From an uncultured Gammaproteobacteria bacterium (GTDB lineage Bacteria; Patescibacteriota; Microgenomatia; UBA8517): 64,000 nucleotides of DNA. Below, one piece after another: positions 1 to 64,000 of the stretch. The notes under the pieces were generated by a model. It ran no database searches. It saw only the letters and a program-made list of their open reading frames with translations, and was not told where the DNA came from. The number at the start of each line of letters is the position of its first letter. Position 1 is the first letter of the stretch. Made by a program: the position numbers and the translations under genes. The stretch lies in assembly GCA_964502815.1 (NCBI GenBank), contig CAZCXV010000003.1, forward strand, positions 4,694 through 68,693, in the 5' to 3' direction.

Positions 1-95
1 TGGCTAATAAAAGCGAGAAACGAGCAATCGAGGGTGATAACGCTATACAGCTCAACCTTTTTGAAACATTTAAGGAACGTAAACGACTAGAGGTA

Positions 96-578
96 ATGCG
101 AATGGAGGTAAGACTTAACAAACGACAGAAAATAGGACAGCTTTTCCGTACGCTTGGTATTACATCTGACTTGACCCTAAAAAATCTATTTAGCACAACA
201 ATCGCTCAAAAGGTCTTGCTTCATTATCTTGACGAACTTGAAAGCAAACGGTTACCCTTATTAGACTACAAACAGACAAACTCCAACTCATTGTTGACAG
301 ACCTTATAATTAATAACCCGAATATCGGTATACGAAAAACGATACAACTATTTGGATTAAAACAGGCATTTGATAGTACAACCCCTCGTGACCTTAGGAG
401 TATGTTTGGCAGATACGGTCAAAGAAGTTGGTACAGGCTGGTTGCAGAAGCCAAAACAATAAAGCTACCAAATACTAAAAGCCCTCTTGGGATAGTCCGT
501 GAACATTTGACCCGTTTTGAACCCTTAAAACTAGTTGATTTTCAACAACAAATGTTAAATAATGATAAATATAACTAA
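96..578 (+). CDS. Hypothetical protein (element-associated)
   Basis: 160-aa ORF with no recognisable motif. It is immediately upstream of, and overlaps, the Xis-like gene. Confidence 0.35.
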   Translation: MRMEVRLNKRQKIGQLFRTLGITSDLTLKNLFSTTIAQKVLLHYLDELESKRLPLLDYKQTNSNSLLTDLIINNPNIGIRKTIQLFGLKQAFDSTTPRDLRSMFGRYGQRSWYRLVAEAKTIKLPNTKSPLGIVREHLTRFEPLKLVDFQQQMLNNDKYN

Positions 579-756
579 TATGGCAGAAGAACAATACTAT
601 TCTATTGCAGAGGTCTCCAAGATATTAAAGGTCGCTTATTTGACTGTTTACCGATGGATACAGGCTAAGCACCTTGTTGCTCTGAAAGCAGGCAAACAAT
701 ATAGAATTAAAAAGGAAGATTTAGAGACATTCCTTAGAAGATATAGGCATAAATAA
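562..756 (+). CDS. Excisionase/MerR-like helix-turn-helix DNA-binding protein
   Basis: 64-aa protein. YSIAEVSKILKVAYLTVYRWIQ...KAGKQYRIKKEDLETFL matches the excisionase-family HTH pattern. Confidence 0.6.
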   Translation: MINITNMAEEQYYSIAEVSKILKVAYLTVYRWIQAKHLVALKAGKQYRIKKEDLETFLRRYRHK

Positions 757-757
757 T

Positions 758-1360
758 ATGTATTGCAATAATTGTGGAAAACATAATCCAGAGGACAGTA
801 AATTTTGTAAATACTGTGGGGCTGAAATCGTAAGCGTGTCAGCAGACCATAAAGCCGACAGTCGTGCTCAGTCAGAAGTCAAACCATCAGAAGCAGAGCC
901 TACTGGAAAGAATAAGGCAGGACTAACTGGCTGGTTGGCATTAGTTGGATTGGGCTTGATTGTTGGGGTTTTTATACAAGGATATGGGGTGTTGGAATAT
1001 TTGCCATTATTGTCTGAAGTTTACGAAATTCCAGGGTATTCAACTCTTCTTCAACTTGAGTTCCTTTGTAGCATCATATTTACTGGATTTACTGCATATC
1101 TTCTCTACTTATATCTCAAAAAAAACGAGAAGTTTCCAAAGTACTATTTCGTATTCCTAATCGCATCAATCATTTATGTAATACTTGACCATCTGTTTCT
1201 CGCTTCGTTAAGTGCCCCTACCACAGAACTGCAAAATCTTATCAACGACGGTTTATCAGAAAACATGGCAACAGTTAGTAGAACAGTCATAACTTCCATA
1301 ATTTGGGCTTTGTATATCAAAAAATCAAAACAGGTTAAAGCAACATTTACCAATAAATAA
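758..1360 (+). CDS. Zinc-ribbon domain membrane protein (paralog 1 of 5)
   Basis: N-terminal MYCNNCGKHNPEDSKFCKYCGAEI, i.e. CxxC-x10-CxxC, followed by about 4 hydrophobic helices. Confidence 0.6.
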   Translation: MYCNNCGKHNPEDSKFCKYCGAEIVSVSADHKADSRAQSEVKPSEAEPTGKNKAGLTGWLALVGLGLIVGVFIQGYGVLEYLPLLSEVYEIPGYSTLLQLEFLCSIIFTGFTAYLLYLYLKKNEKFPKYYFVFLIASIIYVILDHLFLASLSAPTTELQNLINDGLSENMATVSRTVITSIIWALYIKKSKQVKATFTNK

Positions 1361-1362
1361 AT

Positions 1363-2049
1363 ATGTACTGTAATAAATGTGGTAAACAAATTGAAGAAGA
1401 TAGCATTTTTTGTCAATTCTGTGGCAACAGGATGGCTGACAATAGCCCAGAGCCACAATCAGAAAAAGCCTCTCAGACAGAAAATGTTTCTAAAAAAACA
1501 GTTAATAAAAGTAAATCTGATTTATTGTGGGATAAATTCGCAGAGGTTTATGATGCCAAGGACGACGAGCGAGAAAAATTTAATCAATTATCCTCAGAGT
1601 ACATTTGGGATTTAATTGAACGATTGTACACAAACGCATTTGAAACGTTTATACAGGAGAAAAAAAGCGAGTTAAATTCTCAACCATATAAGGCAATCGA
1701 GGCTTTGAAAAATCTGTATTTATATTCTGTTCTTGGCGGATATAAGTTATGGATTGCAGAAGCCTTATTGAAAGATAGGCAACTAGAAAAGTTTAAGCCT
1801 TTTGACATAGATAAATTTGTAGAAGAATGGAAAGCTAATGATTTCCAAAAAGTAATGAAGAGTATTTCTGATGAAATGAGTGTTTGTATGACGAGGTATC
1901 TTGAACACAGAATAAGTAATTTTCTGGAAAACTCACCTTCAATAAAAGACATACCAAATTCCACAATGGAAGAATTGAAAAGCTCAATAACTTTTCAGAT
2001 TATAAATGGTTACATTGCAGGAGAAGTAGAAGCAAAATTTAGAAAATAA
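1363..2049 (+). CDS. Zinc-ribbon domain protein (paralog 2), soluble C-terminal domain
   Basis: N-terminal MYCNKCGKQIEEDSIFCQFCGNRM. The start is 3 nt after the previous stop. Confidence 0.6.
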   Translation: MYCNKCGKQIEEDSIFCQFCGNRMADNSPEPQSEKASQTENVSKKTVNKSKSDLLWDKFAEVYDAKDDEREKFNQLSSEYIWDLIERLYTNAFETFIQEKKSELNSQPYKAIEALKNLYLYSVLGGYKLWIAEALLKDRQLEKFKPFDIDKFVEEWKANDFQKVMKSISDEMSVCMTRYLEHRISNFLENSPSIKDIPNSTMEELKSSITFQIINGYIAGEVEAKFRK

Positions 2050-2050
2050 T

Positions 2051-2587
2051 ATGATTTGTAATAACTGCCAAACAGAAATACCAGATAACGCAAAGTTCTG
2101 TAATAAATGTGGACAAAAAACAGACGATGCGAATAGGCCTATCTCTAATCCGAAAAAGAATGGGAAATCTATACTAACGGGTGTGGTTTCTGTTATCGTA
2201 TTTTTATTGGCATTTGGTGTGGTTCGCTACCTCACCCAGGAAGTTATTTCACCTTCAGGAAGTAGTACCTCAAAGGCAGAACTTATTAGTCAGACCGTCA
2301 AAGAAGTTAAAGCCAGTATGTCATTACCAAGTCAAGTAGATGAAGCAACAACATTAGTTGATATTACGGCAGAGTTAAACGCTATTCGTTATCACTATGT
2401 TCTTTCAGGTCTTGATACGAATAACTTATCAAACGACTATTTGAAAACCTATTTAGGTACAAGTATTTGTCAAAACAAGGACACTAAAGCACTTCTTAAT
2501 CAAGATATTAATATGGAATATTCATATTCAGTCAAAAGCTCAACCAAAAAATACTTTATAAGTTTTACGAAAACAGATTGTAACTAA
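2051..2587 (+). CDS. Zinc-ribbon domain protein (paralog 3), single TM plus extracytoplasmic domain
   Basis: N-terminal MICNNCQTEIPDNAKFCNKCGQKT, with a TM segment VVSVIVFLLAFGVV. Confidence 0.6.
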   Translation: MICNNCQTEIPDNAKFCNKCGQKTDDANRPISNPKKNGKSILTGVVSVIVFLLAFGVVRYLTQEVISPSGSSTSKAELISQTVKEVKASMSLPSQVDEATTLVDITAELNAIRYHYVLSGLDTNNLSNDYLKTYLGTSICQNKDTKALLNQDINMEYSYSVKSSTKKYFISFTKTDCN

Positions 2588-2596
2588 ATAACTCTT

Positions 2597-2977
2597 ATGG
2601 ATTGTAATAATTGCCAGAACACAAACAGTAAAGATGCAAAGTTTTGCGTACATTGTGGCTCTGAACTTTCAAAAGGCAAAATTGAGGTTGAGGAAGGCTC
2701 AGTTGATAGATATTTTGCAGAACAAAAAGCAAATTTTATTGAAGAAGCTAAAAGACTCGCTGATGGTGAGATGAAACAAGGTGTTGTTTGGTTTGTTATT
2801 GCATTAGTAATAACTTTTGGAAGTTATCTTTTTGCATCCGAAGGTGGAACTTATTACGTTTTTTGGGGTGCGATGATTTACGGCATTTACAGATTAATCC
2901 GAGGCTTTTGGTACAAACTTAATCCAAAATCGCTTCTCAACAAAGCAGAGGAAGAAGCAAAAAAAGAAAAACAATAA
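2597..2977 (+). CDS. Zinc-ribbon domain protein (paralog 4), 2 TM
   Basis: N-terminal MDCNNCQNTNSKDAKFCVHCGSEL. Confidence 0.6.
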   Translation: MDCNNCQNTNSKDAKFCVHCGSELSKGKIEVEEGSVDRYFAEQKANFIEEAKRLADGEMKQGVVWFVIALVITFGSYLFASEGGTYYVFWGAMIYGIYRLIRGFWYKLNPKSLLNKAEEEAKKEKQ

Positions 2978-2978
2978 T

Positions 2979-4298
2979 ATGTATTGTAAAAAATGCGGTA
3001 AGGAAAATCCTGAAAGAAGCAAGTTCTGTCAGCATTGTGGAATACAGTTTAACGAACGAACATCTTCAGCCAATACTGCCAATGAGAGTAGTTCAGTAAA
3101 TGAATACATAGCCGTAAACAACCCTCCATATCCCTACGTTATTTCAATATGGAAACTTATAATAATGTGTGTCTTTACTTTCGGTTTTTATGAAATCTAC
3201 TGGTTTTATAGGCAATGGAAATCCTTCAATACAGTTAATAATTTGAAACACGGAAGTTCTACTCTTTGGGTTTACTCACTCTTTGCTCCTCTATCCTCAT
3301 ATTCATTATTCAAACACATTTCAGGTAAGGTTAAGGAAACAAACAACGACAAAGGGATAGAAGCAGGTGGTCTGGCAATTGTATACTTTTTTCTCACACG
3401 ATTTTGGCTGGGGTTCATACCTCTAATTTCTGTCCAAAATAAAATTAATCATTATTGGGAAAAGAAGTACGGCAATAAGCTTGTTAGGTCTAATTTTGGG
3501 GTTTGGAACTGGATTGTTGTTGTTGCGGTAGCATTAGTGCTCATTTATGCTATCTCTTCCGAAGAAACCACCACTAGCACAACATCAGATACCTCCACAA
3601 GCACATCAGTTGTCGAAAAATATAATCAAGAAGAGATTGTCTCATCTGTAGTAAATATTTTCTGTCCGAGTATTGTTGAAGGAGAAGAAGGAACTGGAGG
3701 CTCTGGAACGATAATTACCAAAGAAGGAATAATTCTTACCAATTCTCATATTATTCCTCAAGATGAGAAATATATTAACGTTGATGAAAAAGGTTGTTTA
3801 GTTATACTACCAAATTCAAGCACAGGACAACCTGAAGAAATGTATTGGGCAACTCCAATAGTTCTTCCTGAAATTAGCGACACATACGACTTAGCATATT
3901 TATCTATTTATGCCGCCTATTACGACGAGGAAAGTAAGGAATATAAAGGAAGTTATCCTCGCACCTTTCCTGCTTTTGATGACAGTAGTAGATGTGTTGA
4001 CGAAAACGTAAAACTTGGAGAAAAAGTGACCATATTCGGATACCCTTCTCTAAGTGGGGGTTATTCTTTAACTGTAACAGACGGACTTGTTAGTAGCTTC
4101 CCTGGTGAAGGTCTTATTGTTACATCTGCGAAAATTAGCGAAGGCAACTCTGGTGGTTTGGCTGTAGATGCAAAAGGTTGTATGTTGGGCATTCCTTCTA
4201 TGATTAGCTATGACGAAACTGAAAGTTTGGGTGTAATTATTTCATCAGATTTAATTGTTAAATTTTCAGATGAAGTCTCAAAATATTTAGAACAATGA
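2979..4298 (+). CDS. Zinc-ribbon / DUF4234-like TM / trypsin-like serine protease fusion (paralog 5)
   Basis: N-terminal MYCKKCGKENPERSKFCQHCGIQF. A YEIYWFYRQW TM region and an S/T-rich linker follow. The C-terminal domain carries GNSGGLAVDAKGCMLGIPS, close to the chymotrypsin-fold GDSGGP motif. Confidence 0.6.
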   Translation: MYCKKCGKENPERSKFCQHCGIQFNERTSSANTANESSSVNEYIAVNNPPYPYVISIWKLIIMCVFTFGFYEIYWFYRQWKSFNTVNNLKHGSSTLWVYSLFAPLSSYSLFKHISGKVKETNNDKGIEAGGLAIVYFFLTRFWLGFIPLISVQNKINHYWEKKYGNKLVRSNFGVWNWIVVVAVALVLIYAISSEETTTSTTSDTSTSTSVVEKYNQEEIVSSVVNIFCPSIVEGEEGTGGSGTIITKEGIILTNSHIIPQDEKYINVDEKGCLVILPNSSTGQPEEMYWATPIVLPEISDTYDLAYLSIYAAYYDEESKEYKGSYPRTFPAFDDSSRCVDENVKLGEKVTIFGYPSLSGGYSLTVTDGLVSSFPGEGLIVTSAKISEGNSGGLAVDAKGCMLGIPSMISYDETESLGVIISSDLIVKFSDEVSKYLEQ

Positions 4299-5767
4299 AA
4301 GCAATAATTTTAGCCAGAGTATCAGATAAAAAACAGGACTCCAACGAAGCTCAAATTCTTCGGGTTTCAGATTACGTTAAAAACAAACAACTAATTGTTT
4401 GGAAAACGTACGAAATAGAAGAAAGCTCAACAAAAGGTGATAGAGAAAAATTTCAAGCTGTAGTTGAAGAAATTCAACAAGCCAACGAGCCTATTGCCCT
4501 TGTTGTAGATACCGTAGATAGACTTCAAAGAAGCTTTAAGGAGTCCGTTCAACTGGACGACCTACGTAAAGCAGGCAAACTCGAAATTCATTTTTACAGA
4601 GAAAGTTTAGTCATTAACCAAAACTCGAATAGCTCTGACCTACTTCGATGGGATATGGCTGTAATGTTTGCTAGAAGTTATGTTCTTCAATTAAGCGATA
4701 ACGTCAAAAGAAAACAAGAGCAAATGCTTAGAAGTGGTATTTACCCAAGCCAACCTCCTTATGGTTACAAGCGGGTTCCTGTTGCAAAAGACAAAACCGA
4801 AATAGTTATTGACGAGTATGCTTCAAAAATTGTCCAAAAAGCCTACGAATGGTACGCAACGAGTAGTTTTTCAATGGAATTATTACGAGAGAAACTAAAA
4901 AAGGAATATGGCGTTAATTGGTCAAAAGGTTTTATAGATAAGGTACTGAAAAACGACTTTTATTACGGTCTTATGACTTGGAATAAAGGGAAATCAAACG
5001 AGAAAACATACACGCACAATTATCCTCATATAATCGAGAAACCTTTGTTCGACCAAGTACAGAAAATAAAAGCAGGATTTAACAAGAAACCTTTTAAGTA
5101 CGCAGGTAAACCTTATATCTACCGAGGATTACTGAGATGTGGTCATTGTGGACTAGCTGTGACCCCAGAAAAGCACAAAGGGCACGTCTATTACCATTGT
5201 ACTCAATACAACGGCAAACACGGGGCTGAATGGCTACGAGAAGAAACAATAACAGAACAAATAGGTAATGTATTTAAAAAGCTACAAGTCCCTGATTACA
5301 TATTAGAGCAGATAGTAACTTCCCTACAGGTTAGTCACGAAGGCAAGGCAGATTTTCGAGAAACCCAATACAAGCAACTTACAGAAGAACATGAGGTATA
5401 TACCAAAAGATTAGAAAAAATCTACATCGATAGACTGGACGGGCGTATTACTGACAATGAGTATGACAAGTTCTATCAGTCATTTCGTGACAAGATATCT
5501 GAAATTGATACCCGACTGGCAATACTCCAAGAAGCAGACGACAACTACTACATCACGGCTAGATACCTGCTAGAACTGGCAAATCGGGCTTATGAGCTTT
5601 TCAAAAGTTCAGAAGTTGAAGAAAGAAGGCGGTTAATTAAGCTCGTGCTATCGAACCTTAGAGTAGAAGACAAAATAGTGCGATTTGATGCGATAAAACC
5701 ATTCGACACAATCTTAAATTATGCCGATAGTCAACTATGGCTCCCCGAACAGGATTTGAACCTGTGA
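4295..5767 (+). CDS. Large serine recombinase (resolvase/invertase N-domain, recombinase domain, C-terminal zinc ribbon)
   Basis: MKAIILARVSDKKQ carries the catalytic Ser region. CGHCG...YYHC forms the zinc ribbon. At 490 aa it is the size of phage-type serine integrases. The ATGA start overlaps the upstream gene. Confidence 0.85.
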   Translation: MKAIILARVSDKKQDSNEAQILRVSDYVKNKQLIVWKTYEIEESSTKGDREKFQAVVEEIQQANEPIALVVDTVDRLQRSFKESVQLDDLRKAGKLEIHFYRESLVINQNSNSSDLLRWDMAVMFARSYVLQLSDNVKRKQEQMLRSGIYPSQPPYGYKRVPVAKDKTEIVIDEYASKIVQKAYEWYATSSFSMELLREKLKKEYGVNWSKGFIDKVLKNDFYYGLMTWNKGKSNEKTYTHNYPHIIEKPLFDQVQKIKAGFNKKPFKYAGKPYIYRGLLRCGHCGLAVTPEKHKGHVYYHCTQYNGKHGAEWLREETITEQIGNVFKKLQVPDYILEQIVTSLQVSHEGKADFRETQYKQLTEEHEVYTKRLEKIYIDRLDGRITDNEYDKFYQSFRDKISEIDTRLAILQEADDNYYITARYLLELANRAYELFKSSEVEERRRLIKLVLSNLRVEDKIVRFDAIKPFDTILNYADSQLWLPEQDLNL

Positions 5768-5812
5768 CCAATCGCTTAACAGGCGAGTGCTCTACCGCTG
5801 AGCTATCGGGGA
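5738..5812 (-). tRNA. tRNA-Asn (anticodon GTT), CCA encoded
   Basis: I folded the cloverleaf manually. The acceptor stem is TCCCCGA/TCGGGGA and the D-stem GCTC/GAGC. The anticodon loop is CTGTTAA and the T-arm is ACAGG-TTCAAAT-CCTGT. Confidence 0.85.
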
Positions 5813-5961
5813 TTATTGTCACCGACAAACTATGCTTATCGGGGACTGTTGATAACAGGCTTATTATAGCAAACGGGATTGTGACTTGGAAGGCTAATTG
5901 GTCTTGCAGATTGTAGGATAATTGACATAAATGTCTGTTTTTTGCTAAGCTTAGTAAAATA

Positions 5962-6498
5962 ATGAAAATAAAATCCTTTGTTTTTCTTTTAACTGTTTTT
6001 CTCCTTTCTTTTTCTGCAACCTCTGTTCTTGCTCAAGACGCAACTCCCAAGGTAGGCAAAAGACTTGGAGAGCTTAAAATGAAGGCTTGCCAGTCACACG
6101 AGGAATCTTTGCAACAAAGAATGACTAAACTAACCAATATGACGACAAATATGCAAAACAAGTTTGCAGCCCACGCTCAGAGAGTAGAAGATTATTACAC
6201 AGACAAAGTTATTTCTGCTGGCAAAACTGTTGCCAATTATGATCAGTTAGTGGCTGATGTCGAAAACAAAAACACTAAAGTTTCTGAAAGTCTGGCTCAA
6301 GCCCAAACAACCGCCAATAACTTTAGTTGTGAGGCAGAAAATCCAAAACAGGTTTTAACCTCCTTTAGAAAAGATATGCAAAGCACCAAAATGGCTCTGA
6401 AAGAATATCGAATAGCAATTAAAAATCTAATTGTTGCAGTTAGGGGAGTTGCAAAGACTTCCGAAAGTCCAACAGCAACTAGTGTGCCAGCAGAATAA
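5962..6498 (+). CDS. Secreted hypothetical protein (signal peptide, coiled-coil-like)
   Basis: MKIKSFVFLLTVFLLSFSATSVLAQ is a signal peptide. There is no catalytic motif. Confidence 0.45.
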   Translation: MKIKSFVFLLTVFLLSFSATSVLAQDATPKVGKRLGELKMKACQSHEESLQQRMTKLTNMTTNMQNKFAAHAQRVEDYYTDKVISAGKTVANYDQLVADVENKNTKVSESLAQAQTTANNFSCEAENPKQVLTSFRKDMQSTKMALKEYRIAIKNLIVAVRGVAKTSESPTATSVPAE

Positions 6499-6501
6499 AA
6501 G

Positions 6502-6720
6502 ATGAAAAATATAGCAATACTTTTACTCGTTTTTGTTTTAGGAATTTTAGTTTTTGTTGGGCTTACTCTAAATAAAAAGAATCAGGCAGTTGTCCAAAAG
6601 CCAACTGGAATTGAATCTGTTAGTGGATTGGATACGGTTTCAAAACAGCTTGATGGGGAAAACCTTAACCAAATTGATCAAGACTTGGATAGTTTGTCTT
6701 CAGATTCCACCTCTTTTTAA
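6502..6720 (+). CDS. Small membrane-anchored hypothetical protein
   Basis: A single N-terminal TM helix and an acidic tail. Confidence 0.3.
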   Translation: MKNIAILLLVFVLGILVFVGLTLNKKNQAVVQKPTGIESVSGLDTVSKQLDGENLNQIDQDLDSLSSDSTSF

Positions 6721-7094
6721 GGGAACCAGTCAATTGGGGTTTTGTCGTCTGGCTCGCCGTTGTAGTTGACTGTTATTTCTTCACCTTTTTTGATTTGTTT
6801 CAAGGCTCTATAAACCATAGTATTGTCTCTAAAGTTTTGCTTCCAGTCTGCATTTGGAAAGTGTGAATGGTTATACATTGATCCGTAGCCCCAGACTACA
6901 GCTGCACTCCTGGTACTTCTCCAGGGATAGACATATCTAAGCATTTCTGTTTTTTCAACCTGTTTTCTCTCTTTTGGTGTAAGCTTTAAAATCGGAGCCT
7001 TTTCAATTAGATCGCCTTCCTTGAAGTTTTTCATAGCAACAACCCCTTTACCCTTTTTGGGAGAAATATATTTGATTTCAACTTTGTAACGCAT
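6717..7094 (-). CDS. SET-domain protein (putative lysine methyltransferase)
   Basis: GKGVVAMKNFKEGDLI matches the N-SET GxG motif. YNHSHFPNADW matches NHSCxPN. GEEITVNY matches the ELTxDY-like C-terminal motif. The protein is 125 aa. Confidence 0.7.
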   Translation of the reverse strand: MRYKVEIKYISPKKGKGVVAMKNFKEGDLIEKAPILKLTPKERKQVEKTEMLRYVYPWRSTRSAAVVWGYGSMYNHSHFPNADWKQNFRDNTMVYRALKQIKKGEEITVNYNGEPDDKTPIDWFP

Positions 7095-7121
7095 AGGTAG
7101 AATTGGCTAACAGTATCTAGA

Positions 7122-8651
7122 TTACTGTAAATATTGTCTTTTCTCAACCGTTATTTTTCCAATTTCCATAGTTTCAAGTATTTTAGTGTTGGCAAAGTTT
7201 TTCATCCACTTTCCATATCTGTCTATATCTACAACGGGTTCTTTTATCAAGAAAAGTAGTTTGTCGCAACCAAGAGTTGGGGTGTTGTAATTAAACTCTC
7301 CTCCTGGAATATAAACATACTTGTGGGACTTTGGATACACTTCATAGTGGCAGGGAACGTGACCATATTTGTTTTTTCCTCTCCACCAAAATAGATAGTC
7401 ATAGGGATAATCAAAGAAAGAGTTGGTCATATAAATATAGGCATTAAAGCCATTTTCTTCGTTTTTTGAGTAAATCCAGTCAATAACTTGTATCTGATTA
7501 ATCAGAAGCCCAGGATCATTAGAAGGCTTTAGATACTCTATATATCTAGGGATAAAGATTAATAGTTGACTTACAAAAATAACCGCAAGTATCGGAATTG
7601 AGACGTACTTTTTAATTTGCGACAAGAGCATAAAAAGGCTAATAAGTATTAAGGTTGGCAAGAAAACTGTATGCCAGTCTTTCCAACCTTTGTTGGTGGA
7701 GAAGAAAAGATAAGAAACTATGAAAAGAAAACTAGTAAGATAAATAAAACCAACTACATAGCTGTTTTTCTTTTTTGCTCTAGTAAAAAAGAAAATTACT
7801 ATTGTTAGTATCACCAAGCTAACAACTAGGCTTTGGGGGAAAATGGAATCGGTTAGTATTTTGCCAAAATTGGTTAGGTTAGCAAAAAAGTTAGTTCCAG
7901 AAAATATGCCTCTGGCTGATTCCAGTTGATCCGAGTTTCTAAAAACTGAGATTGCCTGTTTTGCTACAATTAAACCGGTAAGCCCCGGGAGTGTATAGGT
8001 GGTAAGGAGATAATTTTTGATTGTTAACCTCTTTTCTATGGTTGACCACAAGCCAAAAGCTGCAAAGAAAATAAACAACGCTGCTGCCGAAGCTAAATCT
8101 GCATTGAAAGAAAGAATAACTGGAATAATACAAAGATAATAATATTTTTTGCTTTTTGTTTCTAAAAATAAAACCAAAAGAAACAAAAGTGTTACTGCTA
8201 GAAAAACAGTTGGAAAGGGATTAAAGGCATATCTGGAGGTGTTAAAAAATAGCCAGAAGAACTGTAAGGCGATACTTACTAGATATGCATAGGTTTTTAA
8301 AATGTGTTTATGGAAAAACAAAAAAACAATTACCATCAGGCAGGTATTTAGGAGAATTAACACAAATACTCCACCTATTGGATGGCCTTGGAAAAGAAAA
8401 TAGCCAGGGGAAAGAAAGTAATACCATAAAGGTCCTGTATAAATGCCTGCAATTGTTGTTTCAGGACCTTTTTTGATTAGTTGTTGTCTTTCGACTATTT
8501 CCCGAACGTAAACTGCGTCCCTGCCTTGATCCATAGTGAAGAAGAAATTATTTCCCAGAATTGGTATGATGCGAATAGTAAATGAAACTAAAACTAAAAA
8601 TATCAAAAACAACTTGGTTTTTGTCGGTAATTGTTTTACTTGGTTTAGCAT
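7122..8651 (-). CDS. Polytopic membrane GT-C-like glycosyltransferase family protein (paralog A)
   Basis: TM1 is followed by a DQGRD loop motif, many TM helices and a C-terminal soluble domain. It is homologous to the divergent neighbour. Confidence 0.5.
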   Translation of the reverse strand: MLNQVKQLPTKTKLFLIFLVLVSFTIRIIPILGNNFFFTMDQGRDAVYVREIVERQQLIKKGPETTIAGIYTGPLWYYFLSPGYFLFQGHPIGGVFVLILLNTCLMVIVFLFFHKHILKTYAYLVSIALQFFWLFFNTSRYAFNPFPTVFLAVTLLFLLVLFLETKSKKYYYLCIIPVILSFNADLASAAALFIFFAAFGLWSTIEKRLTIKNYLLTTYTLPGLTGLIVAKQAISVFRNSDQLESARGIFSGTNFFANLTNFGKILTDSIFPQSLVVSLVILTIVIFFFTRAKKKNSYVVGFIYLTSFLFIVSYLFFSTNKGWKDWHTVFLPTLILISLFMLLSQIKKYVSIPILAVIFVSQLLIFIPRYIEYLKPSNDPGLLINQIQVIDWIYSKNEENGFNAYIYMTNSFFDYPYDYLFWWRGKNKYGHVPCHYEVYPKSHKYVYIPGGEFNYNTPTLGCDKLLFLIKEPVVDIDRYGKWMKNFANTKILETMEIGKITVEKRQYLQ

Positions 8652-10117
8652 TTAGACTTTTAAGTATACAAGACAATAATATAATAATTGGCTTTGATCA
8701 GGCCAGAGACTTATTTTCAGCCAAAACAATTTGGACACATAAAGACTTAAAAATAATCGGACCAACTGCAGGCAATAATACTGACCTACACCATGGCATC
8801 TTGTGGAGTTATTTTATTTTGCCTCCAATTATTCTTTTCGGGGGTAACCCTTATTTTGTATCTTTTTGGAATAGCCTATTTAATTTGGGGGCTGTAGTGT
8901 CAATTTATTTCCTGGCCAAGTCGGTGTTTAAGTCAAGTAAGACAGGATTAATTTCGGCATTTTTGGCTGCAGTCTCAATATATTTCGTTGAGTATTCAAG
9001 TTGGCTGTCAAATCCCTCGCCAACACTTCTAACTGTTCCACTGTTTTTCTTTGGAGTATGGAAATATGCGAGAGAAAAACATTGGGGACTAGTGGTAGCC
9101 TTTATCTCTCTGGGATTGTCTATCCAGTTTGAGCTTTTCTTTATTTACCTTATCCCAATTTTTTTACTTTTGTGTTTTATTTTGAAGTTAAAGTTTCCTG
9201 ATTTAAAAACTTTAACATTTTCAGTTATGGGTTTTTGTATTGTGACTTCAACGATGATTGTTACCGAAATTAAATATAATTTTTCTGGAATAGCTTCAAT
9301 ATTGGGTGCAGGTAGTGATGTCGGTGGAGGAGAAGACAAGCTGGCAAATGTGCCAAAGTATGTAGACAGATTTTTGTTAACTTTTTCCCAAACTCTTTTT
9401 CCACAGAGTTTGGCTTTAGGAAGAATTGTTGGCATATTAACAGTTTTGGCATTCTTATTTTTAGTAATTAAAAATTTTAAAGACAAGAAAAAGGTAAAGC
9501 CGTATGTTTTTATTCTTGTCTATCTTCTTTCCTCTTCAATTATGCTTTTTCTTGGCTATCACGATGCGCCTTGGTTTTTAATTGGCCTGTCTCCAGCAAT
9601 TATTGTTTCAGTAGGTTTTCTGATGTCAAAGATTAATAATAATTATCTTTTGGGGTTAGTTTTATTATTAATTGGAATACTAAACTACCAAACTCTTAGT
9701 GGGACTAAAGGGGTAGGGCAGCCGCTATTGGGGCCAGACAGAGCTTCAATAATGGCAAAACAGCTGGAAACAATTGATTACACCTATCGAGCATCAGAAG
9801 GCGAATCGTTTGCAGTAAATACGCTGACCAACCCTTTGTATATTAATGCAGTTTGGGGTTATCACTATGATTGGTTTGACAAAATTTATGGCTACAAGCC
9901 TTCTTGGGGAGGAGGGGATCAGTTGTATCCATACAACACATTAGAGAGTATGACCGGCAGGGAAAAATATCTTTATTTAATATTTGATACAACACCAAGA
10001 GTTCCCTATGTGCATACACTTTTGATGCAAAAATGGGCAAATGAAAGGAGTGAACTAATTGAAGAAAAGGGATTTGGAGGAATAAAAGTGGAAAAGCGGC
10101 TTTTTACCAGTAGATGA
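8582..10117 (+). CDS. Polytopic membrane GT-C-like glycosyltransferase family protein (paralog B)
   Basis: The GFDQARDLF loop after TM1 aligns with the TMDQGRDAVY loop of paralog A, and the overall architecture is shared. Confidence 0.5.
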   Translation: MKLKLKISKTTWFLSVIVLLGLAFRLLSIQDNNIIIGFDQARDLFSAKTIWTHKDLKIIGPTAGNNTDLHHGILWSYFILPPIILFGGNPYFVSFWNSLFNLGAVVSIYFLAKSVFKSSKTGLISAFLAAVSIYFVEYSSWLSNPSPTLLTVPLFFFGVWKYAREKHWGLVVAFISLGLSIQFELFFIYLIPIFLLLCFILKLKFPDLKTLTFSVMGFCIVTSTMIVTEIKYNFSGIASILGAGSDVGGGEDKLANVPKYVDRFLLTFSQTLFPQSLALGRIVGILTVLAFLFLVIKNFKDKKKVKPYVFILVYLLSSSIMLFLGYHDAPWFLIGLSPAIIVSVGFLMSKINNNYLLGLVLLLIGILNYQTLSGTKGVGQPLLGPDRASIMAKQLETIDYTYRASEGESFAVNTLTNPLYINAVWGYHYDWFDKIYGYKPSWGGGDQLYPYNTLESMTGREKYLYLIFDTTPRVPYVHTLLMQKWANERSELIEEKGFGGIKVEKRLFTSR

Positions 10118-10179
10118 GTTGGCTTCATGTTAAAATTGACAAGTGAAAAAAGGCAACGGTTGCTATTGTTGTTATATTA

Positions 10180-10719
10180 TTGGTTACAGCTGCATTAATC
10201 GTAGGCGCTTACTATTTGGGAAAACAAAGTGACAAGATGAGTATTTCAGAAGCCAACATTTCTTCTCCAACGCCAAATCCAAGCCCATCTGCTATTTCTG
10301 TTACAGCAATTCCAAAACTAACTTCAAAATATGATTATGCTGGCTGGCAAACATATACTGACTCAAAAGCAGGATTTTCGATTGGCTACTCTCCACAAGA
10401 AAAGATATTAGACAAAAAAGAAGGAGAATTTGTCTATTTCAGTAGATACAGAGTAGTCGTCTATTCTGATTACGACGGAGGATCTAGAAGGCAGTGGTTT
10501 AATAGTAAGTTTGATACCAGCACATATCAAGTTGCCTATGAAGACTATAGTGTTTTTAGGGTAAACGCACTAATAATTAAACTAAGTGATCCAGGAAGTA
10601 TGGGTAGTACCAATGTGGTAATTCCAAGGGGGAGAGAGGTCTATCTTTATTCTGCAAGTTCAGGAAGTGAGAGTCTAGATATAACAAAACAAATTATCTC
10701 TACCTTCAAGTTTTTGTAG
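10180..10719 (+). CDS. Hypothetical membrane-anchored protein (probable non-ATG start)
   Basis: N-terminal TM helix and a Ser/Pro-rich linker. The frame is open from 10147 with no in-frame ATG until an internal Met. Confidence 0.35.
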   Translation: MVTAALIVGAYYLGKQSDKMSISEANISSPTPNPSPSAISVTAIPKLTSKYDYAGWQTYTDSKAGFSIGYSPQEKILDKKEGEFVYFSRYRVVVYSDYDGGSRRQWFNSKFDTSTYQVAYEDYSVFRVNALIIKLSDPGSMGSTNVVIPRGREVYLYSASSGSESLDITKQIISTFKFL

Positions 10720-11065
10720 GTTTAAAAAATAGGTTCAAAATAGTTCATCATATTCCTGACGTAACTCCCCTTGGTTGGATCTCTCAAGGAACTCAGTCAC
10801 AGAAATCGCTTTCTCAGGTTTACGAATTTGATTAGTTACGCTAGTTGATGTTCCCGCATCTCCATCAGTAATCCAAGGAATTGAGGTGGTATAGAATCCT
10901 TGGAAATTGGTGAGTTATTGGGATGGACAATAAATGCTGATTCAGTTTCTAGGACATCTTCACTCATGAATATTATTATAGCCTAAAATACCAAAATAGC
11001 TTTTGGCTAATATAAAGACTTTGTCCATCAAGTGGGCAGGCTATTGTGTAATTTGATTTGCCATA

Positions 11066-11905
11066 TTATGGCTTTTTCAGTAAATGCAAATCTTTAGAGT
11101 TTTTTGGAAGAATTACTTTTTTCCCTGTTGTTTGTTCAATTTCTTTTCTGGCATTTCCTGCAATTGAGCCACCCTTAATTGCAACTTTTCTGTTCTCATT
11201 AAAACTTTCTGGTTTGAGAGATTTTGATATTTCAGTAGTTGAAGTTTCAGCAAGCATATTGAGAACCAATTCAAGGTTTGTCATGTTGTCTCTTAAGTTT
11301 TCTTTTTTCAAATTTTTGTAGTTTTTGTATTCTCTAGTTTTCATTCCAGCCCAGGCAAAAGTAATATCGTCAGTAAGGATTGCAAATTCGCCTGAAGTAT
11401 TAACACCCCTTTCTTCCCATTCATCTGTCAAATCTTTTCTGATATCAATGCTTTTTAGTCTTAAATTGACCCATTCCTTGGAGTAGCCCTTCTTTAGGTA
11501 ATAGTTCATTGCTCTTTGGATGGCTTTTTCTGGATCATCTACTTCTTCGACTCTTTCATAGCCAACGCGAGCCAGCCACAACTTAAATGGTTCTGCATTA
11601 GGAGAGGGGATAGATTGAATTATTCTAAACATTGTTTCTGTGTCTGCTGCATCGGTTAGGTAATATTTACCATCTGAAGATTGCATTTTCAGTTGTACGA
11701 TTTTTTCGTACGACTGACTACCTTCATTTTTCAGTTTTGTTTTTAGATCTGACCAATATCTTTTAGGAACACTGCTTCCAGAAAGAATGCCTATAACATC
11801 AATCACAGAAAAATACCATTCTTCTTTGATATGGTCCCAATATCTTCTTATCTTGTTTCCTTCAAACAAAACAATTTTTGCCGAATCTTTATGTTTACTA
11901 TCCAT
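11066..11905 (-). CDS. Bro-N / DinD-like DNA-damage-inducible family protein (paralog 1)
   Basis: The N-terminal region FEGNKIRRYWDHIKEEWYFSVIDVIGIL is Bro-N-like. The central block FRIIQSIPSPNAEPFKLWLARVGYERVEE recurs in the 41179..42018 paralog. The C-terminal region is similar to the dinD gene at 63005. Confidence 0.65.
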   Translation of the reverse strand: MDSKHKDSAKIVLFEGNKIRRYWDHIKEEWYFSVIDVIGILSGSSVPKRYWSDLKTKLKNEGSQSYEKIVQLKMQSSDGKYYLTDAADTETMFRIIQSIPSPNAEPFKLWLARVGYERVEEVDDPEKAIQRAMNYYLKKGYSKEWVNLRLKSIDIRKDLTDEWEERGVNTSGEFAILTDDITFAWAGMKTREYKNYKNLKKENLRDNMTNLELVLNMLAETSTTEISKSLKPESFNENRKVAIKGGSIAGNARKEIEQTTGKKVILPKNSKDLHLLKKP

Positions 11906-12119
11906 ATTTTTAAAGTTGAATCTTAAGTTATTAATCTACAACATTATTTTACATTTGTCAAGCTATCGAAGATTAGTATATACTTCTCAACATTTTCTTA
12001 CTTATGTGGCAGGTTTAATTTTATTTATTTTCTTTAGATTATCATTTAAGGATAAGTAAAAATCATCTTTGGGGATGAATGATTTTCTTTTGGGAAGTAA
12101 GACACGGCGAAAAGCCTAA

Positions 12120-12563
12120 AAGACAATAATCCTCAATACACATCTTGTCGGCACGGTCGATGAAGGCGCAGGCAGGCGTGCGATTGAAGAAGTTAGCATT
12201 GCTGAAGCCAAAGAATATATTGAGGAAGTAAAGCTTTACTTGGTTACCTACGGAGGCGACCTTCTGTATGTATTTGCCCTGTATGACCATATTATTTCTT
12301 CCAAAAAACCAGTGGATATTGTTGCCGAGGGCGTATGTATGTCGGCCGGGGTGATGATCTTGCAGGTTGCAAGAAGAAGGTATGCGACTCCCACTCTTTA
12401 TTTATGGTTCACCCATCAATCAATATTGTCGAAGAGAAGTCCTACCAGAAAATGTCTTTCTGTCTATAAGGCCTGCAGATTTGGCATGTATGGCTTAATT
12501 GATGAAGTTATAAATTTTCCCACTCTTTCAAAAGATCTACCCACAAGCTTTTCAAAAAACTAA
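12120..12563 (+). pseudogene. ClpP-family serine peptidase remnant (N-terminally truncated, frameshifted)
   Basis: KLYLVTYGGDLLYVFALYDHI...VDIVAEGVCMSAGVMIL...RRRYATPTLYLWFTHQS...YGLIDEVI aligns block-wise to ClpP (IYLYINSPGG..., the Ser motif, MIHQP, GLVDSI). There is no start Met and a frame break near 12430. Local GC is elevated. Confidence 0.5.
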
Positions 12564-13398
12564 GCCCTTTTGGTTTGAGAATTTCCTTTTTATTTTTCTG
12601 GTTGGTGATTTTATTTATCGAGCTTTGTATCCAGGCCAGAGATTCTTTTTTTGTTTTGCCATCAAAAAGGTGTCCACCCATTTCATAGTCAGGCAGTTTG
12701 GTGAATTTATCTATTTTTAAGACTCTGTTCAAATTTAAGAGGGCGTATTGTCGTATTGATTTTAGCGTCCCTTCCTTTTTAAATCTCCGAAGTGAAAAGT
12801 AGTAGTAATTGTCTCTGGAAATTTTAAAATTGAAACCTTCTTTTACCGCTCTTTCGAGTAAATCTGTGTCCTCTGCAAACTTCAGATTTTCATCAAAACC
12901 TTCTATTTTTTCAAATACACTTTTTCTGATGCCAATAAAAGCTCCAACAGAAGATGGAGAGCCAAAGAAGTTTGTAAACTCAAAAATACTGTTCAGGCCA
13001 ATGGCAATTGCTTTATCGGTCTGAAGCTTTGAATCCGTCTTTATCCAAGTAGTAAGAAGGTCTGTCTTATCCTTTTCAAAAGCAGCACACACTTTCGCAA
13101 TAAATATTTTTGGGATTTTAGTATCAGCGTCAAAAAAGATTAAAATATCTCCCTTGGCATTTTTTGCTCCCAAGTTTCTTTGAAAAGAGACATTTCTTTT
13201 ATCAGCTTTCAAGGTTTTGATTTTTAACCTATTATTAAAAGATGTTGCTTTGGCTAAAGTTTTGTCTTCGCTTTGGCCGTCAACAACAATTACCTCAAAA
13301 TCCTTAAGAGTTTGCTTTTCAAGGTTAGTAAGAAGCTTGGGCAAATATTTTTCCTCGTTAAGGCAGGGGATAACTATTGAGAAATGTGGATTGGCCAT
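12508..13398 (-). CDS. Family 2 glycosyltransferase
   Basis: FSIVIPCLNEEKYL...VIVVDGQSED...FFDADT are the GT2 DxD-type motifs. Confidence 0.8.
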   Translation of the reverse strand: MANPHFSIVIPCLNEEKYLPKLLTNLEKQTLKDFEVIVVDGQSEDKTLAKATSFNNRLKIKTLKADKRNVSFQRNLGAKNAKGDILIFFDADTKIPKIFIAKVCAAFEKDKTDLLTTWIKTDSKLQTDKAIAIGLNSIFEFTNFFGSPSSVGAFIGIRKSVFEKIEGFDENLKFAEDTDLLERAVKEGFNFKISRDNYYYFSLRRFKKEGTLKSIRQYALLNLNRVLKIDKFTKLPDYEMGGHLFDGKTKKESLAWIQSSINKITNQKNKKEILKPKGLSFLKSLWVDLLKEWENL

Positions 13399-13475
13399 GA
13401 AATATATTATATAGCAAACTCAAAAAAATGACCTATTGACATATACTATGGGTAGTGCTATTTTAATGACAGTAA

Positions 13476-13964
13476 ATGGTAACAAATAGATTTGATATTA
13501 AAAACGTAAATAAAAGGGATATTTTGGCGGGTCTTTTGGTTTTGATTGTTGCAGGTATAGTTGTCTACATGTTTGTCAAACCAAATGTTCCAAAAACAAA
13601 CATCACTTTACCGACAGTAAGACCAACAGAAAAAATTGAAAACAAATTTAACTTGCAAATCCCAGACGACGTTGAAAGGATCGATTTAAACGATGTTTTA
13701 GATGGAACTGGGTCTGGCATTGCCACCAGAAATGAAATCCTAGTCGATCTTGCCGATCCAGAAACGGGAAAATTCTATCAAGCTTGGCTTGAGGACAACT
13801 CTGGAAAAAGAATTTCTTTAGGCAAGTTGGTTATTGAAAAGGGTGGCTGGCTTGTTTCCTACAATTCAAAAGCTTCTCCAGAGTACAAAAAAGTAATTGT
13901 TAGTTTGGAAACCAAGTTTGATAATATCCTAGAAACCAAGGTTCTTGAAGGAAGCTTCAAATAG
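13476..13964 (+). CDS. Hypothetical membrane-anchored protein
   Basis: N-terminal TM helix and no motif. Confidence 0.35.
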   Translation: MVTNRFDIKNVNKRDILAGLLVLIVAGIVVYMFVKPNVPKTNITLPTVRPTEKIENKFNLQIPDDVERIDLNDVLDGTGSGIATRNEILVDLADPETGKFYQAWLEDNSGKRISLGKLVIEKGGWLVSYNSKASPEYKKVIVSLETKFDNILETKVLEGSFK

Positions 13965-13990
13965 ACTCTCAAGACTGCTACAATTAACTT

Positions 13991-14704
13991 GTGAATGTTA
14001 AATTTGCTTCTTTAGTGTTTTCTCTTTTTGCTGTTGGTTTTGGTTTTCTTTTTTTTCCAACACCAACTTATGCAAGTTTGGTAAACATTAAGCCTGATGG
14101 AAAAGTTATAGTCAATATATTAGGGGCAAAAGACTCAATTGCGATGTATGTTCCAAAAAGGCAGTCATTATCGGTTAATGGTGAGAACATCGAAATCTTT
14201 AGGGATGGAGAAACCTTCAAATTAGCCCTAAATGACAGCAATCTTGATATCACGCAGTACCAAGATAATTTAATTGAGATAGAGGAAACGCCTGAAAAAG
14301 AGAGAGTCAAAATATCTTTGGTTGACGGCAAGTTTAAGATCGAGCAGGAAGGTATTGCGGTTTTGACCTCTTTTCCAATCGAAATTGATCCATCGGTTAG
14401 GCAAATTTCTGTAAAAACAGAAACTGGTAAGAAATATTTGGCAATACTTCCAAAAGAAGCCTCGGCAATTCTCCTTCGTTCAAAGTTGGTTGATAAGGTA
14501 GATGCTAATTGGAATTTGTTGGAGGAGCAGGATGGGGTTTTGGTTTACAAATTAAAGGGCAATAAAACTGTAAACATCTTCAATATTAGTAAATATTCAA
14601 GCGATATCGAAACCCAAGTATCCGCAGCCGATGGAGCGGTCATTGGATCAAATGAACCAGTTTGGTTAAAAATTCTTTCCTTTTTCCTGTCCAGCAAGGG
14701 CTAA
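13991..14704 (+). CDS. Secreted hypothetical protein
   Basis: Signal-peptide-like N-terminus FASLVFSLFAVGFGFLFF. Confidence 0.35.
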   Translation: MNVKFASLVFSLFAVGFGFLFFPTPTYASLVNIKPDGKVIVNILGAKDSIAMYVPKRQSLSVNGENIEIFRDGETFKLALNDSNLDITQYQDNLIEIEETPEKERVKISLVDGKFKIEQEGIAVLTSFPIEIDPSVRQISVKTETGKKYLAILPKEASAILLRSKLVDKVDANWNLLEEQDGVLVYKLKGNKTVNIFNISKYSSDIETQVSAADGAVIGSNEPVWLKILSFFLSSKG

Positions 14705-14713
14705 TGAAAAACT

Positions 14714-14962
14714 ATGAAAGTAACGCTTTACTCCACAGATACTTCCAAAAATAGCCAGCTTCTCAAAAACTATTTTAACGAGAAAAAAGTTCCTTTTTTA
14801 GAAAAACAAATCAATAGAAATGAATTTTTTCAAAGTGAGTTGGCAAAAATTGCCGCAGGTTTTTCAGGAGTACCCGTTGTTTTGATTCAAAAAGAGGGTG
14901 ATAGCAGTCAAATTGTGATAGGATTTGACAAAGGCAAGATAAATAGTATTCTAGGGCTATAA
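14714..14962 (+). CDS. Glutaredoxin/NrdH-like thioredoxin-fold protein lacking CxxC
   Basis: KVTLYS...GVPVVLIQKEG...IGFDKGKINSILG follows the Grx topology with its conserved VP and GGxdd-like motifs. There is no cysteine at the active-site position. Confidence 0.45.
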   Translation: MKVTLYSTDTSKNSQLLKNYFNEKKVPFLEKQINRNEFFQSELAKIAAGFSGVPVVLIQKEGDSSQIVIGFDKGKINSILGL

Positions 14963-14981
14963 TTTTAGTTATTTTGAACTA

Positions 14982-15638
14982 ATGATTTTTATTAACTTTA
15001 AAACATATCAACAAGCAACGGGAGTTAATGCAGTTTATTTAGCCCAGATATTTGAACAAGTTTCCCATGAAACCGGAACTAAAATCGTTGCCGTCGTTCA
15101 GGCCACAGACATTAAAGAAGTCTCTCAGAAGGTAAATATTGAAGTCTGGGCTCAAATTATAGATCCAGTGGAATATGGAGCCCACACAGGAGCAATTTTA
15201 CCCGAGGCCGTTTTGGAAGACGGCGCTCAGGGAGCATTTTTGAATCATTCTGAAAACAAAATGGAGATGGAAAAGATAATGCTCGCCGTAAAACGGGCAG
15301 ACGAAATTGGATTGAAGACTTTGGTCTTTGCTGGAGATATAGATGAGCTAAAACAGATAATCAAACTTTCTCCAACTTACATTTCATATGAGCCAGCAGA
15401 ACTTGTGGGTAGTGTGTCAGTTTCTGTTTCCCAGGCCAAACCAGAAGTAATAAAGGAAGCTGCCGAGGTTGCAAAAGATAAAGGAATTCCTCTAATTGTT
15501 GGCGCAGGGATTCACTCGGCGGAGGATGTTAGGAAAAGTCTTGACTTAGGAGCTTCTGGAATTGTCGTGGCGACTAACATTGTTAAGGCAGAAAATCCAA
15601 AACAGGCACTTCTGGATTTAATTGAGGGATTTAGATAA
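14982..15638 (+). CDS. tpiA: Triosephosphate isomerase (short, archaeal type)
   Basis: NFKTY, GAHTGA and NHSENK motifs in a protein of about 218 aa. Confidence 0.8.
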   Translation: MIFINFKTYQQATGVNAVYLAQIFEQVSHETGTKIVAVVQATDIKEVSQKVNIEVWAQIIDPVEYGAHTGAILPEAVLEDGAQGAFLNHSENKMEMEKIMLAVKRADEIGLKTLVFAGDIDELKQIIKLSPTYISYEPAELVGSVSVSVSQAKPEVIKEAAEVAKDKGIPLIVGAGIHSAEDVRKSLDLGASGIVVATNIVKAENPKQALLDLIEGFR

Positions 15639-17586
15639 AGTTGACATGAAATTTTCGAAACTAGTCATTAGTATTTTTCTATTGTTTGTTGTATTTCTGG
15701 CTTTCCCTAAAAACGTATCTGCAGAAAAATCATACAGTATTGATTCTGTGAATATTAATCTGAATGTTAATAAAGACGGATCGATGGACGTTGTTGAGAC
15801 AAGACAATATGACTTTAGCGGTGATTACACTTTTGCCTATCAATATTTAAACAAGTTTGGCAACCCTAAAGATTCTTCTGGCAGAAAAGAGGAATATCAA
15901 ATGAGCGGGTTTAAGATTTGCGATGAAGCTACTTGTTATAGACAAATTGCTCCTAGTGTAGGAAAAAGCTTAGATGTGGCAGAAAAAAGGATTCTTAATT
16001 CCGGGACTTACTATGTTGAGGAATTGACAGACAGGTATTATATTCACTGGTTTTACTCGGCCAAAAATATTTCTAAAATATTCAAACTTTCCTATAAAGT
16101 AAATAATGCCATCACTCTCCATAAAGATATGGCAGAGCTTTATTGGAAATTAATTGGTGATGATTGGGAAATAAGGCAGGAAAATATAACTGCCAGTGTA
16201 GTTTTTCCGCTTGACAGTGATGGAACAAATATTTTTGCTTGGGCACATGGACCACTAAACGGCGTTGTCAGCATTCCTGACAAGAAAACAATTAATTACT
16301 CTTCACCTTTTTTGCAGCCAGGAAACTTTTTTGAAGCCAGAGTTATCTATCCCAAACAAGCCTTTGTTGGTGGCTTGCAGGGTAATTTGGTTATAGAAGA
16401 CATAGTTCAGGTTGAAAATAAATTTATTGCTGATACCAAGACAAAACTTGGCTGGCAAAAAGCAAAGGCAATGGGTATTGTTTTAGTGTCACTTATCTTG
16501 CTTGTTTTTCAGTTATTCCAGTTTGTTAAAGTTGGCAAACTTTTTATCAAGCATGGCAGAGATGTAGTTTTGCCAGAAATTAATTTGTCGGGCAGACTGT
16601 GGGATCCGCCAAGCGATATTAATCCAACGCAATTGGAACAGCTTCTAAACGGCAATAAAACTTTGTCGCCTAAGGCTTTTACTGCGACAATTCTTTCTTT
16701 GGTTAGAAAGAGATTTTTGAAGATTAAAAGAAGCGACAAAAAAACAGGCTTGATATTTAAGGATTATACATATTCACTAATAAAAACTGGCAAGGGAGAA
16801 TTAGAATTGGATAGCGTTGAGAAAAAAGTATTAGACTTTGTTTTTGATAGTGTTGGAATAGGTGATGACGAAGTAAGTTTGGATGAAATTGTTAGCTACT
16901 GTAAATCTTCTAGAGTCTCCGCACACGCTTTCTTTAAAGGTCTTGAAGAACAAGCCTTCAAAAACAATCTGTCTCAGGGCTATTTTGAAACGGCTTCACA
17001 CGAGTTGGTCAAAAATGGAACCTATATTCTAAGTAATATTGTCCCATTTGTGCTACAGATTTTATTGATTAGTATTTTTGTCCCAATATTTGCAATTTCA
17101 GAAAACAGCTTATCTAGTGTGATTTTAATAGTAAGCGCCGTTTTCTCTTTTTGCCTATTTATAATATCTGTCTTCTTTACCGTTTTTGGAGAGAAAAGAA
17201 CACTTAAAGGAAGTCAAGAGACGGCTGGGTGGAAAGCTTTCAAGAAACACTTGGAAGAGTACAAAATTACCAAGATGTATCCAATTGATTCAATAATTTT
17301 GTGGGAAAAGTATTTGGTTTATGGAACCCTTCTTGGTGTATCTGCAAAAGCTTTGTCACAATTTCCGGTGAAGTTTAGTAAGGCAGATAGTTCCACAGCT
17401 GCTGTTTATTGGGGTGGAATTCAAGGGTCTAACTTTTCTAGTGGCATTACGTCAATAAATTCAGCAATTTCTTCCATCTCTACATCCGTCTCATCAAGTT
17501 ATGGAGCAAGTGGAACCGGTTCGTCAGGAGGATCCTCTGGAGGTGGTGGCGGAGGGGGAGGAGGAGGCGGTGGTGGTGCTGGATAA
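15622..17586 (+). CDS. DUF2207-family membrane protein with C-terminal poly-Gly tail
   Basis: Signal peptide, then an SIDSVNINLNVNKDGSMDVVETRQYDFSGDYTFAY domain. TM helices follow, and the C-terminus is SSGGSSGGGGGGGGGGGGGAG. Confidence 0.65.
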   Translation: MRDLDKVDMKFSKLVISIFLLFVVFLAFPKNVSAEKSYSIDSVNINLNVNKDGSMDVVETRQYDFSGDYTFAYQYLNKFGNPKDSSGRKEEYQMSGFKICDEATCYRQIAPSVGKSLDVAEKRILNSGTYYVEELTDRYYIHWFYSAKNISKIFKLSYKVNNAITLHKDMAELYWKLIGDDWEIRQENITASVVFPLDSDGTNIFAWAHGPLNGVVSIPDKKTINYSSPFLQPGNFFEARVIYPKQAFVGGLQGNLVIEDIVQVENKFIADTKTKLGWQKAKAMGIVLVSLILLVFQLFQFVKVGKLFIKHGRDVVLPEINLSGRLWDPPSDINPTQLEQLLNGNKTLSPKAFTATILSLVRKRFLKIKRSDKKTGLIFKDYTYSLIKTGKGELELDSVEKKVLDFVFDSVGIGDDEVSLDEIVSYCKSSRVSAHAFFKGLEEQAFKNNLSQGYFETASHELVKNGTYILSNIVPFVLQILLISIFVPIFAISENSLSSVILIVSAVFSFCLFIISVFFTVFGEKRTLKGSQETAGWKAFKKHLEEYKITKMYPIDSIILWEKYLVYGTLLGVSAKALSQFPVKFSKADSSTAAVYWGGIQGSNFSSGITSINSAISSISTSVSSSYGASGTGSSGGSSGGGGGGGGGGGGGAG

Positions 17587-17610
17587 TTATTAAGGAATAT
17601 ACTTAAAAAA

Positions 17611-18060
17611 ATGAAAATATACATCGGTGCAGACCACAAAGGATACAAATTAAAGGAAAAGATTAATACCTGGCTTTTTGAAAATGATTATTCATTTGAA
17701 GACTTGGGAGCTTTGAAGTTTGATCCGTATGACGACTATACTAAATATGCTTCAGATGTTGCCTCACTTGTGTCAGATAACAAAAACTCAAGAGGCATAC
17801 TTCTGTGTGGCTCTGGAGTTGGAGTTGATATTGTATCCAACAAATTCGACGGTGTGAGAGCATCGATTGGTAAAAACAGGGAACAAGTGAAAGCAGGCAG
17901 AAAGGATGATGATATGAATGTTTTAGTGATTGCCTCTGACTTTACCAAAGAAGATGAAGCCCTAGACATGGTAAAGGCGTTTTTGGATTCGGAATTTGAC
18001 CACAAAAAAAGACACAAAAGAAGGCTTGAGGAAATTGAAAAGATAGAAGCAAACAATTAA
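17611..18060 (+). CDS. rpiB: Ribose-5-phosphate isomerase B
   Basis: MKIYIGADHKGYKLK...GILLCGSGVGVDIVSNK is the RpiB/LacAB family signature. Confidence 0.85.
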   Translation: MKIYIGADHKGYKLKEKINTWLFENDYSFEDLGALKFDPYDDYTKYASDVASLVSDNKNSRGILLCGSGVGVDIVSNKFDGVRASIGKNREQVKAGRKDDDMNVLVIASDFTKEDEALDMVKAFLDSEFDHKKRHKRRLEEIEKIEANN

Positions 18061-18082
18061 CACTTCGGGGTATAATTTATAT

Positions 18083-19099
18083 ATGAATCTGCCAAAACTA
18101 ACTAGTTTAGACATCAACGGAAAGAAAGTAATAGTTAGAGTTGACTTGGACGTGGCAAAAATTGACAAAACAGATATTCGCCTTCAGGCTATGGTTCCAA
18201 CAGTAAAGTTTCTTTTGAAAGGTGGAGCTACACATATCTTTCTTGCTGGCCACATGGGTAGATATAAAGAAGGAGAAGAAGCAAAAAGTACAAAAGAATT
18301 ACTTCCTGTTCTTGAGGAACTGTTAGGTGAGGAGATTTCCTTTGGAGAAGAAATTGAGAATGGAATAAATATAAATCTACTTGAGAATTTAAGAAGCACT
18401 TCTAAAGAAGAAGATAATGATCAACAGTTTGCAAAGCATTTGGCCTCCTTAGCAGAGATATATATCAATGATGCTTTTGCTGTTTCTCACAGAAGACATG
18501 CTTCGGTTATTGCTTTACCTAAACTTTTGCCTCATGCAATAGGACTACATTTTGAAGTAGAAATTGAAAATTTAACTAAAGTTTTGGAAAATCCAGCCAG
18601 ACCATTAATTTCTCTAATAAGCGGAATTAAGGCAGACAAAATTGAAATGGTTGAAGGATTAAAATATTTCTCTGACAAAGTCCTTGTTGCAGGCCGTTTG
18701 CCTGAATATATTGATCCAGATTATGGCAAGACGGAAGGCAGGCCAGAATTTTTAAAAGACCCAAAAATCCTAGTTGCCAAGTTTATCCAAGACAGAGAAG
18801 ATATTACCATTCATTCTATTGAAATATTTGAAGAAGAAATCAAAAAAGCAAAAACAATAATATTGGCCGGCGTTATGGGCAAGTATGAAGAAGAAGGCCA
18901 CAGACAGGGGACTAAAAGAATATTTGAAGCAATTGCCAATGCTGGTGCTTTTAAAATTGCAGGTGGGGGAGATACGGAGACAGCTCTATCTATGTTTAAC
19001 TTAAAAGATAAATTTGATTGGATATCAGTAGGAGGTGGAGCGATGCTTGAGTTTTTAACCAAGAAAACTTTACCTGGCATCGAAGCGTTGCTACACTAA
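18083..19099 (+). CDS. pgk: Phosphoglycerate kinase (short form)
   Basis: RVDLDV, AGHMGR, LENLRS...NDQQFAKHLASLAEIYINDAFAVSHRRHAS and GGGDT motifs. Confidence 0.85.
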   Translation: MNLPKLTSLDINGKKVIVRVDLDVAKIDKTDIRLQAMVPTVKFLLKGGATHIFLAGHMGRYKEGEEAKSTKELLPVLEELLGEEISFGEEIENGININLLENLRSTSKEEDNDQQFAKHLASLAEIYINDAFAVSHRRHASVIALPKLLPHAIGLHFEVEIENLTKVLENPARPLISLISGIKADKIEMVEGLKYFSDKVLVAGRLPEYIDPDYGKTEGRPEFLKDPKILVAKFIQDREDITIHSIEIFEEEIKKAKTIILAGVMGKYEEEGHRQGTKRIFEAIANAGAFKIAGGGDTETALSMFNLKDKFDWISVGGGAMLEFLTKKTLPGIEALLH

Positions 19100-19103
19100 A
19101 TAG

Positions 19104-20222
19104 ATGGTAAAAGTGGGAATTAATGGTTTTGGCAGAATTGGCAGAATTGCTTTTAGGATTGCCATGCTAAAACATCTTGAAGATTTGCAAATTGCTGCAA
19201 TCAATACTTCTGGATCGATGCCTGCTTCTGGTTGGGCGCATTTAGTGAATTTTGACACCATGTACAGAAAGTTTGATCTAGAGGTTAAGGCTGAAGAAAT
19301 AAAAGACCCAAAAGATGTCACAGATGAAGATCCTTTAATAGGTTACTTGACTATTCCAAACAGAAACATTAAAGTTCCAGTTTTGGCGCAAAAGGATCCA
19401 GAAAAACTGCCTTGGGCCAAATACGGCGTAGAAGTAGTTATTGAGTCCACTGGTAGGTTTACTTCTCAGGAAGATGCAAAAAAACACGCAATTGGTGGAG
19501 CCAAAAGAGTAATTATTTCAGCTCCATCAAAGGGAGGCAATGTTGGCACCTATGTGATAGGGGTGAATGAGATTCAAGGAAGCCCAGAGGTTATCTCAAA
19601 CGCTTCTTGCACTACAAATTGTGTAGCTCCTGTTGCAGCAGTGATTCATGCTAACTTTGGAGTTGAAAAAGCAGCAATTACTACAGCCCATGGTTATACT
19701 GATGACCAAAATCTGCAGGATAATTCCCACAAAGACTTAAGACGTGCCAGAGCTGCAGCCGAAAACATTGTTCCAACTTCAACTGGAGCTGCAATTGCCG
19801 TGACTGAAACCATACCAGAATTAAAAGGCCTTTTTGATGGAACAGCCATGAGGGTGCCTGTGGCTACGGGCTCAATTACTGATTTTACATTTGTAGTTAA
19901 AAGGCCAGTAACTATTGAAGAAGTAAACCAAGCTTTCAAAAACGCTGAAAGTAATCCTATTTACAAGGGAATATTAGCAACAAGTGAGCTTCCACTTGTT
20001 TCCTCAGACATAATTGGCAGGAGCGAATCAGCTATTGTTGATTTGCCCTTAACCCAGGTAATTGCAGGCAACTTAGTGAAAGTTTTTGCCTGGTATGACA
20101 ATGAATGGGGTTATGCCAATAGACTTCTTGAACAAGTTGTCAGAGTTGGAAGAACTATTGAAACAGCAACCATTCCAACCGATCCATTAACTTTAAGTTT
20201 TAAGCCGGTAACAGTAAAATGA
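19104..20222 (+). CDS. gap: Glyceraldehyde-3-phosphate dehydrogenase
   Basis: VGINGFGRIGR and the SCTTNCVAP active site. Confidence 0.9.
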   Translation: MVKVGINGFGRIGRIAFRIAMLKHLEDLQIAAINTSGSMPASGWAHLVNFDTMYRKFDLEVKAEEIKDPKDVTDEDPLIGYLTIPNRNIKVPVLAQKDPEKLPWAKYGVEVVIESTGRFTSQEDAKKHAIGGAKRVIISAPSKGGNVGTYVIGVNEIQGSPEVISNASCTTNCVAPVAAVIHANFGVEKAAITTAHGYTDDQNLQDNSHKDLRRARAAAENIVPTSTGAAIAVTETIPELKGLFDGTAMRVPVATGSITDFTFVVKRPVTIEEVNQAFKNAESNPIYKGILATSELPLVSSDIIGRSESAIVDLPLTQVIAGNLVKVFAWYDNEWGYANRLLEQVVRVGRTIETATIPTDPLTLSFKPVTVK

Positions 20223-20863
20223 AAGTTATTCCCTCAATATTGTCAAATGATCCAAGTGAAGTAAAAGATATGCTCTATAGGTGTCAGGATGCCGGTGTTG
20301 AAAGAGTGGAGATTGACATTATTGATGGAATTTATGCCAATAATAAAACTATCGACCCCTCCGCCTTGGAAAGTATTGATGTAAGTTTGTTGATAGATAT
20401 TCAGCTAATGGTCAAAGAACCAATTCATTGGATTGAAAAAAGCATACGTGCTGGAGCTGACCGGATTATTGGCCATATTGAAATGATGAGCGACCAAAGA
20501 GAGTTTATTCAAAAAGTCCAAGGTTTTGGTTGTGATGCAGGACTGGGGATAGATTTGAAAACCCCAATTTCTGCACTCAATCCTGCAATCGTTAACGATT
20601 TAGATGTTGTCCTTGTTATGAGTGTTCCTGCGGGTTTTGGCGGTCAAGAGTTTGATTTGTCCGTTTTAGAAAAATTCAAACAGTTAAATGCAATTCGCAA
20701 AAAAGATAACACGCCATTTCTAATTCGAGACGATGGAGGTGTGACTATCCAAAACATTGACGATGTGGCAGAATTAGGAGTAGACGAAGTGTCTATCGGA
20801 AGGAGATTATTTGCAGGTGAACTTGCCCAAAATATTAAAAAATTTACTGAAGCTGCCCGCTAG
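20219..20863 (+). CDS. rpe: Ribulose-phosphate 3-epimerase
   Basis: TIM-barrel RPE pattern: VIPSILS..., ...DIIDG..., and a sugar-phosphate binding GG... loop. The start overlaps the gap stop. Confidence 0.8.
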   Translation: MKVIPSILSNDPSEVKDMLYRCQDAGVERVEIDIIDGIYANNKTIDPSALESIDVSLLIDIQLMVKEPIHWIEKSIRAGADRIIGHIEMMSDQREFIQKVQGFGCDAGLGIDLKTPISALNPAIVNDLDVVLVMSVPAGFGGQEFDLSVLEKFKQLNAIRKKDNTPFLIRDDGGVTIQNIDDVAELGVDEVSIGRRLFAGELAQNIKKFTEAAR

Positions 20864-21470
20864 TGATGGAAGGCTCATCAAGAAAATCTCCTACTTTGGC
20901 TTTGCCGATGCAGATTCCGATGACCCTCTCTATAAAGAAGCCTATGATGTTGCCAAATACTTAACTGAAAGAGGCTTTATGGCAATAAATGGTGGCGGAC
21001 CTGGAGTAATGCGAGCTGTATCTGAGGGGGCAAGAGATGCTGGAGGGGAACCATTAGCAATTACTTTCTATCCCAAAAATATAACCAACTTTGAAGGCAG
21101 GGATCCTAATAATCCTGCTAAAAAAGAAATTGTCTGCAAAAATTATTTAGAGAGAACCTTGAAACTCCTTGAGGAGGGGGACGTATATGTAATTTTTAGG
21201 GGAGGCACTGGAACAATATCTGAATTTGGCATGGCTTGGGGACTTGCAAGGCTTTATTTTGGCCACCACAAGCCTTTAATTTTGTATGGCGATTATTGGC
21301 ATGAAATTGTTACTGCTTTCATTAGGACTATGAGAATCAGACCTGAAGATTTGAAAGTCTACAAAATAGTCAATACTCCACAGGAGGTGCACGAGGCAAT
21401 TGGGGAATTTGAAGCCGCAATTCAAAGACAAATGAATGTTCACGGTGAAGAAAAAGCATTTCAATTGTAA
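20811..21470 (+). CDS. LOG-family (TIGR00730) Rossmann-fold protein; true start uncertain
   Basis: INGGGPGVMRAVSEGARDAGG and IFRGGTGTISEF match the PGGxGTxxE motif. The in-frame ATG lies 53 nt inside rpe. Confidence 0.7.
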   Translation: MQVNLPKILKNLLKLPASDGRLIKKISYFGFADADSDDPLYKEAYDVAKYLTERGFMAINGGGPGVMRAVSEGARDAGGEPLAITFYPKNITNFEGRDPNNPAKKEIVCKNYLERTLKLLEEGDVYVIFRGGTGTISEFGMAWGLARLYFGHHKPLILYGDYWHEIVTAFIRTMRIRPEDLKVYKIVNTPQEVHEAIGEFEAAIQRQMNVHGEEKAFQL

Positions 21471-22272
21471 ATATATGAACCATTCGATAGAAGAATTGAA
21501 ACAAATTGCCAAAAATATTCGCATTGATATTATTGAAATGCTCTTTGTTGCCGGAAGCGGACACACTGCAGGACCTTTGGGTTTGGCTGATATTATGACT
21601 GCCTTCTATTTTGAAATTTTAATGCCAGAAGACAAATTAATACTTTCTTGTGGCCACTATGTTCCCGTCAGATATGCTGCCATGGCAGAGAGGGGAATAA
21701 TTCCTAAGGAAGAATTAATGACTTTAAGAAAGTTTGACTCGAGGCTTCAAGGACATCCTGACAGAAGGTTTTTGCCAGAATTGGAAACAACTTCGGGGCC
21801 TTTAGGAAGTGGTTTAGCTCAAGCTGCGGGAATTGCCCTGGCTGCAAGGATGGATGATAAAAAAGAAATGAAAATTTACTGCATAACTTCTGACGGCGAG
21901 CACAATGAAGGCAATCATTGGGAAGCGGTCATGTTTGCGGCTAAATACAAGTTGGCAAATTTAATCTCAATCGTAGACAAAAATAATATTCAGATAGATG
22001 GAAAAACAACTGAAGTTATGCCAATAGATCCACTTGCTGACAAATATCGAGCTTTTAATTGGAATGTAATAGAAATAGGTGGCAATAATTTTAAAGAGAT
22101 ACTAACTGCTTTTGAAAATGCAAAAACTGAAGCTCAAAAACCAACTGTAATTATTGCTAACACTATTTCTGGAAAGGGAGTGAGTTTCATGGAAAATGAT
22201 TACACATGGCATGGAAAAGCACCAAACAAAGAAGAAGCTCAAAAAGCTTTGGAGGAATTAAATGCTAAATAA
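21436..22272 (+). CDS. Transketolase, N-terminal (TPP-binding) subunit
   Basis: AGSGHTAGPLGLADIM...GPLGSGLAQAAG...SDGEHNEGNHWE. Confidence 0.85.
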   Translation: MFTVKKKHFNCKYMNHSIEELKQIAKNIRIDIIEMLFVAGSGHTAGPLGLADIMTAFYFEILMPEDKLILSCGHYVPVRYAAMAERGIIPKEELMTLRKFDSRLQGHPDRRFLPELETTSGPLGSGLAQAAGIALAARMDDKKEMKIYCITSDGEHNEGNHWEAVMFAAKYKLANLISIVDKNNIQIDGKTTEVMPIDPLADKYRAFNWNVIEIGGNNFKEILTAFENAKTEAQKPTVIIANTISGKGVSFMENDYTWHGKAPNKEEAQKALEELNAK

Positions 22273-23257
22273 AAATCTAAAATTATCAGACAAAGTATTT
22301 AGTCAAGATGTTCAAAAGATTCCTGTAAGGGATGGTTTTGGGGAAGGACTTTTATTGGCCGGAGAGAAAAATAATAATGTAGTTGTTCTGACTGCTGACT
22401 TGAAAAATTCAACTAGGACAACTTCTTTTTCGCAAAAATTCCCTGAAAGATTTTTTGAATGTGGGGTTGCAGAGCAAGTAATGGCAACAGTTGCTTCTGG
22501 TATGGCAAACTCAGGAAAAATTCCTTTTATTTGCTCTTTTGCAGTTTTTTCTCCAGGGAGAAATTGGGAACAGATTAGAACAACAATTGCAATAAATAAC
22601 TTTCCAGTAAAGATTGGAGGACTTTTTGGAGGAGTATCTGTCGGGGCTGATGGTGTAACTCACCAAGCTTTAGAAGATGTTGCTTTAATGCGAGTACTTC
22701 CCAATATGACAATTCTTGCACCTGCTGATAGTATTGAAGCCAGAAAAGCGGTTTTAAAAGCTGTAGAGGTAGAAGGACCTGTATACCTTAGAATCCCAAG
22801 AGTTGAATCACCAATATTCACAACCAATGAAACCCCTTTTGAAATTGGCAAAGCAAATATTTTTTGGGAAGGCAGGAATCCTCAAGCAGCAATAATGGCC
22901 TATGGACCAATTGTCTATGAAGCTTTACTTGTAGCAAAACAGTTAGAAGAAAGTGGTATTGAAACACAAGTAATAAACATGTATTCACTAAAACCTGCTG
23001 ACGAAGAAATGATAATTAGTATTGCTAGAAAAATTGGAGCAATTGTAACAGTTGAAGATCATCAAATTGCAGGGGGATTGGGGTCTATAGTTTCTGAAGT
23101 AACTGCTAGAAATCAGCCAGTGCCTATTGAGTTTATTGGAGTAAAAGATCAATTTGGGCAGTCAGGCAAGCCAGATGAATTATTAACCAAGTTTGGCTTA
23201 AAAAGTCAAAATATTATTGAAGCGGTTAGGAAAGTTATCACTAGAAAGAATTATTAA
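22262..23257 (+). CDS. Transketolase, C-terminal subunit
   Basis: Pyrimidine-binding and C-terminal domains, with GADGVTHQALEDVALMRVLPNM. Confidence 0.85.
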   Translation: MLNKNLKLSDKVFSQDVQKIPVRDGFGEGLLLAGEKNNNVVVLTADLKNSTRTTSFSQKFPERFFECGVAEQVMATVASGMANSGKIPFICSFAVFSPGRNWEQIRTTIAINNFPVKIGGLFGGVSVGADGVTHQALEDVALMRVLPNMTILAPADSIEARKAVLKAVEVEGPVYLRIPRVESPIFTTNETPFEIGKANIFWEGRNPQAAIMAYGPIVYEALLVAKQLEESGIETQVINMYSLKPADEEMIISIARKIGAIVTVEDHQIAGGLGSIVSEVTARNQPVPIEFIGVKDQFGQSGKPDELLTKFGLKSQNIIEAVRKVITRKNY

Positions 23258-23541
23258 TAGGCTGCTCCTTGGAAGTTGTCACAATTTTTCTTGTACCAAT
23301 CCAATGCTTCTTTGGAACACTTCTTTCTATCTTGCCCGTTTAAAATTGGCATGCAATTTATCCAACCATTTGCTGGACATTGATATGAAGATTGTGTCTG
23401 ATTTGGATTTGTGGTTGGAGTAGGAGATGGGGTTAACTTAGAAAGTTTTTTTACTGGCCCAAATTTGAAAAAGGTGGCAAAAATAATCATTAGGGTACAA
23501 AGAGCCAAATACATCAAAAATACATCTTTTCTCACTTTCAT
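23254..23541 (-). CDS. Small secreted Cys-containing hypothetical protein
   Basis: Signal peptide, a Pro/Thr linker and 6 Cys. Confidence 0.3.
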   Translation of the reverse strand: MKVRKDVFLMYLALCTLMIIFATFFKFGPVKKLSKLTPSPTPTTNPNQTQSSYQCPANGWINCMPILNGQDRKKCSKEALDWYKKNCDNFQGAAY

Positions 23542-23609
23542 ATTTCCATTCTCGGTCAGTTTTGGCTAAATAGCAAGATACTCTTGACAAGGGTTATAAC
23601 CTGTTATAA

Positions 23610-23900
23610 TTGATGATGTTCAAACTTAAAGCTGTAAAAATTGGCAATTCTGTTGGTTTTATTATTCCAAGAGAAATTAGAGATCAATTGAATATAAAGG
23701 CTGGAGAGAATTACGAAGTTTCTTATAACAAAGATAAAAAAGTGCTTTATATTTACTTTGGAGATAAGCAATCTAAAAATTATAAGTATTCATCTGGATC
23801 TTTGGAATTTAAGAAATGGCTAAAAGAGGCAATGGTAGAAGATTCTAAAATTTTAGATTTACTTGCAGGTGAAGTTCAAAAGCGCTCTCGAAAAAAATAG
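23610..23900 (+). CDS. AbrB/MazE/SpoVT-type swapped-hairpin DNA-binding protein (orphan)
   Basis: LKAVKIGNSVGFIIPREIRDQLNIKAGE. Confidence 0.5.
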   Translation: MMMFKLKAVKIGNSVGFIIPREIRDQLNIKAGENYEVSYNKDKKVLYIYFGDKQSKNYKYSSGSLEFKKWLKEAMVEDSKILDLLAGEVQKRSRKK

Positions 23901-23925
23901 CACTTCATGCTACAGTTAGATACAT

Positions 23926-24942
23926 ATGGATGCTGCCCAACTAAGAACTGTTGCTCAAAAAATAATGACTCCAGGAAAAGGCATCCTTGCGACTGACGGC
24001 CGAAGTGAGGGTATGCAGAAGAGGTTTGAAAGTGCTGGCATCGAATATTCTGAGGAATTAGACAAGAAATTCAGAAGCCTTTTTTATACTACTGAGGGAA
24101 TTGAAAACTATATAAGCGGGGTGATTTTAAATGAGACAACAGTTGATTGGCAAACCCCGGATGGAACCAATTTTGCTAAACTTCTAGAAAATAAAGGTAT
24201 TTTGCTTGGTGTAAAAGTAGATAAGGGAGTTATTGACATTGCCAATTTTTCAGATGAAAAAGTAACTGAAGGTATGGATAATTTACGTCAAAGATTTACG
24301 GATTTATCGGCTAAGGGAATCAAGTTTGCCAAATGGCGGGCAGTTTTTTTGGCTGAGGATGGCAAACCATCACAGCCGGTTATTACCTCCAATTGTGATT
24401 TAATGGCCAGGTATGCTGCTCTTTGCCAGGAGTGTGGGTTAGTCCCAATTGTTGAGCCGGAAGTGTTAATGGACGGGAGTCACACAATAGAGCAAACAAG
24501 TGGAGCAACTGTAAAGGTTCTAAAAACTTTTTTTAACTATCTATTTGAACACAAGGTCATAATGAATACCGTTATTTTAAAAGTTAACATGGCAGTGCCT
24601 GGTAAAGAAAGTCAGATTGAAACTCCAGATGTAGTTGCAGTCAAAACTTTGGAAATGCTTCATGCAGGAGCTTCAGTTGGCTTGGCTGGGATTGTTTTTC
24701 TGTCAGGAGGACAAGATGCAATTGAGGCTACAAAAAATTTAAACGCGATAGTCAAAAAACATGATGGTAATCCCTGGGAGTTAACTTTTTCTTTTGAGAG
24801 AGCTTTAACTGAGCCGTCGATGGAAATCTGGAAAGGCAAAGAGGAAAATGTTGACGCGGCCCAAAAAGAATTTTTAAAAAGGGCAAAATTAAATTCTTTG
24901 GCAAGCTTTGGAAAATATGACGAGGGTATGGAAAATGAATAA
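23926..24942 (+). CDS. Fructose-bisphosphate aldolase, class I
   Basis: PGKGILATD, LGVKVDKGV, FAKWRAV and LVPIVEPEVL align along their length to eukaryotic-type class I FBA. Confidence 0.8.
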   Translation: MDAAQLRTVAQKIMTPGKGILATDGRSEGMQKRFESAGIEYSEELDKKFRSLFYTTEGIENYISGVILNETTVDWQTPDGTNFAKLLENKGILLGVKVDKGVIDIANFSDEKVTEGMDNLRQRFTDLSAKGIKFAKWRAVFLAEDGKPSQPVITSNCDLMARYAALCQECGLVPIVEPEVLMDGSHTIEQTSGATVKVLKTFFNYLFEHKVIMNTVILKVNMAVPGKESQIETPDVVAVKTLEMLHAGASVGLAGIVFLSGGQDAIEATKNLNAIVKKHDGNPWELTFSFERALTEPSMEIWKGKEENVDAAQKEFLKRAKLNSLASFGKYDEGMENE

Positions 24943-25924
24943 TGAATTTGACTTGTTGACCATTGGGGATGCGACAATTGACGTTTTTTTGACTCCGACC
25001 GATTCTGACCTCTTTTGCAACATGAACGATAAAACCTGTGAAGTTTGTTTTACCTATGGGGCAAAAATTCCGGTTAAAAATATGGAGTTTTCAATTGGTG
25101 GCAATGCAGCTAATAATGCAATTGGTGTAAAAAGGCTAGGTTTGAAGACTGCAATTGTGCTTTCTCTGGGTGATGACAGTGTGGGGAAAATGATTTTAGA
25201 CAGACTAACTTCTGAAGGAGTGTCAACTAAGTATGTAAATGAGCAAACCGGAGCCCATTCTAACTATTCAACGATTATTTCATATGGAGGAGAGCGGACA
25301 ATATTTACTTATCATGCGCCAAGAGTTTACGAATTACCCCAAAATCTTATTCAAACTCCTTGGCTCTATTTAACTTCTATGGGAGAAGGCTACAGACCTT
25401 TCTATGACCAAGTTATAAAGTGGCTTAGTGACAAGACAAAGCTCGCTTTTAACCCAGGCAGTTGGCAATTAAAAAATGGCTTGGAGTCAATTCATGACAT
25501 TGTTGCAAGAACTTTTGTTTTGTTTGTAAATAGAGAAGAGGCACAAATTTTGACAAACTCAAAAGAAACTCAGGGAAAAGAAAAGGAACTTTTGAAAGCT
25601 CTTTTTGATTTAGGAGTAGAAATTCCTGTGGTAACAGATGGCAACAATGGTGCTTTTGCTTTTGATGGAGAGAAATACTTGAAAGTGGGGGTACTTCCGA
25701 TTGATGCATATGAAAGGACGGGAGCAGGAGATGCTTTTGGCTCAGGATTCTTGGCAAGTTATATTAAAGATAATGATTTAAATAAAGCCCTTCTTTCTGG
25801 AACAGTAAATTCAGCTTCAGTTATTGGTTATACAGGGAGCCAAAGAGGGCTTCTTAGGGAAACTGAAATTAGTCAGTGGCTAGAAAGAGCAAAAAGCAGT
25901 GAAGTAAATGTGGTAGAGTTTTAG
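24908..25924 (+). CDS. PfkB-family carbohydrate kinase
   Basis: DLLTIGDATIDVF at the N-terminus and the GAGDAFGSGF anion-hole motif. Confidence 0.8.
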   Translation: MENMTRVWKMNNEFDLLTIGDATIDVFLTPTDSDLFCNMNDKTCEVCFTYGAKIPVKNMEFSIGGNAANNAIGVKRLGLKTAIVLSLGDDSVGKMILDRLTSEGVSTKYVNEQTGAHSNYSTIISYGGERTIFTYHAPRVYELPQNLIQTPWLYLTSMGEGYRPFYDQVIKWLSDKTKLAFNPGSWQLKNGLESIHDIVARTFVLFVNREEAQILTNSKETQGKEKELLKALFDLGVEIPVVTDGNNGAFAFDGEKYLKVGVLPIDAYERTGAGDAFGSGFLASYIKDNDLNKALLSGTVNSASVIGYTGSQRGLLRETEISQWLERAKSSEVNVVEF

Positions 25925-25939
25925 TCTTAATGTCCTTTT

Positions 25940-27658
25940 ATGACAGATAATCTTTCTGAACCAGAAACAACAAAAGAAATATCATCTCCAAAAAAACTAA
26001 CTCGGAGGGATTTTTTACAGTTTACCTCGTTGGGTGCAGTTGCTCTTGGAGGCCTTCGTATTTTTAAGGGATGGATGGATAATGTTGGTGAATCTTGGAA
26101 ACCACAAGGTAAATTATTAACTGCTGGAGAAATAGAAAATAATGGCAAAATATCTGAATTGTTTAAAGGTTCACAAATCTCTTCTTCAGAAAGAACCCTT
26201 AATTTAGAAAGAGGTGGTTTATCTGAGTGGGATCCTCTTTACAAAGCGTGGAGAAACTTTAGAGAGAAATATGGATGTTTGCCAGATATATGGGGTCAGT
26301 ATTTAGATATATTGGATCAAGTTGCTACAAAAAGTGCACAGCCTTCAGTGTTTGAAAAAGAAATCCTTGATAATCTTCAAGCCAAATGGGGAGACAAAAT
26401 AAAAGATGTGGATAGTGATGCTTTGCAACATGCCAGTATGGTGGCTATTGAATATAAACAGGGTGTAATTGCAGACAATGGCCTTGCCAGAGATTTTCTG
26501 GTAACTATTGCTAAAGCTTTTCCTATTCAATCTTTTTGCTTTAATAGAATTCAAGTGAGAGAAGGAGTTGGAGGTCATGCTGGAAGTGCAGACTATATTG
26601 AAATTGCAGACATGAGTCAAGATTGGGAAAATGCAATTATTACCACTGTCCACGAGATTGGACACGTTACCCACGATTTTCGTAGATCGCTTCCACAAAT
26701 AAGGGATTATTTAACAAAAGAGGAATTTGCAGATTATCTTTTGTCTTTTACTCAAGCAGTAGATAAAATGATGCAACTTTTTATTGACAGTAGTCCTGAG
26801 GAAGCTTCAAAACTAAAAAACGGCGAGCCAATATTGGCAGGCCCTTCACTATTTAGAACTCCTGAAATGTGGAAGATTATGAACTGGATTAATTCTGTTG
26901 ATGGGAGAATATTGTCAGATCAGGAAATTTTAAGATTTTTTGAAAACGAAGGAGGGGGAACTGATGAACAAAAAGAACTGTTATTAAAAACAAGAAAAGT
27001 CATTTTGGCAGAATTTGAGGATCTTGAGAATCGGGAAAGGCTCTTTGATATAGACGTCCCAAATGGAACAACTTACTCTGTGTCGTCGTTTCGTGACAGA
27101 TACCAGTCTGTTTATAGAAAAGCGATTAAATTTTATCTCGGAGGAGATAGTAATAATGTTAAAAAAGCAATAGAAATGTATAAATCTGTTAAACAAGAAA
27201 CGGGTTATTACGATGAAGAAAGTGTGTGGTCTGAGATCTCATTTAGAATGTTATACGGGAGAGCTGGTATGTATGAATATGGTAGTGAAATTTGGAACAG
27301 TTATATTTACAATCAACCAAAAGGAAAAGAAGAATTCATGAAATTTATTGATTTTCTAGATCAGCAAGGTCAAAAAACGAAGCAATTATGGTTTAAGGAA
27401 AAAGATTTTGAAAAATTTCAAGAAAGTCAAAAATTGGTAGAGGCCTTGGTAGGTGAGATTTCACATTACTTTATTGGTCCACCCCAAAGAAGTGGTGAAA
27501 GGGGGGGTGGACTTACAAGAGTTGTTGAGGATATCCCCCAAACAGAGATTGAACAACTAAATCACATGCTTTATGGTGTAAGATGGAGAGTGTTTGGTAA
27601 CCTAGAAGAAATTCCAAACTATTCTGAGATATTAAAAAAATTTAAAATAGAGCCTTGA
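25940..27658 (+). CDS. Tat-signal protein with HExxH motif (putative secreted zinc metallopeptidase)
   Basis: TRRDFLQFTSLGAVALGGL is a twin-arginine motif. ITTVHEIGHVTHDF carries HEIGH. Confidence 0.45.
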   Translation: MTDNLSEPETTKEISSPKKLTRRDFLQFTSLGAVALGGLRIFKGWMDNVGESWKPQGKLLTAGEIENNGKISELFKGSQISSSERTLNLERGGLSEWDPLYKAWRNFREKYGCLPDIWGQYLDILDQVATKSAQPSVFEKEILDNLQAKWGDKIKDVDSDALQHASMVAIEYKQGVIADNGLARDFLVTIAKAFPIQSFCFNRIQVREGVGGHAGSADYIEIADMSQDWENAIITTVHEIGHVTHDFRRSLPQIRDYLTKEEFADYLLSFTQAVDKMMQLFIDSSPEEASKLKNGEPILAGPSLFRTPEMWKIMNWINSVDGRILSDQEILRFFENEGGGTDEQKELLLKTRKVILAEFEDLENRERLFDIDVPNGTTYSVSSFRDRYQSVYRKAIKFYLGGDSNNVKKAIEMYKSVKQETGYYDEESVWSEISFRMLYGRAGMYEYGSEIWNSYIYNQPKGKEEFMKFIDFLDQQGQKTKQLWFKEKDFEKFQESQKLVEALVGEISHYFIGPPQRSGERGGGLTRVVEDIPQTEIEQLNHMLYGVRWRVFGNLEEIPNYSEILKKFKIEP

Positions 27659-27659
27659 G

Positions 27660-28646
27660 ATGAAAATACTTGTAACTAGAAAAATACCAGGCAATAAAAC
27701 CCAAGACTTAGTTGGTGCAGGCCATGAAGTGACAACTTCTGAATTTGACAGGCCCTTAACACCTTCTGAACTGGTTGAGAAAATAAAGGGAATGGATGCC
27801 CTTTTGTCTGTTTTAAATGACAGAATTGATGGCGAAGTAATGGACACTTCTGGCCCTCAGCTAAAAATTATTGCCAACTATGCAGTGGGTTTTGACAACA
27901 TTAATATTGAAGAGGCTACAAAGCGGGGAATAGTTGTAACCAATACTCCATCAGACATAGTGAATGAAGCAGTCGCAGAACACACCTGGGCGCTTATTCT
28001 CTCCCTTACAAGAAGAGTAGTAGAAGCAGATGAAGCAGTCAGAAGGGGGGCTTACAAAGGTTTTGACCCGGAGATATTTTTAGGCCCTACTTTAAAAGGC
28101 AAAGTATTGGGAATAATTGGTCTTGGAAGAATTGGAGCAATGGTTGCCAGGCGTGCTAAGGGTTATGAGATGAAAGTCTACTACACTAAAAGATCAAGAG
28201 ATCCAGAACTAGAACAAGAGCTCGGTGCAACTTTTTCTTCGCTTGATGAACTTCTAACAATATCAGATATTATCTCTCTGCACATTCCAGGGTCAGAAGA
28301 CACTAGGCATTTAATAAATGACACCAGTTTGCAGAAAATAAAACAAGGGTCTTACTTAATAAATACGGCTCGTGGTATGTGTGTTGATGAACATGCCTTG
28401 GTAAATCATTTAAGAAGTGGAAAATTGGCAGGAGCTGCCTTGGACGTTTTTGACAATGAGCCAAATATTAATCCAGAGTTAATTGGCATGGAAAATGTAA
28501 TCTTGACTCCACATATCGCTTCTGCCACTTTTGAAGCCAGGGCAGACATGGCAAGACTGGCAGTAGGAGGAATATTAGAAACCTTGGGAAATAAAATGCC
28601 AGCAAATATTGTCAACAAAGAAGTTTGGGAGAAAAGAAGACAATAG
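27660..28646 (+). CDS. D-isomer-specific 2-hydroxyacid dehydrogenase (glyoxylate/hydroxypyruvate reductase-like)
   Basis: GIIGLGRIGAMVARRAKG NAD-binding motif. A catalytic His lies in ILTPHIASAT. Confidence 0.85.
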   Translation: MKILVTRKIPGNKTQDLVGAGHEVTTSEFDRPLTPSELVEKIKGMDALLSVLNDRIDGEVMDTSGPQLKIIANYAVGFDNINIEEATKRGIVVTNTPSDIVNEAVAEHTWALILSLTRRVVEADEAVRRGAYKGFDPEIFLGPTLKGKVLGIIGLGRIGAMVARRAKGYEMKVYYTKRSRDPELEQELGATFSSLDELLTISDIISLHIPGSEDTRHLINDTSLQKIKQGSYLINTARGMCVDEHALVNHLRSGKLAGAALDVFDNEPNINPELIGMENVILTPHIASATFEARADMARLAVGGILETLGNKMPANIVNKEVWEKRRQ

Positions 28647-28699
28647 ATTGAAGATACTTCAAGAGCTTTAAATTTTTGTAAGTCTGCTAAAATAGAAAT

Positions 28700-29689
28700 A
28701 TGTTTGGACTTGGCAAAAAGAGAAGAGAAGAGCTGGAAGATTATCAAGAAGATATCCTGGAAAACGAAGAGAAGTTAAACCTTCCTGCAAGAAGAAAATT
28801 TCGGGATTTGAATCCTGAGAGTAGAAAAAGAAGAAAGGAGCCAATAAAGCCTTGGACAAAAAAAGAACGGTTGTTAGTTTTATCTTTACTTGCCTTGACA
28901 ATTATCTCCTCAGCTATTTTTGGCTTGTTGGCTAGAGATTGGAAGCTTCCGGGACTGCCTAAAATTAAATTTTCAGGTCTGAATTTATTTAGTGGAGAGA
29001 TAGTTTTAGTTAACAATAACAAAGTCAAAGGTCAACAATTAGCTGGTTATGAAAAAGTAACTAAAGATTTTGAAAATATAACCAATGACTTATCTGGGGT
29101 TTACGGGTTGTATGTGTATGAATTAAATAACGGTGGAGAATATGGTGTCAACCAAGACGAAATCTATGAAGCAGCATCTCTCATCAAGCTTCCTGTGATG
29201 ATTGCTTTGTACAAAAAAAAACCAGCAGGCTATAAAGAATTAGTGACTAGGATGGGTAAGAAAAGCGACAATGAAGCTTTTGGGACTGCTAGAAAAATCT
29301 TGGGAGATAAAACCATAAATACGGTAATGACAGAAATTGGCATGAACAACACTTCTTTGGAGGAGAATGAAACCAGCTTACAAGATATTGGATTGTTTTA
29401 TAGAAGACTATATAGAAATGAACTCTTGCCAGAAACTGAAACCAAGGAAATTTTAGCCAGTTTGACAGACACCATTTACGAGGAGCATCTGGTAAAGGGG
29501 ATTCCGGAAGACATTAAAGTTGCACATAAATATGGCAGAGAAGTGCATGTAGTAAATGATGCTGGTATTGTCTATGTAGATAATCCCTACATAGTAGTAA
29601 TAATGACTAAAGGAGTAATTGAATCAGAAGCGGATGAAATCTTTCCAGAATTATCAAAAATCATCTTTGACTTTGAAAGTAAAAACTAA
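28700..29689 (+). CDS. Membrane-anchored class A beta-lactamase-fold serine hydrolase (PBP-like)
   Basis: Charged cytoplasmic N-terminus and a TM helix. ASLIKLPV matches SxxK, and HKYG sits in place of the KTG motif. Confidence 0.55.
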   Translation: MFGLGKKRREELEDYQEDILENEEKLNLPARRKFRDLNPESRKRRKEPIKPWTKKERLLVLSLLALTIISSAIFGLLARDWKLPGLPKIKFSGLNLFSGEIVLVNNNKVKGQQLAGYEKVTKDFENITNDLSGVYGLYVYELNNGGEYGVNQDEIYEAASLIKLPVMIALYKKKPAGYKELVTRMGKKSDNEAFGTARKILGDKTINTVMTEIGMNNTSLEENETSLQDIGLFYRRLYRNELLPETETKEILASLTDTIYEEHLVKGIPEDIKVAHKYGREVHVVNDAGIVYVDNPYIVVIMTKGVIESEADEIFPELSKIIFDFESKN

Positions 29690-29720
29690 AAAACTTACCT
29701 TCAAGGTGTCACCCTGAAGA

Positions 29721-32090
29721 TTAAATTCCAGTACTGGCAGCTTCAGGAAGTATTTGGCCTGCCCCTATTGGTCTTATTGTTTTTTCTCTTTCTGCATTTA
29801 TCTTTTCAATAGTTTCTCTTCTACAAGCAAGTTTTGGCGCGGTTTCAATTGTAAACCATTCCGGTTTACTGCTACATCCCTGGCAAGGCAAGGTTCCTGT
29901 TAGGGGACAAATGGACAATTTTACAAGGCCTTCCGGAATTTGCCATTCTTTGCTTTCCTTGTCTACCAGAAGAGATGAGATTATTTTGTTCCAGATAGGT
30001 GAAGCTCCAGTTATTCCTGAAGCGACTCTACTCATAGGGGAATTGTCGTTGTTGCCCACCCAAACTGCCACTAAATAGTCCTGATTAAAGCCAAGGGTTA
30101 AATTATCTCTTAAGTCATTACTGGTCCCAGTTTTTACAGCAACTTCTGGATGTTTTGGAATAACCAAAGCTGAATTGGAACCAAAGGCTGGAGCTCTGGC
30201 GGAGTTATCCTTTAAAATGTCAATTAACTGAAAAGCAGTTCGTGGATCTAAAGTTTTTTTGTTTTCCGGTTTGTTTTCTTCCAAAATGTCTCCTTGGTAA
30301 TTTGTCACTTTGGTTATTTCATAAATCTTTGGAGTTTTACCGCCATTGGCAACTGTGGCAAAAACGCCCGCCAGTTCTGTCAATTTCACTTCTCCACCTC
30401 CAAGCGTTAGCGATAGACCGAATCTGGATCTATCTTTCCAACTGGTAATTCCCATTTTTTCTCCTAAATCAATCATGTTGGTGACTCCGTATGAATTTAA
30501 AATCTTGACGGCAGTAATATTTCTTGACTCTGCCAGAGAACTTCGAAGAGTTATTGCACCCCTAAACTTGCCATCGTAATTCTTGGGACTATAGGGAGTA
30601 GTTCCTGGAGTGATAAAAGTAATTGCCCTATCTTGGAGAATTGAGGCAGGGGTATATTTTCCAGAATCTAGGGCATAGGCATAGTTTAAAATCTTAATTG
30701 AGCTTCCAGGTTGTCTCAGTCGGGTGGTAACATTTACTTGGCCATCATTTTTGACGTCAAAGTAATCTTTTGAGCCAACCATGGCTAAGATCTCCCCATT
30801 TTTGGGATTGAGGACTAAACTGGCTCCATTTGTTACATGCAGTCTAGCAAGTTTGTCGACCTCGGCCTTGACGGCTTCCTCGGCTATTTTTTGAATGTTG
30901 TAATCTAAAGTTGTTTGGACTTCTAAGCCCCCTTTTTCCACCATTTCCTCGCCGTATTTTTCTACTAATTTTTCGCGGACGTGCATTACAAAGTGGGGGG
31001 CTTTGATATCGGTTCTGTTGTCTGCAAAAAGCAGTTTTTCTGCTTCCGCCTTGTCTACTTCTTCTTGGGAGAGATATTTATTTATAACCATCAGGCGAAG
31101 CACGTCTTTTTGTCTGGCAAGGGCTATTTCAGGACTTGAACCAAAAGGAGAGAATCTGGTAGGACTTTTTGGCAGTCCAGCAAGTAAAGCCGCCTCGCCA
31201 ATAGACAAGTCTTTAACTTTTTTTCCAAAATAGACTTCAGAAGCTTCTTCAATTCCGTAAGCACTGCCGCCGTAAGAAACTTCGTTTAAATACATTTCTA
31301 AAATTTCATCTTTGGAGTAGATAATTTCAGTTTCGATGGAAAGAATAATTTCACGCAGCTTTCTGATAAGTGTTTTTTCAGAAGAAAGAAGGGCATTTTT
31401 TACCAGTTGTTGGGTGATTGTTGAGCCTCCTGCCAGCTCGCCTTCGGTAGCGTTTCTGTAGATGGATCTAGTAATGCCTTTTATGGAAAACCCTGGATGG
31501 CTATAAAATTCGGCATCTTCTGCAGCCAGAGTTGCCAAGCGAACATGTATGGGGATTTCCTGAAGTTTAACTGGGGTTCTGTTTTTGTCTTTATAGATTT
31601 TATAAAGCAAAAGTCCGTTTCGGTCGTATATTTTAGTCGAGACTTCCTGCTTTCTGGTTGTCAGTTCCAGTGGAGAAGGAAGGTCTTTAAAGATAAAGAC
31701 ATAGACACCAAGAAAAATTATAAACACAAAAACAAGCGAAAAGAGAGAAAGAAAAGATAGGCGCTCTCTTTTTTTGGCTTTACGGAGTTTCTTCTTGATT
31801 TTAAATTTGGGAAGCTTTGGTAAGTGAATTTTTGGAAAAGAAGGAAGTTTAAAAATCTTCTTTTTTGTTTTCACTCTTTTTGGCAGTTTTAAGTTTTTGG
31901 CAACATTTACCCCAGAAGATATGGACCAATTAACTGCATGACCGATTTTAGAAATTAAAAGAAGGAAGCCTATAAGAGAGTATTCGATTAGCCAAAAAAA
32001 TGGTTTTCCAACAGAAATCAGTAAGCTCTGAAGAAGACTAAATAGATTTAAGTTGGTTTTGGATTTTTGTTTTCTTTTTTGCCTTGTCAT
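29721..32090 (-). CDS. Penicillin-binding protein 1A (bifunctional transglycosylase/transpeptidase), copy 1
   Basis: EDAEFYSHPGFS...GGSTITQQLVKN is the GT51 signature. QPGSSIK is the SxxK motif and there is a KTGT motif. Confidence 0.9.
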   Translation of the reverse strand: MTRQKRKQKSKTNLNLFSLLQSLLISVGKPFFWLIEYSLIGFLLLISKIGHAVNWSISSGVNVAKNLKLPKRVKTKKKIFKLPSFPKIHLPKLPKFKIKKKLRKAKKRERLSFLSLFSLVFVFIIFLGVYVFIFKDLPSPLELTTRKQEVSTKIYDRNGLLLYKIYKDKNRTPVKLQEIPIHVRLATLAAEDAEFYSHPGFSIKGITRSIYRNATEGELAGGSTITQQLVKNALLSSEKTLIRKLREIILSIETEIIYSKDEILEMYLNEVSYGGSAYGIEEASEVYFGKKVKDLSIGEAALLAGLPKSPTRFSPFGSSPEIALARQKDVLRLMVINKYLSQEEVDKAEAEKLLFADNRTDIKAPHFVMHVREKLVEKYGEEMVEKGGLEVQTTLDYNIQKIAEEAVKAEVDKLARLHVTNGASLVLNPKNGEILAMVGSKDYFDVKNDGQVNVTTRLRQPGSSIKILNYAYALDSGKYTPASILQDRAITFITPGTTPYSPKNYDGKFRGAITLRSSLAESRNITAVKILNSYGVTNMIDLGEKMGITSWKDRSRFGLSLTLGGGEVKLTELAGVFATVANGGKTPKIYEITKVTNYQGDILEENKPENKKTLDPRTAFQLIDILKDNSARAPAFGSNSALVIPKHPEVAVKTGTSNDLRDNLTLGFNQDYLVAVWVGNNDNSPMSRVASGITGASPIWNKIISSLLVDKESKEWQIPEGLVKLSICPLTGTLPCQGCSSKPEWFTIETAPKLACRRETIEKINAEREKTIRPIGAGQILPEAASTGI

Positions 32091-32175
32091 AATAACCTAT
32101 ATTGTAACCTCCAGATTTAAGAATTGGTAGAGGAAATTATGTAAAATTGCCAGGGTTTGCTAGAATCAACCAAAC

Positions 32176-33741
32176 ATGGATAAAGTGGAAGAAGTTTTGA
32201 TTAATCAAGAATATTTAAATCGGCTTGGTAAGGAACAACAAAGAATACTAGGAAATACCCCACAAGAACTTCGTGGCCAAAGAGAACAATCTATAAACAC
32301 TACATTTCAAACATTAAAAAATAGATTTTCGGATCTGGAGGAATTTGAATTTGGAGAGAGACAGCAGATTATTTTAAAGCTTAAGCTCACACGCTATTTT
32401 GAGAGGAAAGAGTCTATTGATACAGATACATTATTCGATGCTCTTATCGAAACTCCAAATTTCATAAATAAAGATAGGGGATCTCTTGATCATTTGTTTG
32501 AAGTCCACGAGCAAAAATTCCTGCAGAAAATTGCCGAGGCAAGAAAAAAGCGGGCTGAAATTGGCGATAAATCAGTTTCTAATCCTTGGGAGAATCTGTT
32601 TACTACCAAATCGGGTGATTACTATATGGCGAGACTTTTAAATATGCCTCATTTGGAAATGGAATCTGATTTTATGAAGCACTGTGTTAATACAAGTGAT
32701 TCATATATAAACCGCATGAAGCGGGGAGAAATTGAGATTCTTTCTTTTAGGCATGTGCCAACGATAAATCAAAAAACCAATAAACTTGAAGGAGATGTTC
32801 CTATTATGACAATTCAATATGACCTTAAAACTGGAGTTATTAGACAAATAAAAAAGGCTAAAAATGAATACCTTAATCCTAATGATCCTTATTTTGACGA
32901 TGTGATCGACGCTTTAAAACAATTAAGAACAACTAAAAGTGATACAGGGAAATTACGAGTGATTACAGAAATTTCCCCAAATGAATTGAAAAATGTAGAG
33001 GTTGAGGATTACTGTGTCCTAACTGAAAATGGATCAGTTCCGTTTCGCGAATTTGACCCAAATAGTGGAGTTTTTGTATTAAAAGCTGGTTCTATGAAAC
33101 TTACTCCTGATCTTTCAGAAAGTGATGTAGTAAAAATTGTTCACATATTAAAAGGAATTGATTATAAGCCTGAGGAGATAGTACAGGATTTCAAAAAAAT
33201 AATTCCTGGAACTACAAAATTATATCTTGGGCCAGTTTTTGAAGGAGTGTTTGACTTTCTATCTAAGGGAATTGATATATTTACCAGTTTCCCGGAAGGG
33301 AAATTTAGAGAAGTGGAGTTAACTGCTCAAGGAGAAGCTAATCTAAGTGATGTAGATGTTCCTGATTGGGTGAAAAATGATTTGCTTCCACAAGTTGAAT
33401 ATCCTGAAAAAGAAGTGACTCTTAGGTTGGTTATATTGACGCCTGGGCAAGTTGGATTTCCCAGTGGAACTACAGGAAAAGAATTTTTTAAAAAAGTAGA
33501 ATCATTAGGGGCTAAAAAATGCCCCGCTTTTGTAGGACCTCACTTAAGAGAGCAATATAAAGACCAGTCGGAAAGTGAATGGTTAACTATTGCTATGGAG
33601 CCAATGTCTGACGCCGACGGCGATCTATTTATGTTCTTCTTGCACCGCGAAGACCATGGCTTGTGGTTGGACTGCAATGTTGCCCATGAGATCGATCACT
33701 TGGATTCTGATAACACATTTGTCTTCTGTCTTGGCAAATAA
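32176..33741 (+). CDS. Hypothetical cytoplasmic protein (521 aa) between the two PBP1A paralogs
   Basis: No signal peptide and no recognisable motif. Confidence 0.4.
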   Translation: MDKVEEVLINQEYLNRLGKEQQRILGNTPQELRGQREQSINTTFQTLKNRFSDLEEFEFGERQQIILKLKLTRYFERKESIDTDTLFDALIETPNFINKDRGSLDHLFEVHEQKFLQKIAEARKKRAEIGDKSVSNPWENLFTTKSGDYYMARLLNMPHLEMESDFMKHCVNTSDSYINRMKRGEIEILSFRHVPTINQKTNKLEGDVPIMTIQYDLKTGVIRQIKKAKNEYLNPNDPYFDDVIDALKQLRTTKSDTGKLRVITEISPNELKNVEVEDYCVLTENGSVPFREFDPNSGVFVLKAGSMKLTPDLSESDVVKIVHILKGIDYKPEEIVQDFKKIIPGTTKLYLGPVFEGVFDFLSKGIDIFTSFPEGKFREVELTAQGEANLSDVDVPDWVKNDLLPQVEYPEKEVTLRLVILTPGQVGFPSGTTGKEFFKKVESLGAKKCPAFVGPHLREQYKDQSESEWLTIAMEPMSDADGDLFMFFLHREDHGLWLDCNVAHEIDHLDSDNTFVFCLGK

Positions 33742-33827
33742 TTTTGGTACTTTGTCCTTTTGATCCTTAGTTTTTTGCTAACACTGATGTTAGTTTGGTT
33801 TTGTTGTGTTTTTGATCGAGAAAATAT

Positions 33828-36059
33828 TTACTGTTGTTTTTGAATTTGCAGAGGATATCTAATGGTTGCCGATTCGGAAGCGATTGGACAATCTATACAA
33901 TATGTTGTTCCAAGCGGGTCTATATATACTAGGTGGTTTTCCAGATCATATTGCTCGGGGACTGCATTGGGGTTTCGAACTTGGGCTCTAGTATCTTTGT
34001 AGACTTTAATATCCTGATATTCAGTTCTTGCTCCAGTTCCTACTGTTCCTTCAATGAAATATTCAAATCTGGTAGGACAACCTGGGTTATCTTGCGCTCC
34101 TGATGGAGGAAGGCCAGTGGTGGCGCAAATTGTCGCCCCAACAACATTATCTGGCTGTGTTGGCCAGGCGTGACCTTCTTTTTCATACTTTGTCAGTGTT
34201 TCCTTGATTACTTTGTTCCAAATAGGGGAAGCGCCAGACACCCCAGAGACCGCACCGCTCATTGCCGAGCCGTCATTGTTTCCTACCCAAACTACTACTA
34301 CAGCATTTTTGGTAAAGCCTATTGTCCAATTGTCTTTTCGGTCATTTGTGGTACCGGTTTTGACGGCTACCTCAGGGTGGCCGATTACATTTAATTGTGA
34401 AGTTGTGCCAAATGCGGCCGATCTGGCATTATTGTCTAAAAGTATATGGGAAATTAAAAATGTTACCGATGAATCCAGAATTCTCTCTCCAGATAGATCA
34501 GTAATTTTATTTTCTTCAAGTACTTTTCCAGTATAGTCTTCAACTTTCAAGATTGCTTTTAGGGGTTGTTTTATACCGCCGTTGGCAAAAACTCCGAAAG
34601 CTTGAGCCATGTCAATTGGCCTGACCTCCCCGCCGCCTAAAGTTAGAGACAGGCCATATTTTGAGGGGTCTTCAAATGTGGTAATTCCCATTTGTCTTGA
34701 AAACTCAATAAAATTTTCCAAACCATTTAGGGCTAGAATTCTGACTGCCGGAATATTGTAGGAATTGCCTAAGGCAAATCTGGCTTGGGTAAGGCCGTGA
34801 AAACTGCCGTCATAGTTTACCGGGCAGTAAGCTGCTTGACCGCCGACTAAAAAGCAGGTAGGAATGTCTGCCAGAGCAGTTGCTAAGGTTATTTTTTCAT
34901 CTCTGATGGCAAGGGCATAGTTTAAAGGCTTAATTGAGCTTCCTGGTTGCCTTTTGGCTAGAGTGACATTTACCTTGCCATCTTCATCTTTAGCAAAATA
35001 ATCTTTTGAGCCAACCATGGCTAGAATTTCTCCAGTATCTGGCTTAGTAACAAGCGCAGCTCCGTTGCCTACTTTTTGCTTTTTTAATTTTCCGACTTCG
35101 GTAGCTACTGCATCCTGAGCGAAGTTTTGTAAATCAAGGTCCAGTGTGGTGGTTACACGTAGGCCCCCTTGCTCGACTAATCTTTCACCATATTTATCTG
35201 CCAACTGGTCTTTAATCCAAAGAGCAAAGTGGGGGGCTTGAGGAGCTTTTTGTTGGGCAAACTTCAAGCTTTCTTCTTTTGCCTTTTGGGCATCTTCTTT
35301 ATTTAAATACTCTTCTTCAACCATCCGATCTAAAACAAATTCCTGCCTTTTTTTGGCCAGTTCTGGATGGGCGCCAAAAGGGGAATAAGTGGATGGCCTT
35401 TGGGGGAGTCCTGCCAGGAAAGCTGCTTCGGCTAAGGAGAGATTCTTGGCATTTTTATTAAAGTAGAGTTCGCTTGCAGATTCCACACCGTAAGATGTTC
35501 CGCCATAGGGAATTTGATTTAGATAGTATTCAAGTATCTGATCTTTAGAGTAGATTGATTCAACTATCATAGAAAGAAAAAATTCCTGGATTTTTCTTTT
35601 GGGAGTCCTTTCTGGAGACAGAAGAGAATTTTTGACCAGTTGTTGGGTAATTGTTGAGCCACCTTCTAATTTTTTTTCAAAAACTATTTTATAGGCAGCT
35701 CTGGTTATGCCTGCAGGAGAAAAGCCGTGGTGTTTGTAAAAATCCTTGTCCTCAACGGCGATAGTCGCCTTTTTTACATTCTCTGGAATTTCATTAATTT
35801 TTAGAGGTGTACTTCTTTTGTCAACATAAATTTCATAGATCAGTTTGCCATTTCTATCAAAGAGCTTGGTTGAAACTGGTTGCCTATTTGAGATTTGAGT
35901 AGGAAGAGGCACTCCCCAAAAAAGCCAGATAAAAATTAGTAAAATTGGTCCCCAATAAATAAGCCTCTTAACAGACTTAGGATTTTTAACATCCAGCCCA
36001 GACTTGACTCTGTCCAAAAGCTTTCTTTTTCGGATTTTTGTTTCCTCTAGTGTTCCCAT
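33828..36059 (-). CDS. Penicillin-binding protein 1A, copy 2
   Basis: EDKDFYKHHGFS...GGSTITQQLVKN, QPGSSIK and KTGTTND. Confidence 0.9.
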   Translation of the reverse strand: MGTLEETKIRKRKLLDRVKSGLDVKNPKSVKRLIYWGPILLIFIWLFWGVPLPTQISNRQPVSTKLFDRNGKLIYEIYVDKRSTPLKINEIPENVKKATIAVEDKDFYKHHGFSPAGITRAAYKIVFEKKLEGGSTITQQLVKNSLLSPERTPKRKIQEFFLSMIVESIYSKDQILEYYLNQIPYGGTSYGVESASELYFNKNAKNLSLAEAAFLAGLPQRPSTYSPFGAHPELAKKRQEFVLDRMVEEEYLNKEDAQKAKEESLKFAQQKAPQAPHFALWIKDQLADKYGERLVEQGGLRVTTTLDLDLQNFAQDAVATEVGKLKKQKVGNGAALVTKPDTGEILAMVGSKDYFAKDEDGKVNVTLAKRQPGSSIKPLNYALAIRDEKITLATALADIPTCFLVGGQAAYCPVNYDGSFHGLTQARFALGNSYNIPAVRILALNGLENFIEFSRQMGITTFEDPSKYGLSLTLGGGEVRPIDMAQAFGVFANGGIKQPLKAILKVEDYTGKVLEENKITDLSGERILDSSVTFLISHILLDNNARSAAFGTTSQLNVIGHPEVAVKTGTTNDRKDNWTIGFTKNAVVVVWVGNNDGSAMSGAVSGVSGASPIWNKVIKETLTKYEKEGHAWPTQPDNVVGATICATTGLPPSGAQDNPGCPTRFEYFIEGTVGTGARTEYQDIKVYKDTRAQVRNPNAVPEQYDLENHLVYIDPLGTTYCIDCPIASESATIRYPLQIQKQQ

Positions 36060-36088
36060 GAATCTCTAAATTATACTATACTTATATT

Positions 36089-36577
36089 ATGACTTCTAAA
36101 AAGAAATTAAGGGGGAACAAAAATATGTTTCTGGTCTTTGTTTGTCTAGTGACTATTCTTGTTATTTTTGTTGGCTATTTTAGTTTTGTTAAAACTTATA
36201 ACAGGAAAAAAACAAACACACCCATTCCTATAGATGATCTGACTGCAAGCCAGGTCCAATTTGTCGACAAAGATCTACCTTCAGGACTTCCAACGGACTT
36301 TCCAATTTATCCAAATTCTACAGTGGATTCTTCGTGGGGTAGTGAAACTAAACAAACAAGAGGAATTTCATTCCTGCTTAAAACTGCAGATTCAGTAGAA
36401 AGTGTTAGCTCTTATTATAGGAAAAATCTGTTGGCTAATGGCTATAGAATTGACTCTGAATTTGAAAATAACGGGTCTTTGACTATTTCTTTTTCTAAAG
36501 AAAAAATAGTTGGCTTTATTGGGGTGACAAAGGCAGGTGAAACTAATATTTCCGTCACCCTGGGAGTTGAAATATGA
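36089..36577 (+). CDS. Hypothetical membrane-anchored protein
   Basis: N-terminal TM helix. Confidence 0.3.
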   Translation: MTSKKKLRGNKNMFLVFVCLVTILVIFVGYFSFVKTYNRKKTNTPIPIDDLTASQVQFVDKDLPSGLPTDFPIYPNSTVDSSWGSETKQTRGISFLLKTADSVESVSSYYRKNLLANGYRIDSEFENNGSLTISFSKEKIVGFIGVTKAGETNISVTLGVEI

Positions 36578-37245
36578 CAAAAGCTCTGCCAAAAACAAAA
36601 GAGATTTCTTTAAAGTATGTCGTCTCCTACTTTGCTTTTCTTCTTATTGTCTGGGGATTTTACAGGCAGCTTTTTCAACTTCCGGAAGAGATTGAAGAGG
36701 GTGTAATAAAACCAATCATTTGGCTCCTGCCGCTTTTTTGGGTTATCTTGCAAAAAGAAAAGAATAACTTAGCAAGTTTGGGAATAACTTTTAAAAATTT
36801 TTTCCCTTCAATCTATCTATCGTTAGGTTTGGGGGCAGTCTTTGTCATGGAGGCTGTTTTGATCCATTTTTTTAAATACGGGAGTTTAAATTTAAGCTCT
36901 ACAATTAGTTCGTCGGGCAAGCCTTTATTGTTTGCCTTAGGGTTATCTTTTTTAACGGCAGTCTCAGAAGAATTGGCGTTTAGAGGCTATATTTTTAGCC
37001 GGTTGGCAAATACTTTGAAAAGTGAGTTAGTGGCAAACACCCTTTCAAGTGGACTTTGGACTATCATTCATATTCCAATTGCAATTTTTGTTCTAAAATT
37101 GGATGTATGGTCGGCTTTTATTTACCTGGCACTGGTGATGATTTTTGGAGTAGGAGCAAGCTTTGTCTTTGCCAGGACCAAAAATATTTTCTCAGCAATA
37201 TTTTTGCATGTTCTCTGGCAATGGCCCTTGATTCTTTTTAAATAG
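36574..37245 (+). CDS. CPBP-family (CAAX/Abi) intramembrane metalloprotease
   Basis: VSEELAFRG matches EExxxR. An IIHIP His motif and an FLHVLW His motif are present. The protein is polytopic. Confidence 0.6.
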   Translation: MTKALPKTKEISLKYVVSYFAFLLIVWGFYRQLFQLPEEIEEGVIKPIIWLLPLFWVILQKEKNNLASLGITFKNFFPSIYLSLGLGAVFVMEAVLIHFFKYGSLNLSSTISSSGKPLLFALGLSFLTAVSEELAFRGYIFSRLANTLKSELVANTLSSGLWTIIHIPIAIFVLKLDVWSAFIYLALVMIFGVGASFVFARTKNIFSAIFLHVLWQWPLILFK

Positions 37246-37286
37246 TGATTTTTAAGGAGTTTGTATTTCCTCTGGGTTGACTGTAA

Positions 37287-37970
37287 GTGATCTATTTAGT
37301 ATCATTGCTCTGCCCCATGAATAAGCAAAGCTTGGCATTGTTGACTCACAAAGCAAAAGAACTTATAAAGATTGCGGTTCCTCTGACAGTTGGGGTGTTT
37401 ATTTTGGCAATTTCAATTTTTTCTTCATCTAAAGTAAAGTATGTTTTTGGTCAATCTACCACTCCAGCCCCAATTTTAGGACAAAAAGCCGAAGTTAACT
37501 ATCAGCTTCCCTTTGCGGGAAAAATAGAGCCAGACAGTTTTCTTTGGCCAGTAAAAGCGACCCGTGACAAAGTTTGGGTAATTGTGAGTATTGATCCTGT
37601 TAAGAAAGCGCGGGTATTGATTCTTTTGGCCAATAAAAGAATAGTTTTTGCCCAAAACTTAATGAATAGGGATAAATCAGAACTTTCGGTGTCAACTTTA
37701 ACAAAAGCAGAAAAGTATTTGGAAGAAGCAGTAAGCCTCGAGAAAGATGCCAGAAAGAAGGGAAGTGACACAAAGGCACTCCTGCCAGAAATTGCCATGT
37801 CTATCCTAAAGCACAGACAGCTTTTGGAGGAAATACTTCTTGCAGCTCCCGAGAATGCGAAACCAGTTATAGTAAAGACACTTGATGTCAACAAAAGACT
37901 TTTTAGTGATATAAAGATGTCCCTAAACTCCCAGGGCCTTGAAACTCCAGCTAGCCCGTTTGAAGAGTGA
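37287..37970 (+). CDS. Hypothetical secreted/membrane-anchored protein
   Basis: N-terminal hydrophobic segment. Confidence 0.3.
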   Translation: MIYLVSLLCPMNKQSLALLTHKAKELIKIAVPLTVGVFILAISIFSSSKVKYVFGQSTTPAPILGQKAEVNYQLPFAGKIEPDSFLWPVKATRDKVWVIVSIDPVKKARVLILLANKRIVFAQNLMNRDKSELSVSTLTKAEKYLEEAVSLEKDARKKGSDTKALLPEIAMSILKHRQLLEEILLAAPENAKPVIVKTLDVNKRLFSDIKMSLNSQGLETPASPFEE

Positions 37971-38187
37971 TTCTTTTATGTTTGTACAAATTTTATATCC
38001 TGACAAACTGACAAGTTTTGTTTCTGATTTGTATTGCAGTAAAAACCTTAAAGTTATACTCATATTATTTCCTCAAAAATTGCAACTATTGTGAAAACAT
38101 TGAGCCTGAGCTACCCGTGAAAGAAGATAATTTGATATAGTTTTTAGCACTTGACGCCCCAGATTTAGTGTTGCATTATGACTTCGT

Positions 38188-38203
38188 ACACTAATCCTAG
38201 TGT
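38188..38203 (+). promoter_or_regulatory. Candidate NrdR box (ACACTAATCCTAGTGT)
   Basis: 16-bp palindrome matching the acaCwAtATaTwGtgt-type NrdR operator. It lies 17 nt upstream of the nrdR ATG at 38220. A half-site TAGTGT lies 22 nt further upstream. Confidence 0.45.
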
Positions 38204-38219
38204 TTTTTGTTTTCATATT

Positions 38220-38678
38220 ATGAAATGTCCATTTTGTGCAGATGAAGAAAGCCAGGTTTTAGAGTCAAGGATAGTAGCTGATGGACACGAGATCAGAAGA
38301 CGAAGGCAATGCACTAAGTGCGAGAAGAGGTTTACAACTTATGAAGCAGTTAGAAATAATGCTTTGTGGGTTGTTAAAAAAGATGGCAAAAGAGAACCTT
38401 TTGACAGAGAAAAATTAAAACGAGGGATCTTAAGGTCCATCCAAAAGCGTCCAGTGTCTTTAGAGCTAGTTGAAGACATCGTCTTAGAGGTTGAAAGAGA
38501 ACTCTTGAGAAAAGAACATGAAGAGGTGGCCACTAAAACCATTGGCAATGCGGTTTTAAGAAGGCTCAAAAAGATCGACCGGGTGGCCTGGTTAAGGTTT
38601 GCCAGTGTTTACTTTGAATTTGAAGATTTGAGTGATTTTGAAAAACTTATTGAGGAAAATATAAAAATAAAAGATTAA
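38220..38678 (+). CDS. nrdR: Transcriptional repressor NrdR (start corrected from 38178)
   Basis: MKCPFCADEESQVLESR...RRRQCTKCEKRF zinc ribbon and an ATP-cone. The longer ORF start sits inside the NrdR box. Confidence 0.85.
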   Translation: MKCPFCADEESQVLESRIVADGHEIRRRRQCTKCEKRFTTYEAVRNNALWVVKKDGKREPFDREKLKRGILRSIQKRPVSLELVEDIVLEVERELLRKEHEEVATKTIGNAVLRRLKKIDRVAWLRFASVYFEFEDLSDFEKLIEENIKIKD

Positions 38679-38683
38679 CTAAA

Positions 38684-41182
38684 ATGGAAATCCTACAAAT
38701 TACCAAAACAAATAGGAAACTAGCCAAAGGAAAATTAAAAAATGGCAATGGCCACTTAGATCCTAAAAAGGTTAATTGGGACGGGCTTGACTATGAACAA
38801 ATGATTTCTTTAGTAGGTAAACTAAGCGGACCAACACCCGCTCTTCCAGGGGATTTGCCTAAATATGACTGGACACCTCAAGCCTTGCGAGTACTGGCTG
38901 AAAGATATTTTTTGAAAGATGAAGACGGCAATATTTTAGAAGATACGGCTCAAATGTGTTGGCGCGTAGCTTGGGAACTAGCCAGAGCAGAAGTTAAATA
39001 CGGCAAAACTAGGGAAGAAATAGTTGCCTACGCCAAAGATTATTACAATCTAATGATCAAAAGGTGGTTTTTGCCAAATTCTCCAACCCTAATGAATGCT
39101 GGCAAAGGAAATGGTTTGCAATATAGTGCTTGCTATGTTCTTCCGGTGGAAGACTCTCTGCCTGGAATTTTTGACGGCATTAAATATCAGGCCATTGTCC
39201 ACCAAAGCGGTGGCGGAACGGGGTTTTCTTTTTCTAGACTTCGACCAGCAGGCGCCCGGGTCAAGTCGACAAGAGGAGTGGCTTCGGGGCCAGTTTCTTT
39301 TATGCGTATCTACAATGAAGCCACCCAACAAATAAAACAAGGGGGAATGAGGCGGGGAGCAAACATGGGAATATTGCGGGTAGACCATCCGGATGTTTTG
39401 GAATTTATCCATGCCAAGGATGATGGCGCAAGCGTCACAAACTTTAATATTTCGGTGACAGTGACAGACAAATTTATGGAAGCTCTGGCAAAAGGTGAGG
39501 ATTATGAACTTATTGCTCCGCATACTGGTGAAGTAACAGGCAAACTTTCTGCAAAAATGGTTTGGGATGAAATTGCCAAAGGGGCCTGGAAGACGGGAGA
39601 TCCGGGAGTAATCTTCATTGATAGAATAAATCAAGGACCAGGAAACCCAATCAGAAAAGAAGGTTGGCTGGTTGAAAGCACTAATCCTTGTGGTGAGCAA
39701 GAATTATATCCATTTGATGCATGTAACTTAGGAAGTATCTTCTTAACGTATTACGTAAAAGATGGGAAAGTAGATTGGGACAAACTAAAAGAAACCATCC
39801 ATATAGCAGTAAGGTTTTTAGACTCCGTTATTGAAATGAATCCTTTCCCTCTGTCGCAAATTGCCGACACTGTTAAAAAAATTAGAAGGATAGGTTTAGG
39901 TGTTGGCGGCTGGGCAGATATGTTGGTACAAATGGGAATTCCATATGATTCCGAAGAGGCATTAACCTTGGCTGGAAAAATTATGAAGTTTATTAATCAA
40001 GAAGGACACAAAGCAAGTCAGGATTTGGCCCGCGAAAGGGGTCCTTTCCCAATGTATAAAGATAGCATCTACAAAAACACTCCCATGAGAAACTGTACAG
40101 TTACCACAATTGCCCCAACTGGTTCAATAGGAATATTGGCAGGAGCATCGGGAGGGGTAGAACCAAAGTTTGCCATTGCCTATCAGCACATTGTTAAATC
40201 TGAAAATAGAACACTTACCTTTGTCGATGAACTTTTCGAGAGCATGGCCAAAGAAAAGGGGATTTGGAATGAAGATTTGAAGAAAAAGCTTGCAGAACAT
40301 GGAACAGTCCATGATATTGCTGAAGTTCCAGAGAATATAAAGCGGGTCTGGGTGACCGCCCATGAAATCCATCCTGATTGGCATGTAAAGATGCAAGCAG
40401 CGTTTCAAAAATACACCGATAATTCTGTAAGTAAAACTATTAATATGTCAAATAGCGCGACAGTTGAAGACATTCAAAAAGCCTATATGTTGGCTTGGGA
40501 GACTGGTTGTGATGGAATCACTGTTTTTAGAGATGGCTGCAAAAATGAGCAAGTGTTAAATGTTGGTACTAAAAGTGAAGAGTTGTCTACAGCAAAGAAA
40601 AAAGAAGAGGAAAAACTTCAGATGCTCACTGAACCAGTAAAAGAAAGGCCAATGAGGGTAACGGGGGCAACCTACAGGGTAGATACGCCAGTAGGTATTG
40701 CTTTCATTACTGTTAATGAAGATGAAAATGGCCATCCTTTGGAACTATTCGTAAACGTAGGAAAAGCAGGAAGCGATGTGACTGCTATGGCTGAAGCCTT
40801 GGGAAGAACTATTTCTACTTCACTTAGATTTAGAGGAGGACTTTCTGCAAAGGATAGAATTGAAGAAATTGCCAGACAGCTTGCAGGTATTGGGGGAAGA
40901 AGATCGGTAGGTTTTGGCCCTAATAGAATTCTCTCTCTTCCAGATGCTGTTGCCTATGCGCTCTCGGTTCATTTTGGATTCTTAATCAATGGTTGGAACA
41001 AGCAGTCAAAAAACCAACAATTGGCAATTGATGGCGTAAGTGTTTCAACCGACAAGGTAGTTACCTCAAGCGTAGCTCCTGCAAAAAAATTAGGAGACAT
41101 TTGTCCAAAATGTGGTGAGGCAGCCTTTATTTTTGAAGAAGGTTGCAAAAAATGCTACTCCTGTGGACATAGTGAATGCTAA
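38684..41182 (+). CDS. nrdJ: Class II adenosylcobalamin-dependent ribonucleotide reductase with C-terminal zinc ribbon
   Basis: NSPTLMNAGK...SACYVL and NPCGEQEL motifs. The C-terminus is CPKCG...CKKCYSCGH. Confidence 0.9.
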   Translation: MEILQITKTNRKLAKGKLKNGNGHLDPKKVNWDGLDYEQMISLVGKLSGPTPALPGDLPKYDWTPQALRVLAERYFLKDEDGNILEDTAQMCWRVAWELARAEVKYGKTREEIVAYAKDYYNLMIKRWFLPNSPTLMNAGKGNGLQYSACYVLPVEDSLPGIFDGIKYQAIVHQSGGGTGFSFSRLRPAGARVKSTRGVASGPVSFMRIYNEATQQIKQGGMRRGANMGILRVDHPDVLEFIHAKDDGASVTNFNISVTVTDKFMEALAKGEDYELIAPHTGEVTGKLSAKMVWDEIAKGAWKTGDPGVIFIDRINQGPGNPIRKEGWLVESTNPCGEQELYPFDACNLGSIFLTYYVKDGKVDWDKLKETIHIAVRFLDSVIEMNPFPLSQIADTVKKIRRIGLGVGGWADMLVQMGIPYDSEEALTLAGKIMKFINQEGHKASQDLARERGPFPMYKDSIYKNTPMRNCTVTTIAPTGSIGILAGASGGVEPKFAIAYQHIVKSENRTLTFVDELFESMAKEKGIWNEDLKKKLAEHGTVHDIAEVPENIKRVWVTAHEIHPDWHVKMQAAFQKYTDNSVSKTINMSNSATVEDIQKAYMLAWETGCDGITVFRDGCKNEQVLNVGTKSEELSTAKKKEEEKLQMLTEPVKERPMRVTGATYRVDTPVGIAFITVNEDENGHPLELFVNVGKAGSDVTAMAEALGRTISTSLRFRGGLSAKDRIEEIARQLAGIGGRRSVGFGPNRILSLPDAVAYALSVHFGFLINGWNKQSKNQQLAIDGVSVSTDKVVTSSVAPAKKLGDICPKCGEAAFIFEEGCKKCYSCGHSEC

Positions 41183-42018
41183 CCTTTGATTAGTTTTTTA
41201 TCTTCAGGCTCTTTCAAATAGTTATGGCTGGTTGAAACTTTTTTGCCGCTTTTTACTTCGAGCTCTCGTCTAGCGTTTCCGGCAACATCTCCACCTTCTT
41301 TGGCTGCTTTTTTGTTTTCAACAAAACCTTGCACATCTTTGCCTTTGGCAATTTCAGTAGTTGAAGCTTCTCCAAGCATGGAAAAGATTAGTTCGAGTTC
41401 ATTCATGTGATCTCTCAAGTTTTGCCTTTTTAAACCTTTAAAACCTTTGTATTCACTTGGAGTCATGCCGAAAGTTGCATTTGATATCTCTGCAGTAAGG
41501 ATGGCGTATTCCTTCTCTCCTCCGACGTCTCTATTTTTCCATTCTCCAGTTAGTGTTTCTCTAACTTGTATTCCTCGTAATCTTTTGTCAATCCAAGAAT
41601 CAGAATAGCCTTTGGCTTTGTAGAGAGCCCACATTCTTTTTGATGCCAGTTCAGGATCTTCAATTTCCTGTACTCTTTCATAGCCTACTTTAGCCAGCCA
41701 TCTTTTAAATGGTTCTGCTTTTGGAGAGGGAATTGATTGGATTATTCTAAAGATGTTCTCTGTATTAGCACAATTTACTTTTTGAATTCCACCTGGAGTT
41801 AATATTGAAAGGGGGGTGGCAATTTGCCTCCACCCTTTAGAAAGTTGTTCATCTCGTCTACGCATATCCTTAATATAACCTTCAGGTTGTATTGAATCTG
41901 TAAGTGCTAAAACAACATCTGCAATTACAAACCACCATTCGTTGTTATGAATTATTTTTCTAATTTCTTTATCTCTAAAAATTGCTAATTTTGTCTGCAT
42001 TTCTAAATCTTCATTCAT
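41179..42018 (-). CDS. Bro-N / DinD-like family protein (paralog 2)
   Basis: FRIIQSIPSPKAEPFKRWLAKVGYERVQE aligns with the 11066..11905 protein. The 4-nt overlap with the nrdJ stop shows a tight insertion. Confidence 0.65.
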   Translation of the reverse strand: MNEDLEMQTKLAIFRDKEIRKIIHNNEWWFVIADVVLALTDSIQPEGYIKDMRRRDEQLSKGWRQIATPLSILTPGGIQKVNCANTENIFRIIQSIPSPKAEPFKRWLAKVGYERVQEIEDPELASKRMWALYKAKGYSDSWIDKRLRGIQVRETLTGEWKNRDVGGEKEYAILTAEISNATFGMTPSEYKGFKGLKRQNLRDHMNELELIFSMLGEASTTEIAKGKDVQGFVENKKAAKEGGDVAGNARRELEVKSGKKVSTSHNYLKEPEDKKLIKG

Positions 42019-42040
42019 ATTATTCTATCTATACTAGATT

Positions 42041-42652
42041 ATGAAAAGTACATTGTCAAAAAGTGGGGATGTCCGTTTTTATGATATATTTCCTTTAGTG
42101 TCAGTATATACAAAAACAGGTGACAAAGGAGAGACTGGACTTGTAAGTTCGGATCCTAAAAAACCCGTTAGGGTCTTAAAGTCGTCTGAAAAGATAGAGG
42201 TAATAGGAACAATCGATGAACTAAATAGTTTTCTTGGAATTGTTGTAAGTAACTTAGAAGACAAGAAATTGCATACAATTTTAAAAGAAATCCAAAGAAA
42301 TTTATTTACTATTGGAGCAATTATTGCAGGGTCTAAATTAAAGTTTTTGGCAAGTAAAACAAAAAAACTCGAAAAACAAATAGATGAATGGGAAAGAAGT
42401 CTCCCGATTCTCAACAATTTTATTTTATCAGGAGGGTCAAAAGAGGGAGCCTTAGTTTTTTACGCTAGAGCACTTACTCGAAAATCAGAAAGAAGACTGG
42501 TTTTACTTTCTAAAACCGAAAAAGTGAATCCAGAAGTTCTTAAGTATTTTAATAGATTATCTGATTATTTATTTGTTTTGGTAAGATTTATAAACAGTTC
42601 GAAAAAGACTGCTGAAGATATTTGGAAGCCTCTCAAATCCTCTAAAAGATGA
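42041..42652 (+). CDS. ATP:cob(I)alamin adenosyltransferase, PduO/MMAB type
   Basis: VYTKTGDKGETGL matches the YTRTGDKGTT signature. The protein is about 200 aa. Confidence 0.8.
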   Translation: MKSTLSKSGDVRFYDIFPLVSVYTKTGDKGETGLVSSDPKKPVRVLKSSEKIEVIGTIDELNSFLGIVVSNLEDKKLHTILKEIQRNLFTIGAIIAGSKLKFLASKTKKLEKQIDEWERSLPILNNFILSGGSKEGALVFYARALTRKSERRLVLLSKTEKVNPEVLKYFNRLSDYLFVLVRFINSSKKTAEDIWKPLKSSKR

Positions 42653-42665
42653 TACAATCTTAGGT

Positions 42666-43013
42666 ATGTTCTCTGAGAGAGAAAAGAAGCCAAGTGTGCC
42701 TGAAGGAGTTAGAGAAGTGCCTCAAGATTTATCTTTACCTGAAAATATCGAGGCTAAAGATAATGGCATTCAATCTGTCCCTTCTCAGTTTTCTGCGCAA
42801 GTAATGGATGGAGGTCAACCTTTAATTCAAACATCTCAAAATCAAACTGTAACTATAACTCTGCCTGCAGATCCGCAAACCATTGCCGACAATGCTAAAA
42901 AAGGCAATATAGTTGATGCGGCAACCTGGTTTTTTGCCTTTTGGGCGAGAGCTTTTAAAAAGGCAATACATTTTGGTTGGCAAATTATAGCTAAACCGGA
43001 AACCGGAAATTAA
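42666..43013 (+). CDS. Hypothetical small protein
   Basis: No motif. It sits in the same operon-like string as the ATPase. Confidence 0.3.
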   Translation: MFSEREKKPSVPEGVREVPQDLSLPENIEAKDNGIQSVPSQFSAQVMDGGQPLIQTSQNQTVTITLPADPQTIADNAKKGNIVDAATWFFAFWARAFKKAIHFGWQIIAKPETGN

Positions 43014-43019
43014 AAAAAT

Positions 43020-45365
43020 ATGTATCAGGAAAGTACAGACGTTAATTTTTCAGCAATATTAATTGGCCTAATATTATTGGGTTTTTTGGTAGTTGCAATT
43101 GCCCTTTTGGGCTATGTTGCCTATATCTTTTATAAAAACAGAAAAAGGGAAGACCGGTCAATTGATTCAGTACTTCTACAGGTTGCAGTTCAGCGGTCTA
43201 ATGAAATAAAGATTGATGCCATGGAACAAATCTTTGCCGTTGTTTCTTCCCTGAAAAAAAGTGGTTGGAAACAAAAGTTTGATATCCAGCCAACAGTATC
43301 GTTTGAACTGGTGGCCCAGAAAGAAGACATTAGGTTTTTTGTCTGGATACCCAAAAAGTTTCAGGACCTGATTGAAAAAACAATTCACGGCGCTTATCCG
43401 GACGCCGAAATATTGGAAATTCCGGAATATAATATCTTTACCGAAGAAGGGAAAGTTGCCTACAAATCTCTGCAATTAAAGAAAGACAACTTCTATCCAA
43501 TCAGAGTTTACAAAGATATGCCGATTGATCCAATGAGCGCCATTACTTCAGCTTTGGCCAAAATGGGTGAGGGAGAAGCTGCTAGTATTCAATTTATTCT
43601 CTCTCCGACCCAAATTTCTTGGCAGAAAGCAGGTAAGGATTTTATTTCTTCGACTAAAAAGAGTGAATCGGATCCCGAAAAAGCCAAATTTTCAACTCCC
43701 GCGAAAACTTTAGAATCAGTTGAGCAAAAAATATCAAAACCCGGTTTTGAAGTTTCCATTAGAATGGTTGTAGTAGCAGGAAGTGAAGATGTTGCTAAAG
43801 CCCATTTAACCAATATCTCTGCCTCTTTTGAACAGTTTAATGGTGACTTAAACGGTTTTGGAGGAAGAACAGTTAAAAATAAAGGGGCTTTTATTGAAGA
43901 CTTTCTCTATAGGTATCAGCCAATGTTTAATTTCCAAAAAAATCACCCATCAGTTTTAAATATTGAAGAGTTGGCAACTGTTTTTCATTTTCCAAACAAA
44001 CAAATTTCCACCCCACACATTTTTTGGCTTAACGCCAAGAGTGCCCCTGCCCCGGCTGAAATCCCCAACGAAGGCCTATATTTGGGAATGAGTGACTTTA
44101 GGGGGATTCGAAGGCCAGTTTATATTACCGATGAAGATAGATTGAGGCATATGTATATCATTGGAAAAACAGGTGTTGGCAAAAGTGAACTTTTAACCGA
44201 CATGATGATGCAGGATATCAAAGCCGGCAAGGGAATTTGTTTTATCGATCCTCACGGCGATGCTGCCGAAAAACTCTTGGAACTGATTCCTCCCCAAAGA
44301 GCCGAAGATGTGATTTATTTTGATCCAGGAGACAGTGACAGGCCAATGGGAATAAATCTATTGGAAGCAAAAACTGAAGATCAAAAGCATTTTGTGGCAA
44401 CATCAATCATTAATCTGATGTATAAGCTTTTTGACCCTTATAAGACTGGCATTGTCGGTCCGCGTTTTGAGCATGGAGTTAGAAATGCAATTCTAACGGC
44501 TCTTGCAGTTCCTGGGAGTACTTTTATTGAAGTTATGAAACTACTGCAAAACCCTGGAGGGCCATATTTGCAAAGATATCTGGATGCTTTGGACGACCAG
44601 ATGGTTAGAGAATATTGGACAGAGCAGATTGCCCATACGTCAGAATTTCACAAGTCAGAAACGCTTGACTATACAGTTTCCAAGTTTGGCCGATTTGTGA
44701 CCAATAAAATGATTAGAAATATTATCGGCCAAACCCAATCGGCATTTAATTTTAGAGAGGTTATGGACAATCAAAAAATCTTAATTGTTAATTTGGCTAA
44801 AGGAAAATTGGGTGAGGAAAACTCCAACTTTCTAGGCCTAATATTAATTCCAAGAATCTTGATGGCAGCCCTTAGTAGGCAAGATACCCCAGAAAACGAA
44901 AGAAAAGATTTTTATTTATATGTTGATGAGTTCCAGAATTTTGCCACTCCAGATTTTGCCGTTATTCTTTCAGAAGCCAGAAAATATCATTTGGGCTTAA
45001 TTGTAGCCAATCAGTTTATAGGGCAAGTTGAAGAGGAAGTAAAAAATGCCATTTTTGGCAATGTGGGAACAAAAATGTCTTTTAGAATTGGCGTCTCTGA
45101 TGCAAGCTACATGGCCCATGAATTTGCCCCAACTTTTGCTGAGGATGATCTATTAAATATTGATAAATATCATGTTTATATTAATACCATTGTTAAAAAT
45201 GAACCCGTGCCATCTTTTTCGATGGATGTTACCAAAGATATGGAAGCTGAAAAAAAGCTTAGAAACCCTAGGGTGGGAGAAATAATTAAAGAAATGAGCC
45301 GGCTTAAATATGGCAAAGATGTCAGACTAGTGGACGCTGAAATCTCCAGAAGAAGTGGCTATTAA
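43020..45365 (+). CDS. Membrane-anchored FtsK/HerA/VirD4 (TraG/TraD)-superfamily P-loop ATPase
   Basis: N-terminal TM helix with KNRKRE on the inside. Walker A is IIGKTGVGKSE, with a Walker B-like FYLYVDEFQNF. ARKYHLGLIVANQFIGQ is an arginine-finger/sensor block typical of this superfamily. Confidence 0.55.
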   Translation: MYQESTDVNFSAILIGLILLGFLVVAIALLGYVAYIFYKNRKREDRSIDSVLLQVAVQRSNEIKIDAMEQIFAVVSSLKKSGWKQKFDIQPTVSFELVAQKEDIRFFVWIPKKFQDLIEKTIHGAYPDAEILEIPEYNIFTEEGKVAYKSLQLKKDNFYPIRVYKDMPIDPMSAITSALAKMGEGEAASIQFILSPTQISWQKAGKDFISSTKKSESDPEKAKFSTPAKTLESVEQKISKPGFEVSIRMVVVAGSEDVAKAHLTNISASFEQFNGDLNGFGGRTVKNKGAFIEDFLYRYQPMFNFQKNHPSVLNIEELATVFHFPNKQISTPHIFWLNAKSAPAPAEIPNEGLYLGMSDFRGIRRPVYITDEDRLRHMYIIGKTGVGKSELLTDMMMQDIKAGKGICFIDPHGDAAEKLLELIPPQRAEDVIYFDPGDSDRPMGINLLEAKTEDQKHFVATSIINLMYKLFDPYKTGIVGPRFEHGVRNAILTALAVPGSTFIEVMKLLQNPGGPYLQRYLDALDDQMVREYWTEQIAHTSEFHKSETLDYTVSKFGRFVTNKMIRNIIGQTQSAFNFREVMDNQKILIVNLAKGKLGEENSNFLGLILIPRILMAALSRQDTPENERKDFYLYVDEFQNFATPDFAVILSEARKYHLGLIVANQFIGQVEEEVKNAIFGNVGTKMSFRIGVSDASYMAHEFAPTFAEDDLLNIDKYHVYINTIVKNEPVPSFSMDVTKDMEAEKKLRNPRVGEIIKEMSRLKYGKDVRLVDAEISRRSGY

Positions 45366-48300
45366 AAATATGACAGAACAAACTGCCCCAAAGGAAGAAA
45401 CTGCATTTATTAGCGATAATTTAAATAACTTTAATCGGCTAGCACAAACTTATACGTCCTTGCGGGATGTTGAGAAGGTCGACGGAGATCAAGTAAATGA
45501 AGTGTTGAGTGGACATCGTCGCCTTAAATATTACTTAGAAGCTGCGGATTTAGTTGACGGTGAAGGCAATATAGGAAAGAAATTATTTTTACCAATCGGT
45601 CAAAGTAGACATTTAGATGATGTTTTATGGGAAATAAAACATCCTTTATTAGAAAGAATTGACAGAGAGCTATATATGTTTGATGAAGAGGAAACCTTTG
45701 TTAATTCTTACGAACAAGCACTTGAAGAATACAAAACAGTAAGAACAATTAGGGTATATATTGAAGAAAACGCCAGGGATTCAGAACAAAAACGCCAAAT
45801 TTTAGCAAGTTTAGATGTGGCCGAGCGGGTTACTCAACTTGCAACTGTTGAGAAACTCCTTAATTGTGCCGACAAAGCCTTTATGCTTGATGCTGTTGCG
45901 AATTCTGATGTGCCATTGGTTGACAGGGAACTTGATATGTCAAAATGGGATGATCTTACTCAAGAAGAGAAACATGCTGGTGGCCTTTTAGTAAATTTGT
46001 ATACCATTGCAACTCTCAAAGCCGGAGTCAATATTAGACAAGCTTATGAAAATGCAACCCATCAACTGAAACAAGATGAACAAAAAGCAGCTGGTGTATT
46101 GGAGGAAAAACCTTTGGGTGATTATGAATTATATAAAGATTCTCAAGAAATTTTACCGAGACACTTTCATCAAAGACACCATAGAGATGAAGATGAAGAG
46201 TTTGAACATGGGTATGTAAGAAAAATTGCACATGATTATGAGTTTAATCAACAAGCGGTAGATTATGAATTTAAACATATTGCAATGGCCATTAGTGAAG
46301 GATTAGTGTCTTTAGATCCAACTGTTGGTGAGGTACAAAGGTTATATGATTTAGTTTTGCCTTATCTGTTTAGCGAAAACAGTTGGTATATCTCTATAAA
46401 TGCCTTAAGTACAATGCGCGATCCACGAGCCCTCTTTGTACTTTTAGACCAATTGCAACAAAGCCAGGAGTTAATGGGCGGCGAAAAACATGCAGAAGCG
46501 ATCGTCAATATAGCGAATAATCCTTTGTCTCCCAAGATTATGGATCAATATCTACAAACAGCCTCCGATGAGCAAAAATTTGCAGTAGAAATGGCTAACA
46601 ATCCGTTAGTTAGACAAATAGTTATGAAAGATAATTCCTCATCCCCCAATAGACTTTGGAATAGAAATGTCAGAGTTTTACCTGAACTACTTTTAGGTTC
46701 ACCAAAAAGGTTGGCAAATTTGAAGTTTATAGAAATTTATATAGATTATGCAAAACAAAAAGGCATCTCAGTTGATAAAAATGAATACTCAGATATGTTG
46801 AATACGCTAAATATGTATTCTGGAGAAGCGGCAATTAAGTTGTTTACAGCTAACCTAGATGAAATAGTACCTCTTTTAGCAAAGAAAGCTCATGAAATTG
46901 GCTTTGCCGATTGGGAAAACAATATGCCTGAGTTGTATAAAGCAGTTGTTGGATATAAGGATGGCACCGGTTTTGTTCTTGAATTAGCCCTGGCAATTGG
47001 TATTAGTACTGAGGCAGTTTCTAAATTAGAAGCACTATATCTATCAAAAGATTTAAGAGGGGGTGAACACTCCAAAAAAGAAATACTAAATGGCATAATT
47101 GTTTTTTTAGGTAAAAATGGTTCAAGTGAAACACTCGAAACAATTGTCTCAAAAATAAGTGGAACTAAAGAAGACCCAAAAAGAGTGAGAAGAATATTTA
47201 GAATGTTAACAACCTTAAATGATCTAGGTAGACTTGACTTATCTCACAGTGAAATGTTTGACGGAGGTTCTTTGGATGAAATTGCCAACACTATTCAAAA
47301 TAAATTGGCTGAGGTTGTTAAAGAGAAACTAAATTTAACTACTGAAAGCATTTCTCCAGAAAGATGGGATAAACTCTTTAGTGAGGGGTCTTTGGACATG
47401 GTCATGTCCTTATATGCTCAATATACTGAAAAAAGCAAAGACTCTGCTGCCTCACTAATTCTTGAAATTGGTAAACATATTGTTATCGGGGATTTTGCCG
47501 AGTGGAGAAATACTAATCCATTTTCAAAAGAAATTTTAGAATATTATCTACCTAACCCCAATCAGCAAATTGCCTGGCTTACTCCAATAGAACCTATTAA
47601 AAGATTATTCAAATTAAGTAGGGAAGAACAAATATTGGGTGTGGTTGGAGAAATTAACAGAATTGCAAGTGAAGCTAAATCTCATGCTGAAAAAATATTA
47701 AATGTTGGAGAAAAACCACTGAACTTTTTTTCAGAAGAAAATTTAACTCAGCTTGAAAAAAGAAGACAAATTGTAGAAACCCAAATTAAAAATTTTGAGG
47801 AGGGTGGAGGAATTTCCCTTAAAAACTTAAGACGAACGAAGGATCAATTAGACGACCAGTTACGAATTATAAATGGAATTCAGTATTTGTTGAATTTGTC
47901 AATTGAAGACTTTAATCAAGGCGGGATAAGAGATACGCTTAAGAAAACAATTAGTACCTTGATTCGAATGCAAAATCTACAACAATCTGCTGCTGATCTT
48001 CAGCAGATTGAAAAAACAATCTTGCCTACATTAAATAAAATTGTTACCGAAGTAGAAGTTACTGGCCAAGATACTGATGACTATATGTCTCTTTTTAAAG
48101 CTGGTATGGAGCCCAGAGAGACATGTCAGAGTGTCCGAAATGGTTCACATAATTATTGTCTACCAACAACTATTGCCACGCCAGATATTAGATTGGATAA
48201 TTCTAGAATTGGTTCTGTTGTAGAAAACAGAGCCTTATCAAAATTGAAAAAGATGAGTACAGAGTTAGTCTCAGACCAAACTGTTATTATGTTGGAACCA

Positions 48301-48636
48301 CCTTATGGTTTGTCAGAAACTCATCCAGGATATGTGGTTACTTTAGAAATTGCAATTAAAAAAGCTGAAAACGTAGGAGTACCGTTAGTTATTGCTCAAC
48401 CCATTGATATGGCTACTGGTGCTGATCACGCTACAACTATCTCACTTCTTGATATGGTTGCAAGAAACAATGGTGCTCGCGTAACTAGAGTAGGGAATGT
48501 AAACTTACATGGTAAAAAAGGCATTGGAGAATATGAATATAGTGATACTTTGGGTGAAACCATTGACTTTGATGTGCCAGTGGCAATGGAGGAAGTATAT
48601 GTTGTCTATCCACAAAACGTAGCCATGGTATTCTAA
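45355..48636 (+). CDS. Large (1093 aa) cytoplasmic hypothetical protein, translationally coupled to the ATPase
   Basis: The start overlaps the ATPase stop by 11 nt. There is no TM helix and no catalytic motif. Internal repeats (ANNPLSPKIM / ANNPLVRQIVM) suggest an alpha-solenoid. Confidence 0.5.
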   Translation: MAIKNMTEQTAPKEETAFISDNLNNFNRLAQTYTSLRDVEKVDGDQVNEVLSGHRRLKYYLEAADLVDGEGNIGKKLFLPIGQSRHLDDVLWEIKHPLLERIDRELYMFDEEETFVNSYEQALEEYKTVRTIRVYIEENARDSEQKRQILASLDVAERVTQLATVEKLLNCADKAFMLDAVANSDVPLVDRELDMSKWDDLTQEEKHAGGLLVNLYTIATLKAGVNIRQAYENATHQLKQDEQKAAGVLEEKPLGDYELYKDSQEILPRHFHQRHHRDEDEEFEHGYVRKIAHDYEFNQQAVDYEFKHIAMAISEGLVSLDPTVGEVQRLYDLVLPYLFSENSWYISINALSTMRDPRALFVLLDQLQQSQELMGGEKHAEAIVNIANNPLSPKIMDQYLQTASDEQKFAVEMANNPLVRQIVMKDNSSSPNRLWNRNVRVLPELLLGSPKRLANLKFIEIYIDYAKQKGISVDKNEYSDMLNTLNMYSGEAAIKLFTANLDEIVPLLAKKAHEIGFADWENNMPELYKAVVGYKDGTGFVLELALAIGISTEAVSKLEALYLSKDLRGGEHSKKEILNGIIVFLGKNGSSETLETIVSKISGTKEDPKRVRRIFRMLTTLNDLGRLDLSHSEMFDGGSLDEIANTIQNKLAEVVKEKLNLTTESISPERWDKLFSEGSLDMVMSLYAQYTEKSKDSAASLILEIGKHIVIGDFAEWRNTNPFSKEILEYYLPNPNQQIAWLTPIEPIKRLFKLSREEQILGVVGEINRIASEAKSHAEKILNVGEKPLNFFSEENLTQLEKRRQIVETQIKNFEEGGGISLKNLRRTKDQLDDQLRIINGIQYLLNLSIEDFNQGGIRDTLKKTISTLIRMQNLQQSAADLQQIEKTILPTLNKIVTEVEVTGQDTDDYMSLFKAGMEPRETCQSVRNGSHNYCLPTTIATPDIRLDNSRIGSVVENRALSKLKKMSTELVSDQTVIMLEPPYGLSETHPGYVVTLEIAIKKAENVGVPLVIAQPIDMATGADHATTISLLDMVARNNGARVTRVGNVNLHGKKGIGEYEYSDTLGETIDFDVPVAMEEVYVVYPQNVAMVF

Positions 48637-48680
48637 ATTACTTTTTTTATCAAATCTCCAGAGAAAAACAAAAGTGAGTT

Positions 48681-48689
48681 TGCTATAAT
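48681..48689 (+). promoter_or_regulatory. Extended -10 (TGcTATAAT) upstream of the UAU tRNA
   Basis: TGnTATAAT lies 13 nt upstream of the tRNA 5' end. The same tttgctataat string occurs upstream of tRNA-Asn on the minus strand (5863..5873). Confidence 0.4.
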
Positions 48690-48702
48690 AGCTTCAGAAC
48701 TT

Positions 48703-48774
48703 GGGCCTGTCGTTCAACGGTTAGGACGGGTCTCTTATAAAGACCAAACGATAGTTCGACTCTATCCAGGCCCA
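48703..48774 (+). tRNA. tRNA with anticodon UAU (nominally Ile, reading AUA)
   Basis: Manual cloverleaf: acceptor GGGCCTG/CAGGCCC, D-stem GTTC/GGAC, anticodon stem GGTCT/AGACC, loop CTTATAA, T-arm GATAG-TTCGACT-CTATC, 4-nt variable loop. Confidence 0.7.
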
Positions 48775-48808
48775 CAGATTTGAAAAAAAAGGATTGTCGG
48801 GGATGGCA

Positions 48809-48834
48809 CTCGCCGCGCCCGCCCCCTCGGCGAG
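48809..48834. other. GC-rich hairpin (7-bp CTCGCCG/CGGCGAG stem, 12-nt loop) in an otherwise AT-rich spacer
   Basis: A perfect inverted repeat. On the minus strand a T8 run follows about 19 nt later, so it is a possible terminator for the 48891..49772 gene, though not canonical. Confidence 0.35.
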
Positions 48835-48890
48835 CGCTGCAAAGCTCTGTTTATATACTCAAAAAAGCCGCCGATTATTTTACTAAAATT

Positions 48891-49772
48891 CTACTCCGAT
48901 ATTGTTAAGGTTTCAGATTCTACAATTGACTGTGCTCCGAGTGTAAATCTATCTCTTTTTTCAAGTGAATAATAAAATTTAATTTTGTAGTTGCCTGGAA
49001 CCATCTTAGAAAAAGTTTTTTCTGGTATTACATTTGTTATATTTTTATTCGGCAGTAGAGTCTCAACGGACGGTGCAAGCATACAGACTTTTTGATCACC
49101 CTGTAAAGGGGTTGAATTATTGTCTGGAATGATAAAAACCTGTACTAAACTAGATGCGCAAGTTTCTGGGAAATAGTAGACGTTATTTTGCGTGTTATTT
49201 GTAATTGTAAAAACAATTGGTTCACTCGCTCTATATGTGGTTTTTTCAAGCTGTATAGCAACTCCAGTTTTCTGTTTCTGGGCATCTGATGGTTGGATAT
49301 TCGTTTGGCTCGAAAATTGGCACTTGCCACTGGAGCAAATAGGTTTCTCTGATAGTTCGCATGGTTTACAAGCAACGTTTCCCCCACAAGATTTTAATTG
49401 TTGAGATGAATAGTCTTTCCCAAATTCGTATTGTTCCCAATTCTTTGTTCTAATTAATTCTTTGTTTATAGCTTTTGGACAGCTGCAGCAGGAAGTTGCC
49501 TGTATTCCTATGATGCAATCATTATCTTGGGAACAGGCTAATTCACTTGGTAACGACGGTAGCGTTGGTATTATATTTGAACTCGATCGGTTGCTTTGAT
49601 ATATAGAAAATGCATACAAACCCAAAATTCCAAAAAAAAGGATGGCCAAAATAAACGTAGATATCATCCAGTAATTTATCTTTGGTTTTACTGAAATTTG
49701 CATAAGTTGATCGACGGAATTTTGTCCGATTTGTTGAGTATTTTGATCCCCAACATTTACTTGATTTTCCAT
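48891..49772 (-). CDS. Membrane-anchored Cys-rich extracytoplasmic protein
   Basis: Single TM helix followed by multiple CxxC/CC pairs (SCCSCP, CKPC). Confidence 0.4.
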   Translation of the reverse strand: MENQVNVGDQNTQQIGQNSVDQLMQISVKPKINYWMISTFILAILFFGILGLYAFSIYQSNRSSSNIIPTLPSLPSELACSQDNDCIIGIQATSCCSCPKAINKELIRTKNWEQYEFGKDYSSQQLKSCGGNVACKPCELSEKPICSSGKCQFSSQTNIQPSDAQKQKTGVAIQLEKTTYRASEPIVFTITNNTQNNVYYFPETCASSLVQVFIIPDNNSTPLQGDQKVCMLAPSVETLLPNKNITNVIPEKTFSKMVPGNYKIKFYYSLEKRDRFTLGAQSIVESETLTISE

Positions 49773-49948
49773 ATATATCTCCAGAAAATGATATCATATT
49801 CTCGAGTTTCAAGTAAGCTAAACTGAATCTAAGTTCCTTAAAATTTTTGCGTTTTTCTTTTGAAATCATTTCCTTGTAAGAAATGATTTGTCCGAGCCAT
49901 CTTTGAAAATCAGTCTGTATTTTTTCGTAAAGAGTCCACAGTTGAAGT

Positions 49949-50809
49949 CTAAAGCTCTTCTAACTTTTGTTTCTTTCCTGGGTCAGTAATACCTGCAAGT
50001 TCCAGATATCTTTCTGTAGTTGACAGTCTTTTGTGACCTACTGCTTGGCAAATTGTAACTAGGTCTACTCCTCTTTTAAGATTTTCCACAATAAATGTTG
50101 TCCTTAAGTCATTTACCGAATACTGGGGAATTTCTGCTTTTTGCATATACCTGTCTATTGCTGCCCTAATATTTCTGACTGCCAAGGGCTTGCCATTTTT
50201 ACTTACAAAGACATATACAGAATCTGTTTTCGGCCTTTGAGAAAGATAGTTATTTAAAGAAGTTTTTGCCGGGCCATTAAAGCCAATTTGTCTTTCTGGT
50301 TGGGTGGCATATTTTTCAATTATGATGGTGTCTGATTTCACATTTTCATTTTTTAGGCTGGCAACTTCTGATATTCTCATTCCAGTTTGCAAAATAAGCT
50401 CAACTATGGCGGCAATTCTGTTGTCTGTTTTAACTATGTCTCTTAAAGCTCGGTATTCAAGAGGAGAAAGAAACTTTGGCGAAGAGGAATCAATTTGAGG
50501 GTGTGAGACATCCTTAGAGGGGTCGAAGTTGCCCAATCCTTCAGACATCAACCACCTAAAAAAAGTTTTGACTGCGTTTAGTTTCCTGGAGGCTGACTTA
50601 GGAGTATATTTTTGCTGCAAGAGAGCGTCCCTAAAGGCCTCAATATCTTCGTGCCTGACATCGTCTGAAACAACCTTACTTCTTTTTTGTAAAAAAACGG
50701 TCAACTGTTCAAGATCTGCTCTGTAGGCTAGAATGGTTGAGGGAGACCTATTTTTGTCATTTAAGTCCTGGATAAATTTTGGCAGAAGTATCTTTAAAGG
50801 TTCTTGCAT
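49949..50809 (-). CDS. Tyrosine site-specific recombinase, XerC/XerD-like
   Basis: AYRADLEQLTVFL, RISEVASL, GHKRLSTTERYLEL, with catalytic R, H-x-x-R and Y. At 286 aa it is the size of Xer. Confidence 0.85.
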   Translation of the reverse strand: MQEPLKILLPKFIQDLNDKNRSPSTILAYRADLEQLTVFLQKRSKVVSDDVRHEDIEAFRDALLQQKYTPKSASRKLNAVKTFFRWLMSEGLGNFDPSKDVSHPQIDSSSPKFLSPLEYRALRDIVKTDNRIAAIVELILQTGMRISEVASLKNENVKSDTIIIEKYATQPERQIGFNGPAKTSLNNYLSQRPKTDSVYVFVSKNGKPLAVRNIRAAIDRYMQKAEIPQYSVNDLRTTFIVENLKRGVDLVTICQAVGHKRLSTTERYLELAGITDPGKKQKLEEL

Positions 50810-50871
50810 ATTTATAATTGATATTATCTTACCACAAAATTAAGGTTAATCAATAATTACTACAGGATACT

Positions 50872-51261
50872 ATGAAGGAAAAACAAATAAAGAAAATAAG
50901 CCTGAATTTAGATCTTTTCTACCGTTTGGGGGCAGTAATTGTCGGAATAATGCTGTCAATAACCTTAACCAGAAATATTCTTATAATATCTACGGCAAAT
51001 AAAAAAATTGCCAAAGTAAAAGATGAAATTATCTCCCTAAAAGAAAAAAATGAAACCTTAAAGAAACAAATCCAAGAATCTCAAACAGATGAATTTACCG
51101 AGAGGCAAGCCAGAAATAGATTGGGACTTGTTAGAGAAGGGGAAGTAGTTGTAGTTTTGCCTGAAGAGGAAATCTTAAAAAAATTCTCACCAAATATAAA
51201 AGAACAGGAAGATCAACTCCCAGATCCAAATTGGAAAAAGTGGCTGAAGTTATTTATGTGA
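50872..51261 (+). CDS. FtsB/DivIC-like septum formation initiator
   Basis: N-terminal TM helix, a coiled coil (LKEKNETLKKQIQE), and RQARNRLGLVREGEVV. Confidence 0.55.
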   Translation: MKEKQIKKISLNLDLFYRLGAVIVGIMLSITLTRNILIISTANKKIAKVKDEIISLKEKNETLKKQIQESQTDEFTERQARNRLGLVREGEVVVVLPEEEILKKFSPNIKEQEDQLPDPNWKKWLKLFM

Positions 51262-51291
51262 TAACTTAAACTCCACTTATTTAGTTTTGTG

Positions 51292-51361
51292 TTGCGGGGC
51301 TGGGAGTTGAACCCAGCCTGAAAGATTATGAGCCTTTCGTGCAGCCGTACACTACCCCGCA
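51292..51361 (-). tRNA. tRNA anticodon CAU (elongator Met or Ile2-lysidine type; not initiator-like)
   Basis: Acceptor TGCGGGG/CCCCGCA (fully paired). Anticodon stem AAAGG/TCTTT with loop CTCATAA. T-arm CTGGG-TTCAACT-CCCAG. Confidence 0.7.
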
Positions 51362-51440
51362 TGTAGGAATTTGCAAAGCAAATTCATAGCATCTATCTTT
51401 CGTTTTTTGTAAATGAACAGCCTCATTATAACATAAGATC

Positions 51441-51469
51441 TTGAGGCTGAGAAGGTATTAAGGTAAAAT
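51441..51469 (+). promoter_or_regulatory. Sigma70-like promoter: -35 TTGAGG, 17-nt spacer, -10 TAAAAT
   Basis: The -10 ends 9 nt upstream of the tRNA 5' end at 51479. Confidence 0.45.
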
Positions 51470-51478
51470 AGAAGTCAA

Positions 51479-51550
51479 GCCAGGGTAGCTCAATGGTGGA
51501 GCAGCAGATTCATAAACTGCAGGTTAAGAGTTCGATCCTCTTCCCTGGTA
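51479..51550 (+). tRNA. tRNA anticodon CAU (Met; G1-U72 wobble at the acceptor end)
   Basis: Acceptor GCCAGGG/CCCTGGT, D-stem GCTC/GAGC, anticodon loop TTCATAA, T-arm AAGAG-TTCGATC-CTCTT. Confidence 0.7.
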
Positions 51551-51601
51551 CTTAAAGATTAATTCCTTTCTTTTTAGCTTCGAAAGACTTAGAATACAAA
51601 T

Positions 51602-52582
51602 ATGACAAAACGCGTACTTGCTGGAATGAGGGCAACCGGCAGACTGCACTTGGGAAATTACTTAGGTGGGGCTAAAGGAATGCTTGAACTTCAAGACAAT
51701 CCTGAATATGAAACTCTTTACATGGTTGCAGATATGCATGGGGTTACTACTCCCTATGATGTTGAAAATCTGACCAAAAACAGACGGGAAATGATTTTAG
51801 ATTATTTAGCAATTGGGTTAGATCCGGAAAAAAGTATTATCTTTGCCCAATCAGAGATTGGTTTGCACGGGGAGTTGGCATTTTATTTATCCAGTATCGT
51901 CACTGTTGCTAGGATGCAGCACTTACCTACCTATAAAGACAAAAAAGCCCAATACCCAGATCATGTAACAATGGCACTTTTGAATTATCCAGTTTTAATG
52001 GCTGCAGATATTCTTTTATATAAAGCAAGTCTTGTCCCAGTGGGAATTGACCAAGAACCTCATCTGGAAGTAGCAAGAGAAATTACCAGAAAGATGAATG
52101 CTGAATACGGACTGGATTTTCCCGAACCCCAAAGATTTAAAACCAAAGGAGAATATGTGCCATCGCTTACAGGTGAAGGGAAAATGAGCAAGTCAGTTGA
52201 AGGAAGCTATATTTCTTTAACTGATAACTTGGAAACTATAAGAGCAAAAATTGCCAAGGTTCCAACTGCGACAAAATCTGGGGGTGAGATGTCTGATGGA
52301 GTTAAACTATTATTCAAGCTGATTGACCTTTTTATTCCAAACGATTCACGTGCAAAAGAATTAGAGAATATGTTTAGTAATGGGACTCTGAAATTTAGTG
52401 ATCTTAAAAACTATGTCTCCGAAATTGTATTTGCAGAACTTAAATCCATTCAAGAGAGAAGAAAAGACTTGGAAGCAAAGCCAGAATATATTGATGAAGT
52501 ATTAAAAAATGGTGCCCAAAAAGCCAGAAAAATTGCCCAGGAAACAATAGATGAAGTGAAACAGAAAATGGGACTTCAATAA
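51602..52582 (+). CDS. trpS: Tryptophanyl-tRNA synthetase
   Basis: TGRLHLGNYLG (the HIGH region) and KMSKS. Confidence 0.9.
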   Translation: MTKRVLAGMRATGRLHLGNYLGGAKGMLELQDNPEYETLYMVADMHGVTTPYDVENLTKNRREMILDYLAIGLDPEKSIIFAQSEIGLHGELAFYLSSIVTVARMQHLPTYKDKKAQYPDHVTMALLNYPVLMAADILLYKASLVPVGIDQEPHLEVAREITRKMNAEYGLDFPEPQRFKTKGEYVPSLTGEGKMSKSVEGSYISLTDNLETIRAKIAKVPTATKSGGEMSDGVKLLFKLIDLFIPNDSRAKELENMFSNGTLKFSDLKNYVSEIVFAELKSIQERRKDLEAKPEYIDEVLKNGAQKARKIAQETIDEVKQKMGLQ

Positions 52583-52583
52583 T

Positions 52584-52934
52584 ATGGATCAAATTTCTTT
52601 TTCAGACTTTCAAAAAGTTGATATCAGAATTGGAACAGTTATAGAGGCAGAGATTCCTGAGTGGAGTCACTGGGTAATGAGATTAAGGGTTGATTTGGGT
52701 CCAAAAATTGGCATTAAAACCGCTTTCTCAGGAATAATGAAGTTTCACAAGTCAGAGGAGCTTGTAGGCAAGCAATTTCCATTTGTTGTCAACTTAGAGC
52801 CAAAAAAGACAGGACCTGCCCGCGAACTATCTGAAGTAATGATGATAATGGCAGTCCCTAAAGAAGATGAAGAAACTGCCCCGATTTTATTTGCTCAACA
52901 AGACTCTGTGGCCAATGGGACAAAAGTGCGCTAA
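52584..52934 (+). CDS. tRNA-binding domain protein (CsaA/Trbp111-like)
   Basis: DFQKVDIRIGTVIEAEIPE...VVNLEPKKTGPARELSEVMMI matches the Myf/tRNA_bind OB-fold pattern. Confidence 0.7.
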   Translation: MDQISFSDFQKVDIRIGTVIEAEIPEWSHWVMRLRVDLGPKIGIKTAFSGIMKFHKSEELVGKQFPFVVNLEPKKTGPARELSEVMMIMAVPKEDEETAPILFAQQDSVANGTKVR

Positions 52935-52945
52935 AATAGCTTCTG

Positions 52946-55900
52946 ATGACCGATAATACAAAAAACGGCAATGGCCACAAAAATGGCAAAAACGGAAAAC
53001 CTACTAAAATTGTTAAAGTAGATTTTAATATTTGGAAAATAGCTCTAACAGTTTTAACCTTTCTTTTTATGGCGCCACTGTTTTTGTCTGTTTTTAAAGA
53101 CAAGTTAGATCAAAACAAAATTGAGCTTTCGCAGGCTTTAGCAGACATCAAAGAACAAAAAATTGAAAAGGTAGTTGTTGAAGAAAATAAGCTTCTTTTG
53201 ACTTATAAAGATGGCACAAATAAAGTTACATCTAAAGAAAACAGCATCTCGTTTCCAGAACTTATGGATAGATCTGGTATAAACTTAGCTGACGTTAAGT
53301 ATGACACTAATGACCAATCTCTCCTCAAGGCTTTTGCAGATTTAGTTAGTGTAGTTTTACCCATTGGTCTAATGGCAGTTCTTCTTTATTACTTTCTAAG
53401 GGCTCAGAATAAAGGTGCTTCAGATATTTTTTCCTTTGGCAGGAGCAAAGCCAAGTTGTTTGCTAAAGGTAAGCAAGATGTCAAGTTTGAAGACGTTGCA
53501 GGAATTGATGAAGCCAAAAGAGAACTAACCGAAATCGTTGATTTTTTGAAAAATCCTGCAAAGTACAAAAAAATTGGCGCCAGAACACCAAAAGGAGTTT
53601 TATTGGTTGGTCCCAGTGGAACTGGAAAGTGTATAACTGGAGAATCTATGGTGTGGACAAATAAGGGATTAATGGAGATCAAAGATATACCAAGATACTA
53701 TTATGTAGACAAAAATAATAATCGTACTTATGGCGCTTCGCTAGCAGGCTTTGATTTAGATAAGATCAAAAATAAAAATAGTTTTGCTTCTCATTGGTAT
53801 GATCTTGGTATTCAAAAAACAATAAAAATAAGATCTTCACAAGGTTACAACCTAGAAGGAACTCCCGAACATCCTGTTATATCTATGACTAATGATGGTG
53901 TTTTAAAATATAAAAAATTAAGCGAAGTTGAAAAAGGAGATTATTTAGCAATTCAATATGGAAGAAATATTTTTGGTGATTTAAATATGGTTGACCAAGA
54001 TACAGCCTATTTAATGGGACTTTTAACTGGTGATGGCAACATGAGTATTTCAAGTAGAGTTGGAATAACAAGTATTGACCCCGAAATAGTTAAATTTTTT
54101 AGAACTTATGTAAATAAACGATATCCTGATTCTGCAATTACCCCTAATGGTCAAAGTTATTTAATCTCAAACTGGGAATTTAAGAAATATTTGTACCAAT
54201 TGGGAATGAGCTATTTGCTTTCTTTTGATAAGGTTGTTCCTCCAACTATACTGCAGTCCCCAAAAAATATTCAAGTAGCTTTCTTACAAGGATTATTTGA
54301 CACCGATGCTTCAATTGAAAAAAGACATGGAGCCTTCGAATATGCCACGGTTAGCGAAAAGATGGCAAAGCAGGTGCAAATGATGATGCTTAATTTGGGA
54401 ATAATTGCTAGCTTGAATCAAAAAGGAAAGGTGGAAGATGGACATTACAGACCAGTTTATAGAATTACGATGACTGGAAGTGGACTTACTGCTTTTGCAA
54501 AAGAAGTTGGTTTCAAATTAACTAGAAAGAAAGAATTATTGTCTAAAAATGTTTCTAAAATGGGGCGTGTCAATACTAATATCGATGTAATTCCTGGTGT
54601 TGGTCGTCTAATTGAAGAGTCATGGAGGGAATTATCTAATAAAAAATTAAGTACAGAAAAATTGTCTAGAACAATAGATAAAGTTAGAAAAAGAAATAGG
54701 ATTTCTAGACAAACCCTCTCGGATTATTTGATTTATTCAAAATCTGTAAGTGACAATGTATTACATTATGAATTTATATATAGTCTGCTGAAATCTAATT
54801 TGTTCTTTTCTGAAGTTGTAGAAAAAACAAATAGTGAGAATCGTGTTTATGATTTCACAGTTCCAAAAACTCATTCCTTTATTTCAAATGGTTTTATTTC
54901 TCACAATACATTGCTTGCAAGAGCACTAGCCGGAGAAGCAGGTGTACCATTCTTTTCCATGGCAGGGAGTGAATTTATGGAGGTACTTGTAGGTGTGGGT
55001 GCATCCCGCGTGAGGGATTTATTTTCCCAAGCAAAAGCTTCGGCACCTTCGATTATTTTTATAGATGAGATTGATGCTATAGGTAGGCAGCGTGGTGGAA
55101 GAAATTTCATGGGAGGACATGACGAAAGAGAACAGACTTTAAACCAAATATTAGTTGAGCTGGATGGTTTTACGCCAAATGATCAAGTTCTAGTTCTTGC
55201 TAGCACTAACCGTGGAGATGTTTTGGATCCGGCACTACTTCGCCCTGGTAGATTTGATCGAAGAGTTATGCTTGATATGCCAGACAAAGAAGGTAGAGGA
55301 GAAATCTTAAAAATCCACGCTAGGGGCAAGAAATTTTCCGACAGTGTTAATTGGGGAAGAATTGCCGATAGGACAGTAGGTTTTTCTGGAGCTGATCTTG
55401 AAAATATGCTTAACGAAGCAGCAATTGCAGCAGCTAGACACGACAAAGAAGCAATTGAAATGAATGATATTGAAGAGGCGGCAACTAAAGTAAAACTAGG
55501 GCCAGCCAGAAAAAGACTCCAGAGCAAGGAAGACAGAACGATAACAGCAGCCCATGAAGCGGGTCATGCCATTGTCACCCATTTCCTTCCCAAGATGGAT
55601 CCGGTTCACAGAATCTCAATTGTTGCTAGGGGAATGAGTTTAGGACATACTTTAATTCCTCCTGCTGCAGACAGGTCTCATGAAACTAGGGAGAGATTTA
55701 TCCAACAGCTTGCAGCTATGCTTGGAGGAAGGGCTGCAGAAGAAGTGGTCTTTAATGAGATGACCTCTGGAGCCTCTAATGATATTGAATTGGCAACTAG
55801 GCTAGTCAGAGCAATGGTTGAAGAATATGGTATGAGTTCTCTGGGACCTATTAATTGGGGATTACAATCAAGCTATGGTGATTTTGGAAATGTTAACTAT

Positions 55901-56101
55901 ACGGAAAGTTCAAACATTTCCCAGAAAATGCAGGAAAAAGTTGATCTGGAAGTGGCCAAATTAATGGAAACTGCGCACCAAAAAGCTTTGACACTTGTCA
56001 AAAAGAACAGAAAACTTTTAGACAAAGTAACAGCTGCTTTATTAGAAAAAGAAACCATAGACCGAGACGAGTTTGAAAAAATTGTGGGGAAGAAAAAATA
56101 A
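52946..56101 (+). CDS. ftsH: ATP-dependent zinc metalloprotease FtsH, interrupted by an in-frame intein in the Walker A loop
   Basis: N-terminal TM helices. GPSGTGK| is followed by the intein, and the extein resumes |TLLARALAGEAGVPFF. The second region of homology, the HEAGH zinc site and the C-terminal helical domain are present. The extein is about 625 aa. Confidence 0.9.
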   Translation: MTDNTKNGNGHKNGKNGKPTKIVKVDFNIWKIALTVLTFLFMAPLFLSVFKDKLDQNKIELSQALADIKEQKIEKVVVEENKLLLTYKDGTNKVTSKENSISFPELMDRSGINLADVKYDTNDQSLLKAFADLVSVVLPIGLMAVLLYYFLRAQNKGASDIFSFGRSKAKLFAKGKQDVKFEDVAGIDEAKRELTEIVDFLKNPAKYKKIGARTPKGVLLVGPSGTGKCITGESMVWTNKGLMEIKDIPRYYYVDKNNNRTYGASLAGFDLDKIKNKNSFASHWYDLGIQKTIKIRSSQGYNLEGTPEHPVISMTNDGVLKYKKLSEVEKGDYLAIQYGRNIFGDLNMVDQDTAYLMGLLTGDGNMSISSRVGITSIDPEIVKFFRTYVNKRYPDSAITPNGQSYLISNWEFKKYLYQLGMSYLLSFDKVVPPTILQSPKNIQVAFLQGLFDTDASIEKRHGAFEYATVSEKMAKQVQMMMLNLGIIASLNQKGKVEDGHYRPVYRITMTGSGLTAFAKEVGFKLTRKKELLSKNVSKMGRVNTNIDVIPGVGRLIEESWRELSNKKLSTEKLSRTIDKVRKRNRISRQTLSDYLIYSKSVSDNVLHYEFIYSLLKSNLFFSEVVEKTNSENRVYDFTVPKTHSFISNGFISHNTLLARALAGEAGVPFFSMAGSEFMEVLVGVGASRVRDLFSQAKASAPSIIFIDEIDAIGRQRGGRNFMGGHDEREQTLNQILVELDGFTPNDQVLVLASTNRGDVLDPALLRPGRFDRRVMLDMPDKEGRGEILKIHARGKKFSDSVNWGRIADRTVGFSGADLENMLNEAAIAAARHDKEAIEMNDIEEAATKVKLGPARKRLQSKEDRTITAAHEAGHAIVTHFLPKMDPVHRISIVARGMSLGHTLIPPAADRSHETRERFIQQLAAMLGGRAAEEVVFNEMTSGASNDIELATRLVRAMVEEYGMSSLGPINWGLQSSYGDFGNVNYTESSNISQKMQEKVDLEVAKLMETAHQKALTLVKKNRKLLDKVTAALLEKETIDRDEFEKIVGKKK
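53630..54907 (+). other. Intein (426 aa) with LAGLIDADG homing-endonuclease domain
   Basis: Block A CITGESMVWT with Cys1. Block B GTPEHPV. The two LAGLIDADG motifs are YLMGLLTGDGNM and FLQGLFDTDAS. The terminal block is VYDFTV...FISHN followed by a +1 Thr. Confidence 0.8.
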
Positions 56102-56128
56102 ACTGCAGTTTTTGATAGAATACAAGTT

Positions 56129-57022
56129 GTGACTAGGTTAATTCTAATAGACGGCAATGCAATAATGCACCGCTCTTTCCATGCCCTTCCTCCACTTACT
56201 ACATTGACTAATGAACCTATCAATGCAGTTTATGGCTTTGTTTCCATGCTCATAAGAATCATCCACGACCTAAAGCCAAGCCATATTACGGTTTGCTTTG
56301 ATAGACCTGAAGCCACATTTAGGAAAAAAGAATTTGCAGGATATCAAGCCAAAAGACCTGAAATGGACACAAGCCTTTCTTCTCAGTTTGAAAAAATGTC
56401 TGAAGTACTGAGTGCTATGAATATTCCAGTTTACTCAAAAGCCGGCTTTGAGGCAGATGATGTTATTGGGACTATTTCAAAACAAGCTAAAGTTGATGAA
56501 GTAGTAATTGTAACCGGGGATAGAGATATTTTGCAGTTAGTAGACAAAAAAACTAAAGTCTATCTTCCTACTAAAGGACTATCTGAAGGAAAAATTTTTG
56601 ATTCAAGCAATGTTAAGGAAAAGATGGGAGTAACACCTATTCAAATAATTGACTTAAAAGCTTTAACTGGAGACTCGTCAGACAACTATCCTGGAGTTCC
56701 GGGAATTGGTCCAAAAACTGCAGTGATCTTAATTGAAAAATATGGGACATTAGAAAACATCTATGACCACTTAAAAGATATTAAAGAGTCAACTGCTAAA
56801 AAGCTTGAGGCGGGAAGAGACTTAGGCTTTCTTTGTAAAAAGCTGGCAACAATTGTAACTAGTGTAGAAACTGATTTTGATTTAGACAAGACAAAGAAAT
56901 GGAAAGTAGATGACCCAAACTTAATAGATCTTTTTCATACTTTTGGTTTTAAAACCCTAACAAGAAGAATTCAAGATTTGGGAAAAACTATTCAAGCAGA
57001 AAATCAAATGACTTTACTTTGA
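56129..57022 (+). CDS. Standalone 5'-3' exonuclease (Pol I N-terminal/FEN-like)
   Basis: LILIDGNAIMHRSFHA...FEADDVIGT...GVPGIGPKTA. Confidence 0.85.
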   Translation: MTRLILIDGNAIMHRSFHALPPLTTLTNEPINAVYGFVSMLIRIIHDLKPSHITVCFDRPEATFRKKEFAGYQAKRPEMDTSLSSQFEKMSEVLSAMNIPVYSKAGFEADDVIGTISKQAKVDEVVIVTGDRDILQLVDKKTKVYLPTKGLSEGKIFDSSNVKEKMGVTPIQIIDLKALTGDSSDNYPGVPGIGPKTAVILIEKYGTLENIYDHLKDIKESTAKKLEAGRDLGFLCKKLATIVTSVETDFDLDKTKKWKVDDPNLIDLFHTFGFKTLTRRIQDLGKTIQAENQMTLL

Positions 57023-58134
57023 AGATGAAAATAGCGCTAGTACACGACTACATTAGAGATTTTGGAGGAGCAGAAAGAGTTTTGAAGACTCTGACTGAAA
57101 TATATCCTGATGCCCCAATTTATACAGCTTTCTATGTTAAAAATTCCACAGCATACCGGGAATTCAAAGACAAAAAGATAGTAGAAAGCGCTTGGGCTCC
57201 ATTAGTCAAACATTTCAATTTATACAGCCCTTTAAGATTTTTGCTTCCAGCCATTTGGGGAAGCTTGGACTTGTCTGACTATGATTTAGTAATTACTTCC
57301 TGCTCAAACTATGTAGCCCGTGGATTTAAAGTGGGAAAGAAAACCAAAGTTGTAGCTTACTGTCATACACCGCCTAGATTTTTGTATGGCTATCAGACAG
57401 GGGACTTAACGCGAATTTGGCCAATTAAAATATATGCAGATATTCTTGCCCATTTCTTAAGACAGTTTGATTTTAATACAGCGAATACAATAGATCACTG
57501 GATTGCAAATTCCAAAAATGTTCAACAAAGAATTGCCAAGTTTTATAAAAAAAGCTCAATGGTAATCTACCCTCCTGTAGACTTTGAAAAATTCAGTAAC
57601 TTAAACTTGCCTAAAGAAAACTTCTACTTAATAGTTTCAAGAATTGTGGGAACAAAAGGTATAATGGAGGCAGTAGAAGCTGCAAGCAAATTAAACATCA
57701 ACTTAAAAATTGTAGGCGAGGGAGCTGGAATACTTTCTGTCGAAAATAAATTAAATAGATATCTAGGCAAAAATATCGAACTTTTGGGGCGAGTTAGTGA
57801 TGAAGAATTGACAAAACTATATTCAAGAGCAAAAGGTTTTATTGCTCTTGCCCGTGATGAAGACTTTGGCATGACGGTTGTTGAAGCCCAGTCGGCAGGA
57901 ACTCCAGTGATTGCTTTTAGAGGGGGAGGTTTTAAAGAATCGATTATTAAAAACAAAAGTGGTATATTTGTTGACAGTCTGGAAATAGAGAGCTTAAAAG
58001 AGGCTTTTGAAAAGTTTAAAAAGACAAAATGGAACAAGAAAATAATTCAAGAAAATGCCAAAAAGTTTGCAAAACAAAAATTTATTGCTAAAATGGGCAG
58101 CTTTATAAAAGCGCTTAAATTAAATGCTTATTGA
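57019..58134 (+). CDS. Family 4 glycosyltransferase
   Basis: EDFGMTVVEAQSAGTPVIAF matches the EX7E motif. Confidence 0.8.
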   Translation: MKMKIALVHDYIRDFGGAERVLKTLTEIYPDAPIYTAFYVKNSTAYREFKDKKIVESAWAPLVKHFNLYSPLRFLLPAIWGSLDLSDYDLVITSCSNYVARGFKVGKKTKVVAYCHTPPRFLYGYQTGDLTRIWPIKIYADILAHFLRQFDFNTANTIDHWIANSKNVQQRIAKFYKKSSMVIYPPVDFEKFSNLNLPKENFYLIVSRIVGTKGIMEAVEAASKLNINLKIVGEGAGILSVENKLNRYLGKNIELLGRVSDEELTKLYSRAKGFIALARDEDFGMTVVEAQSAGTPVIAFRGGGFKESIIKNKSGIFVDSLEIESLKEAFEKFKKTKWNKKIIQENAKKFAKQKFIAKMGSFIKALKLNAY

Positions 58135-58906
58135 GGCAGGTTCTGATTCTATTTCTACTGCCAATAGAGAAAATTGTGATGCTTTCATTTGTGCTCCTCA
58201 GTTTGGTTTATTTCTAGTTTGTGACGGAGTTGGTTCTGATGGTGGAATCGCAGCCAGGATGGTTGGTAAAAAACTATTTAACATGGCAAGAATTGGTAGA
58301 TTGCATGTTAACAATTTAAGAGAGTCTGTTGAACGTGTGGATGAACTACTAACCAGATGGAACAAAATTCATAAAGAAAGAGGTAACAAGAGGTCTTTGA
58401 CTACCTTGTCAGTTTTAGTAATTAACGAACAAGGGATTGGTAGGTGGGCAAATATCGGGGATAGCAGAATTGGTTTACGTAGAGGTGGAGAACTAATATT
58501 TCTTTCAATTGAGGATCTTTCAGTACTATCGGGTCTTTCAGATGAAGAAAAAATAGTTTACTTAAATGCATTTGATAATGTAGACAAATTAGCTGATTTA
58601 GATCAGTCTCAAAGAAAATGCTGGGACTACAGAAACCATATAGACAACAATCTAGGGTCTGGTGATGTAAGGATTAACGAAGGAGAAGTTGTGATAATGC
58701 GTGGAGATGTATTTTTTCTTGCAACTGACGGATTAGATAATCTGACTATTGGACAAAAGACAAAAATAATAAATGAAAATGGAAACTCAGCCGATCAAAT
58801 AGCCAAACATTTAGCTGGTCGGGCCGCAACTGTTTCCTGTTCTAATTCTGAAAGGAAACATAGAGACGATATAACAGATGTTGTTGTTATTGTTAAGAGA
58901 AGTTAA
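58124..58906 (+). CDS. PP2C-family Ser/Thr phosphatase-like protein
   Basis: LVCDGVGSDGGIAA and FFLATDGLDNL are metal-binding Asp motifs. Confidence 0.55.
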   Translation: MLIEAGSDSISTANRENCDAFICAPQFGLFLVCDGVGSDGGIAARMVGKKLFNMARIGRLHVNNLRESVERVDELLTRWNKIHKERGNKRSLTTLSVLVINEQGIGRWANIGDSRIGLRRGGELIFLSIEDLSVLSGLSDEEKIVYLNAFDNVDKLADLDQSQRKCWDYRNHIDNNLGSGDVRINEGEVVIMRGDVFFLATDGLDNLTIGQKTKIINENGNSADQIAKHLAGRAATVSCSNSERKHRDDITDVVVIVKRS

Positions 58907-58915
58907 GATATAACC

Positions 58916-59761
58916 ATGCCGGAATTACCAGAAGTTGAAGCTATTAAAAATCAGTTGGTTAAATATCTTCAAAACCATACTCTTGAAAAGATACAAGTTA
59001 GGAATCGAAAAATCTTTCAAGGAGAAGAAAAAAATTTAATTGGGGCAAAGTTTATAGGAGTTAGAAGATTTGGAAAAGTAACTTCTATGGATTTTAACAA
59101 TGGTTATTCAGTTGTAACCCATGTCAAAATGACTGGTCAATTTATTTATAGAGGGCCAAACCTAAAAAATCCCCAACCGCTTTCGCCAAAAGTAATTGGT
59201 GGAGTACCTGGATCACACACGCATGTTATTTTTTATTTTGACAAAGGAGGCATACTTTACTATAACGATTTGAGGAGATTCTCGTGGATGAAAGTTGTCT
59301 CTACCAAGGAAGTAGAAAACTTAGACTTCATTAATAAATTAGGACCAGAACCATTCAAGGATTTAACTCTGGAGATTTTTAAAGAAATCTTACAGAAAAA
59401 CAAAAGATCTGTAAAAGTTGTTTTGATGGATCAATCCAAAATAGGGGGTATTGGCAACATTTACGCAAATGATGCCCTAAACCTTGCAAAAATCTTGCCA
59501 GACAGAAAATCAAATTCCCTAACAGATGAAGAAATTGAAAAGCTCTATGGTGCAATTATTAAGGTATTGGAAACGGGCATTAAAACAGGAGGAGCAAGCG
59601 AGAATGCTTTTGTAACTCCCGATGGGACGGAAGGCAACTATCAAGATCATAGTTTAGTATATGCCAGGGCTGGACAAAGGTGTCCCAACTGTGGAAATAA
59701 AATAATCAAGAAAATGTTAGGCGGCAGAGGTACTTTTTACTGTGATAATTGCCAAAAATAG
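58916..59761 (+). CDS. mutM: Formamidopyrimidine-DNA glycosylase
   Basis: MPELPEVE N-terminus and a C-terminal CPNCG...CDNC zinc finger. Confidence 0.85.
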   Translation: MPELPEVEAIKNQLVKYLQNHTLEKIQVRNRKIFQGEEKNLIGAKFIGVRRFGKVTSMDFNNGYSVVTHVKMTGQFIYRGPNLKNPQPLSPKVIGGVPGSHTHVIFYFDKGGILYYNDLRRFSWMKVVSTKEVENLDFINKLGPEPFKDLTLEIFKEILQKNKRSVKVVLMDQSKIGGIGNIYANDALNLAKILPDRKSNSLTDEEIEKLYGAIIKVLETGIKTGGASENAFVTPDGTEGNYQDHSLVYARAGQRCPNCGNKIIKKMLGGRGTFYCDNCQK

Positions 59762-59786
59762 TTTAACAACATGGTAAACTTCTGAT

Positions 59787-60836
59787 GTGCCAATTACAAA
59801 AATCCATTTAACTGACTTTAGGAGTTTTACAGACAAGCTTTTGTCTTTTTCTTCCAAAACAACTGTTATTGTTGGCCCTAATGCCATTGGTAAGACAAAT
59901 ATTTTGGAAAGCATTTTTCTTCTTTCAACAGGCAAGAGTTTCCGAGCTAGAATTGAAGAAGAAATGATTAACTATGGACAAGAATTGGCAAGAGTGAAGG
60001 GACTTATTGGGGAAAACAAATTGGAAGTACTTTTAACTAGAGGAGAGATCAAGATAACTAATACCTCAGTTTCTAAAGTTTCAAAGAAAAGACTTCTGGT
60101 CAACGGGATACCTAAAAGACTTGTAGACTTTGCCAAAAATTTCCACGTTGTTTTATTTGCACCCCAGGATATGGATCTAGTTACTGAGTCACCAAGCCTA
60201 AGAAGAAGATTTTTAGATATATTACTTTCCCAAGCCGATTATGAGTACCGCAGATGTCTTCTGTCCTATGACAAAGGCTTAAGGCAAAGAAACAGGCTGC
60301 TTATCAAAATAAGAGAAGAGGGAGTCTCAAGAAGCCAGCTATATTTTTGGAATAACTTACTGGTTAAAAATGGGGACTATCTTGCTAAAAAAAGAGAAGA
60401 GTTTATTGGCTTTGTAAATCAAACACCCAGTTTCAACAGTAAATCATATGAACTTAAATATGACAAAAGTTCAATTTCGCAAATGAGACTGGATCAATAC
60501 AAAGAAGAAGAAGTAATGGCAGGGACAACACTTGTTGGGCCACATAGGGACGATTTTGTTTTTTTTGAAAGCCAAAGAGATTTGTCTTCATATGGCTCAA
60601 GGGGGGAGCAAAGAATGGCAGTTTTATGGCTCAAACTTGCAGAGCTTTCTTATCTTGAAAAAAGCTTACAAGAAAAACCAACTCTACTTCTGGACGATAT
60701 CTTTTCTGAATTAGACCATGAACACCGAGACATAGTAACAGAAATGACCAAAGGGCAACAAACAATAATAACTACCGCAGACCCGCATTTTATTACCGAA
60801 ATTTCAGGTCTTGAAAAGATAGACTTAGAAGAGTAA
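59787..60836 (+). CDS. recF: DNA replication and repair protein RecF
   Basis: LTDFRSF...IVGPNAIGKTNILESI Walker A and an LLLDDIFSELD Walker B region. Confidence 0.85.
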   Translation: MPITKIHLTDFRSFTDKLLSFSSKTTVIVGPNAIGKTNILESIFLLSTGKSFRARIEEEMINYGQELARVKGLIGENKLEVLLTRGEIKITNTSVSKVSKKRLLVNGIPKRLVDFAKNFHVVLFAPQDMDLVTESPSLRRRFLDILLSQADYEYRRCLLSYDKGLRQRNRLLIKIREEGVSRSQLYFWNNLLVKNGDYLAKKREEFIGFVNQTPSFNSKSYELKYDKSSISQMRLDQYKEEEVMAGTTLVGPHRDDFVFFESQRDLSSYGSRGEQRMAVLWLKLAELSYLEKSLQEKPTLLLDDIFSELDHEHRDIVTEMTKGQQTIITTADPHFITEISGLEKIDLEE

Positions 60837-60845
60837 ATTGTTTTC

Positions 60846-61043
60846 GTGGGTGAAAGACGCAGAGGCACACTGAGGGTTCCAGAAAACCAATATAGATTTG
60901 ATATTGTAGATGGTGTGTTAAGAATTTTACCAATGAAAAATATACCAGCTCCTAAACCTCAACTTCCAGATCCTGAATATTTTAACGATCTTCATGAAGA
61001 TGCTGACCAAAACCACAAAGTTAGATTAGGTTCTCTTAATTAA
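60846..61043 (+). CDS. Small hypothetical protein
   Basis: 65 aa with no motif. Confidence 0.2.
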   Translation: MGERRRGTLRVPENQYRFDIVDGVLRILPMKNIPAPKPQLPDPEYFNDLHEDADQNHKVRLGSLN

Positions 61044-61102
61044 TTTCATTTTAGAATGATCACTCTTGTTTTCCGCTAATTATGCGGTAAAATAATGAAG
61101 TA

Positions 61103-62170
61103 ATGTATTCTCCAAAGTATTTGATTACGAATTCTATTCTTAAGGCCGTTGGCCAAGTAGAGGCTGCCAAAGAGGTTATTGAAAATGCTCCTTTGGTTCC
61201 AACCTATGAAAAACAGTTTGTAAACGATGCCATAGTAAGGACTATTTATCATGGAACCCATATTGAGGGTAATGATTTAACTTTAACTGAAACCAAAAAA
61301 GTTCTTGAAGGATTTGAAGTGTATGCCAGGCCAAGAGATGTCCAGGAAATAATTAATTACCGAAATGCAGTCAAGCTGATAGATGACATAAAAATTCAAG
61401 ATACACCTTACACTATTGATCTTCTAAAAAAAATTCATTCCTTAACTGTCTATAGAATTGTGGCAGAAGAAAAGACAGGGGTACTTCGAAGTACCCAAGT
61501 AGTCATTAAAGAAGAAGGAACCGGTAAGGTGATTTTGGCTCCACCTGCCTATATTGAAGTTCCATTTTTACTAGATGAATTTTTTAACTGGCTAAACTCT
61601 CCTGAGGCCAAACAAATCCACCCAATATTGAGGGCTGGCATCGCTCATTATGTCCTGGTCGCCATTCATCCCTTTGTAGAAGGCAATGGCCGGACTACCA
61701 GAGCCCTTGCAATGCTTATCTTACTTCGTGAAGGCTATGACATTAAAAGATTCTTTGCTCTTGAAGAGCATTTTGATACCGATCTAGCAGCTTACTATGA
61801 AGCCTTTTTTAAAGTAGACACTCAAGCTACTAATATTGCCCAAAGAGATTTGACTCCTTGGCTTGAGTATTTTACTGAAGTTGTGGCAGTTGAGCTTACT
61901 AGAATAAAAGAAAAAATTAGAAGATTGTCAGTGGATTCAAGATTAAAAATGAAAATTGGGACCCAAATTGCCTTAACAGAAAGACAGATGAAATTGATGG
62001 AGTTTTTTTCTGACCAGGGAGAAGGAACGATGAAGGAATTTAGGTCAGTACTACCTATGATTTCAGATGATACAGTTCTAAGAGACTTAACAGACCTAAT
62101 TAAAAAAGGCGTTATTAAAAAGGAAGGAAGCACAAAAGCAGCCAAGTACAAACTAATTGGAACAAAATGA
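61103..62170 (+). CDS. Fic/Fido-domain protein
   Basis: HPFVEGNGRTTRALAMLIL is the canonical HPFx[DE]GNGR Fic motif. A C-terminal wHTH-like region is present. Confidence 0.85.
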   Translation: MYSPKYLITNSILKAVGQVEAAKEVIENAPLVPTYEKQFVNDAIVRTIYHGTHIEGNDLTLTETKKVLEGFEVYARPRDVQEIINYRNAVKLIDDIKIQDTPYTIDLLKKIHSLTVYRIVAEEKTGVLRSTQVVIKEEGTGKVILAPPAYIEVPFLLDEFFNWLNSPEAKQIHPILRAGIAHYVLVAIHPFVEGNGRTTRALAMLILLREGYDIKRFFALEEHFDTDLAAYYEAFFKVDTQATNIAQRDLTPWLEYFTEVVAVELTRIKEKIRRLSVDSRLKMKIGTQIALTERQMKLMEFFSDQGEGTMKEFRSVLPMISDDTVLRDLTDLIKKGVIKKEGSTKAAKYKLIGTK

Positions 62171-62370
62171 ATTTAGCCAACCCACAATTTTTGTATGTAA
62201 TTTTAGTTCTTCCAGGGCTTTTTGGCCTAACACTAACAGGAGAAGGATTATATCGGTGTGTGCATGAGGAATACAGCGGAATAATAAGTATTATCTTTGG
62301 AGTTATATTTTTAGTAGGAGTGATCTTTGCCTATCTTTTCTTTTCCACTTATTTAGGAACTAAGGTTTGA
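62167..62370 (+). CDS. Small membrane protein
   Basis: Two hydrophobic helices. The start overlaps the fic stop. Confidence 0.3.
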   Translation: MNLANPQFLYVILVLPGLFGLTLTGEGLYRCVHEEYSGIISIIFGVIFLVGVIFAYLFFSTYLGTKV

Positions 62371-62427
62371 GAAGGTTTTACCTCTATTCTACTCACAACT
62401 GCACCAGGTAGGAACTAAACACTTCCT

Positions 62428-62613
62428 GTGGTGATCTATATTTTAAGGGGTACCTGTCATTATGACACTGAAACAGACTCGCTTTCTGTTAGTGTTAAAA
62501 ATCTACCAAAAAGTACTAGACTCCGTTATGTTAATGATGAAATTGCTGTTTATCTTACCCCTAGCTACGAGGTAAAAGGTATATTTATAGAATCTTCCAG
62601 GCTAACTTTTTAA
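62428..62613 (+). CDS. DUF2283-like small protein
   Basis: YDTETDSLSVSV...NDEIAVYLTPSYEVKGIFIESS resembles the YDxExDalYI...GIEIL pattern. Confidence 0.35.
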   Translation: MVIYILRGTCHYDTETDSLSVSVKNLPKSTRLRYVNDEIAVYLTPSYEVKGIFIESSRLTF

Positions 62614-62698
62614 GTATTTCAACTATTTCAGGAAAGTAAAAATTCGGTATTCCTTTTAAGTATTTCAACTATTTCAGGAAAGTAAAAATTTGGTATTC
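62607..62698. repeat. Tandem direct repeat, 2 x 46 bp (2 mismatches)
   Basis: AAGTATTTCAACTATTTCAGGAAAGTAAAAATT[C/T]GGTATTCC occurs at 62612 and again at 62658. Confidence 0.8.
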
Positions 62699-62843
62699 CT
62701 TGAACTCTTCTTTTTCCATCTATAAAAAGTGCTAAGGTTTCTTGGTAGGGAATGTTAATCACAAATGCGGTTGATGCAACTGCGCACCCCAACCCGTCTT
62801 CTTGAGCTACAGGCTTTCGCGATTCTGAATGAACCGTTTTCAT
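62628..62843 (-). CDS. Hypothetical protein whose C-terminus is encoded by the 46-bp tandem repeat
   Basis: GLGCAVASTAFVINIPYQ suggests a possible Cys-peptidase-like start. The 3' end runs through both repeat copies, so the ORF may be disrupted. Confidence 0.3.
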   Translation of the reverse strand: MKTVHSESRKPVAQEDGLGCAVASTAFVINIPYQETLALFIDGKRRVQGIPNFYFPEIVEILKRNTEFLLS

Positions 62844-62884
62844 GCTTTGATTATATATCTATTGTTAACCAATTAGATTAAAAA

Positions 62885-62940
62885 ACAAGTTCTACAATCG
62901 AAGAAAGTGAGAGTGCCAAGCTTCGCTTATCAGGTGGAGC
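62885..62940. repeat. Direct repeat copy 1 (45 bp perfect plus an 11-bp TCAGGTGGAGC tail)
   Basis: ACAAGTTCTACAATCGAAGAAAGTGAGAGTGCCAAGCTTCGCTTA is identical to 63895..63939. Confidence 0.85.
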
Positions 62941-63004
62941 TTGATAAACAACTAATATTTGAAAAAATTGTCTTCAATTTATCCTCGCAGTACCATTTTC
63001 GGTA

Positions 63005-63895
63005 TTGTTAATATGGTACACTCGTTGTATTATCTTTATTATGCAAAATAACTCAACTGAGCTTCAAGGAAGTTTGGAATTAATTAAGAAAACAATAGAA
63101 AGTTTGGAATATTGGTCTGCTAGAGACTTGATGTCTCATCTAGGCTATTCAACATGGGAAAGTTTTAGAACAGCTATTACTCGTGCACAGGAATCTTGCC
63201 AGCAAGCAGGACAATTAGTTGAGGACCATTTTCGTGACGTCACGAAAATGGTTGTATTAGGTTCAGGTAGTCAACGAGCAATAGAAGATTTACTTTTAAC
63301 TCGATATGCATGTTATTTGATTGCACAAAACGGTGATCCCCGTAAACCGCAGATTGCGGCTGCTCAAAATTATTTTGCAATCCAAACACGAAGACAGGAA
63401 ATATGGGAACAAAGAACTGTTGAAAACAAGCGCTTGGAAGAAAGAGATAAGCTACGAGATACAGAAAAGAAAATCGAAAGGACAGTCTATCAACGAGGAA
63501 TAACCCAAAGCATCGAGTTTGCAACTTTCAAAAATAGACATATAGAAGCTCTTTATGGTGGTATTAATACACCTGACCTAAAAAGAAAGCGGGGAATTCC
63601 AAAAGGTAGAGCTCTAGCCGATTTTGATACAGATGTAGAACTTAAAGCAAAGAATTTTGCTCTAGGGATGACAGATCATAACATTCGAACAAACAACTTG
63701 GTTGGAAGAGATAGACTTGAAAGAGAGGTTGTTGCCAACAGTTCTGCCACTAGAGATGCATTGCTGGCGCGTGGCATTATTCCAGAGAAATTGAAACCTG
63801 AGGAAGATGTCAAAAAGATAGAAAGACGCCGCGCAAAAGAGCAAAAGGCAATAGAGGCTGATCTAAATCAAGCCTTAAATAAACTCGCAAAATAA
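63005..63895 (+). CDS. dinD: DNA-damage-inducible protein D homolog
   Basis: YWSARDLMSHLGY and RYACYLIAQNGDPRKPQIAAAQNYFAIQTRRQE are near-identical to the blocks in E. coli DinD as I recall them. Confidence 0.85.
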   Translation: MLIWYTRCIIFIMQNNSTELQGSLELIKKTIESLEYWSARDLMSHLGYSTWESFRTAITRAQESCQQAGQLVEDHFRDVTKMVVLGSGSQRAIEDLLLTRYACYLIAQNGDPRKPQIAAAQNYFAIQTRRQEIWEQRTVENKRLEERDKLRDTEKKIERTVYQRGITQSIEFATFKNRHIEALYGGINTPDLKRKRGIPKGRALADFDTDVELKAKNFALGMTDHNIRTNNLVGRDRLEREVVANSSATRDALLARGIIPEKLKPEEDVKKIERRRAKEQKAIEADLNQALNKLAK

Positions 63896-63960
63896 CAAGT
63901 TCTACAATCGAAGAAAGTGAGAGTGCCAAGCTTCGCTTAACTTTGTCCATCAGGTGGAGC
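63895..63960. repeat. Direct repeat copy 2 (45 bp, then a 10-bp insert ACTTTGTCCA, then TCAGGTGGAGC)
   Basis: It begins at the dinD stop codon and matches 62885..62940. Confidence 0.85.
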
Positions 63961-64000
63961 ACAAAATGATGGTAGGGTATAATTGCTCAAGAATATGAAA

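Follow-up and report, generated by a model that had tools for sequence, protein, structure and literature searches.

The left part of the window, by which we mean the whole 64,000-nt stretch of DNA analysed here by computation, carries a row of plus-strand genes that runs into a tRNA-Asn(GTT) gene of opposite orientation (Table 1). The tRNA is intact and scores 70.7 bits in Rfam against a gathering score of 29, while the gene facing it encodes a large serine recombinase (LSR) with Pfam matches to Resolvase (residues 3-144), Recombinase (177-259), and Zn_ribbon_recom (276-323). Coordinates, tRNA call, and the 30-nt overlap between both genes, as given in a preliminary description of this DNA, were reproduced with ARAGORN, Rfam, and Pfam. 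Read in reverse complement, the final 30 nt of the recombinase ORF with its stop codon correspond to the tRNA CCA, acceptor stem, and T arm. Residues 1-484 (through W-L-P) stem from the element, and the last six (EQDLNL) are encoded by the antisense strand of the tRNA.

Table 1. Features at the tRNA-Asn locus, in window coordinates.
Feature	Position	Strand	Basis
Conserved Rep-like gene "p377", 387 aa in full; 3' part (191 codons), cut by the window edge	3-578	(+)	Element gene
HTH_17 (MerR/excisionase-type) DNA-binding protein, 64 aa	562-756	(+)	Pfam HTH_17, E 2e-14; PHROG excisionase families
Right-hand cargo, five consecutive zinc-ribbon genes	758-1360, 1363-2049, 2051-2587, 2597-2977, 2979-4298	(+)	Pfam
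Large serine recombinase (LSR), integrated form, 490 aa	4295-5767	(+)	ORF and Pfam
attR: P arm (LSR codons ..KPFDTILNYADSQL), core, and B' arm (tRNA acceptor, T arm)	5690-5790, approximate		Junction alignments, 80 loci
Core TGGCTCCCC, common with the left end	5738-5746		Copy on contig L118; covariation with tRNA type in other loci
Host tRNA-Asn(GTT), intact, integration target (attB B' half)	5738-5812 (ARAGORN/Rfam start 5738/5741)	(-)	ARAGORN and Rfam

R8 and S10 are invariant in an alignment of 26 family sequences, which provides the serine nucleophile of large serine recombinases. The domain layout is likewise that of an LSR, with Recombinase domain, zinc ribbon, and an inserted coiled coil (Pfam), the AlphaFold model of the relative P0094 showing long helices at residues 334-381 and 387-413. 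This combination of resolvase domain, recombinase domain, zinc ribbon, and long helical hairpin is shared with the LSR elements phiC31, Bxb1, A118, and SPbeta and with SCC cassettes, and sequence similarity to solved LSRs is confined to the catalytic domain. In NCBIfam, scores for CcrA, CcrB, and XisF lie far below the cut-offs; an SCC (Ccr) cassette was rejected, as the CcrB score of 50.8 bits compares with a cut-off of 900 and insertion is at a tRNA gene instead of rlmH.

Upstream of the recombinase, each of the five cargo ORFs opens with a Zn_Ribbon_1/DZR motif (residues 2-24, Pfam), followed in turn by a DUF2569 membrane domain, no domain, a weak QSregVF match, a transmembrane segment, and DUF4234 with Trypsin_2. 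Since the ORFs are unlike outside this motif, they are paralogous only in the ~25-aa zinc ribbon. Of the Xis-like HTH protein and zinc-ribbon paralog array noted earlier, the HTH_17/excisionase matches and the five zinc-ribbon genes therefore stand, while any wider paralogy does not. PADLOC matched no system in this right-hand cargo, only the protease domain giving a match. As a candidate, the HTH_17 protein could be a regulator or a recombination directionality factor; its gene directly follows the Rep-like gene in Patescibacteria loci and in L097, a circular element of the family described below. It does not open the block, as had been proposed: the first 578 nt of the window are the 3' part of the Rep-like gene, of which ORF calling on the window returns only an internal-ATG fragment (96-578), and the element extends 4 kb further left.

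An independent contig, L118, resolves this extension; it matches window positions 1-5743 with 100% identity. The core TGGCTCCCC of the right end recurs there at 4100-4108, placing the left end of the element 4,056 nt before the window start (window -4056) and giving an element length of 9,794 bp between left and right core. The second att site was thus rightly expected beyond the left window edge. The left core is followed by a tail that continues the LSR in frame (L118 4100-4216), and a model of this tail matches here at 4099-4201 in the same frame (nhmmer E 3e-31). The 9-mer is the only sequence common to both element ends, and no longer repeat was found.

To place this arrangement in context, we compared ~80 related loci from GTDB genomes of Patescibacteria and Dependentiae; for the whole family, there are 337 loci or more across GTDB species genomes, along with ~1,900 proteins in databases. 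An oppositely oriented tRNA overlaps the LSR gene's 3' end in the same register in 57 of the 80 loci, and therefore the overlap is not due to chance. In seven further loci the tRNA-Asn gene is interrupted by a group I intron, and in the remaining 16 the LSR lies away from a complete tRNA (mostly no tRNA, one tRNA fragment, three cut by the contig or match). Left and right cores, identical over 5-10 nt in 23 loci besides the window element, covary with the tRNA: TGGCTCCCC for Asn, TGGCGTCCCC for Glu, TGGCGG for Asp, TGGTGT for Arg, and ATGGCTG for Gln. As the common core varies with the tRNA type, the crossover is located at the discriminator/CCA end of the tRNA. Similarity between elements breaks off directly after TGGCTC(CCC). 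Within the core, the crossover would fall at positions 3-5 (in the tRNA, C74, discriminator 73, and nucleotide 72); central dinucleotides at core positions 3-4 or 4-5 both fit the junctions, so that the exact one is not fixed, and some candidates (GC, CG) are palindromic and as such awkward for LSR orientation control. The P arm of attR is conserved at the nucleotide level in the junction alignments of the 80 loci, and the B half-site shows no conservation across Patescibacteria loci. With five tRNA types in two phyla, the LSR family appears to target tRNA genes systematically.

These junctions bear on the origin of the tRNA sequence at the locus. A classical tRNA-targeting genomic island would carry its own copy of the tRNA 3' part, cross over in the T or anticodon loop, and leave a displaced tRNA fragment of 20-45 nt at its far end. 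The integrase does adjoin and converge with the tRNA 3' end, with its ORF entering the tRNA by 30 nt, and in L006-type loci the tRNA homology appeared to end at the anticodon loop. This apparent stop, however, is due to group I introns (PMC13011429). Two loci, L010 and L011, show mosaic cargo: their left cargo differs, and they are 97.6% identical from 20 nt upstream of gene c6 to ~40 nt into the tRNA, at the anticodon loop, where L010 has a group I intron. Moreover, the tRNA 3' segment ccccgaacaggatttgaacctgtgacc, predicted earlier to recur as a direct repeat, has no second copy in the window, and none of ~55 related loci repeats its own tRNA 3' segment within 10 kb upstream. Compared with the closest relatives, the LSR end is 91-94% identical over its last 150 nt, the adjoining tRNA body only 64-74%, and the sequence beyond ~52%. 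Together with a true left end that has just 9 nt in common with the right end and a circular form free of tRNA sequence, this makes a classical island scarcely credible. An island of the Islander type was rejected, as there is no displaced tRNA fragment distally and no tyrosine recombinase: a Phage_integrase domain is absent from the window part, from the L118 off-window genes (left cargo through Rep-like gene), and from the Pfam annotations of L001-L003 and L118. With the crossover at the discriminator/CCA, no tRNA 3' segment is regenerated, and because the element ends have only TGGCTCCCC in common, the tRNA-repeat test proposed in the preliminary description would wrongly reject a real element. 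Att sites with a short core and no long direct repeats are those of large serine recombinases.

At the left ends of the family, ~90 nt extend the LSR reading frame (WLP-LVNAFRNREIEFGFSLQNIQTVF...). The LSR gene therefore contains attP, and a conserved tail is swapped for tRNA-encoded residues upon integration. This is the main feature of the locus and is absent from the preliminary description. With the tail model, a P' arm was detected in ~45 loci, upstream and on the same strand, and the rejoined frame is open in 23 of 23 reconstructed attP sites, yielding a C-terminus of 31-45 aa. Diversity by codon position among 41 distinct tails (0.41/0.25/0.53) identifies the tail as a selected protein segment; in the AlphaFold model of P0094 it is of low confidence (pLDDT 43-64). 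Two circular contigs of 7.6 kb, L085 and L097, represent the free form of a family element. They are 99.99% identical, come from two independent assemblies, are differently permuted, and have terminal overlaps of 123 and 127 nt. Neither contains tRNA sequence; both encode an intact 540-aa LSR whose frame continues across the core into the tail, and the genes after it are in the same order. Such circular contigs might in principle also come from tandem copies. A partition of the integrase gene by integration is thus seen on both sides, as the continuous LSR ORF of L097 and as the in-frame tail of L118. An empty attB of the window element's host was not found, the five recovered contigs of the same or related strains all having the LSR end.

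The cargo differs widely between otherwise similar elements. Recombinases that are 94% identical are accompanied by zinc-ribbon genes here and by a type II restriction-modification system in L001; the same slot holds such a system in L002 and L097 as well, and the zinc-ribbon cassette recurs in L021 with ~69% nucleotide identity. Left of the replication module, the window element carries an AbiTii protein. This variability speaks against the LSR being a fixed, domesticated chromosomal gene near tRNA genes, serving for example inversion or resolution, with ordinary chromosome as its neighbourhood. Such a gene would agree with the strong conservation of the protein (at least 56% identity across the best 120 matches), its constant position, and the lack of recognisable transfer genes. 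In contrast, different hosts have unrelated flanks, the element has discrete ends with core and tail, a circular form exists, tandem arrays contain decayed members, and the family occurs in two unrelated phyla at five tRNA types, all of which renders domestication very improbable.

The Rep-like protein is conserved across the family at 377-390 aa. It has no match in Pfam (including Rep_trans), NCBIfam, or PDB sequences, and thus falls outside the Rep_trans sequence family, its one weak hit being a PHROG replication protein (E 0.005). By modelling, p377 is most likely a pT181-type (Rep_trans fold) rolling-circle initiator with a putative Rep function. Compared with RepC/RepD of the pT181/pC221 plasmids it is longer, has an extra C-terminal helical domain, and lacks the Pfam Rep_trans match. 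Iteron-like repeats are seen downstream of gene c6. Rolling-circle initiators, and sometimes serine recombinases, are also used by small prophages and phage satellites such as inovirus-like elements; reports exist of inoviruses in CPR bacteria and of inoviruses that carry serine recombinases (PMC6813254). The PHROG hit and a weak match of one cargo protein to a superinfection-exclusion family would fit such an origin. However, no capsid, terminase, Zot/pI morphogenesis ATPase, or coat-like set was detected in the window element (Pfam, PHROGs), the L118 off-window genes (Pfam), or the partly scanned ORFs of L097 (NCBIfam), there is no relative among 2.9 million IMG/VR contigs, and the cargo consists of defence-type or membrane proteins. 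We therefore consider a prophage or satellite unlikely.

The element ends, core, in-frame tail, circular form, and family-wide tRNA association, all read from the sequences themselves, are best accommodated if window positions 1-5746 form the right-hand portion of an integrative, plasmid-like element of 9,794 bp, inserted by its LSR at tRNA-Asn and carrying attP within the LSR gene, a reading to which we assign a probability of about 85%. The claim of an integrated mobile element at tRNA-Asn, put there by a large serine recombinase, is borne out by the L118 ends and the family loci. In the proposed model, the host is a groundwater Patescibacteria (CPR) bacterium, in which the free form would be a small circle, most likely replicated by p377 as a rolling-circle initiator of the pT181/Rep_trans fold. 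This circle would encode a single LSR of ~519 aa, with attP inside the 3' end of its gene (junction ..GATAGTCAACTATGGCTCCCCTTGGTAAACGCATTTAGG..). The LSR, the presumed catalyst of attP x attB recombination, would bring attP together with the very 3' end of tRNA-Asn and exchange strands at about the discriminator/C74, probably within TGG/CT/CCCC. After integration, the tRNA body would be host-derived and intact, with only CCA and trailer supplied by the element. The LSR would then consist of residues 1-484 and six tRNA-encoded residues (490 aa), while its native tail of ~36 aa (LVNAFRNREIEFGFSLQNIQTVFDTFHLPAMEYAS) would come to lie at attL on the far left, 4,056 nt ahead of the window's first position. 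The full-length gene would be restored by excision. Variable cargo occupies two slots, one left of the replication module and one between HTH gene and recombinase. New elements would enter on the tRNA-proximal side of residents, giving rise to arrays in which older members decay. To our knowledge, canonical LSRs do not insert into a resident attR; the tandem junctions observed here imply such insertion.

SSV1 and its relatives among archaeal viruses and integrative plasmids (SSV type) target a tRNA gene and have attP in the integrase ORF, so that their integrase gene is divided on integration and made whole again on excision. The SSV type uses tyrosine recombinases and long tRNA-derived repeats, and splits off a larger part so that the gene is inactivated, whereas the bacterial serine recombinase described here loses only the last ~36 residues and keeps all recognisable domains. 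Membership in the SSV family was rejected on these grounds (serine recombinase, bacteria), the likeness being one of logic only. For the mycobacteriophages BPs and Brujita, Broussard et al. are said to have described in 2013 an attP located in a regulatory gene, at its 3' end; the C-terminus of the protein is reportedly trimmed by integration at a tRNA gene, with altered stability or activity. There, truncation affects the repressor, and the integrase is a tyrosine recombinase; here, truncation affects the serine integrase itself. Other LSR elements and SCC share ends of very short identity instead of long repeats. SCC cassettes (CcrAB, 3' end of rlmH) further share the 3' end of a housekeeping gene as target, variable cargo between conserved modules, and tandem accretion at one site. 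Unlike these, the present family targets the tRNA discriminator/CCA end, carries attP in the recombinase's own coding sequence, and combines a single recombinase with its own Rep-like gene. Small elements at tRNA 3' ends with autonomous replication (rolling circle in pSAM2) and cargo are known as actinomycete ICEs (AICEs; pSAM2, SLP1) (PMC2440964), and Prochlorococcus tycheposons likewise bring cargo to tRNA 3' ends, with tyrosine integrases in 910 of 937 (10.1101/2020.12.28.424599). Both groups (~10-20 kb) resemble the present element in small size, tRNA 3' ends, capacity for autonomous replication, and cargo, but their integrases are nearly all of the tyrosine type and tRNA-derived repeats mark their insertions; FtsK-like transfer genes are a further feature of AICEs and are not seen here.

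Serine integrases are thought to avoid tRNA genes. The earlier remark that they are less common at such sites agrees with a 2020 survey, which found 14 of 297 serine integrase cases at tRNA genes and termed this usage previously unreported and unproven (PMC7192596). We found no published description of this serine-integrase plasmid-like element family in the literature. Here, a whole LSR family resides at tRNA genes, in two phyla of ultra-small bacteria that depend on a host and about whose mobile elements little is known. Both element ends can be recognised by a signature, the recombinase C-terminus WLPR.DSN and an orphan tail upstream; in annotation, small ORFs on orphan tails and recombinases ending in "DSN" are integration by-products. 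Serine integrases are wanted for genome writing, for which the conserved tRNA acceptor/T-arm as main recognition arm and an apparently permissive second half-site are of interest. A recombinase gene that spans its own attachment site predicts a testable, topology-dependent change of the enzyme, and loss of the tail may have a regulatory effect. Tentatively, and with the odds somewhat against it, we propose that topology sets the LSR protein, which would carry the ~36-aa tail in the circle and be tail-less when integrated, with a few tRNA-encoded residues at its end and its gene then facing an actively transcribed tRNA. This would act as a direction or dosage switch if the tail is needed for integration, stability, or excision restraint, in a family that would read the universally conserved tRNA acceptor/T-arm end and tolerate almost any other half-site. 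If true, such a switch would work in hundreds of Patescibacteria and Dependentiae genomes.

The 490-aa product encoded across the 3' end of tRNA-Asn(GTT) contains Resolvase, Recombinase, and Zn_ribbon_recom domains and is thus, by its domain content, a large serine recombinase (LSR); its match to solved LSRs is confined to the catalytic domain. Read in antisense, CCA, acceptor stem, and T arm of the oppositely oriented tRNA supply the final 30 nt of the gene, and the overlap proposed in the preliminary description is confirmed by ARAGORN, Rfam, Pfam domains, and this antisense match. Each of the five ORFs between the HTH_17 gene and the LSR gene opens with a zinc ribbon; the remainder of the proteins is dissimilar, and no defence-system assignment was obtained for them. 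The G+C content is even over the entire window (~35-38%). The exact LSR sequence has no database record, whereas look-ups of cargo and host proteins did match. All support for an integrative element is computational; the kind of element proposed from the initial reading stands, while its extent and att-site anatomy are revised below.

The LSR has ~1,900 database relatives. Among the best 120, identity is at least 56%, and those named by source all belong to Patescibacteria. A GTDB scan with one genome per species yielded 337 loci, 80 of which were fetched. An oppositely oriented tRNA covers the LSR 3' end in identical register in 57 of these 80 (Asn 25, Asp 10, Glu 8, Arg 8, Gln 6), the non-Asn loci being chiefly from Dependentiae. 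The C-terminal family consensus WLPR.DSN is the translated antisense of acceptor stem and T arm. Seven further loci display only a tRNA-Asn 3' half ending at the anticodon, which raised the possibility of a crossover in the anticodon loop. This was rejected: Rfam detects group I introns in both scored loci of the seven, and such introns have been published for tRNA genes of Patescibacteria (PMC13011429). ARAGORN misses these tRNA-Asn genes because the introns interrupt the anticodon loop.

Some relatives differ in their C-termini. Several LSRs carry different long tails, e.g., ..L.EIRTFF.., ..ARWDDFR..EYPELT.., or ..IIQAFQDLRYIGELRQRW.., and other tail types likewise occur right of the LSR in three loci. 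Their bearers are not tRNA-adjacent, and they suggest several P' arm/tail types. In locus L058, the LSR adjoins a mere 26-nt tRNA-Asn 3' fragment, and the complete tRNA-Asn lies 9.5 kb rightward, its 3' end without a neighbouring recombinase; insertion of a second island, of the classical type, in the T loop would leave this arrangement.

At the right end, element-to-element similarity stops immediately past TGGCTC(CCC) in junction alignments. Identity between the window and its closest relatives is 91-94% over the last 150 nt of the LSR gene, 64-74% in the tRNA body, and ~52% past the tRNA. This drop argues that the tRNA is host DNA and that the crossover occurs at its extreme 3' end. The upstream repeat of the tRNA 3' segment, anticipated in the preliminary description, is missing: with up to three mismatches, its sole match in the window is the tRNA itself, and blastn-short comparison of each tRNA and its flanks with the upstream 10 kb gave zero matches there in ~55 loci. 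Rightward matches reflect D-arm similarity to adjacent tRNA genes.

Pairwise locus comparison instead reveals a ~90-nt block several kb upstream of the LSR, conserved far above its surroundings. The core, GGCTCCCC, stands at its start, and its translation, LVNAFKNREIEFGFSLQNIQTVFETF...stop, continues the reading frame of the LSR's ..Q.WLP. A profile built from seven copies finds a same-strand upstream match in ~45 loci. Both ends have 5-10 nt in common in 23 Patescibacteria loci, and joining the LSR to the block generates an open C-terminus of 31-45 aa in 23/23 loci, with element sizes of 5.8-11 kb. The core of Dependentiae tracks the tRNA (Glu TGGCGTCCCC, Asp TGGCGG, Arg TGGTGT, Gln ATGGCTG). 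The shared core together with the in-frame block argues that attP lies within the LSR gene itself, whose last 30-40 codons would be shifted to the opposite element end by integration. Within TGGCTCC, the first two positions vary and come from the host at the left junctions of Patescibacteria, G3 being invariant, and in Dependentiae left/right identity may stop after position 5. From both observations taken together, we infer strand exchange within positions 3-5, corresponding to C74, the discriminator, and nt 72 of the tRNA.

The displaced tail is a real protein segment, with a diversity by codon position of 0.41, 0.25, and 0.53 (41 distinct copies). Since reconstructed tails are invariably open, although mostly orphaned at attL, and display coding constraint, selection on the joined gene persists. 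A database search with the tail peptide returned just 13 small fragments, and AlphaFold models the tail of a full-length relative with low confidence (pLDDT 43-64). Many tails finish in ..QPAYA, QPAFA, or LAVA, endings that, speculatively, are akin to a degradation tag. Rfam found no known RNA at the left flanks of the loci.

The left end of the window's own element was located on L118 (13,899 nt, groundwater metagenome ERZ909576), a contig found by look-up of the first cargo protein. L118 matches window 1-5743 at 100% identity and reaches 8,156 nt further left (window coordinate = L118 - 8156). With the left core at -4056 and the right core at 5738-5746, the element measures 9,794 bp. Hence, the second att site was indeed found past the left window edge, as predicted. 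The HTH gene, in contrast, does not open the block as had been assumed: the window begins inside the Rep-like gene, and the element continues to -4056. Reconstruction of the free form yields an LSR of 519 aa.

Features of the window element, its flanks, and related loci (window coordinates unless a locus or contig is named; numbers give element order)
Feature	Position	Strand	Size	Remark
Degenerate P'-like site (TGGCTCCACCTGATGGAC)	L118 1640			right after Fic gene
LSR remnant	L118 ORF 3914-4216		63 aa	C-terminal
Left core TGGCTCCCC	L118 4100-4108; window -4056 to -4048			
1 Tail (WLPLVNAFRNREIEFGFSLQNIQTVFDTFHLPAMEYAS)	L118 4099-4201		38 aa	incl. W-L-P; position of tail-model match, E 3e-31
2 Opposite-strand gene			243 aa	
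3 AbiTii-domain protein			348 aa	
4 c6			237 aa	
5 Small ORFs			53 + 73 aa	
6 SpoVG-like			98 aa	
7 Rep-like			387 aa	window starts within
8 HTH_17/excisionase-type	562-756		64 aa	
9 Zinc-ribbon genes, five	758-4298			
10 LSR	4295-5767	+	490 aa	when integrated
tRNA-Asn(GTT)	5738-5812	-		ARAGORN, Rfam
attR junction				..GATAGTCAACTATGGCTCCCCGAACAGGATTTG..
attL junction				..CTCGTCAGGCTTGGCTCCCCTTGGTAAACGC..
Predicted attP				..GATAGTCAACTATGGCTCCCCTTGGTAAACGC..
Predicted post-excision site				..CTCGTCAGGCTTGGCTCCCCGAACAGGATTTG..
Membrane-protein gene	7122-8651	-	~510 aa	divergent from next; 5' ends share 70 nt
Membrane-protein gene	8582-10117	+	~510 aa	weak PMT_2 glycosyltransferase match
Bro-N-domain protein	11066-11905	-	279 aa	Pfam, from identical contig L113; domain frequently phage-associated
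tRNA-Ile, anticodon TAT	48703-48775			rare type in bacteria
tRNA-Met(CAT) pair, divergent	51291-51361; 51479-51551	-; +		spacing 118 nt
Second LSR family	L002 2490-4160; L006 1-1548; L018 1811-3502; L027 1535-3319		515-594 aa	
Group I introns, anticodon loop of LSR-adjacent tRNA-Asn	L010 11495-11697; L014 11496-11723			
Likely also intron-interrupted tRNA-Asn, just right of LSR	L006, L012, L015, L033, L078			
LSR remnant beside tRNA	L117 1-119 vs window 5447		320 nt	
tRNA-Asn 3' fragment; complete tRNA-Asn	L058 11446-11472; 21030-21102			
Other tail types	P0009, P0021, P0024, P0035, P0055, P0058, P0085, P0101, P0109, P0118; L018, L024, L040			LSR relatives; loci
SufB gene broken by intein	L002 13539-16109			LAGLIDADG endonuclease

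Directly left of attL lies the C-terminal remnant of a same-family LSR, whose frame continues into the tail of the window element; further left, L118 carries a gene for a hydrolase and also the degenerate P'-like site listed above. On the basis of this remnant and site, the tRNA-Asn locus looks like an accretion array of older, decayed elements, with the newest one tRNA-proximal. P-core-P' junctions are present in further loci, some with a second LSR family (~30% identical) that shares the W-L-P core and the conserved tail and stands in tandem position left of the elements. An empty tRNA-Asn site was sought in five recovered contigs of the strain, all of which are occupied. In contig L117, from one sample, just the last 320 nt of the LSR gene remain beside the tRNA, and the preceding sequence is 89% similar to the tRNA-Asn flank in L058 (20942-21006), a pattern more suggestive of a deletion scar than of clean excision. 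Two same-strain MEGAHIT contigs from one metagenome, the start of L113 and the end of L118, break at the att junction; they overlap by 127 nt (window 5617-5743), and L118 terminates exactly at TGGCTC. This break may reflect population heterogeneity at the junction.

A free form was recovered by running a degenerate pattern for the intact P arm-core-P' arm junction over a metagenome collection, where it matched 29 contigs. Two of these, L085 (7,698 nt) and L097 (7,702 nt), originate from separate assemblies and are 99.99% identical in different permutation, with terminal overlaps of 123 and 127 nt; overlaps and permutation mark them as circular. Both are without tRNA. In L097, the frame of the 540-aa LSR runs across TGGCTCCCCC into ..LKDLFCNHELEFDISLADLKIAFENL.., followed by two small membrane/secreted proteins, c6, a small ORF, SpoVG-like, Rep-like, and HTH_17, then by a methyltransferase and its partner gene, and back to the LSR. 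This gene order is the integrated order opened at the core. A two-recombinase element (as CcrAB) involving the upstream ~30%-identical recombinase was also considered and rejected: the circle holds one recombinase, and the upstream enzymes are located at P-core-P' junctions of tandem neighbours.

Judged from gene content, the cargo is modular. In L001, L002, and L097, the zinc-ribbon slot contains type II restriction-modification genes. Between L010 and L011, identity is 97.6% over the stretch from c6 to the anticodon loop of the tRNA, while their left cargo is unlike. Downstream of c6, locus-specific short repeats are iteron-like in appearance. For the 377-aa version of the Rep-like protein, Pfam, NCBIfam, and PDB profile searches gave no match, and the fold search alone was informative. 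Neither virion nor transfer genes turned up among the element genes, and an IMG/VR scan returned zero relatives.

Both element ends, the short tRNA-tracking core, and the tail in frame with the LSR can be read from the sequences, as can the circle and the arrays; the element appears to operate like a serine-integrase island. SSV-type split integrase genes follow a similar logic, although not all of their defining features are found here; the same logic is met in mycobacteriophage integration-dependent immunity and in AICEs/tycheposons, small replicative tRNA-targeting elements, whose defining features are absent. We found no published account of the family, of attP inside an LSR ORF, or of LSR elements in Patescibacteria or Dependentiae, most subscription journals lying outside the search.

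By analogy with established LSR biology, LSR dimers on attP and attB would introduce 2-nt staggered cuts, followed by rotation and religation. From the geometry, the tRNA would retain its own body and receive CCA and trailer from the element, while the integrated LSR would lose its native tail, terminate in EQDLNL, and have its 3' end convergent with tRNA transcription. Excision, for which the HTH_17 protein is a candidate directionality factor, would restore the full LSR gene. Open tails and their coding constraint are signs that the elements may continue to cycle.

Follow-up and report, generated by a model that had tools for sequence, protein, structure and literature searches.

A Patescibacteria array of zinc-ribbon-headed genes with a DegS/HtrA-like protease on a predicted integrative element

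Considered here is a window of 64,000 nucleotides (the whole stretch of DNA analysed) from a contig of Patescibacteriota lineage, in which five consecutive genes encode proteins that each begin with a zinc ribbon. Comparison with related loci indicates that this array is one case of a modular cluster of Patescibacteria, made up of 2-6 consecutive genes that each carry a terminal zinc ribbon. Judged by their profiles and orthologues, the five products fall into as many distinct families whose common part is only an N-terminal C4 zinc ribbon of ~22 residues, and the array itself is the conserved part of a small predicted integrative element (~9.8 kb) at the 3' end of a tRNA-Asn gene. As to function, an accessory membrane or envelope proteolysis module assembled through the zinc ribbons is the reading that we favor, with a confidence that stands about evenly between acceptance and doubt.

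Architecture of the Array

A first-pass annotation had reported five open reading frames headed by a shared cysteine motif, and both the coordinates (Table 1) and the profile scores agree with it. All five heads read M-x-C-x-x-C-x10-(F)C-x-x-C-G, and residues 2-24 of each product match Pfam Zn_Ribbon_1 (PF13240) with 32.2, 28.4, 32.2, 26.4 and 27.4 bits for genes 1 to 5, where membership is defined by a CxxC-(~10-12)-CxxC ribbon scoring above the 25-bit gathering threshold. Among all open reading frames of the 64-kb window, no other is zinc-ribbon-headed. Successive array genes are separated by 2, 1, 9 and 1 nt, and the stop of gene 5 shares a 4-nt ATGA overlap with the start of the large serine recombinase gene, as expected from the earlier description of 1 to 9 nt spacing directly upstream of a serine recombinase. 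Together with the preceding helix-turn-helix (HTH) gene and the recombinase gene, the array forms a tightly packed same-strand run (spacing -4 to +9 nt) that fits one operon, as predicted from spacing.

Table 1. Features of the array region, with positions in the window
Feature	Position	Strand	Basis
rep387, 3' part of conserved element gene for a 387-aa protein	1-578	+	Identity to L001
Small HTH_17 excisionase-family gene	562-756	+	Pfam, TIGR01764, PHROG
Gene 1: N-terminal zinc ribbon and DUF2569 four-TM membrane protein, family F3	758-1360	+	
Gene 2: zinc ribbon, disordered linker, soluble all-helical domain, family F4	1363-2049	+	
Gene 3: zinc ribbon, one TM, ~100-aa ectodomain, family F9	2051-2587	+	
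Gene 4: zinc ribbon and two-TM hairpin, family F5	2597-2977	+	
Gene 5: zinc ribbon, DUF4234-type membrane block, last TM, Ser/Thr-rich linker, DegS/HtrA-like protease, family F0	2979-4298	+	
Large serine recombinase (integrase)	4295-5767	+	Pfam domains, PHROG
tRNA-Asn(GTT)	5738-5812	-	ARAGORN; Rfam 70.7 bits

Beyond the heads, the C-terminal modules are as originally described, namely DUF2569 with four transmembrane (TM) helices, a soluble domain, one TM helix with an ectodomain, a two-TM hairpin, and DUF4234 with a TM helix and Trypsin_2. Gene 1 matches DUF2569 with 62.1 bits (Pfam gathering threshold 26.5) and has four hydrophobic segments at residues 57-73, 102-118, 132-148 and 171-187; its family was found in 12 loci. 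A search for structural relatives of the gene 2 domain returned none. Members of the gene 2 family are rare and patchily distributed; C6, C17 and C20 are invariant in them and C3 nearly so, and the full-length relatives keep the head down to about 27% identity. Gene 3, with its TM helix at residues 40-58, is conserved less than any other array gene and is missing from two related loci (L003 and L013); in its ectodomain C140 is invariant and C177 nearly invariant, the Pfam match to QSregVF is weak (19.3 bits, under the cut-off), and the same ectodomain occurs on another membrane anchor in DUF4190-type fusions in Parcubacteria. The hairpin of gene 4 comprises hydrophobic segments at residues 63-79 and 88-104, and its family was found in 10 loci. 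The term "paralogs", which had been applied to the five genes, is overstated, because the heads are all that they have in common: the bodies come from unrelated families, every one of which forms a conserved orthologous group. Compared with solved structures, the heads resemble generic ribbons such as those of ribosomal proteins, RNA polymerase subunit P and ArnA.

Origin of the 5' DNA Similarity

The gene starts had been described as near-identical DNA forming a conserved 5' nucleotide cassette, whereas the first 22 codons, averaged over all pairs of genes, have an identity of 0.608. Back-translation of the five peptides with the codon usage of the window yields an expected identity of 0.619 ± 0.014, and 81% of the simulations reach the observed value; at sites with identical residues the same codon is used 54 times versus 56.5 expected. 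Nucleotide identity beyond that due to the shared peptide, the absence of which had been named in advance as counting against a cassette, is therefore not found. A repeat finder does report a 68-nt family in four of the five genes, at 68-75% identity to its first copy, and the AATAAT common before each ATG consists of the TAA stop of the preceding gene plus 1-2 nt. Head sequences show a nucleotide identity of 0.77 to orthologous heads at other loci, 0.60 within the array and 0.59 to unrelated heads elsewhere, so that the heads track their own orthologues with no within-array excess, and gene conversion is not supported. The same comparison across loci indicates that heads evolve vertically, each with its own gene, and constraint on them extends past the cysteines within families. 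From these values we infer that the 5' DNA similarity is a by-product of a shared peptide in an AT-rich genome.

An Integrative Element at tRNA-Asn

The proposal that the array resides on a mobile element stood up well, the element being linked to a recombinase and located at tRNA-Asn. Its gene order is SpoVG-like gene, 387-aa protein gene, HTH gene, array and recombinase gene. Window positions 1-5743 are 100% identical to positions 7023-12765 of L001, an independent contig that ends at window position 5743 and in which the full element can be followed: the 387-aa open reading frame occupies L001 6437-7600 and matches no family in Pfam or PHROG, the SpoVG-like gene lies just upstream of it, and this pair recurs in L006, L013, L015, L016 and L093. 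L001 (from ENA) and L002 (from Logan), which originate from separate samples, both match the array region of the window at 100% identity and are collinear with the window. The HTH gene, which opens the packed run and ends 1 nt before gene 1, matches Pfam HTH_17 (54 bits, cut-off 27), the TIGR01764 excisionase family (54.8 bits, cut-off 28.8) and PHROG excisionase families.

The recombinase contains Resolvase, Recombinase and Zn_ribbon_recom domains, all above the Pfam cut-offs, and matches the PHROG integrase family phrog_95 (E 5e-62). The last 30 nt of its gene are antisense to the tRNA-Asn gene, an overlap repeated in nine loci. In 16 of 63 loci the fetched flanks, which reach up to 10 kb on each side, contain a recombinase, and these flank recombinases overlap a tRNA in every case checked. 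tRNA-Asn(GTT) is predicted to be both the integration site and the right junction of the element. The 3' terminal 9-mer of the tRNA, TGGCTCCCC, recurs at about L001 2965, where it ends a recombinase C-terminal remnant, and this site, ~9.8 kb upstream, is the probable left junction. By its domains and its tRNA-Asn junction, the element is assigned at the sequence level to the large serine recombinase elements. The enzyme is a tRNA-targeting integrase and not an invertase, which speaks against the array rearrangements that it had been suggested to mediate.

Cargo to the left of the conserved block varies, with AbiTii in the present element and Mrr_cat plus DUF3800 in its relative L006, so that the independent contigs L001 and L006 share the same core and differ in cargo. 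The neighboring AbiTii gene matches a PADLOC model, and an older remnant beside the element contains a Fic gene. Taken with the mobile context, the AbiTii, Fic and Mrr_cat neighbors would fit a defense or exclusion role equally well. At the compact extreme, the recombinase gene, one HTH gene and the array of L036 may constitute a whole element.

The Gene 5 Protease

Gene 5 matches Pfam Trypsin_2 with 56.9 bits; its DUF4234 match is marginal (25.9 bits versus a 25.3 cut-off) and is confined to positions 2-48 of the 70-position profile. Across 28 homologues, H257, D304, S391, the four head cysteines and four further cysteines are invariant. In Foldseek the protease is matched best by protease domains of DegS-deltaPDZ and HtrA (E about 1e-14; TM 0.7-0.8 normalized to the target; about 25% identity). 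No PDZ domain was found in the Pfam scan, and the protein stops 48 residues past the catalytic Ser. Scores against NCBIfam HtrA/DegS-type models (43.6, 39.6, 36.9 and 19.3 bits) fall far under the whole-protein cut-offs, which are 408-423 bits for DegS, 416 for the Do family and 250 for MarP. These features identify gene 5, by prediction, as a membrane-anchored, trypsin-fold protease of the HtrA type with an intact predicted triad that lies outside the NCBIfam HtrA/DegS equivalogs. Its topology is ambiguous, with four hydrophobic segments, of which three are strong and one is weak, and low model confidence for the membrane part. Some homologues of ~310 aa consist of a ribbon, a single TM helix and the protease, and because this arrangement places the catalytic domain outside, the same location is predicted for gene 5.

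Distribution across Patescibacteria

Two or more consecutive ribbon genes occur in 50 of 63 Patescibacteria loci, and 20 of the 63 have five or six. Ribbon genes reach a density of 1.34 per kb within arrays, whereas 608 kb of flanking sequence contain 0.013 per kb, and in many arrays an apparent non-member gene carries the same ribbon at its C-terminus. Body families recombine across arrays while keeping a conserved order, in which a PDZ-less, DegS/HtrA-like protease gene with an intact catalytic triad is usually last or next-to-last. Such combinatorial arrays, with five, four or three genes in related elements, uphold the first-pass idea of modular diversification, although not a nucleotide cassette or gene conversion as its means. 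An unchanged set of the same five genes was found in three relatives, which is half of what the annotation had named as counting against its model; the other half, a core-like context, is not seen, since in these relatives the genes are on elements or contigs linked to large serine recombinases. Two loci from one metagenome-assembled genome (L012 and L014) show that several array copies per genome are possible. Because some arrays are core-like with no recombinase in the fetched flanks (e.g., L004), the link between arrays and mobility is not absolute. In at least 13 loci the gene immediately before the array is an excisionase-type HTH gene, and some of these loci have no adjacent recombinase (L003, L014, L094 and L100 have the array and the HTH gene). 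Of the 54 arrays with at least 400 nt of upstream sequence, 12 are preceded by a small HTH gene.

Relation to Known Systems

Several known classes were considered and rejected. A shufflon or other DNA-inversion system is contradicted by the head identity (0.608 versus 0.619 expected) with no within-array excess, by the lack of inverted repeats and by the collinearity of L001 and L002. Shufflons (R64 with Rci, and Min/Hin-type inversion) do resemble the array in placing varied C-terminal modules after a common N-terminal segment with a recombinase nearby, but they have one constant 5' segment and inverted sites with identical DNA, whereas the five array genes are complete, are translated separately and all point the same way, with a nucleotide identity that is only coding-level. 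For a prophage or inovirus, PHROG matches are confined to integrase, excisionase and head-only hits, relatives are absent from IMG/VR and from 50,697 phage genomes, and the element proteins scanned against Pfam match no ATPase (Zot-like) or structural family. Zinc-binding anti-sigma factors, defined by an HxxxCxxC motif or the zf-HC2 profile plus an adjacent ECF sigma factor gene, are likewise excluded, as zf-HC2 is unmatched, the heads are C4 ribbons and the element has no sigma factor gene. In PADLOC-DB 2.0, genes 1-3 have no matches, gene 4 has one below-noise match (E 0.0077, 13 bits), and gene 5 has only generic protease-domain matches (RT-Protease_XI, E 3.5e-9).

In temperate phages, "moron" membrane proteins such as Ltp of TP-J34 and Sie2009 of lactococcal phages are encoded next to int in the lysogeny module. 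The array likewise encodes membrane proteins beside the integrase gene of an integrated element; however, it has five genes instead of one, includes a protease and is not accompanied by phage structural genes, and no homologue was found in the phage collections searched, nor any sequence relationship to these proteins. DegS, which acts on RseA in the sigma-E envelope stress response of E. coli, is similar to gene 5 in being an N-terminally anchored, trypsin-fold protease on the extracytoplasmic side, and the single-pass proteins of the array resemble the topology of RseA, with a small cytoplasmic domain and an ectodomain. Unlike DegS, gene 5 has no PDZ domain, so activation by OMP peptides would not be possible, and it scores only 37-40 bits against NCBIfam DegS models with cut-offs above 400. 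Moreover, the cluster differs from DegS-RseA in lacking a sigma factor and a site-2 protease and in bearing C4 ribbon heads where sigma-binding domains would be expected.

S. aureus TcaA and YARHG-domain proteins of monoderms combine a cytoplasmic PF13240/PF12773-type ribbon, a TM helix and a variable extracellular domain (PMC3355149). They share the overall ribbon-TM-ectodomain architecture, but they are single genes, while the array type has a ribbon on each of 2-6 genes, including multi-pass, soluble and protease members; the match of the array proteins to TcaA through the head is weak (15-16 bits versus an NCBIfam cut-off of 550), and they are not members of that family. In C. difficile, loss of HtrA proteolytic activity induces the cd2243-cd2242 operon 14-26-fold; one of its products is a membrane protein whose N-terminal zinc ribbon is cytoplasmic, and another is a zinc-ribbon protein soluble in the cytoplasm (bioRxiv 10.1101/2024.03.08.584076). 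A surface-exposed membrane HtrA, a multi-pass ribbon protein and a soluble ribbon protein correspond in kind to genes 5, 1 and 2, a likeness in the types of component. The C. difficile components are at unlinked chromosomal loci tied by co-regulation only, and its HtrA has a PDZ domain and no reported zinc ribbon, while gene 5 is PDZ-less and ribbon-headed and the array has all its components ribboned, adjacent at coupling distances and borne on a mobile element.

Possible Functions

In the proteolysis module that we favor, the ribbons would sit at the cytoplasmic side of the membrane and serve as a shared tag for docking or assembly, bringing the soluble gene 2 protein and the interchangeable membrane modules to the protease. 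The outward-facing catalytic domain of gene 5 would cut envelope substrates, possibly including the ectodomains of co-encoded partners, as DegS cleaves RseA.

A different, rather unlikely role is that of defense or superinfection-exclusion cargo, i.e., a membrane system against phages, other elements or DNA uptake, in which incoming particles, pili or receptors would be the targets of the outward protease and the ectodomains. Carriage on recombinase-borne elements alongside AbiTii, Mrr_cat/DUF3800 or the Fic remnant, the possibly minimal element of L036, multiple copies in one genome (L012 and L014) and the patchiness of the gene 2 family are consistent with it, as are head matches to PHROG phage families (one labeled moron / membrane protein) and a site next to int like that of Ltp and Sie2009 in dairy phages. 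Nevertheless, the five proteins match PADLOC only through a generic protease domain, homologues are absent from the 50,697 phage genomes and IMG/VR, arrays also occur in core-like contexts, and the array is the conserved core of the element family, with known defense genes as its variable part. The transfer or release module, which would be co-expressed with the excision genes and permeabilize or lyse the cell so that naturally competent neighbors take up the excised circle, is very improbable. It would suit a ~9.8 kb element in which PHROG and Pfam detected no structural or conjugative genes, the coupling distances between HTH gene, array and recombinase gene, and a set of holin-sized 2-4 TM proteins with an outward hydrolase; yet no holin or endolysin family is matched (the sole Phage_holin_T hit, E 0.021, is under the cut-off), arrays persist without a recombinase, and strong selection would be expected against a lytic module that is constitutively coupled.

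Regulated-proteolysis signaling that controls the element and times its excision has a small probability. Here the ribbon-TM-ectodomain proteins would be sensors, the DegS-like protease would make the site-1 cut, and freed heads or the gene 2 protein would act on DNA, RNA polymerase, the HTH protein or the recombinase. DegS as the closest match of the protease domain, the array's place at coupling distances between excisionase-type HTH and recombinase genes, the small HTH gene before 12 of 54 arrays, and the membrane-tethered transcription factor role proposed for ribbon-TM-ectodomain proteins (PMC3355149) point this way. However, the same head on the protease and on multi-pass proteins (four-TM and two-TM hairpin) is ill-suited to a released effector, HTH-bearing arrays without an adjacent recombinase (e.g., L003 and L100) are common, the element encodes no site-2 protease, and the heads span only 22 residues without an anti-sigma (zf-HC2) signature. 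The original cassette model, in which conserved 5' DNA lets duplication, gene conversion or the recombinase swap C-terminal modules, is hardly credible. It could draw on the 68-nt direct repeats with which four of the five genes begin, the adjoining recombinase gene and the differing composition of arrays in relatives, but identity matches the peptide and codon-usage expectation with synonymous codons agreeing at chance, heads follow their own orthologues and are no more alike within than between arrays, all copies are direct, in-frame, separate genes, no inverted repeats exceed 30 nt at 73% complementarity, the recombinase has an integrase architecture with a tRNA target, and the separately sampled L001 and L002 show no alternative arrangement.

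If the proteolysis module is the correct reading, these arrays would be accessory systems spread by mobile elements as an envelope proteolysis or remodeling function. In any case, the combination of ribbon-tagged proteins with a protease recurs across candidate-phyla-radiation bacteria as a cluster type that appears to be new to description.

Organization of the array and its products

The five genes lie in a tight run between an HTH gene and a large serine recombinase gene, with intergenic gaps of 2, 1, 9 and 1 nt (ORF listing and direct reading), a spacing compatible with an operon. Every product starts with M-x-C-x-x-C-x10-(F)C-x-x-C-G, and 5/5 score above the Pfam cut-off for Zn_Ribbon_1; a start-proximal C4 ribbon pattern run over the whole 64-kb window returned only these five ORFs. 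The ORF listing, Pfam matches and transmembrane (TM) segments bear out the first-pass annotation's description of tandem ribbon-headed ORFs with differing C-terminal modules. Its proposal of recent paralogy is not borne out: the bodies behind the ribbons are mutually unrelated, each falling in its own family conserved across loci.

Coordinates of the array, the surrounding element and related features
Feature	Contig	Position	Strand	Description
HTH gene	window	562-756	+	stops 1 nt short of gene 1
Gene 1	window	758-1360	+	ribbon and DUF2569, four hydrophobic segments (ORF listing, Pfam)
Gene 2	window	1363-2049	+	ribbon, no TM segment
Gene 3	window	2051-2587	+	ribbon, one TM segment, C-terminal part of ~120 aa
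Gene 3 ectodomain	window	2270-2587		~100 aa
Gene 4	window	2597-2977	+	ribbon and two-segment hairpin
Gene 5	window	2979-4298	+	ribbon, DUF4234, further TM segments, Trypsin_2
Recombinase gene	window	4295-5767	+	490 aa; starts 4 nt before the end of gene 5
tRNA-Asn(GTT)	window	5738-5812		antisense to last 30 nt of recombinase ORF (5738-5767)
tRNA-Ile	window	48703-48775		anticodon TAT (ARAGORN)
SpoVG-like and 387-aa protein genes	window; L001	1-578; 6172-7600		overlapping pair
Region left of the window	L001	1-3082		recombinase remnant at the left junction, Fic and alpha/beta-hydrolase genes further left
Recombinase remnant	L001	2780-3082		~100-aa C-terminal part (E 2e-21)
Side away from recombinase	L001	3845-4891		AbiTii
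Side away from recombinase	L006	1226-4807		DUF3800 and Mrr_cat
Headless ribbon gene	L029	9474-9998		~155 aa
Headless ribbon gene	L031	2156-2623		~155 aa
Headless ribbon gene	L036	9534-9998		~155 aa
GC-rich segment	L036	10870-11700		~800 nt, directly after array

Gene 5 has 566 detectable relatives, essentially all from Patescibacteria MAGs (named ones include Roizmanbacteria, Paceibacterota and Parcubacteria), which include full-length forms of ~440 aa at 50-87% identity and many ~310-aa forms made up of ribbon, one TM segment and protease. Across 28 homologues, no variation is seen at the catalytic residues H257, D304 and S391, at the four Cys of the head or at four further Cys. In the AF2 model the protease domain is confident (80-91 pLDDT) and the membrane part weak, and the best solved relatives are the DegS-deltaPDZ and HtrA protease domains (E ~1e-14, TM-score 0.7-0.8 on target, ~25% identity). 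The protein is predicted to work like a membrane-anchored HtrA-type protease but does not belong to the HtrA, DegS and MarP families, given that the Pfam scan detects no PDZ domain and the NCBIfam scores for these families fall ten-fold under their cut-offs. From the predicted topology we infer that the protease domain faces outward, as implied by the one-TM homologues, by a K/R-rich loop before the last TM segment and an acidic, Ser/Thr-rich linker after it, and by the four conserved Cys of the protease domain.

The family of the soluble gene 2 product is small: it comprises 52 clusters at 90% identity, and a search of 1.84 billion representatives yielded 44 clusters at E<=1e-10, the majority of which match over the full length (210-240 aa) and retain the head down to ~27% identity. 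In the gene 2 model (pLDDT 85.6), a disordered linker joins the ribbon to an all-helical domain for which structure comparison found no PDB relative. In the gene 3 ectodomain, C140 is invariant and C177 nearly so. Nealsonbacteria and Moraniibacteria (Parcubacteria) encode ~270-aa proteins whose C-terminal domain matches this ectodomain at 60-70% identity; in them a DUF4190-type anchor replaces the ribbon and TM segment, a case of real but ancient domain shuffling.

Evolution of the ribbon heads

The first-pass annotation had described a near-identical 5' nucleotide cassette shared by the five genes, and repeat detection indeed picks out a family of 68-nt direct repeats (68-75% identity) where four of the five genes begin. 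When the five 22-residue peptides were back-translated 5,000 times with the codon usage of 41 long window ORFs, the expected mean pairwise nucleotide identity of the heads was 0.619 ± 0.014, against 0.608 observed; positions sharing an amino acid used the same codon in 54 cases, with 56.5 expected. The cassette is thus not borne out, and identity no higher than the peptides predict is the first half of what the annotation had itself named as speaking against it. The AATAAT ahead of each ATG consists of the TAA stop of the upstream gene plus one or two bases.

Among five loci with orthologous arrays, heads of the same family at different loci share 0.74 amino acid and 0.77 nucleotide identity, compared with 0.49 and 0.60 for different families within one array and 0.48 and 0.59 for different families at different loci. 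Identity follows family and not array; gene conversion thus plays no part, and every head has evolved along with its own gene. A shufflon, in which conserved 5' DNA would let the recombinase swap C-terminal modules, has almost no probability left, and the suggested recombinase-driven rearrangement of the array does not hold.

An integrative element at tRNA-Asn

The mobile context proposed for the array does hold: it lies on a ~9.8-kb integrative element, with its recombinase, at tRNA-Asn. An exact-sequence look-up of gene 5 led to L001, an independent groundwater contig 100% identical to window positions 1-5743, which extends 7 kb further left than the window and stops inside the tRNA overlap; similar look-ups that used the recombinase or a flanking host protein returned no record. 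About 9.8 kb upstream, L001 carries the remnant of a related recombinase, which ends with TGGCTCCCC, the 9-nt 3' terminus of the tRNA, and beyond which the sequence diverges. We read this as the element's left junction. The remnant suggests an older element and tandem accretion at tRNA-Asn, and such an older element would account for the Fic and alpha/beta-hydrolase genes further left.

From left to right, the element contains a 243-aa gene, AbiTii, a 237-aa gene, small ORFs, the SpoVG-like gene, the 387-aa protein gene, the HTH gene, the array and the recombinase gene. The overlapping SpoVG-like and 387-aa pair is kept in all elements of this type; the 387-aa protein matches no Pfam, PHROG or NCBIfam family, and its FYDK motif is, by eye, what we take to be reminiscent of rolling-circle Rep_trans initiators. 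Counts of promoter-like sites (15, with 18.3 ± 4.6 in shuffles) and of terminator-like sites (5, with 3.8 ± 2.4) over window positions 1-6200 are uninformative.

The attachment site here lies within the recombinase's own 3' coding end. Excision is predicted to yield a circle joining ...CAACTATGGCTCCCC to TTGGTAAACGC... and an empty site joining ...GCTTGGCTCCCC to GAACAGGATTTGAACC...; the integrated recombinase ends ...WLP-EQDLNL, and in the circle it would read ...WLP-LVNAFRNREIEF..., about 30 residues longer, so that its C-terminal tail would depend on whether the element is integrated. A recombinase homologue is present at 16 of the 63 Patescibacteria loci described below, within fetched flanks of up to 10 kb per side. 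At each of nine loci examined, the 3' end of the recombinase gene runs into a tRNA gene of opposite orientation (for Asn, Gln, Glu or Trp); the pattern takes in window 5738-5767, L001 2940-3082, and L006, L012, L013, L029, L034, L036, L037 and L039. Serine integrases have short cores, and undefined boundaries are to be expected for six of the other elements, whose far ends show no exact repeat of the tRNA 3' end of at least 9 nt apart from one 10-nt match in L029, situated within the array and probably due to chance. Elsewhere in the window, ARAGORN reports a tRNA-Ile with anticodon TAT, which is uncommon in bacteria, where AUA is mostly read by a modified CAT anticodon.

The related locus L006 (protease 86% identical) has the same SpoVG-to-recombinase block at tRNA-Asn, with DUF3800 and Mrr_cat replacing the AbiTii side; the side distal to the recombinase behaves as a swappable cargo slot. 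L036, which may be a minimal element, runs from tRNA-Glu through the recombinase, an XRE-type HTH gene and a five-gene array to a GC-rich segment and a gene presumed, by eye from its N-terminal sequence, to be Mur-ligase-like. The segment is strongly GC-rich in an otherwise AT-rich Saccharibacteria-type contig, and its only Rfam match is sub-threshold. An inovirus identity for the small element was considered and rejected, there being no morphogenesis ATPase, no coat-like family and no occurrence in viral collections.

Ribbon arrays across Patescibacteria

Most of the 63 non-redundant Patescibacteria loci collected came from scanning a genome collection with the protease alignment. Within a same-strand run of ribbon-bearing genes, the protease gene almost always takes the last or next-to-last place; runs of 0, 1, 2, 3, 4, 5 and 6 consecutive ribbon genes occur at 5, 8, 17, 7, 6, 16 and 4 loci, respectively. 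Ribbon gene density is 1.34 per kb within arrays; over 608 kb of flanking sequence it is 0.013 per kb. Distant protease relatives in Chloroflexota show no ribbon arrays. Several Patescibacteria-type arrays (L010-L012, L014, L016, L017 and others; protease 55-66% identical) come from TPA MAG records titled 'uncultured Gammaproteobacteria', 'Pseudomonadales' or 'Bdellovibrionales', titles that are probably taxonomic mislabels or reflect mis-binned contigs.

Clustering of the bodies gives about a dozen recurrent families, including the protease (F0), DUF2569 (F3, gene 1), the gene 2 helical domain (F4), the gene 4 hairpin (F5), a ~300-aa ribbon-TM-TPR protein, a ribbon-YbjN protein, double-ribbon ectodomain proteins and several small TM proteins. 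These families recombine while their order is broadly conserved, as in F3-F4-(F9)-F5-F0 (F9 being gene 3), F4-F8-F0, F12-F4-F8-F1-F0, F6-F1-F2-x-F0 and F11-F1-F0, so the modularity ascribed to the array is upheld as a deep, evolutionary one. The headless 'x' gene, found in L029, L031, L036 and 14 other loci, encodes a membrane protein of the Zn_ribbon_15 family that ends in the Zn_Ribbon_1 motif; the tag can therefore sit at either protein end, and every gene of 'x'-containing arrays has a ribbon. Content varies further: four array genes without gene 3 (L013), three array genes (L015), gene 2, gene 4, a TPR protein and the protease (L093), four array genes and the HTH gene with no recombinase (L003), and three ribbon genes in core-like surroundings of ribosomal proteins S6 and S18, SSB and YchF (L004).

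All domains belong to known families. The arrangement itself, with the same terminal ribbon on every product, a PDZ-less HtrA-like protease at the end and repeated carriage on tRNA-targeting serine-recombinase elements, was not found described in the searchable literature, where Pfam names, zinc-ribbon arrays and the candidate phyla radiation were queried for such a cluster.

Possible function

The ribbon is common to the array products and under purifying selection. Located at the cytoplasmic membrane face, the ribbons would provide a common docking or assembly tag that gathers the membrane modules and the soluble gene 2 protein with the protease, which would act outside the membrane, perhaps on its partners' ectodomains. 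The combined statement of identity, context and this mechanism has roughly even chances; of these, identity and context are almost certain, and the docking-tag and envelope-proteolysis mechanism by itself is tentative, falling somewhat short of even. Ribbon-TM-ectodomain proteins were earlier proposed to be membrane-tethered regulators (PMC3355149). In C. difficile, an operon for two zinc-ribbon proteins, one soluble and the other a membrane protein whose N-terminal ribbon is cytoplasmic, is induced 14-26-fold when HtrA proteolytic activity is lost (bioRxiv 10.1101/2024.03.08.584076); within the searchable literature, this co-regulation is the only functional link found for the zinc-ribbon-TM architecture.

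A role as defence or exclusion cargo is unlikely: PADLOC gave no defence-system match for the array, and the comparison with L006 indicates that the array is the conserved part of this element family and the defence-type genes the variable part. Regulated proteolysis that controls excision seems quite improbable. That the array is a release or lysis module is very improbable. Nor is the element recognisable as a phage. It has no structural or morphogenesis families and no relatives in viral collections: an IMG/VR scan with the protease alignment produced 24 pattern matches, 0 of them confirmed, and genes 5 and 2, searched by tblastn, matched none of 50,697 phage genomes.

A wider and doubtful extension of the docking-tag reading is that the ribbon is the addressing tag of an unrecognised modular mobile envelope system in Patescibacteria, in which tagged membrane and soluble modules would join an outward-facing protease on a common cytoplasmic platform, and small tRNA-targeting serine-recombinase elements, sometimes with little other cargo, would spread module combinations between episymbionts. 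If so, surface properties would be altered, for example the ability to shut out competing elements or phages, or the interaction with the host cell.

Implications

The tRNA-targeting recombinases, whose coding 3' ends overlap the tRNA at every locus checked, may interest integrase engineers. The genomes of Patescibacteria, which depend on other cells, are tiny and encode many membrane proteins of unknown function. With the same terminal ribbon throughout, modules shuffled over evolutionary time, a surface protease at the end and carriage on small integrative elements, the array constitutes a defined, testable unit of their membrane biology. Ribbon-TM proteins are common in monoderm bacteria, and the array would offer a first functional handle on this very common architecture.

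Follow-up and report, generated by a model that had tools for sequence, protein, structure and literature searches.

Evidence for a 70-bp head-to-head coding overlap between two GT-C-like paralogs in Patescibacteria, with each candidate promoter inside the partner gene

The stretch of DNA analysed here (the window) is 64 kb long and comes from an uncultivated Patescibacteria bacterium. It contains two ORFs, called genes A and B, that are transcribed away from a shared start region, together with neighbouring genes on the minus strand. An ORF check finds both frames intact and at the coordinates given by an earlier note, which was made from the sequence alone. The features of the locus are:

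7122..8651, minus strand: gene A, an ORF of 509 aa with start ATG at 8651 and N-terminus MLNQVKQLPTKTKLFLIFLVLV; a predicted GT-C-fold membrane glycosyltransferase paralog
8582..10117, plus strand: gene B, an ORF of 511 aa with start ATG at 8582 and N-terminus MKLKLKISKTTWFLSVIVLLGL; a predicted GT-C-fold membrane glycosyltransferase paralog
8582..8651, both strands: the doubly coding segment of 70 bp, which holds B codons 1-24 (plus) and A codons 1-24 (minus)
6717..7094, minus strand: a SET-domain gene directly downstream of A (Pfam SET, 59.6 bits)
12508..13398, minus strand: a GT2 glycosyltransferase gene (Pfam Glycos_transf_2, 94.7 bits), likely encoding a polyprenyl-phosphate sugar synthase

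As the earlier note reported, the 5′ ends of A and B overlap by 70 bp on opposite strands. Within this segment, first codon positions face first positions, while second positions of one frame face third positions of the other and vice versa; an in-frame TAA lies directly 5′ of each ATG (8651 for A, 8582 for B). The segment had also been described as a quasi-palindrome, A-rich and then T-rich, and this description stands in part. In particular, 36 of its 70 positions are self-complementary, compared to 22 ± 5 in full shuffles (p = 0.007), which is a real excess; separate shuffling of the two halves, A-rich and T-rich, gives an expectation of 27 ± 5 (p = 0.05), so the quasi-palindrome is mostly the result of compositional skew. 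A strong palindrome is rejected, as little is left beyond the skew. At the protein level, the A-rich codons for the Lys-rich cytoplasmic tail of each protein would lie opposite the T-rich codons for the first half of its partner's first transmembrane helix (TM1). An Rfam scan of the 64-kb window returned four tRNAs only, with nothing at the A/B locus.

The proteins A and B are paralogs, as previously proposed: they align by BLASTP with 24% identity (E = 3e-16), from residues 10-505 of one to residues 8-506 of the other, and are co-linear over their full length. We collected 179 homologs of B. Against Pfam, B scores 25.9 bits with PMT_2 (PF13231), just below the gathering cut-off of 26.1, and A has no match; many homologs of both proteins carry a precomputed PF13231 match. 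A and B are therefore better described as distant relatives of PMT_2 (GT39-like) than as clear members. An NCBIfam scan gave no match for either protein, and profiles of the two families found nothing meaningful among PDB sequences, so the fold was established from AF2 models, with pLDDT values of 93.6 (A) and 91.8 (B). The top 34 PDB matches of the B model in Foldseek are all GT-C-superfamily folds, mostly GT-C enzymes, with the GT-C-like GPI-transamidase subunit PIGU/GAB1 among them (STT3, E = 2e-8; ArnT, TM = 0.56). Likewise, the significant PDB fold matches of both models all belong to the GT-C superfamily, most of them being GT-C enzymes. The models and fold matches, together with the PMT_2 score of B, thus bear out the "GT-C-like" label with a multi-pass membrane architecture in both proteins. 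Their N-terminal elements are:

8550..8624, minus strand: A TM1, residues 10-34, an AF2 helix with high pLDDT; nearly all family members have a TM1
8606..8677, plus strand: B TM1, residues 9-32, from the AF2 helix and family N-termini
8517..8531, minus strand: A DQGRD motif, residues 41-45, in the putative catalytic first external loop; D41 is invariant and Q42, G43 and D45 are nearly so
8696..8710, plus strand: B DQARD motif, residues 39-43; D39, Q40, R42 and D43 are invariant in 50 homologs

A shared DQ[AG]RD loop after TM1 had been noticed at the outset, and it is present as MDQGRD in A (residues 40-45) and as FDQARD in B (residues 38-43). The invariant D41 of A and D39/D43 of B lie 5-7 residues past the modelled TM1 and may correspond to the catalytic Asp of ArnT/PMT enzymes. 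Like the ArnT/PMT-type GT-C_A enzymes (GT39, GT83; PMT_2), A and B combine a multi-TM GT-C fold, predicted in their case, with an Asp in the putative first external loop after TM1 and a C-terminal soluble domain; their sequence similarity to these enzymes, however, is marginal (B below the Pfam cut-off, A without a match). The GT2 gene adjoins B in two related loci (L001 and L091), and in the window two inserted genes separate it from B. From this gene context, and in likeness to ArnT/PMT-type enzymes, its product could supply a polyprenyl-phosphate sugar donor for A and B. The best explanation of the models and alignments is that A and B are functional, anciently diverged GT-C-fold paralogs, ArnT/PMT-like and putatively dependent on polyprenyl-phosphate sugars.

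The same 70-bp arrangement occurs in two other lineages with 60-64% amino acid identity, at locus L001 and in the H41 genome (loci L002-L005), whose contigs stem from Hainich groundwater. At L001, a 509-aa A starting from GTG and a 510-aa B share exactly 70 bp; H41 has the same GTG and the same N-terminus. Thus, A starts at one site in all three lineages (ATG in the window, GTG in L001 and H41), B starts with ATG in all three, and the N-terminal peptides are conserved among them. The SET-domain gene is also kept in L001 and in the H41 loci L002-L004. Scans of genome contigs (80 loci) and metagenome contigs (6 loci) for further members of this clade returned nothing beyond the contig of H41, which was already known, and L086, a metagenome contig of the same strain. 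Only three lineages carry the arrangement. More distant A orthologs, at 40-48% identity, have no adjacent B, and in Daviesbacteria the two genes are in tandem in the order B→A. On these comparisons, the head-to-head overlap is apparently confined to a narrow clade of Patescibacteria related to Microgenomates.

Loss of one partner is seen within that clade: in H41 an IS-like insertion interrupts B downstream of the overlap, and in L086 gene A carries frameshifting deletions. These are the observations behind the possibility that one of the ORFs is decaying and that the overlap is a relic without dual function, a reading we consider very improbable. In the window, neither ORF is disrupted: each is full length, aligns co-linearly with its family, keeps all invariant residues and yields a confident model. 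Moreover, L001 has intact copies of both genes (60-62% identity), in which the ratios of first, second and third position conservation are normal throughout.

Codon-position conservation carries a trace of both frames. Across A, B and the lineage pairs, third positions are 79-96% identical within the overlap, compared to 44-53% in the rest of the genes. In B, 23 of 24 third positions are identical in the overlap versus 44% elsewhere (p = 1.9e-7); in A, the counts are 19, 20 and 21 of 24 versus 48-53% elsewhere (p = 0.0006-0.003). First-position identity in the overlap is 0.62, which is not raised. The pattern has a period of three, with the third positions of each frame conserved like the second positions of the partner frame. 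As a control, 15 pairs of non-overlapping A orthologs show no such effect, with third-position identities of 0.39 in codons 2-24 and 0.38 in the rest (maximum 0.57). These statistics come from 24 codons in three lineages, with pairwise comparisons that are not independent; within that small sample, they point to purifying selection on both frames of the shared segment.

The main alternatives concern the starts. Considering only canonical ATG, GTG and TTG codons, the in-frame candidates downstream are TTG 8612 (codon 14) and TTG 8606 (codon 16) in A and TTG 8621 (codon 14) in B. The overlap is abolished only if B starts at 8621 and A at 8612 or 8606. Both genes would then begin at TTG with an 8-14 bp spacer between them and no coding overlap; the upstream frames would be open by chance, and their conservation would come from the partner's coding and promoter DNA. 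This over-extension of both starts has a precedent in an earlier survey, in which 75 of 75 examined divergent overlaps longer than 60 bp were 5′-extension misannotations (PMC2478687). All three lineages keep TTG as codon 16 of A; as codon 14 of B, the window and L001 have TTG and H41 has TTA. Further, a few annotated homologs begin only 25-28 residues before the putative catalytic Asp. However, third-position conservation opposite the 13 disputed codons is periodic rather than uniform: in B codons 11-24, the stretch opposite A codons 1-13, 13 of 14 third positions are identical (p = 3.5e-4), first positions are not raised, and the controls lack the effect. The conservation of the A start as ATG or GTG at one site also counts against it.

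Protein lengths bear on the same choice. The modal distance between the start and the putative catalytic Asp is 35 residues for the A family and 33 for that of B. The long starts of the window give 41 (A) and 39 (B), about 6 residues above the modes, and the TTG14 starts give 28 (A) and 26 (B), at the far low end of each family's distribution. The modelled TM1 begins at residue 10 in A and residue 9 in B, upstream of the TTG14 alternatives, so that starting at the TTG codons removes every N-terminal positive charge and 4-5 residues of the modelled helices. The refutation that the earlier note had named, ortholog starts at a downstream conserved codon, seems at first to apply, as the two A orthologs closest to the window (P0002 and P0003; 470 aa) are publicly annotated to begin at Met40. 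However, Met40 is not conserved in the family, and a start there deletes TM1 and the family-invariant F38/T39; it is therefore rejected as the start of A. These annotations probably result from gene callers avoiding 5′-5′ overlaps.

Start signals provide a further line of evidence. Shine-Dalgarno motifs precede 6 of 54 genes, which equals the background, and we take the genome to be SD-free. A TAnnnT motif ending 4-13 nt before the start is found at 31 of 54 genes, versus a background of 19%, and the spacings peak at 6 and 11 nt; a TGn-extended -10 is found at 11 of 54, versus 1.3%. A generic sigma-70 (-35/-10) and terminator scan of positions 6900-10400 was uninformative, with counts at or below shuffle expectation, and was replaced by this genome-specific analysis of -10 spacing. 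At the A/B locus, the candidate signals are:

8562..8570, plus strand: candidate extended -10 of B (P_B), TGgTATGAT, 11 nt upstream of ATG 8582, on A codons I28-I29-P30; invariant in the window, L001 and H41
8663..8668, minus strand: candidate -10 of A (P_A), TATACT, 11 nt upstream of ATG 8651, on B codons S28-I29

Each of the three lineages has TATACT, the 11-nt spacing and then ATG or GTG at the start of A, and A orthologs of other genomes show this leaderless signature too. Because the boxes lie 11 nt upstream of both long starts, each candidate promoter falls within codons 28-30 of its partner; the proposal that each promoter is inside the other gene is thus supported by candidate boxes on A codons 28-30 and B codons 28-29 that are conserved in three lineages. 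The boxes lie on codons of conserved residues (R-I-I-P in A, S-I in B), and constraint on the proteins therefore suffices to explain part of their conservation. Key bases of each box coincide with first and second codon positions of the partner frame, which leaves hardly any fully synonymous change open to them.

No -10 hexamer precedes the downstream TTG alternatives (A 8612 and 8606, B 8621), whereas both long starts carry the standard signal of the genome. Overall, we judge it improbable that both genes were over-extended. An intermediate case has slightly more in its favour, though its probability is still low: only one gene uses its long start (B 8582 with A TTG 8612, or A 8651 with B TTG 8621), which shortens the true overlap to 25-31 bp. 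Both TTG alternatives are in frame, and the third positions of A support B codons 1-13 less strongly than the converse (in A codons 11-24, 10, 12 and 12 of 14 are identical, p = 0.08, 0.015 and 0.016). Yet a conserved -10 box stands at an identical 11-nt spacing before both long starts, both start codons are conserved (B as ATG in three lineages, A as ATG or GTG), and both modelled TM1 helices extend upstream of codon 14. The conserved arrangement, the codon-position signature, the start signals and the modelled extent of TM1 are four independent lines that support a genuine 70-bp head-to-head coding overlap, rather than an ORF artefact, with start sites predicted from these signals and each candidate promoter within the partner gene; the earlier judgement that the overlap looks real is strengthened accordingly.

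The predicted mode of initiation would make such a layout easy to accommodate. Most transcription units would begin via a -10 box, often TGn-extended, located 4-13 nt before the start codon, producing mRNAs that are leaderless or have leaders of about 4 nt. With a -10-only leaderless start, a promoter would need only about 9 nt and could ride on the partner's conserved codons. Leaderless mRNAs in Mycobacterium, Deinococcus and many archaea are organised similarly, with a -10 a few nt before the start and no SD; in contrast to those systems, the organisation here is deduced from motif statistics only. Among the papers searched, no direct report of leaderless translation in CPR/Patescibacteria was found. 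As P_B lies on A codons 28-30 and P_A on B codons 28-29, the two promoters would be face-to-face, with predicted transcription start sites about 78 bp apart, and the two mRNAs would have perfectly complementary 5′ ends spanning both start codons. We consider this complete account probable: functional paralogs, a real overlap, embedded -10 promoters and face-to-face transcription.

Such geometry invites comparison with known interference systems. In scbA/scbR of Streptomyces, pR/pL of coliphage 186 and PQ/PX of Enterococcus pCF10, promoters face each other at distances of tens of bp (53 bp for scbA/scbR), with occlusion, sitting-duck collisions and antisense effects (PMC3134472). As predicted for A and B, each promoter of these pairs lies within the DNA that its partner transcribes, and the two transcripts are complementary at their 5′ ends. 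Unlike A and B, which are enzyme paralogs with no evident regulator and an interference that is deduced, those pairs include a regulator and their behaviour was shown experimentally; moreover, transcripts and promoters overlap in scbA/scbR, whereas coding sequences overlap in A/B. To our knowledge, the coding sequences of these three pairs do not overlap. By analogy with them, we infer that A and B could damp each other through promoter occlusion, 'sitting-duck' collision and antisense pairing, an effect that may be slight or neutral should promoter firing be rare.

A stronger version holds that the overlap is a selected regulatory device, with two facing leaderless promoters set into the partner's TM1 codons, which enforces mutually exclusive expression of two surface glycosyltransferase paralogs through occlusion or collision and through a 5′ RNA duplex hiding the 5′-terminal start codons. 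We regard this as unlikely. If true, the device would be a toggle that needs no protein and that, in an ultra-small episymbiotic bacterium, makes cell-surface glycosylation more diverse within the population, and the recurrent one-partner knock-outs (the IS in B, the indels in A) would be a hard-wired form of the same choice. Should A and B work jointly, as their tandem order (B→A) in Daviesbacteria suggests, mutual repression would be counter-productive, and the neutral reading of the layout would be favoured.

Divergent (5′-5′) overlapping pairs, whose CDSs lie on opposite strands and have their start regions in common, are a recognised geometric class in prokaryotic annotations, and A and B have this geometry. 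In a recent large survey, divergent overlaps make up about 1% of overlaps, and 73% of the divergent ones are 2-bp 'AT' start-start contacts (bioRxiv 10.64898/2026.09.10.750558). Palleja et al. judged that no divergent overlap above 60 bp was real (PMC2478687). The A/B pair differs from the surveyed cases in that its 70 bp are backed by conserved geometry, a dual-coding pattern and start signals, and in that its members are paralogs that would encode the same structural element, a tail plus TM1, from shared DNA. The locus is a comparatively validated counter-example to the view that long 5′-5′ overlaps are annotation errors, and it offers a face-to-face pairing of enzyme paralogs that is open to testing. 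For annotation, it implies that N-termini at divergent pairs may be clipped systematically when start sites are called in Patescibacteria genomes; the Met40 annotation in the two closest genomes deletes the first transmembrane helix of A. For the organism, an SD-free genome with predicted leaderless mRNAs and -10-only promoters suggests why such overlaps can exist, as a gene would need almost no private upstream DNA. A second reason may be that an N-terminus made of a Lys-rich tail plus a hydrophobic helix is compatible with its own reverse complement.

Two divergent genes, A and B, occupy exactly the positions, strands and starts that the earlier note gave them, each with an in-frame TAA directly 5′ of its ATG:

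7122..8651, minus strand: A, 509 aa, ATG start
8582..10117, plus strand: B, 511 aa, ATG start

As had been claimed, A and B are paralogs, full-length and co-linear, with BLASTP aligning A residues 10-505 to B residues 8-506 at 24% identity (E 3e-16). Both begin with a Lys-containing tail and a hydrophobic first transmembrane helix (TM1), and the DQ[AG]RD loop reported to follow TM1 is present as MDQGRD in A and FDQARD in B. B narrowly misses the Pfam PMT_2 cut-off (25.9 bits against 26.1), A has zero matches in Pfam or NCBIfam scans, and profile searches of PDB sequences with both families found nothing; many members of either family carry a precomputed PF13231 match or a GT39 or ArnT-like name. 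The families are large and confined to Patescibacteria, Microgenomates, Woesebacteria, Daviesbacteria and similar MAGs.

The 5′ ends share 70 bp on opposite strands (8582..8651), the extent first proposed, in a phase that sets codon positions 1/1, 2/3 and 3/2 against each other and leaves zero sites silent in both frames. Each tail's Lys codons (AAR) face Phe/Leu codons (YTT) that encode TM1 of the partner. The segment had been called quasi-palindromic; its A-rich/T-rich skew holds, but the palindrome beyond that skew is weak. In particular, 36/70 positions are self-complementary, compared to 22 ± 5 in full shuffles (p=0.007) and 27 ± 5 in shuffles that preserve the change from A-rich to T-rich between the halves (p=0.05), so that the true regularity is compositional.

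The canonical start candidates are:

8651, minus strand: ATG of A
8612, minus strand: TTG of A (codon 14)
8606, minus strand: TTG of A (codon 16)
8582, plus strand: ATG of B
8621, plus strand: TTG of B (codon 14)

The overlap vanishes only if B starts at 8621 and A at 8612 or 8606, which is quite unlikely; a partial overlap of 25-31 bp is rather unlikely. With the TTG starts, every N-terminal positive charge would be lost and the modelled TM1 helices (A residues 10-34, B residues 9-32) would be clipped. Moreover, measured from the long starts, the distance to the putative catalytic Asp comes to 41 in A and 39 in B, compared to family modes of 35 and 33; measured from the codon-14 TTG starts it would be 28 and 26, at the far low end of either family's distribution.

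In public annotation, P0002 and P0003, the A orthologs nearest in sequence (62-64% identity), are 470-aa proteins that start at Met40. Such a downstream start formally speaks against the overlap by the earlier note's own reasoning, yet the ortholog DNA is open to a GTG, with overlap. At L001, a locus of a diverged lineage with the same layout, the A frame extends back without a stop to a GTG homologous to 8651, giving MLNQLKLLPAKSKLLLILLILFSLAIRIIPILHGNFFFTMDQ (509 aa), and shares exactly 70 bp with a 510-aa ortholog of B; the H41 genome, from another such lineage, has the same GTG start and an A N-terminus of MLNQLKKLPLIAKLLL... The 470-aa annotations probably stem from gene callers shunning 5′-5′ overlaps. 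Met40 was considered as the start of A and rejected: the family has no conserved Met40, and TM1 and the invariant F38/T39 would be lost.

Substitutions between these lineages follow a dual-coding pattern. Between the window and L001, B third positions are identical in 23/24 overlap codons, compared to 44% of the other 485 (p=1.9e-7), and A third positions in 19/24, compared to 48% elsewhere (p=0.0025); for A, the window-H41 and L001-H41 comparisons give 20/24 and 21/24 (p=6e-4). First positions, common to both frames, are not elevated (0.62 in the overlap versus 0.64-0.69), and the conservation is therefore three-periodic, which is coding-like and unlike the uniform pattern of a regulatory DNA element. 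The informative codon subsets agree with dual coding. In B codons 11-24, third positions coincide with second positions of A codons 1-13, and 13/14 are identical (p=3.5e-4); A codons 11-24 serve likewise as a readout of B codons 1-13, with 10/14, 12/14 and 12/14 third positions identical (p=0.08, 0.015 and 0.016). The 24 codons after the overlap show no significant third-position excess in either gene. Across 15 control A-family ortholog pairs (50-72% identity) without an overlapping partner, codons 2-24 have a mean third-position identity of 0.39 (at most 0.57), compared to 0.38 in the rest of the gene.

Start signals in the window point to the same ATG codons. Shine-Dalgarno-like motifs precede 6/54 window ORFs, equal to the 12% background, whereas a TAnnnT hexamer ends 4-13 nt 5′ of the start in 31/54 (background 19%), with spacings peaking at 6 and 11 nt, and its TGn-extended form in 11/54 (background 1.3%). 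By this pattern, most mRNAs of this Patescibacteria genome would be leaderless or have very short leaders; a literature search found no report of leaderless mRNAs for CPR. The candidate −10 elements of the two genes are:

8562-8570, plus strand: TGgTATGAT of B, 11 nt 5′ of ATG 8582, on A codons I28-I29-P30 (ATC ATA CCA)
8663-8668, minus strand: TATACT of A, 11 nt 5′ of ATG 8651, on B codons S28-I29 (AGT ATA)

Their placement is mirrored because 70 + 11 = 81 nt = 27 codons. Neither hexamer varies among the three aligned lineages (window, L001, H41), the family-consistent starts of A-family orthologs in other genomes have the same signature, and the TTG alternatives have no TAnnnT hexamer at the standard spacing. 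Overall, because orthologs, substitution pattern, negative control, start signals and protein features, including the modelled extent of TM1, agree, the full 70-bp dual-coding overlap is probably genuine, as the earlier note supposed.

Across the 80 genome loci that carry A-family genes, a head-to-head pair is seen solely in the window, L001 and H41. No B lies within 4 kb of the A orthologs at 40-48% identity, and a metagenome scan for the pair added only a same-strain contig. Daviesbacteria-type loci carry a B-like and then an A-like gene, nearly contiguous on one strand (L030, L033, L034, L038, L040, L041, L043, L045, L048, L052, L053, L060, L073, L077 and L082); the paralog lineages are old and repeatedly linked, in an orientation that differs from the window clade. 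The H41 B ortholog is split just past codon 35 (..NNII) by an insertion with imperfect inverted-repeat ends, GCTTTACCC-N6-CTGGACAA (L003 1-27, L092 1-24 and L091 1-49; H41-bin046 genome / ERR3858121). Since every assembly breaks there, a multicopy IS element is probable; its insertion point coincides with the −35 region of A's inferred promoter. In the metagenome contig L086 (Ga0208375_1031766), of the same strain as the window (99.4-100% identity to 6889-9194), A is frameshifted by two deletions, one seen as a 10-nt gap and one of ~46 nt (window 7349-7394); either A is knocked out in part of the population, or the assembly is wrong.

The immediate gene context, a SET-domain gene beyond A and a GT2 gene near B, fits a glycosyltransferase identity. 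Features around the pair are:

6717-7094, same strand as A and directly downstream: small SET-domain protein gene (L001 7425-7826; L002, H41 genome, 1578-1973)
10180-11905, between B and a GT2 gene (12508-13398): 179-aa ORF and Bro-N domain gene
4295-5767, plus strand, within 4295-5812: large serine recombinase gene (Resolvase, Recombinase and Zn-ribbon domains)
5738-5812, minus strand: tRNA-Asn, its 3′ part overlapped by the recombinase gene

The SET-domain gene adjoins A in all three lineages and may be co-transcribed with it. The GT2 gene, a candidate polyprenyl-phosphate sugar synthase, directly adjoins B in L001 and L091, and the two genes between them in the window are therefore likely an insertion; Bro-N is a phage-associated domain. 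The recombinase gene overlapping tRNA-Asn suggests an integrated mobile element upstream; the genes there (96-4298) include a zinc-ribbon/trypsin-like peptidase. The window also encodes a tRNA-Ile with anticodon TAT (48703-48775), uncommon in bacteria, where AUA is usually read by a lysidine-modified CAU tRNA, and two tRNA-Met(CAT) genes (51291-51361, minus; 51479-51551, plus).

The expectation that each promoter lies within the other gene agrees with the positions of the predicted −10 elements, which would face each other inside the partner's TM1/loop coding region. Transcription beginning ~7 nt past each hexamer would place the start sites near 8577-8578 and 8655-8656, ~78 bp apart, and the mRNAs would share ~78 nt of perfectly complementary 5′ sequence including both start codons, a duplex that should block initiation on leaderless mRNAs. 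The facing-promoter geometry resembles scbA/scbR (53 bp), phage 186 pR/pL and pCF10 PQ/PX, where promoter occlusion, sitting-duck collisions and antisense effects are described (PMC3134472), and by analogy the same effects can be expected here. Equally well, compaction of the genome could have led to this layout in a near-neutral way: two more divergent pairs in the window are separated by just 29 bp (36060-36088) and 22 bp (42019-42040), with interleaved −10 boxes of both strands, and the A/B overlap is the extreme of this general compaction at divergent 5′ regions. Further, with the genes in tandem at about 15 Daviesbacteria loci, the paralogs may act together, and that would speak against selected mutual exclusion.

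Of all annotated overlaps, ~1% are divergent. A recent large survey put the share of 2-bp start-start overlaps among these at 73% (bioRxiv 10.64898/2026.09.10.750558), and Palleja et al. found that 75/75 examined divergent overlaps longer than 60 bp were misannotations and proposed flagging all such cases (PMC2478687). The A/B locus is an evidence-backed exception. It combines overlapping genes and face-to-face promoters, both known, and is not a novel type of system; what it adds to the known cases is that one DNA segment supplies both paralogs with the same structural element. The locus is a clean and unusual case that bears on annotation and offers a testable regulatory hypothesis.
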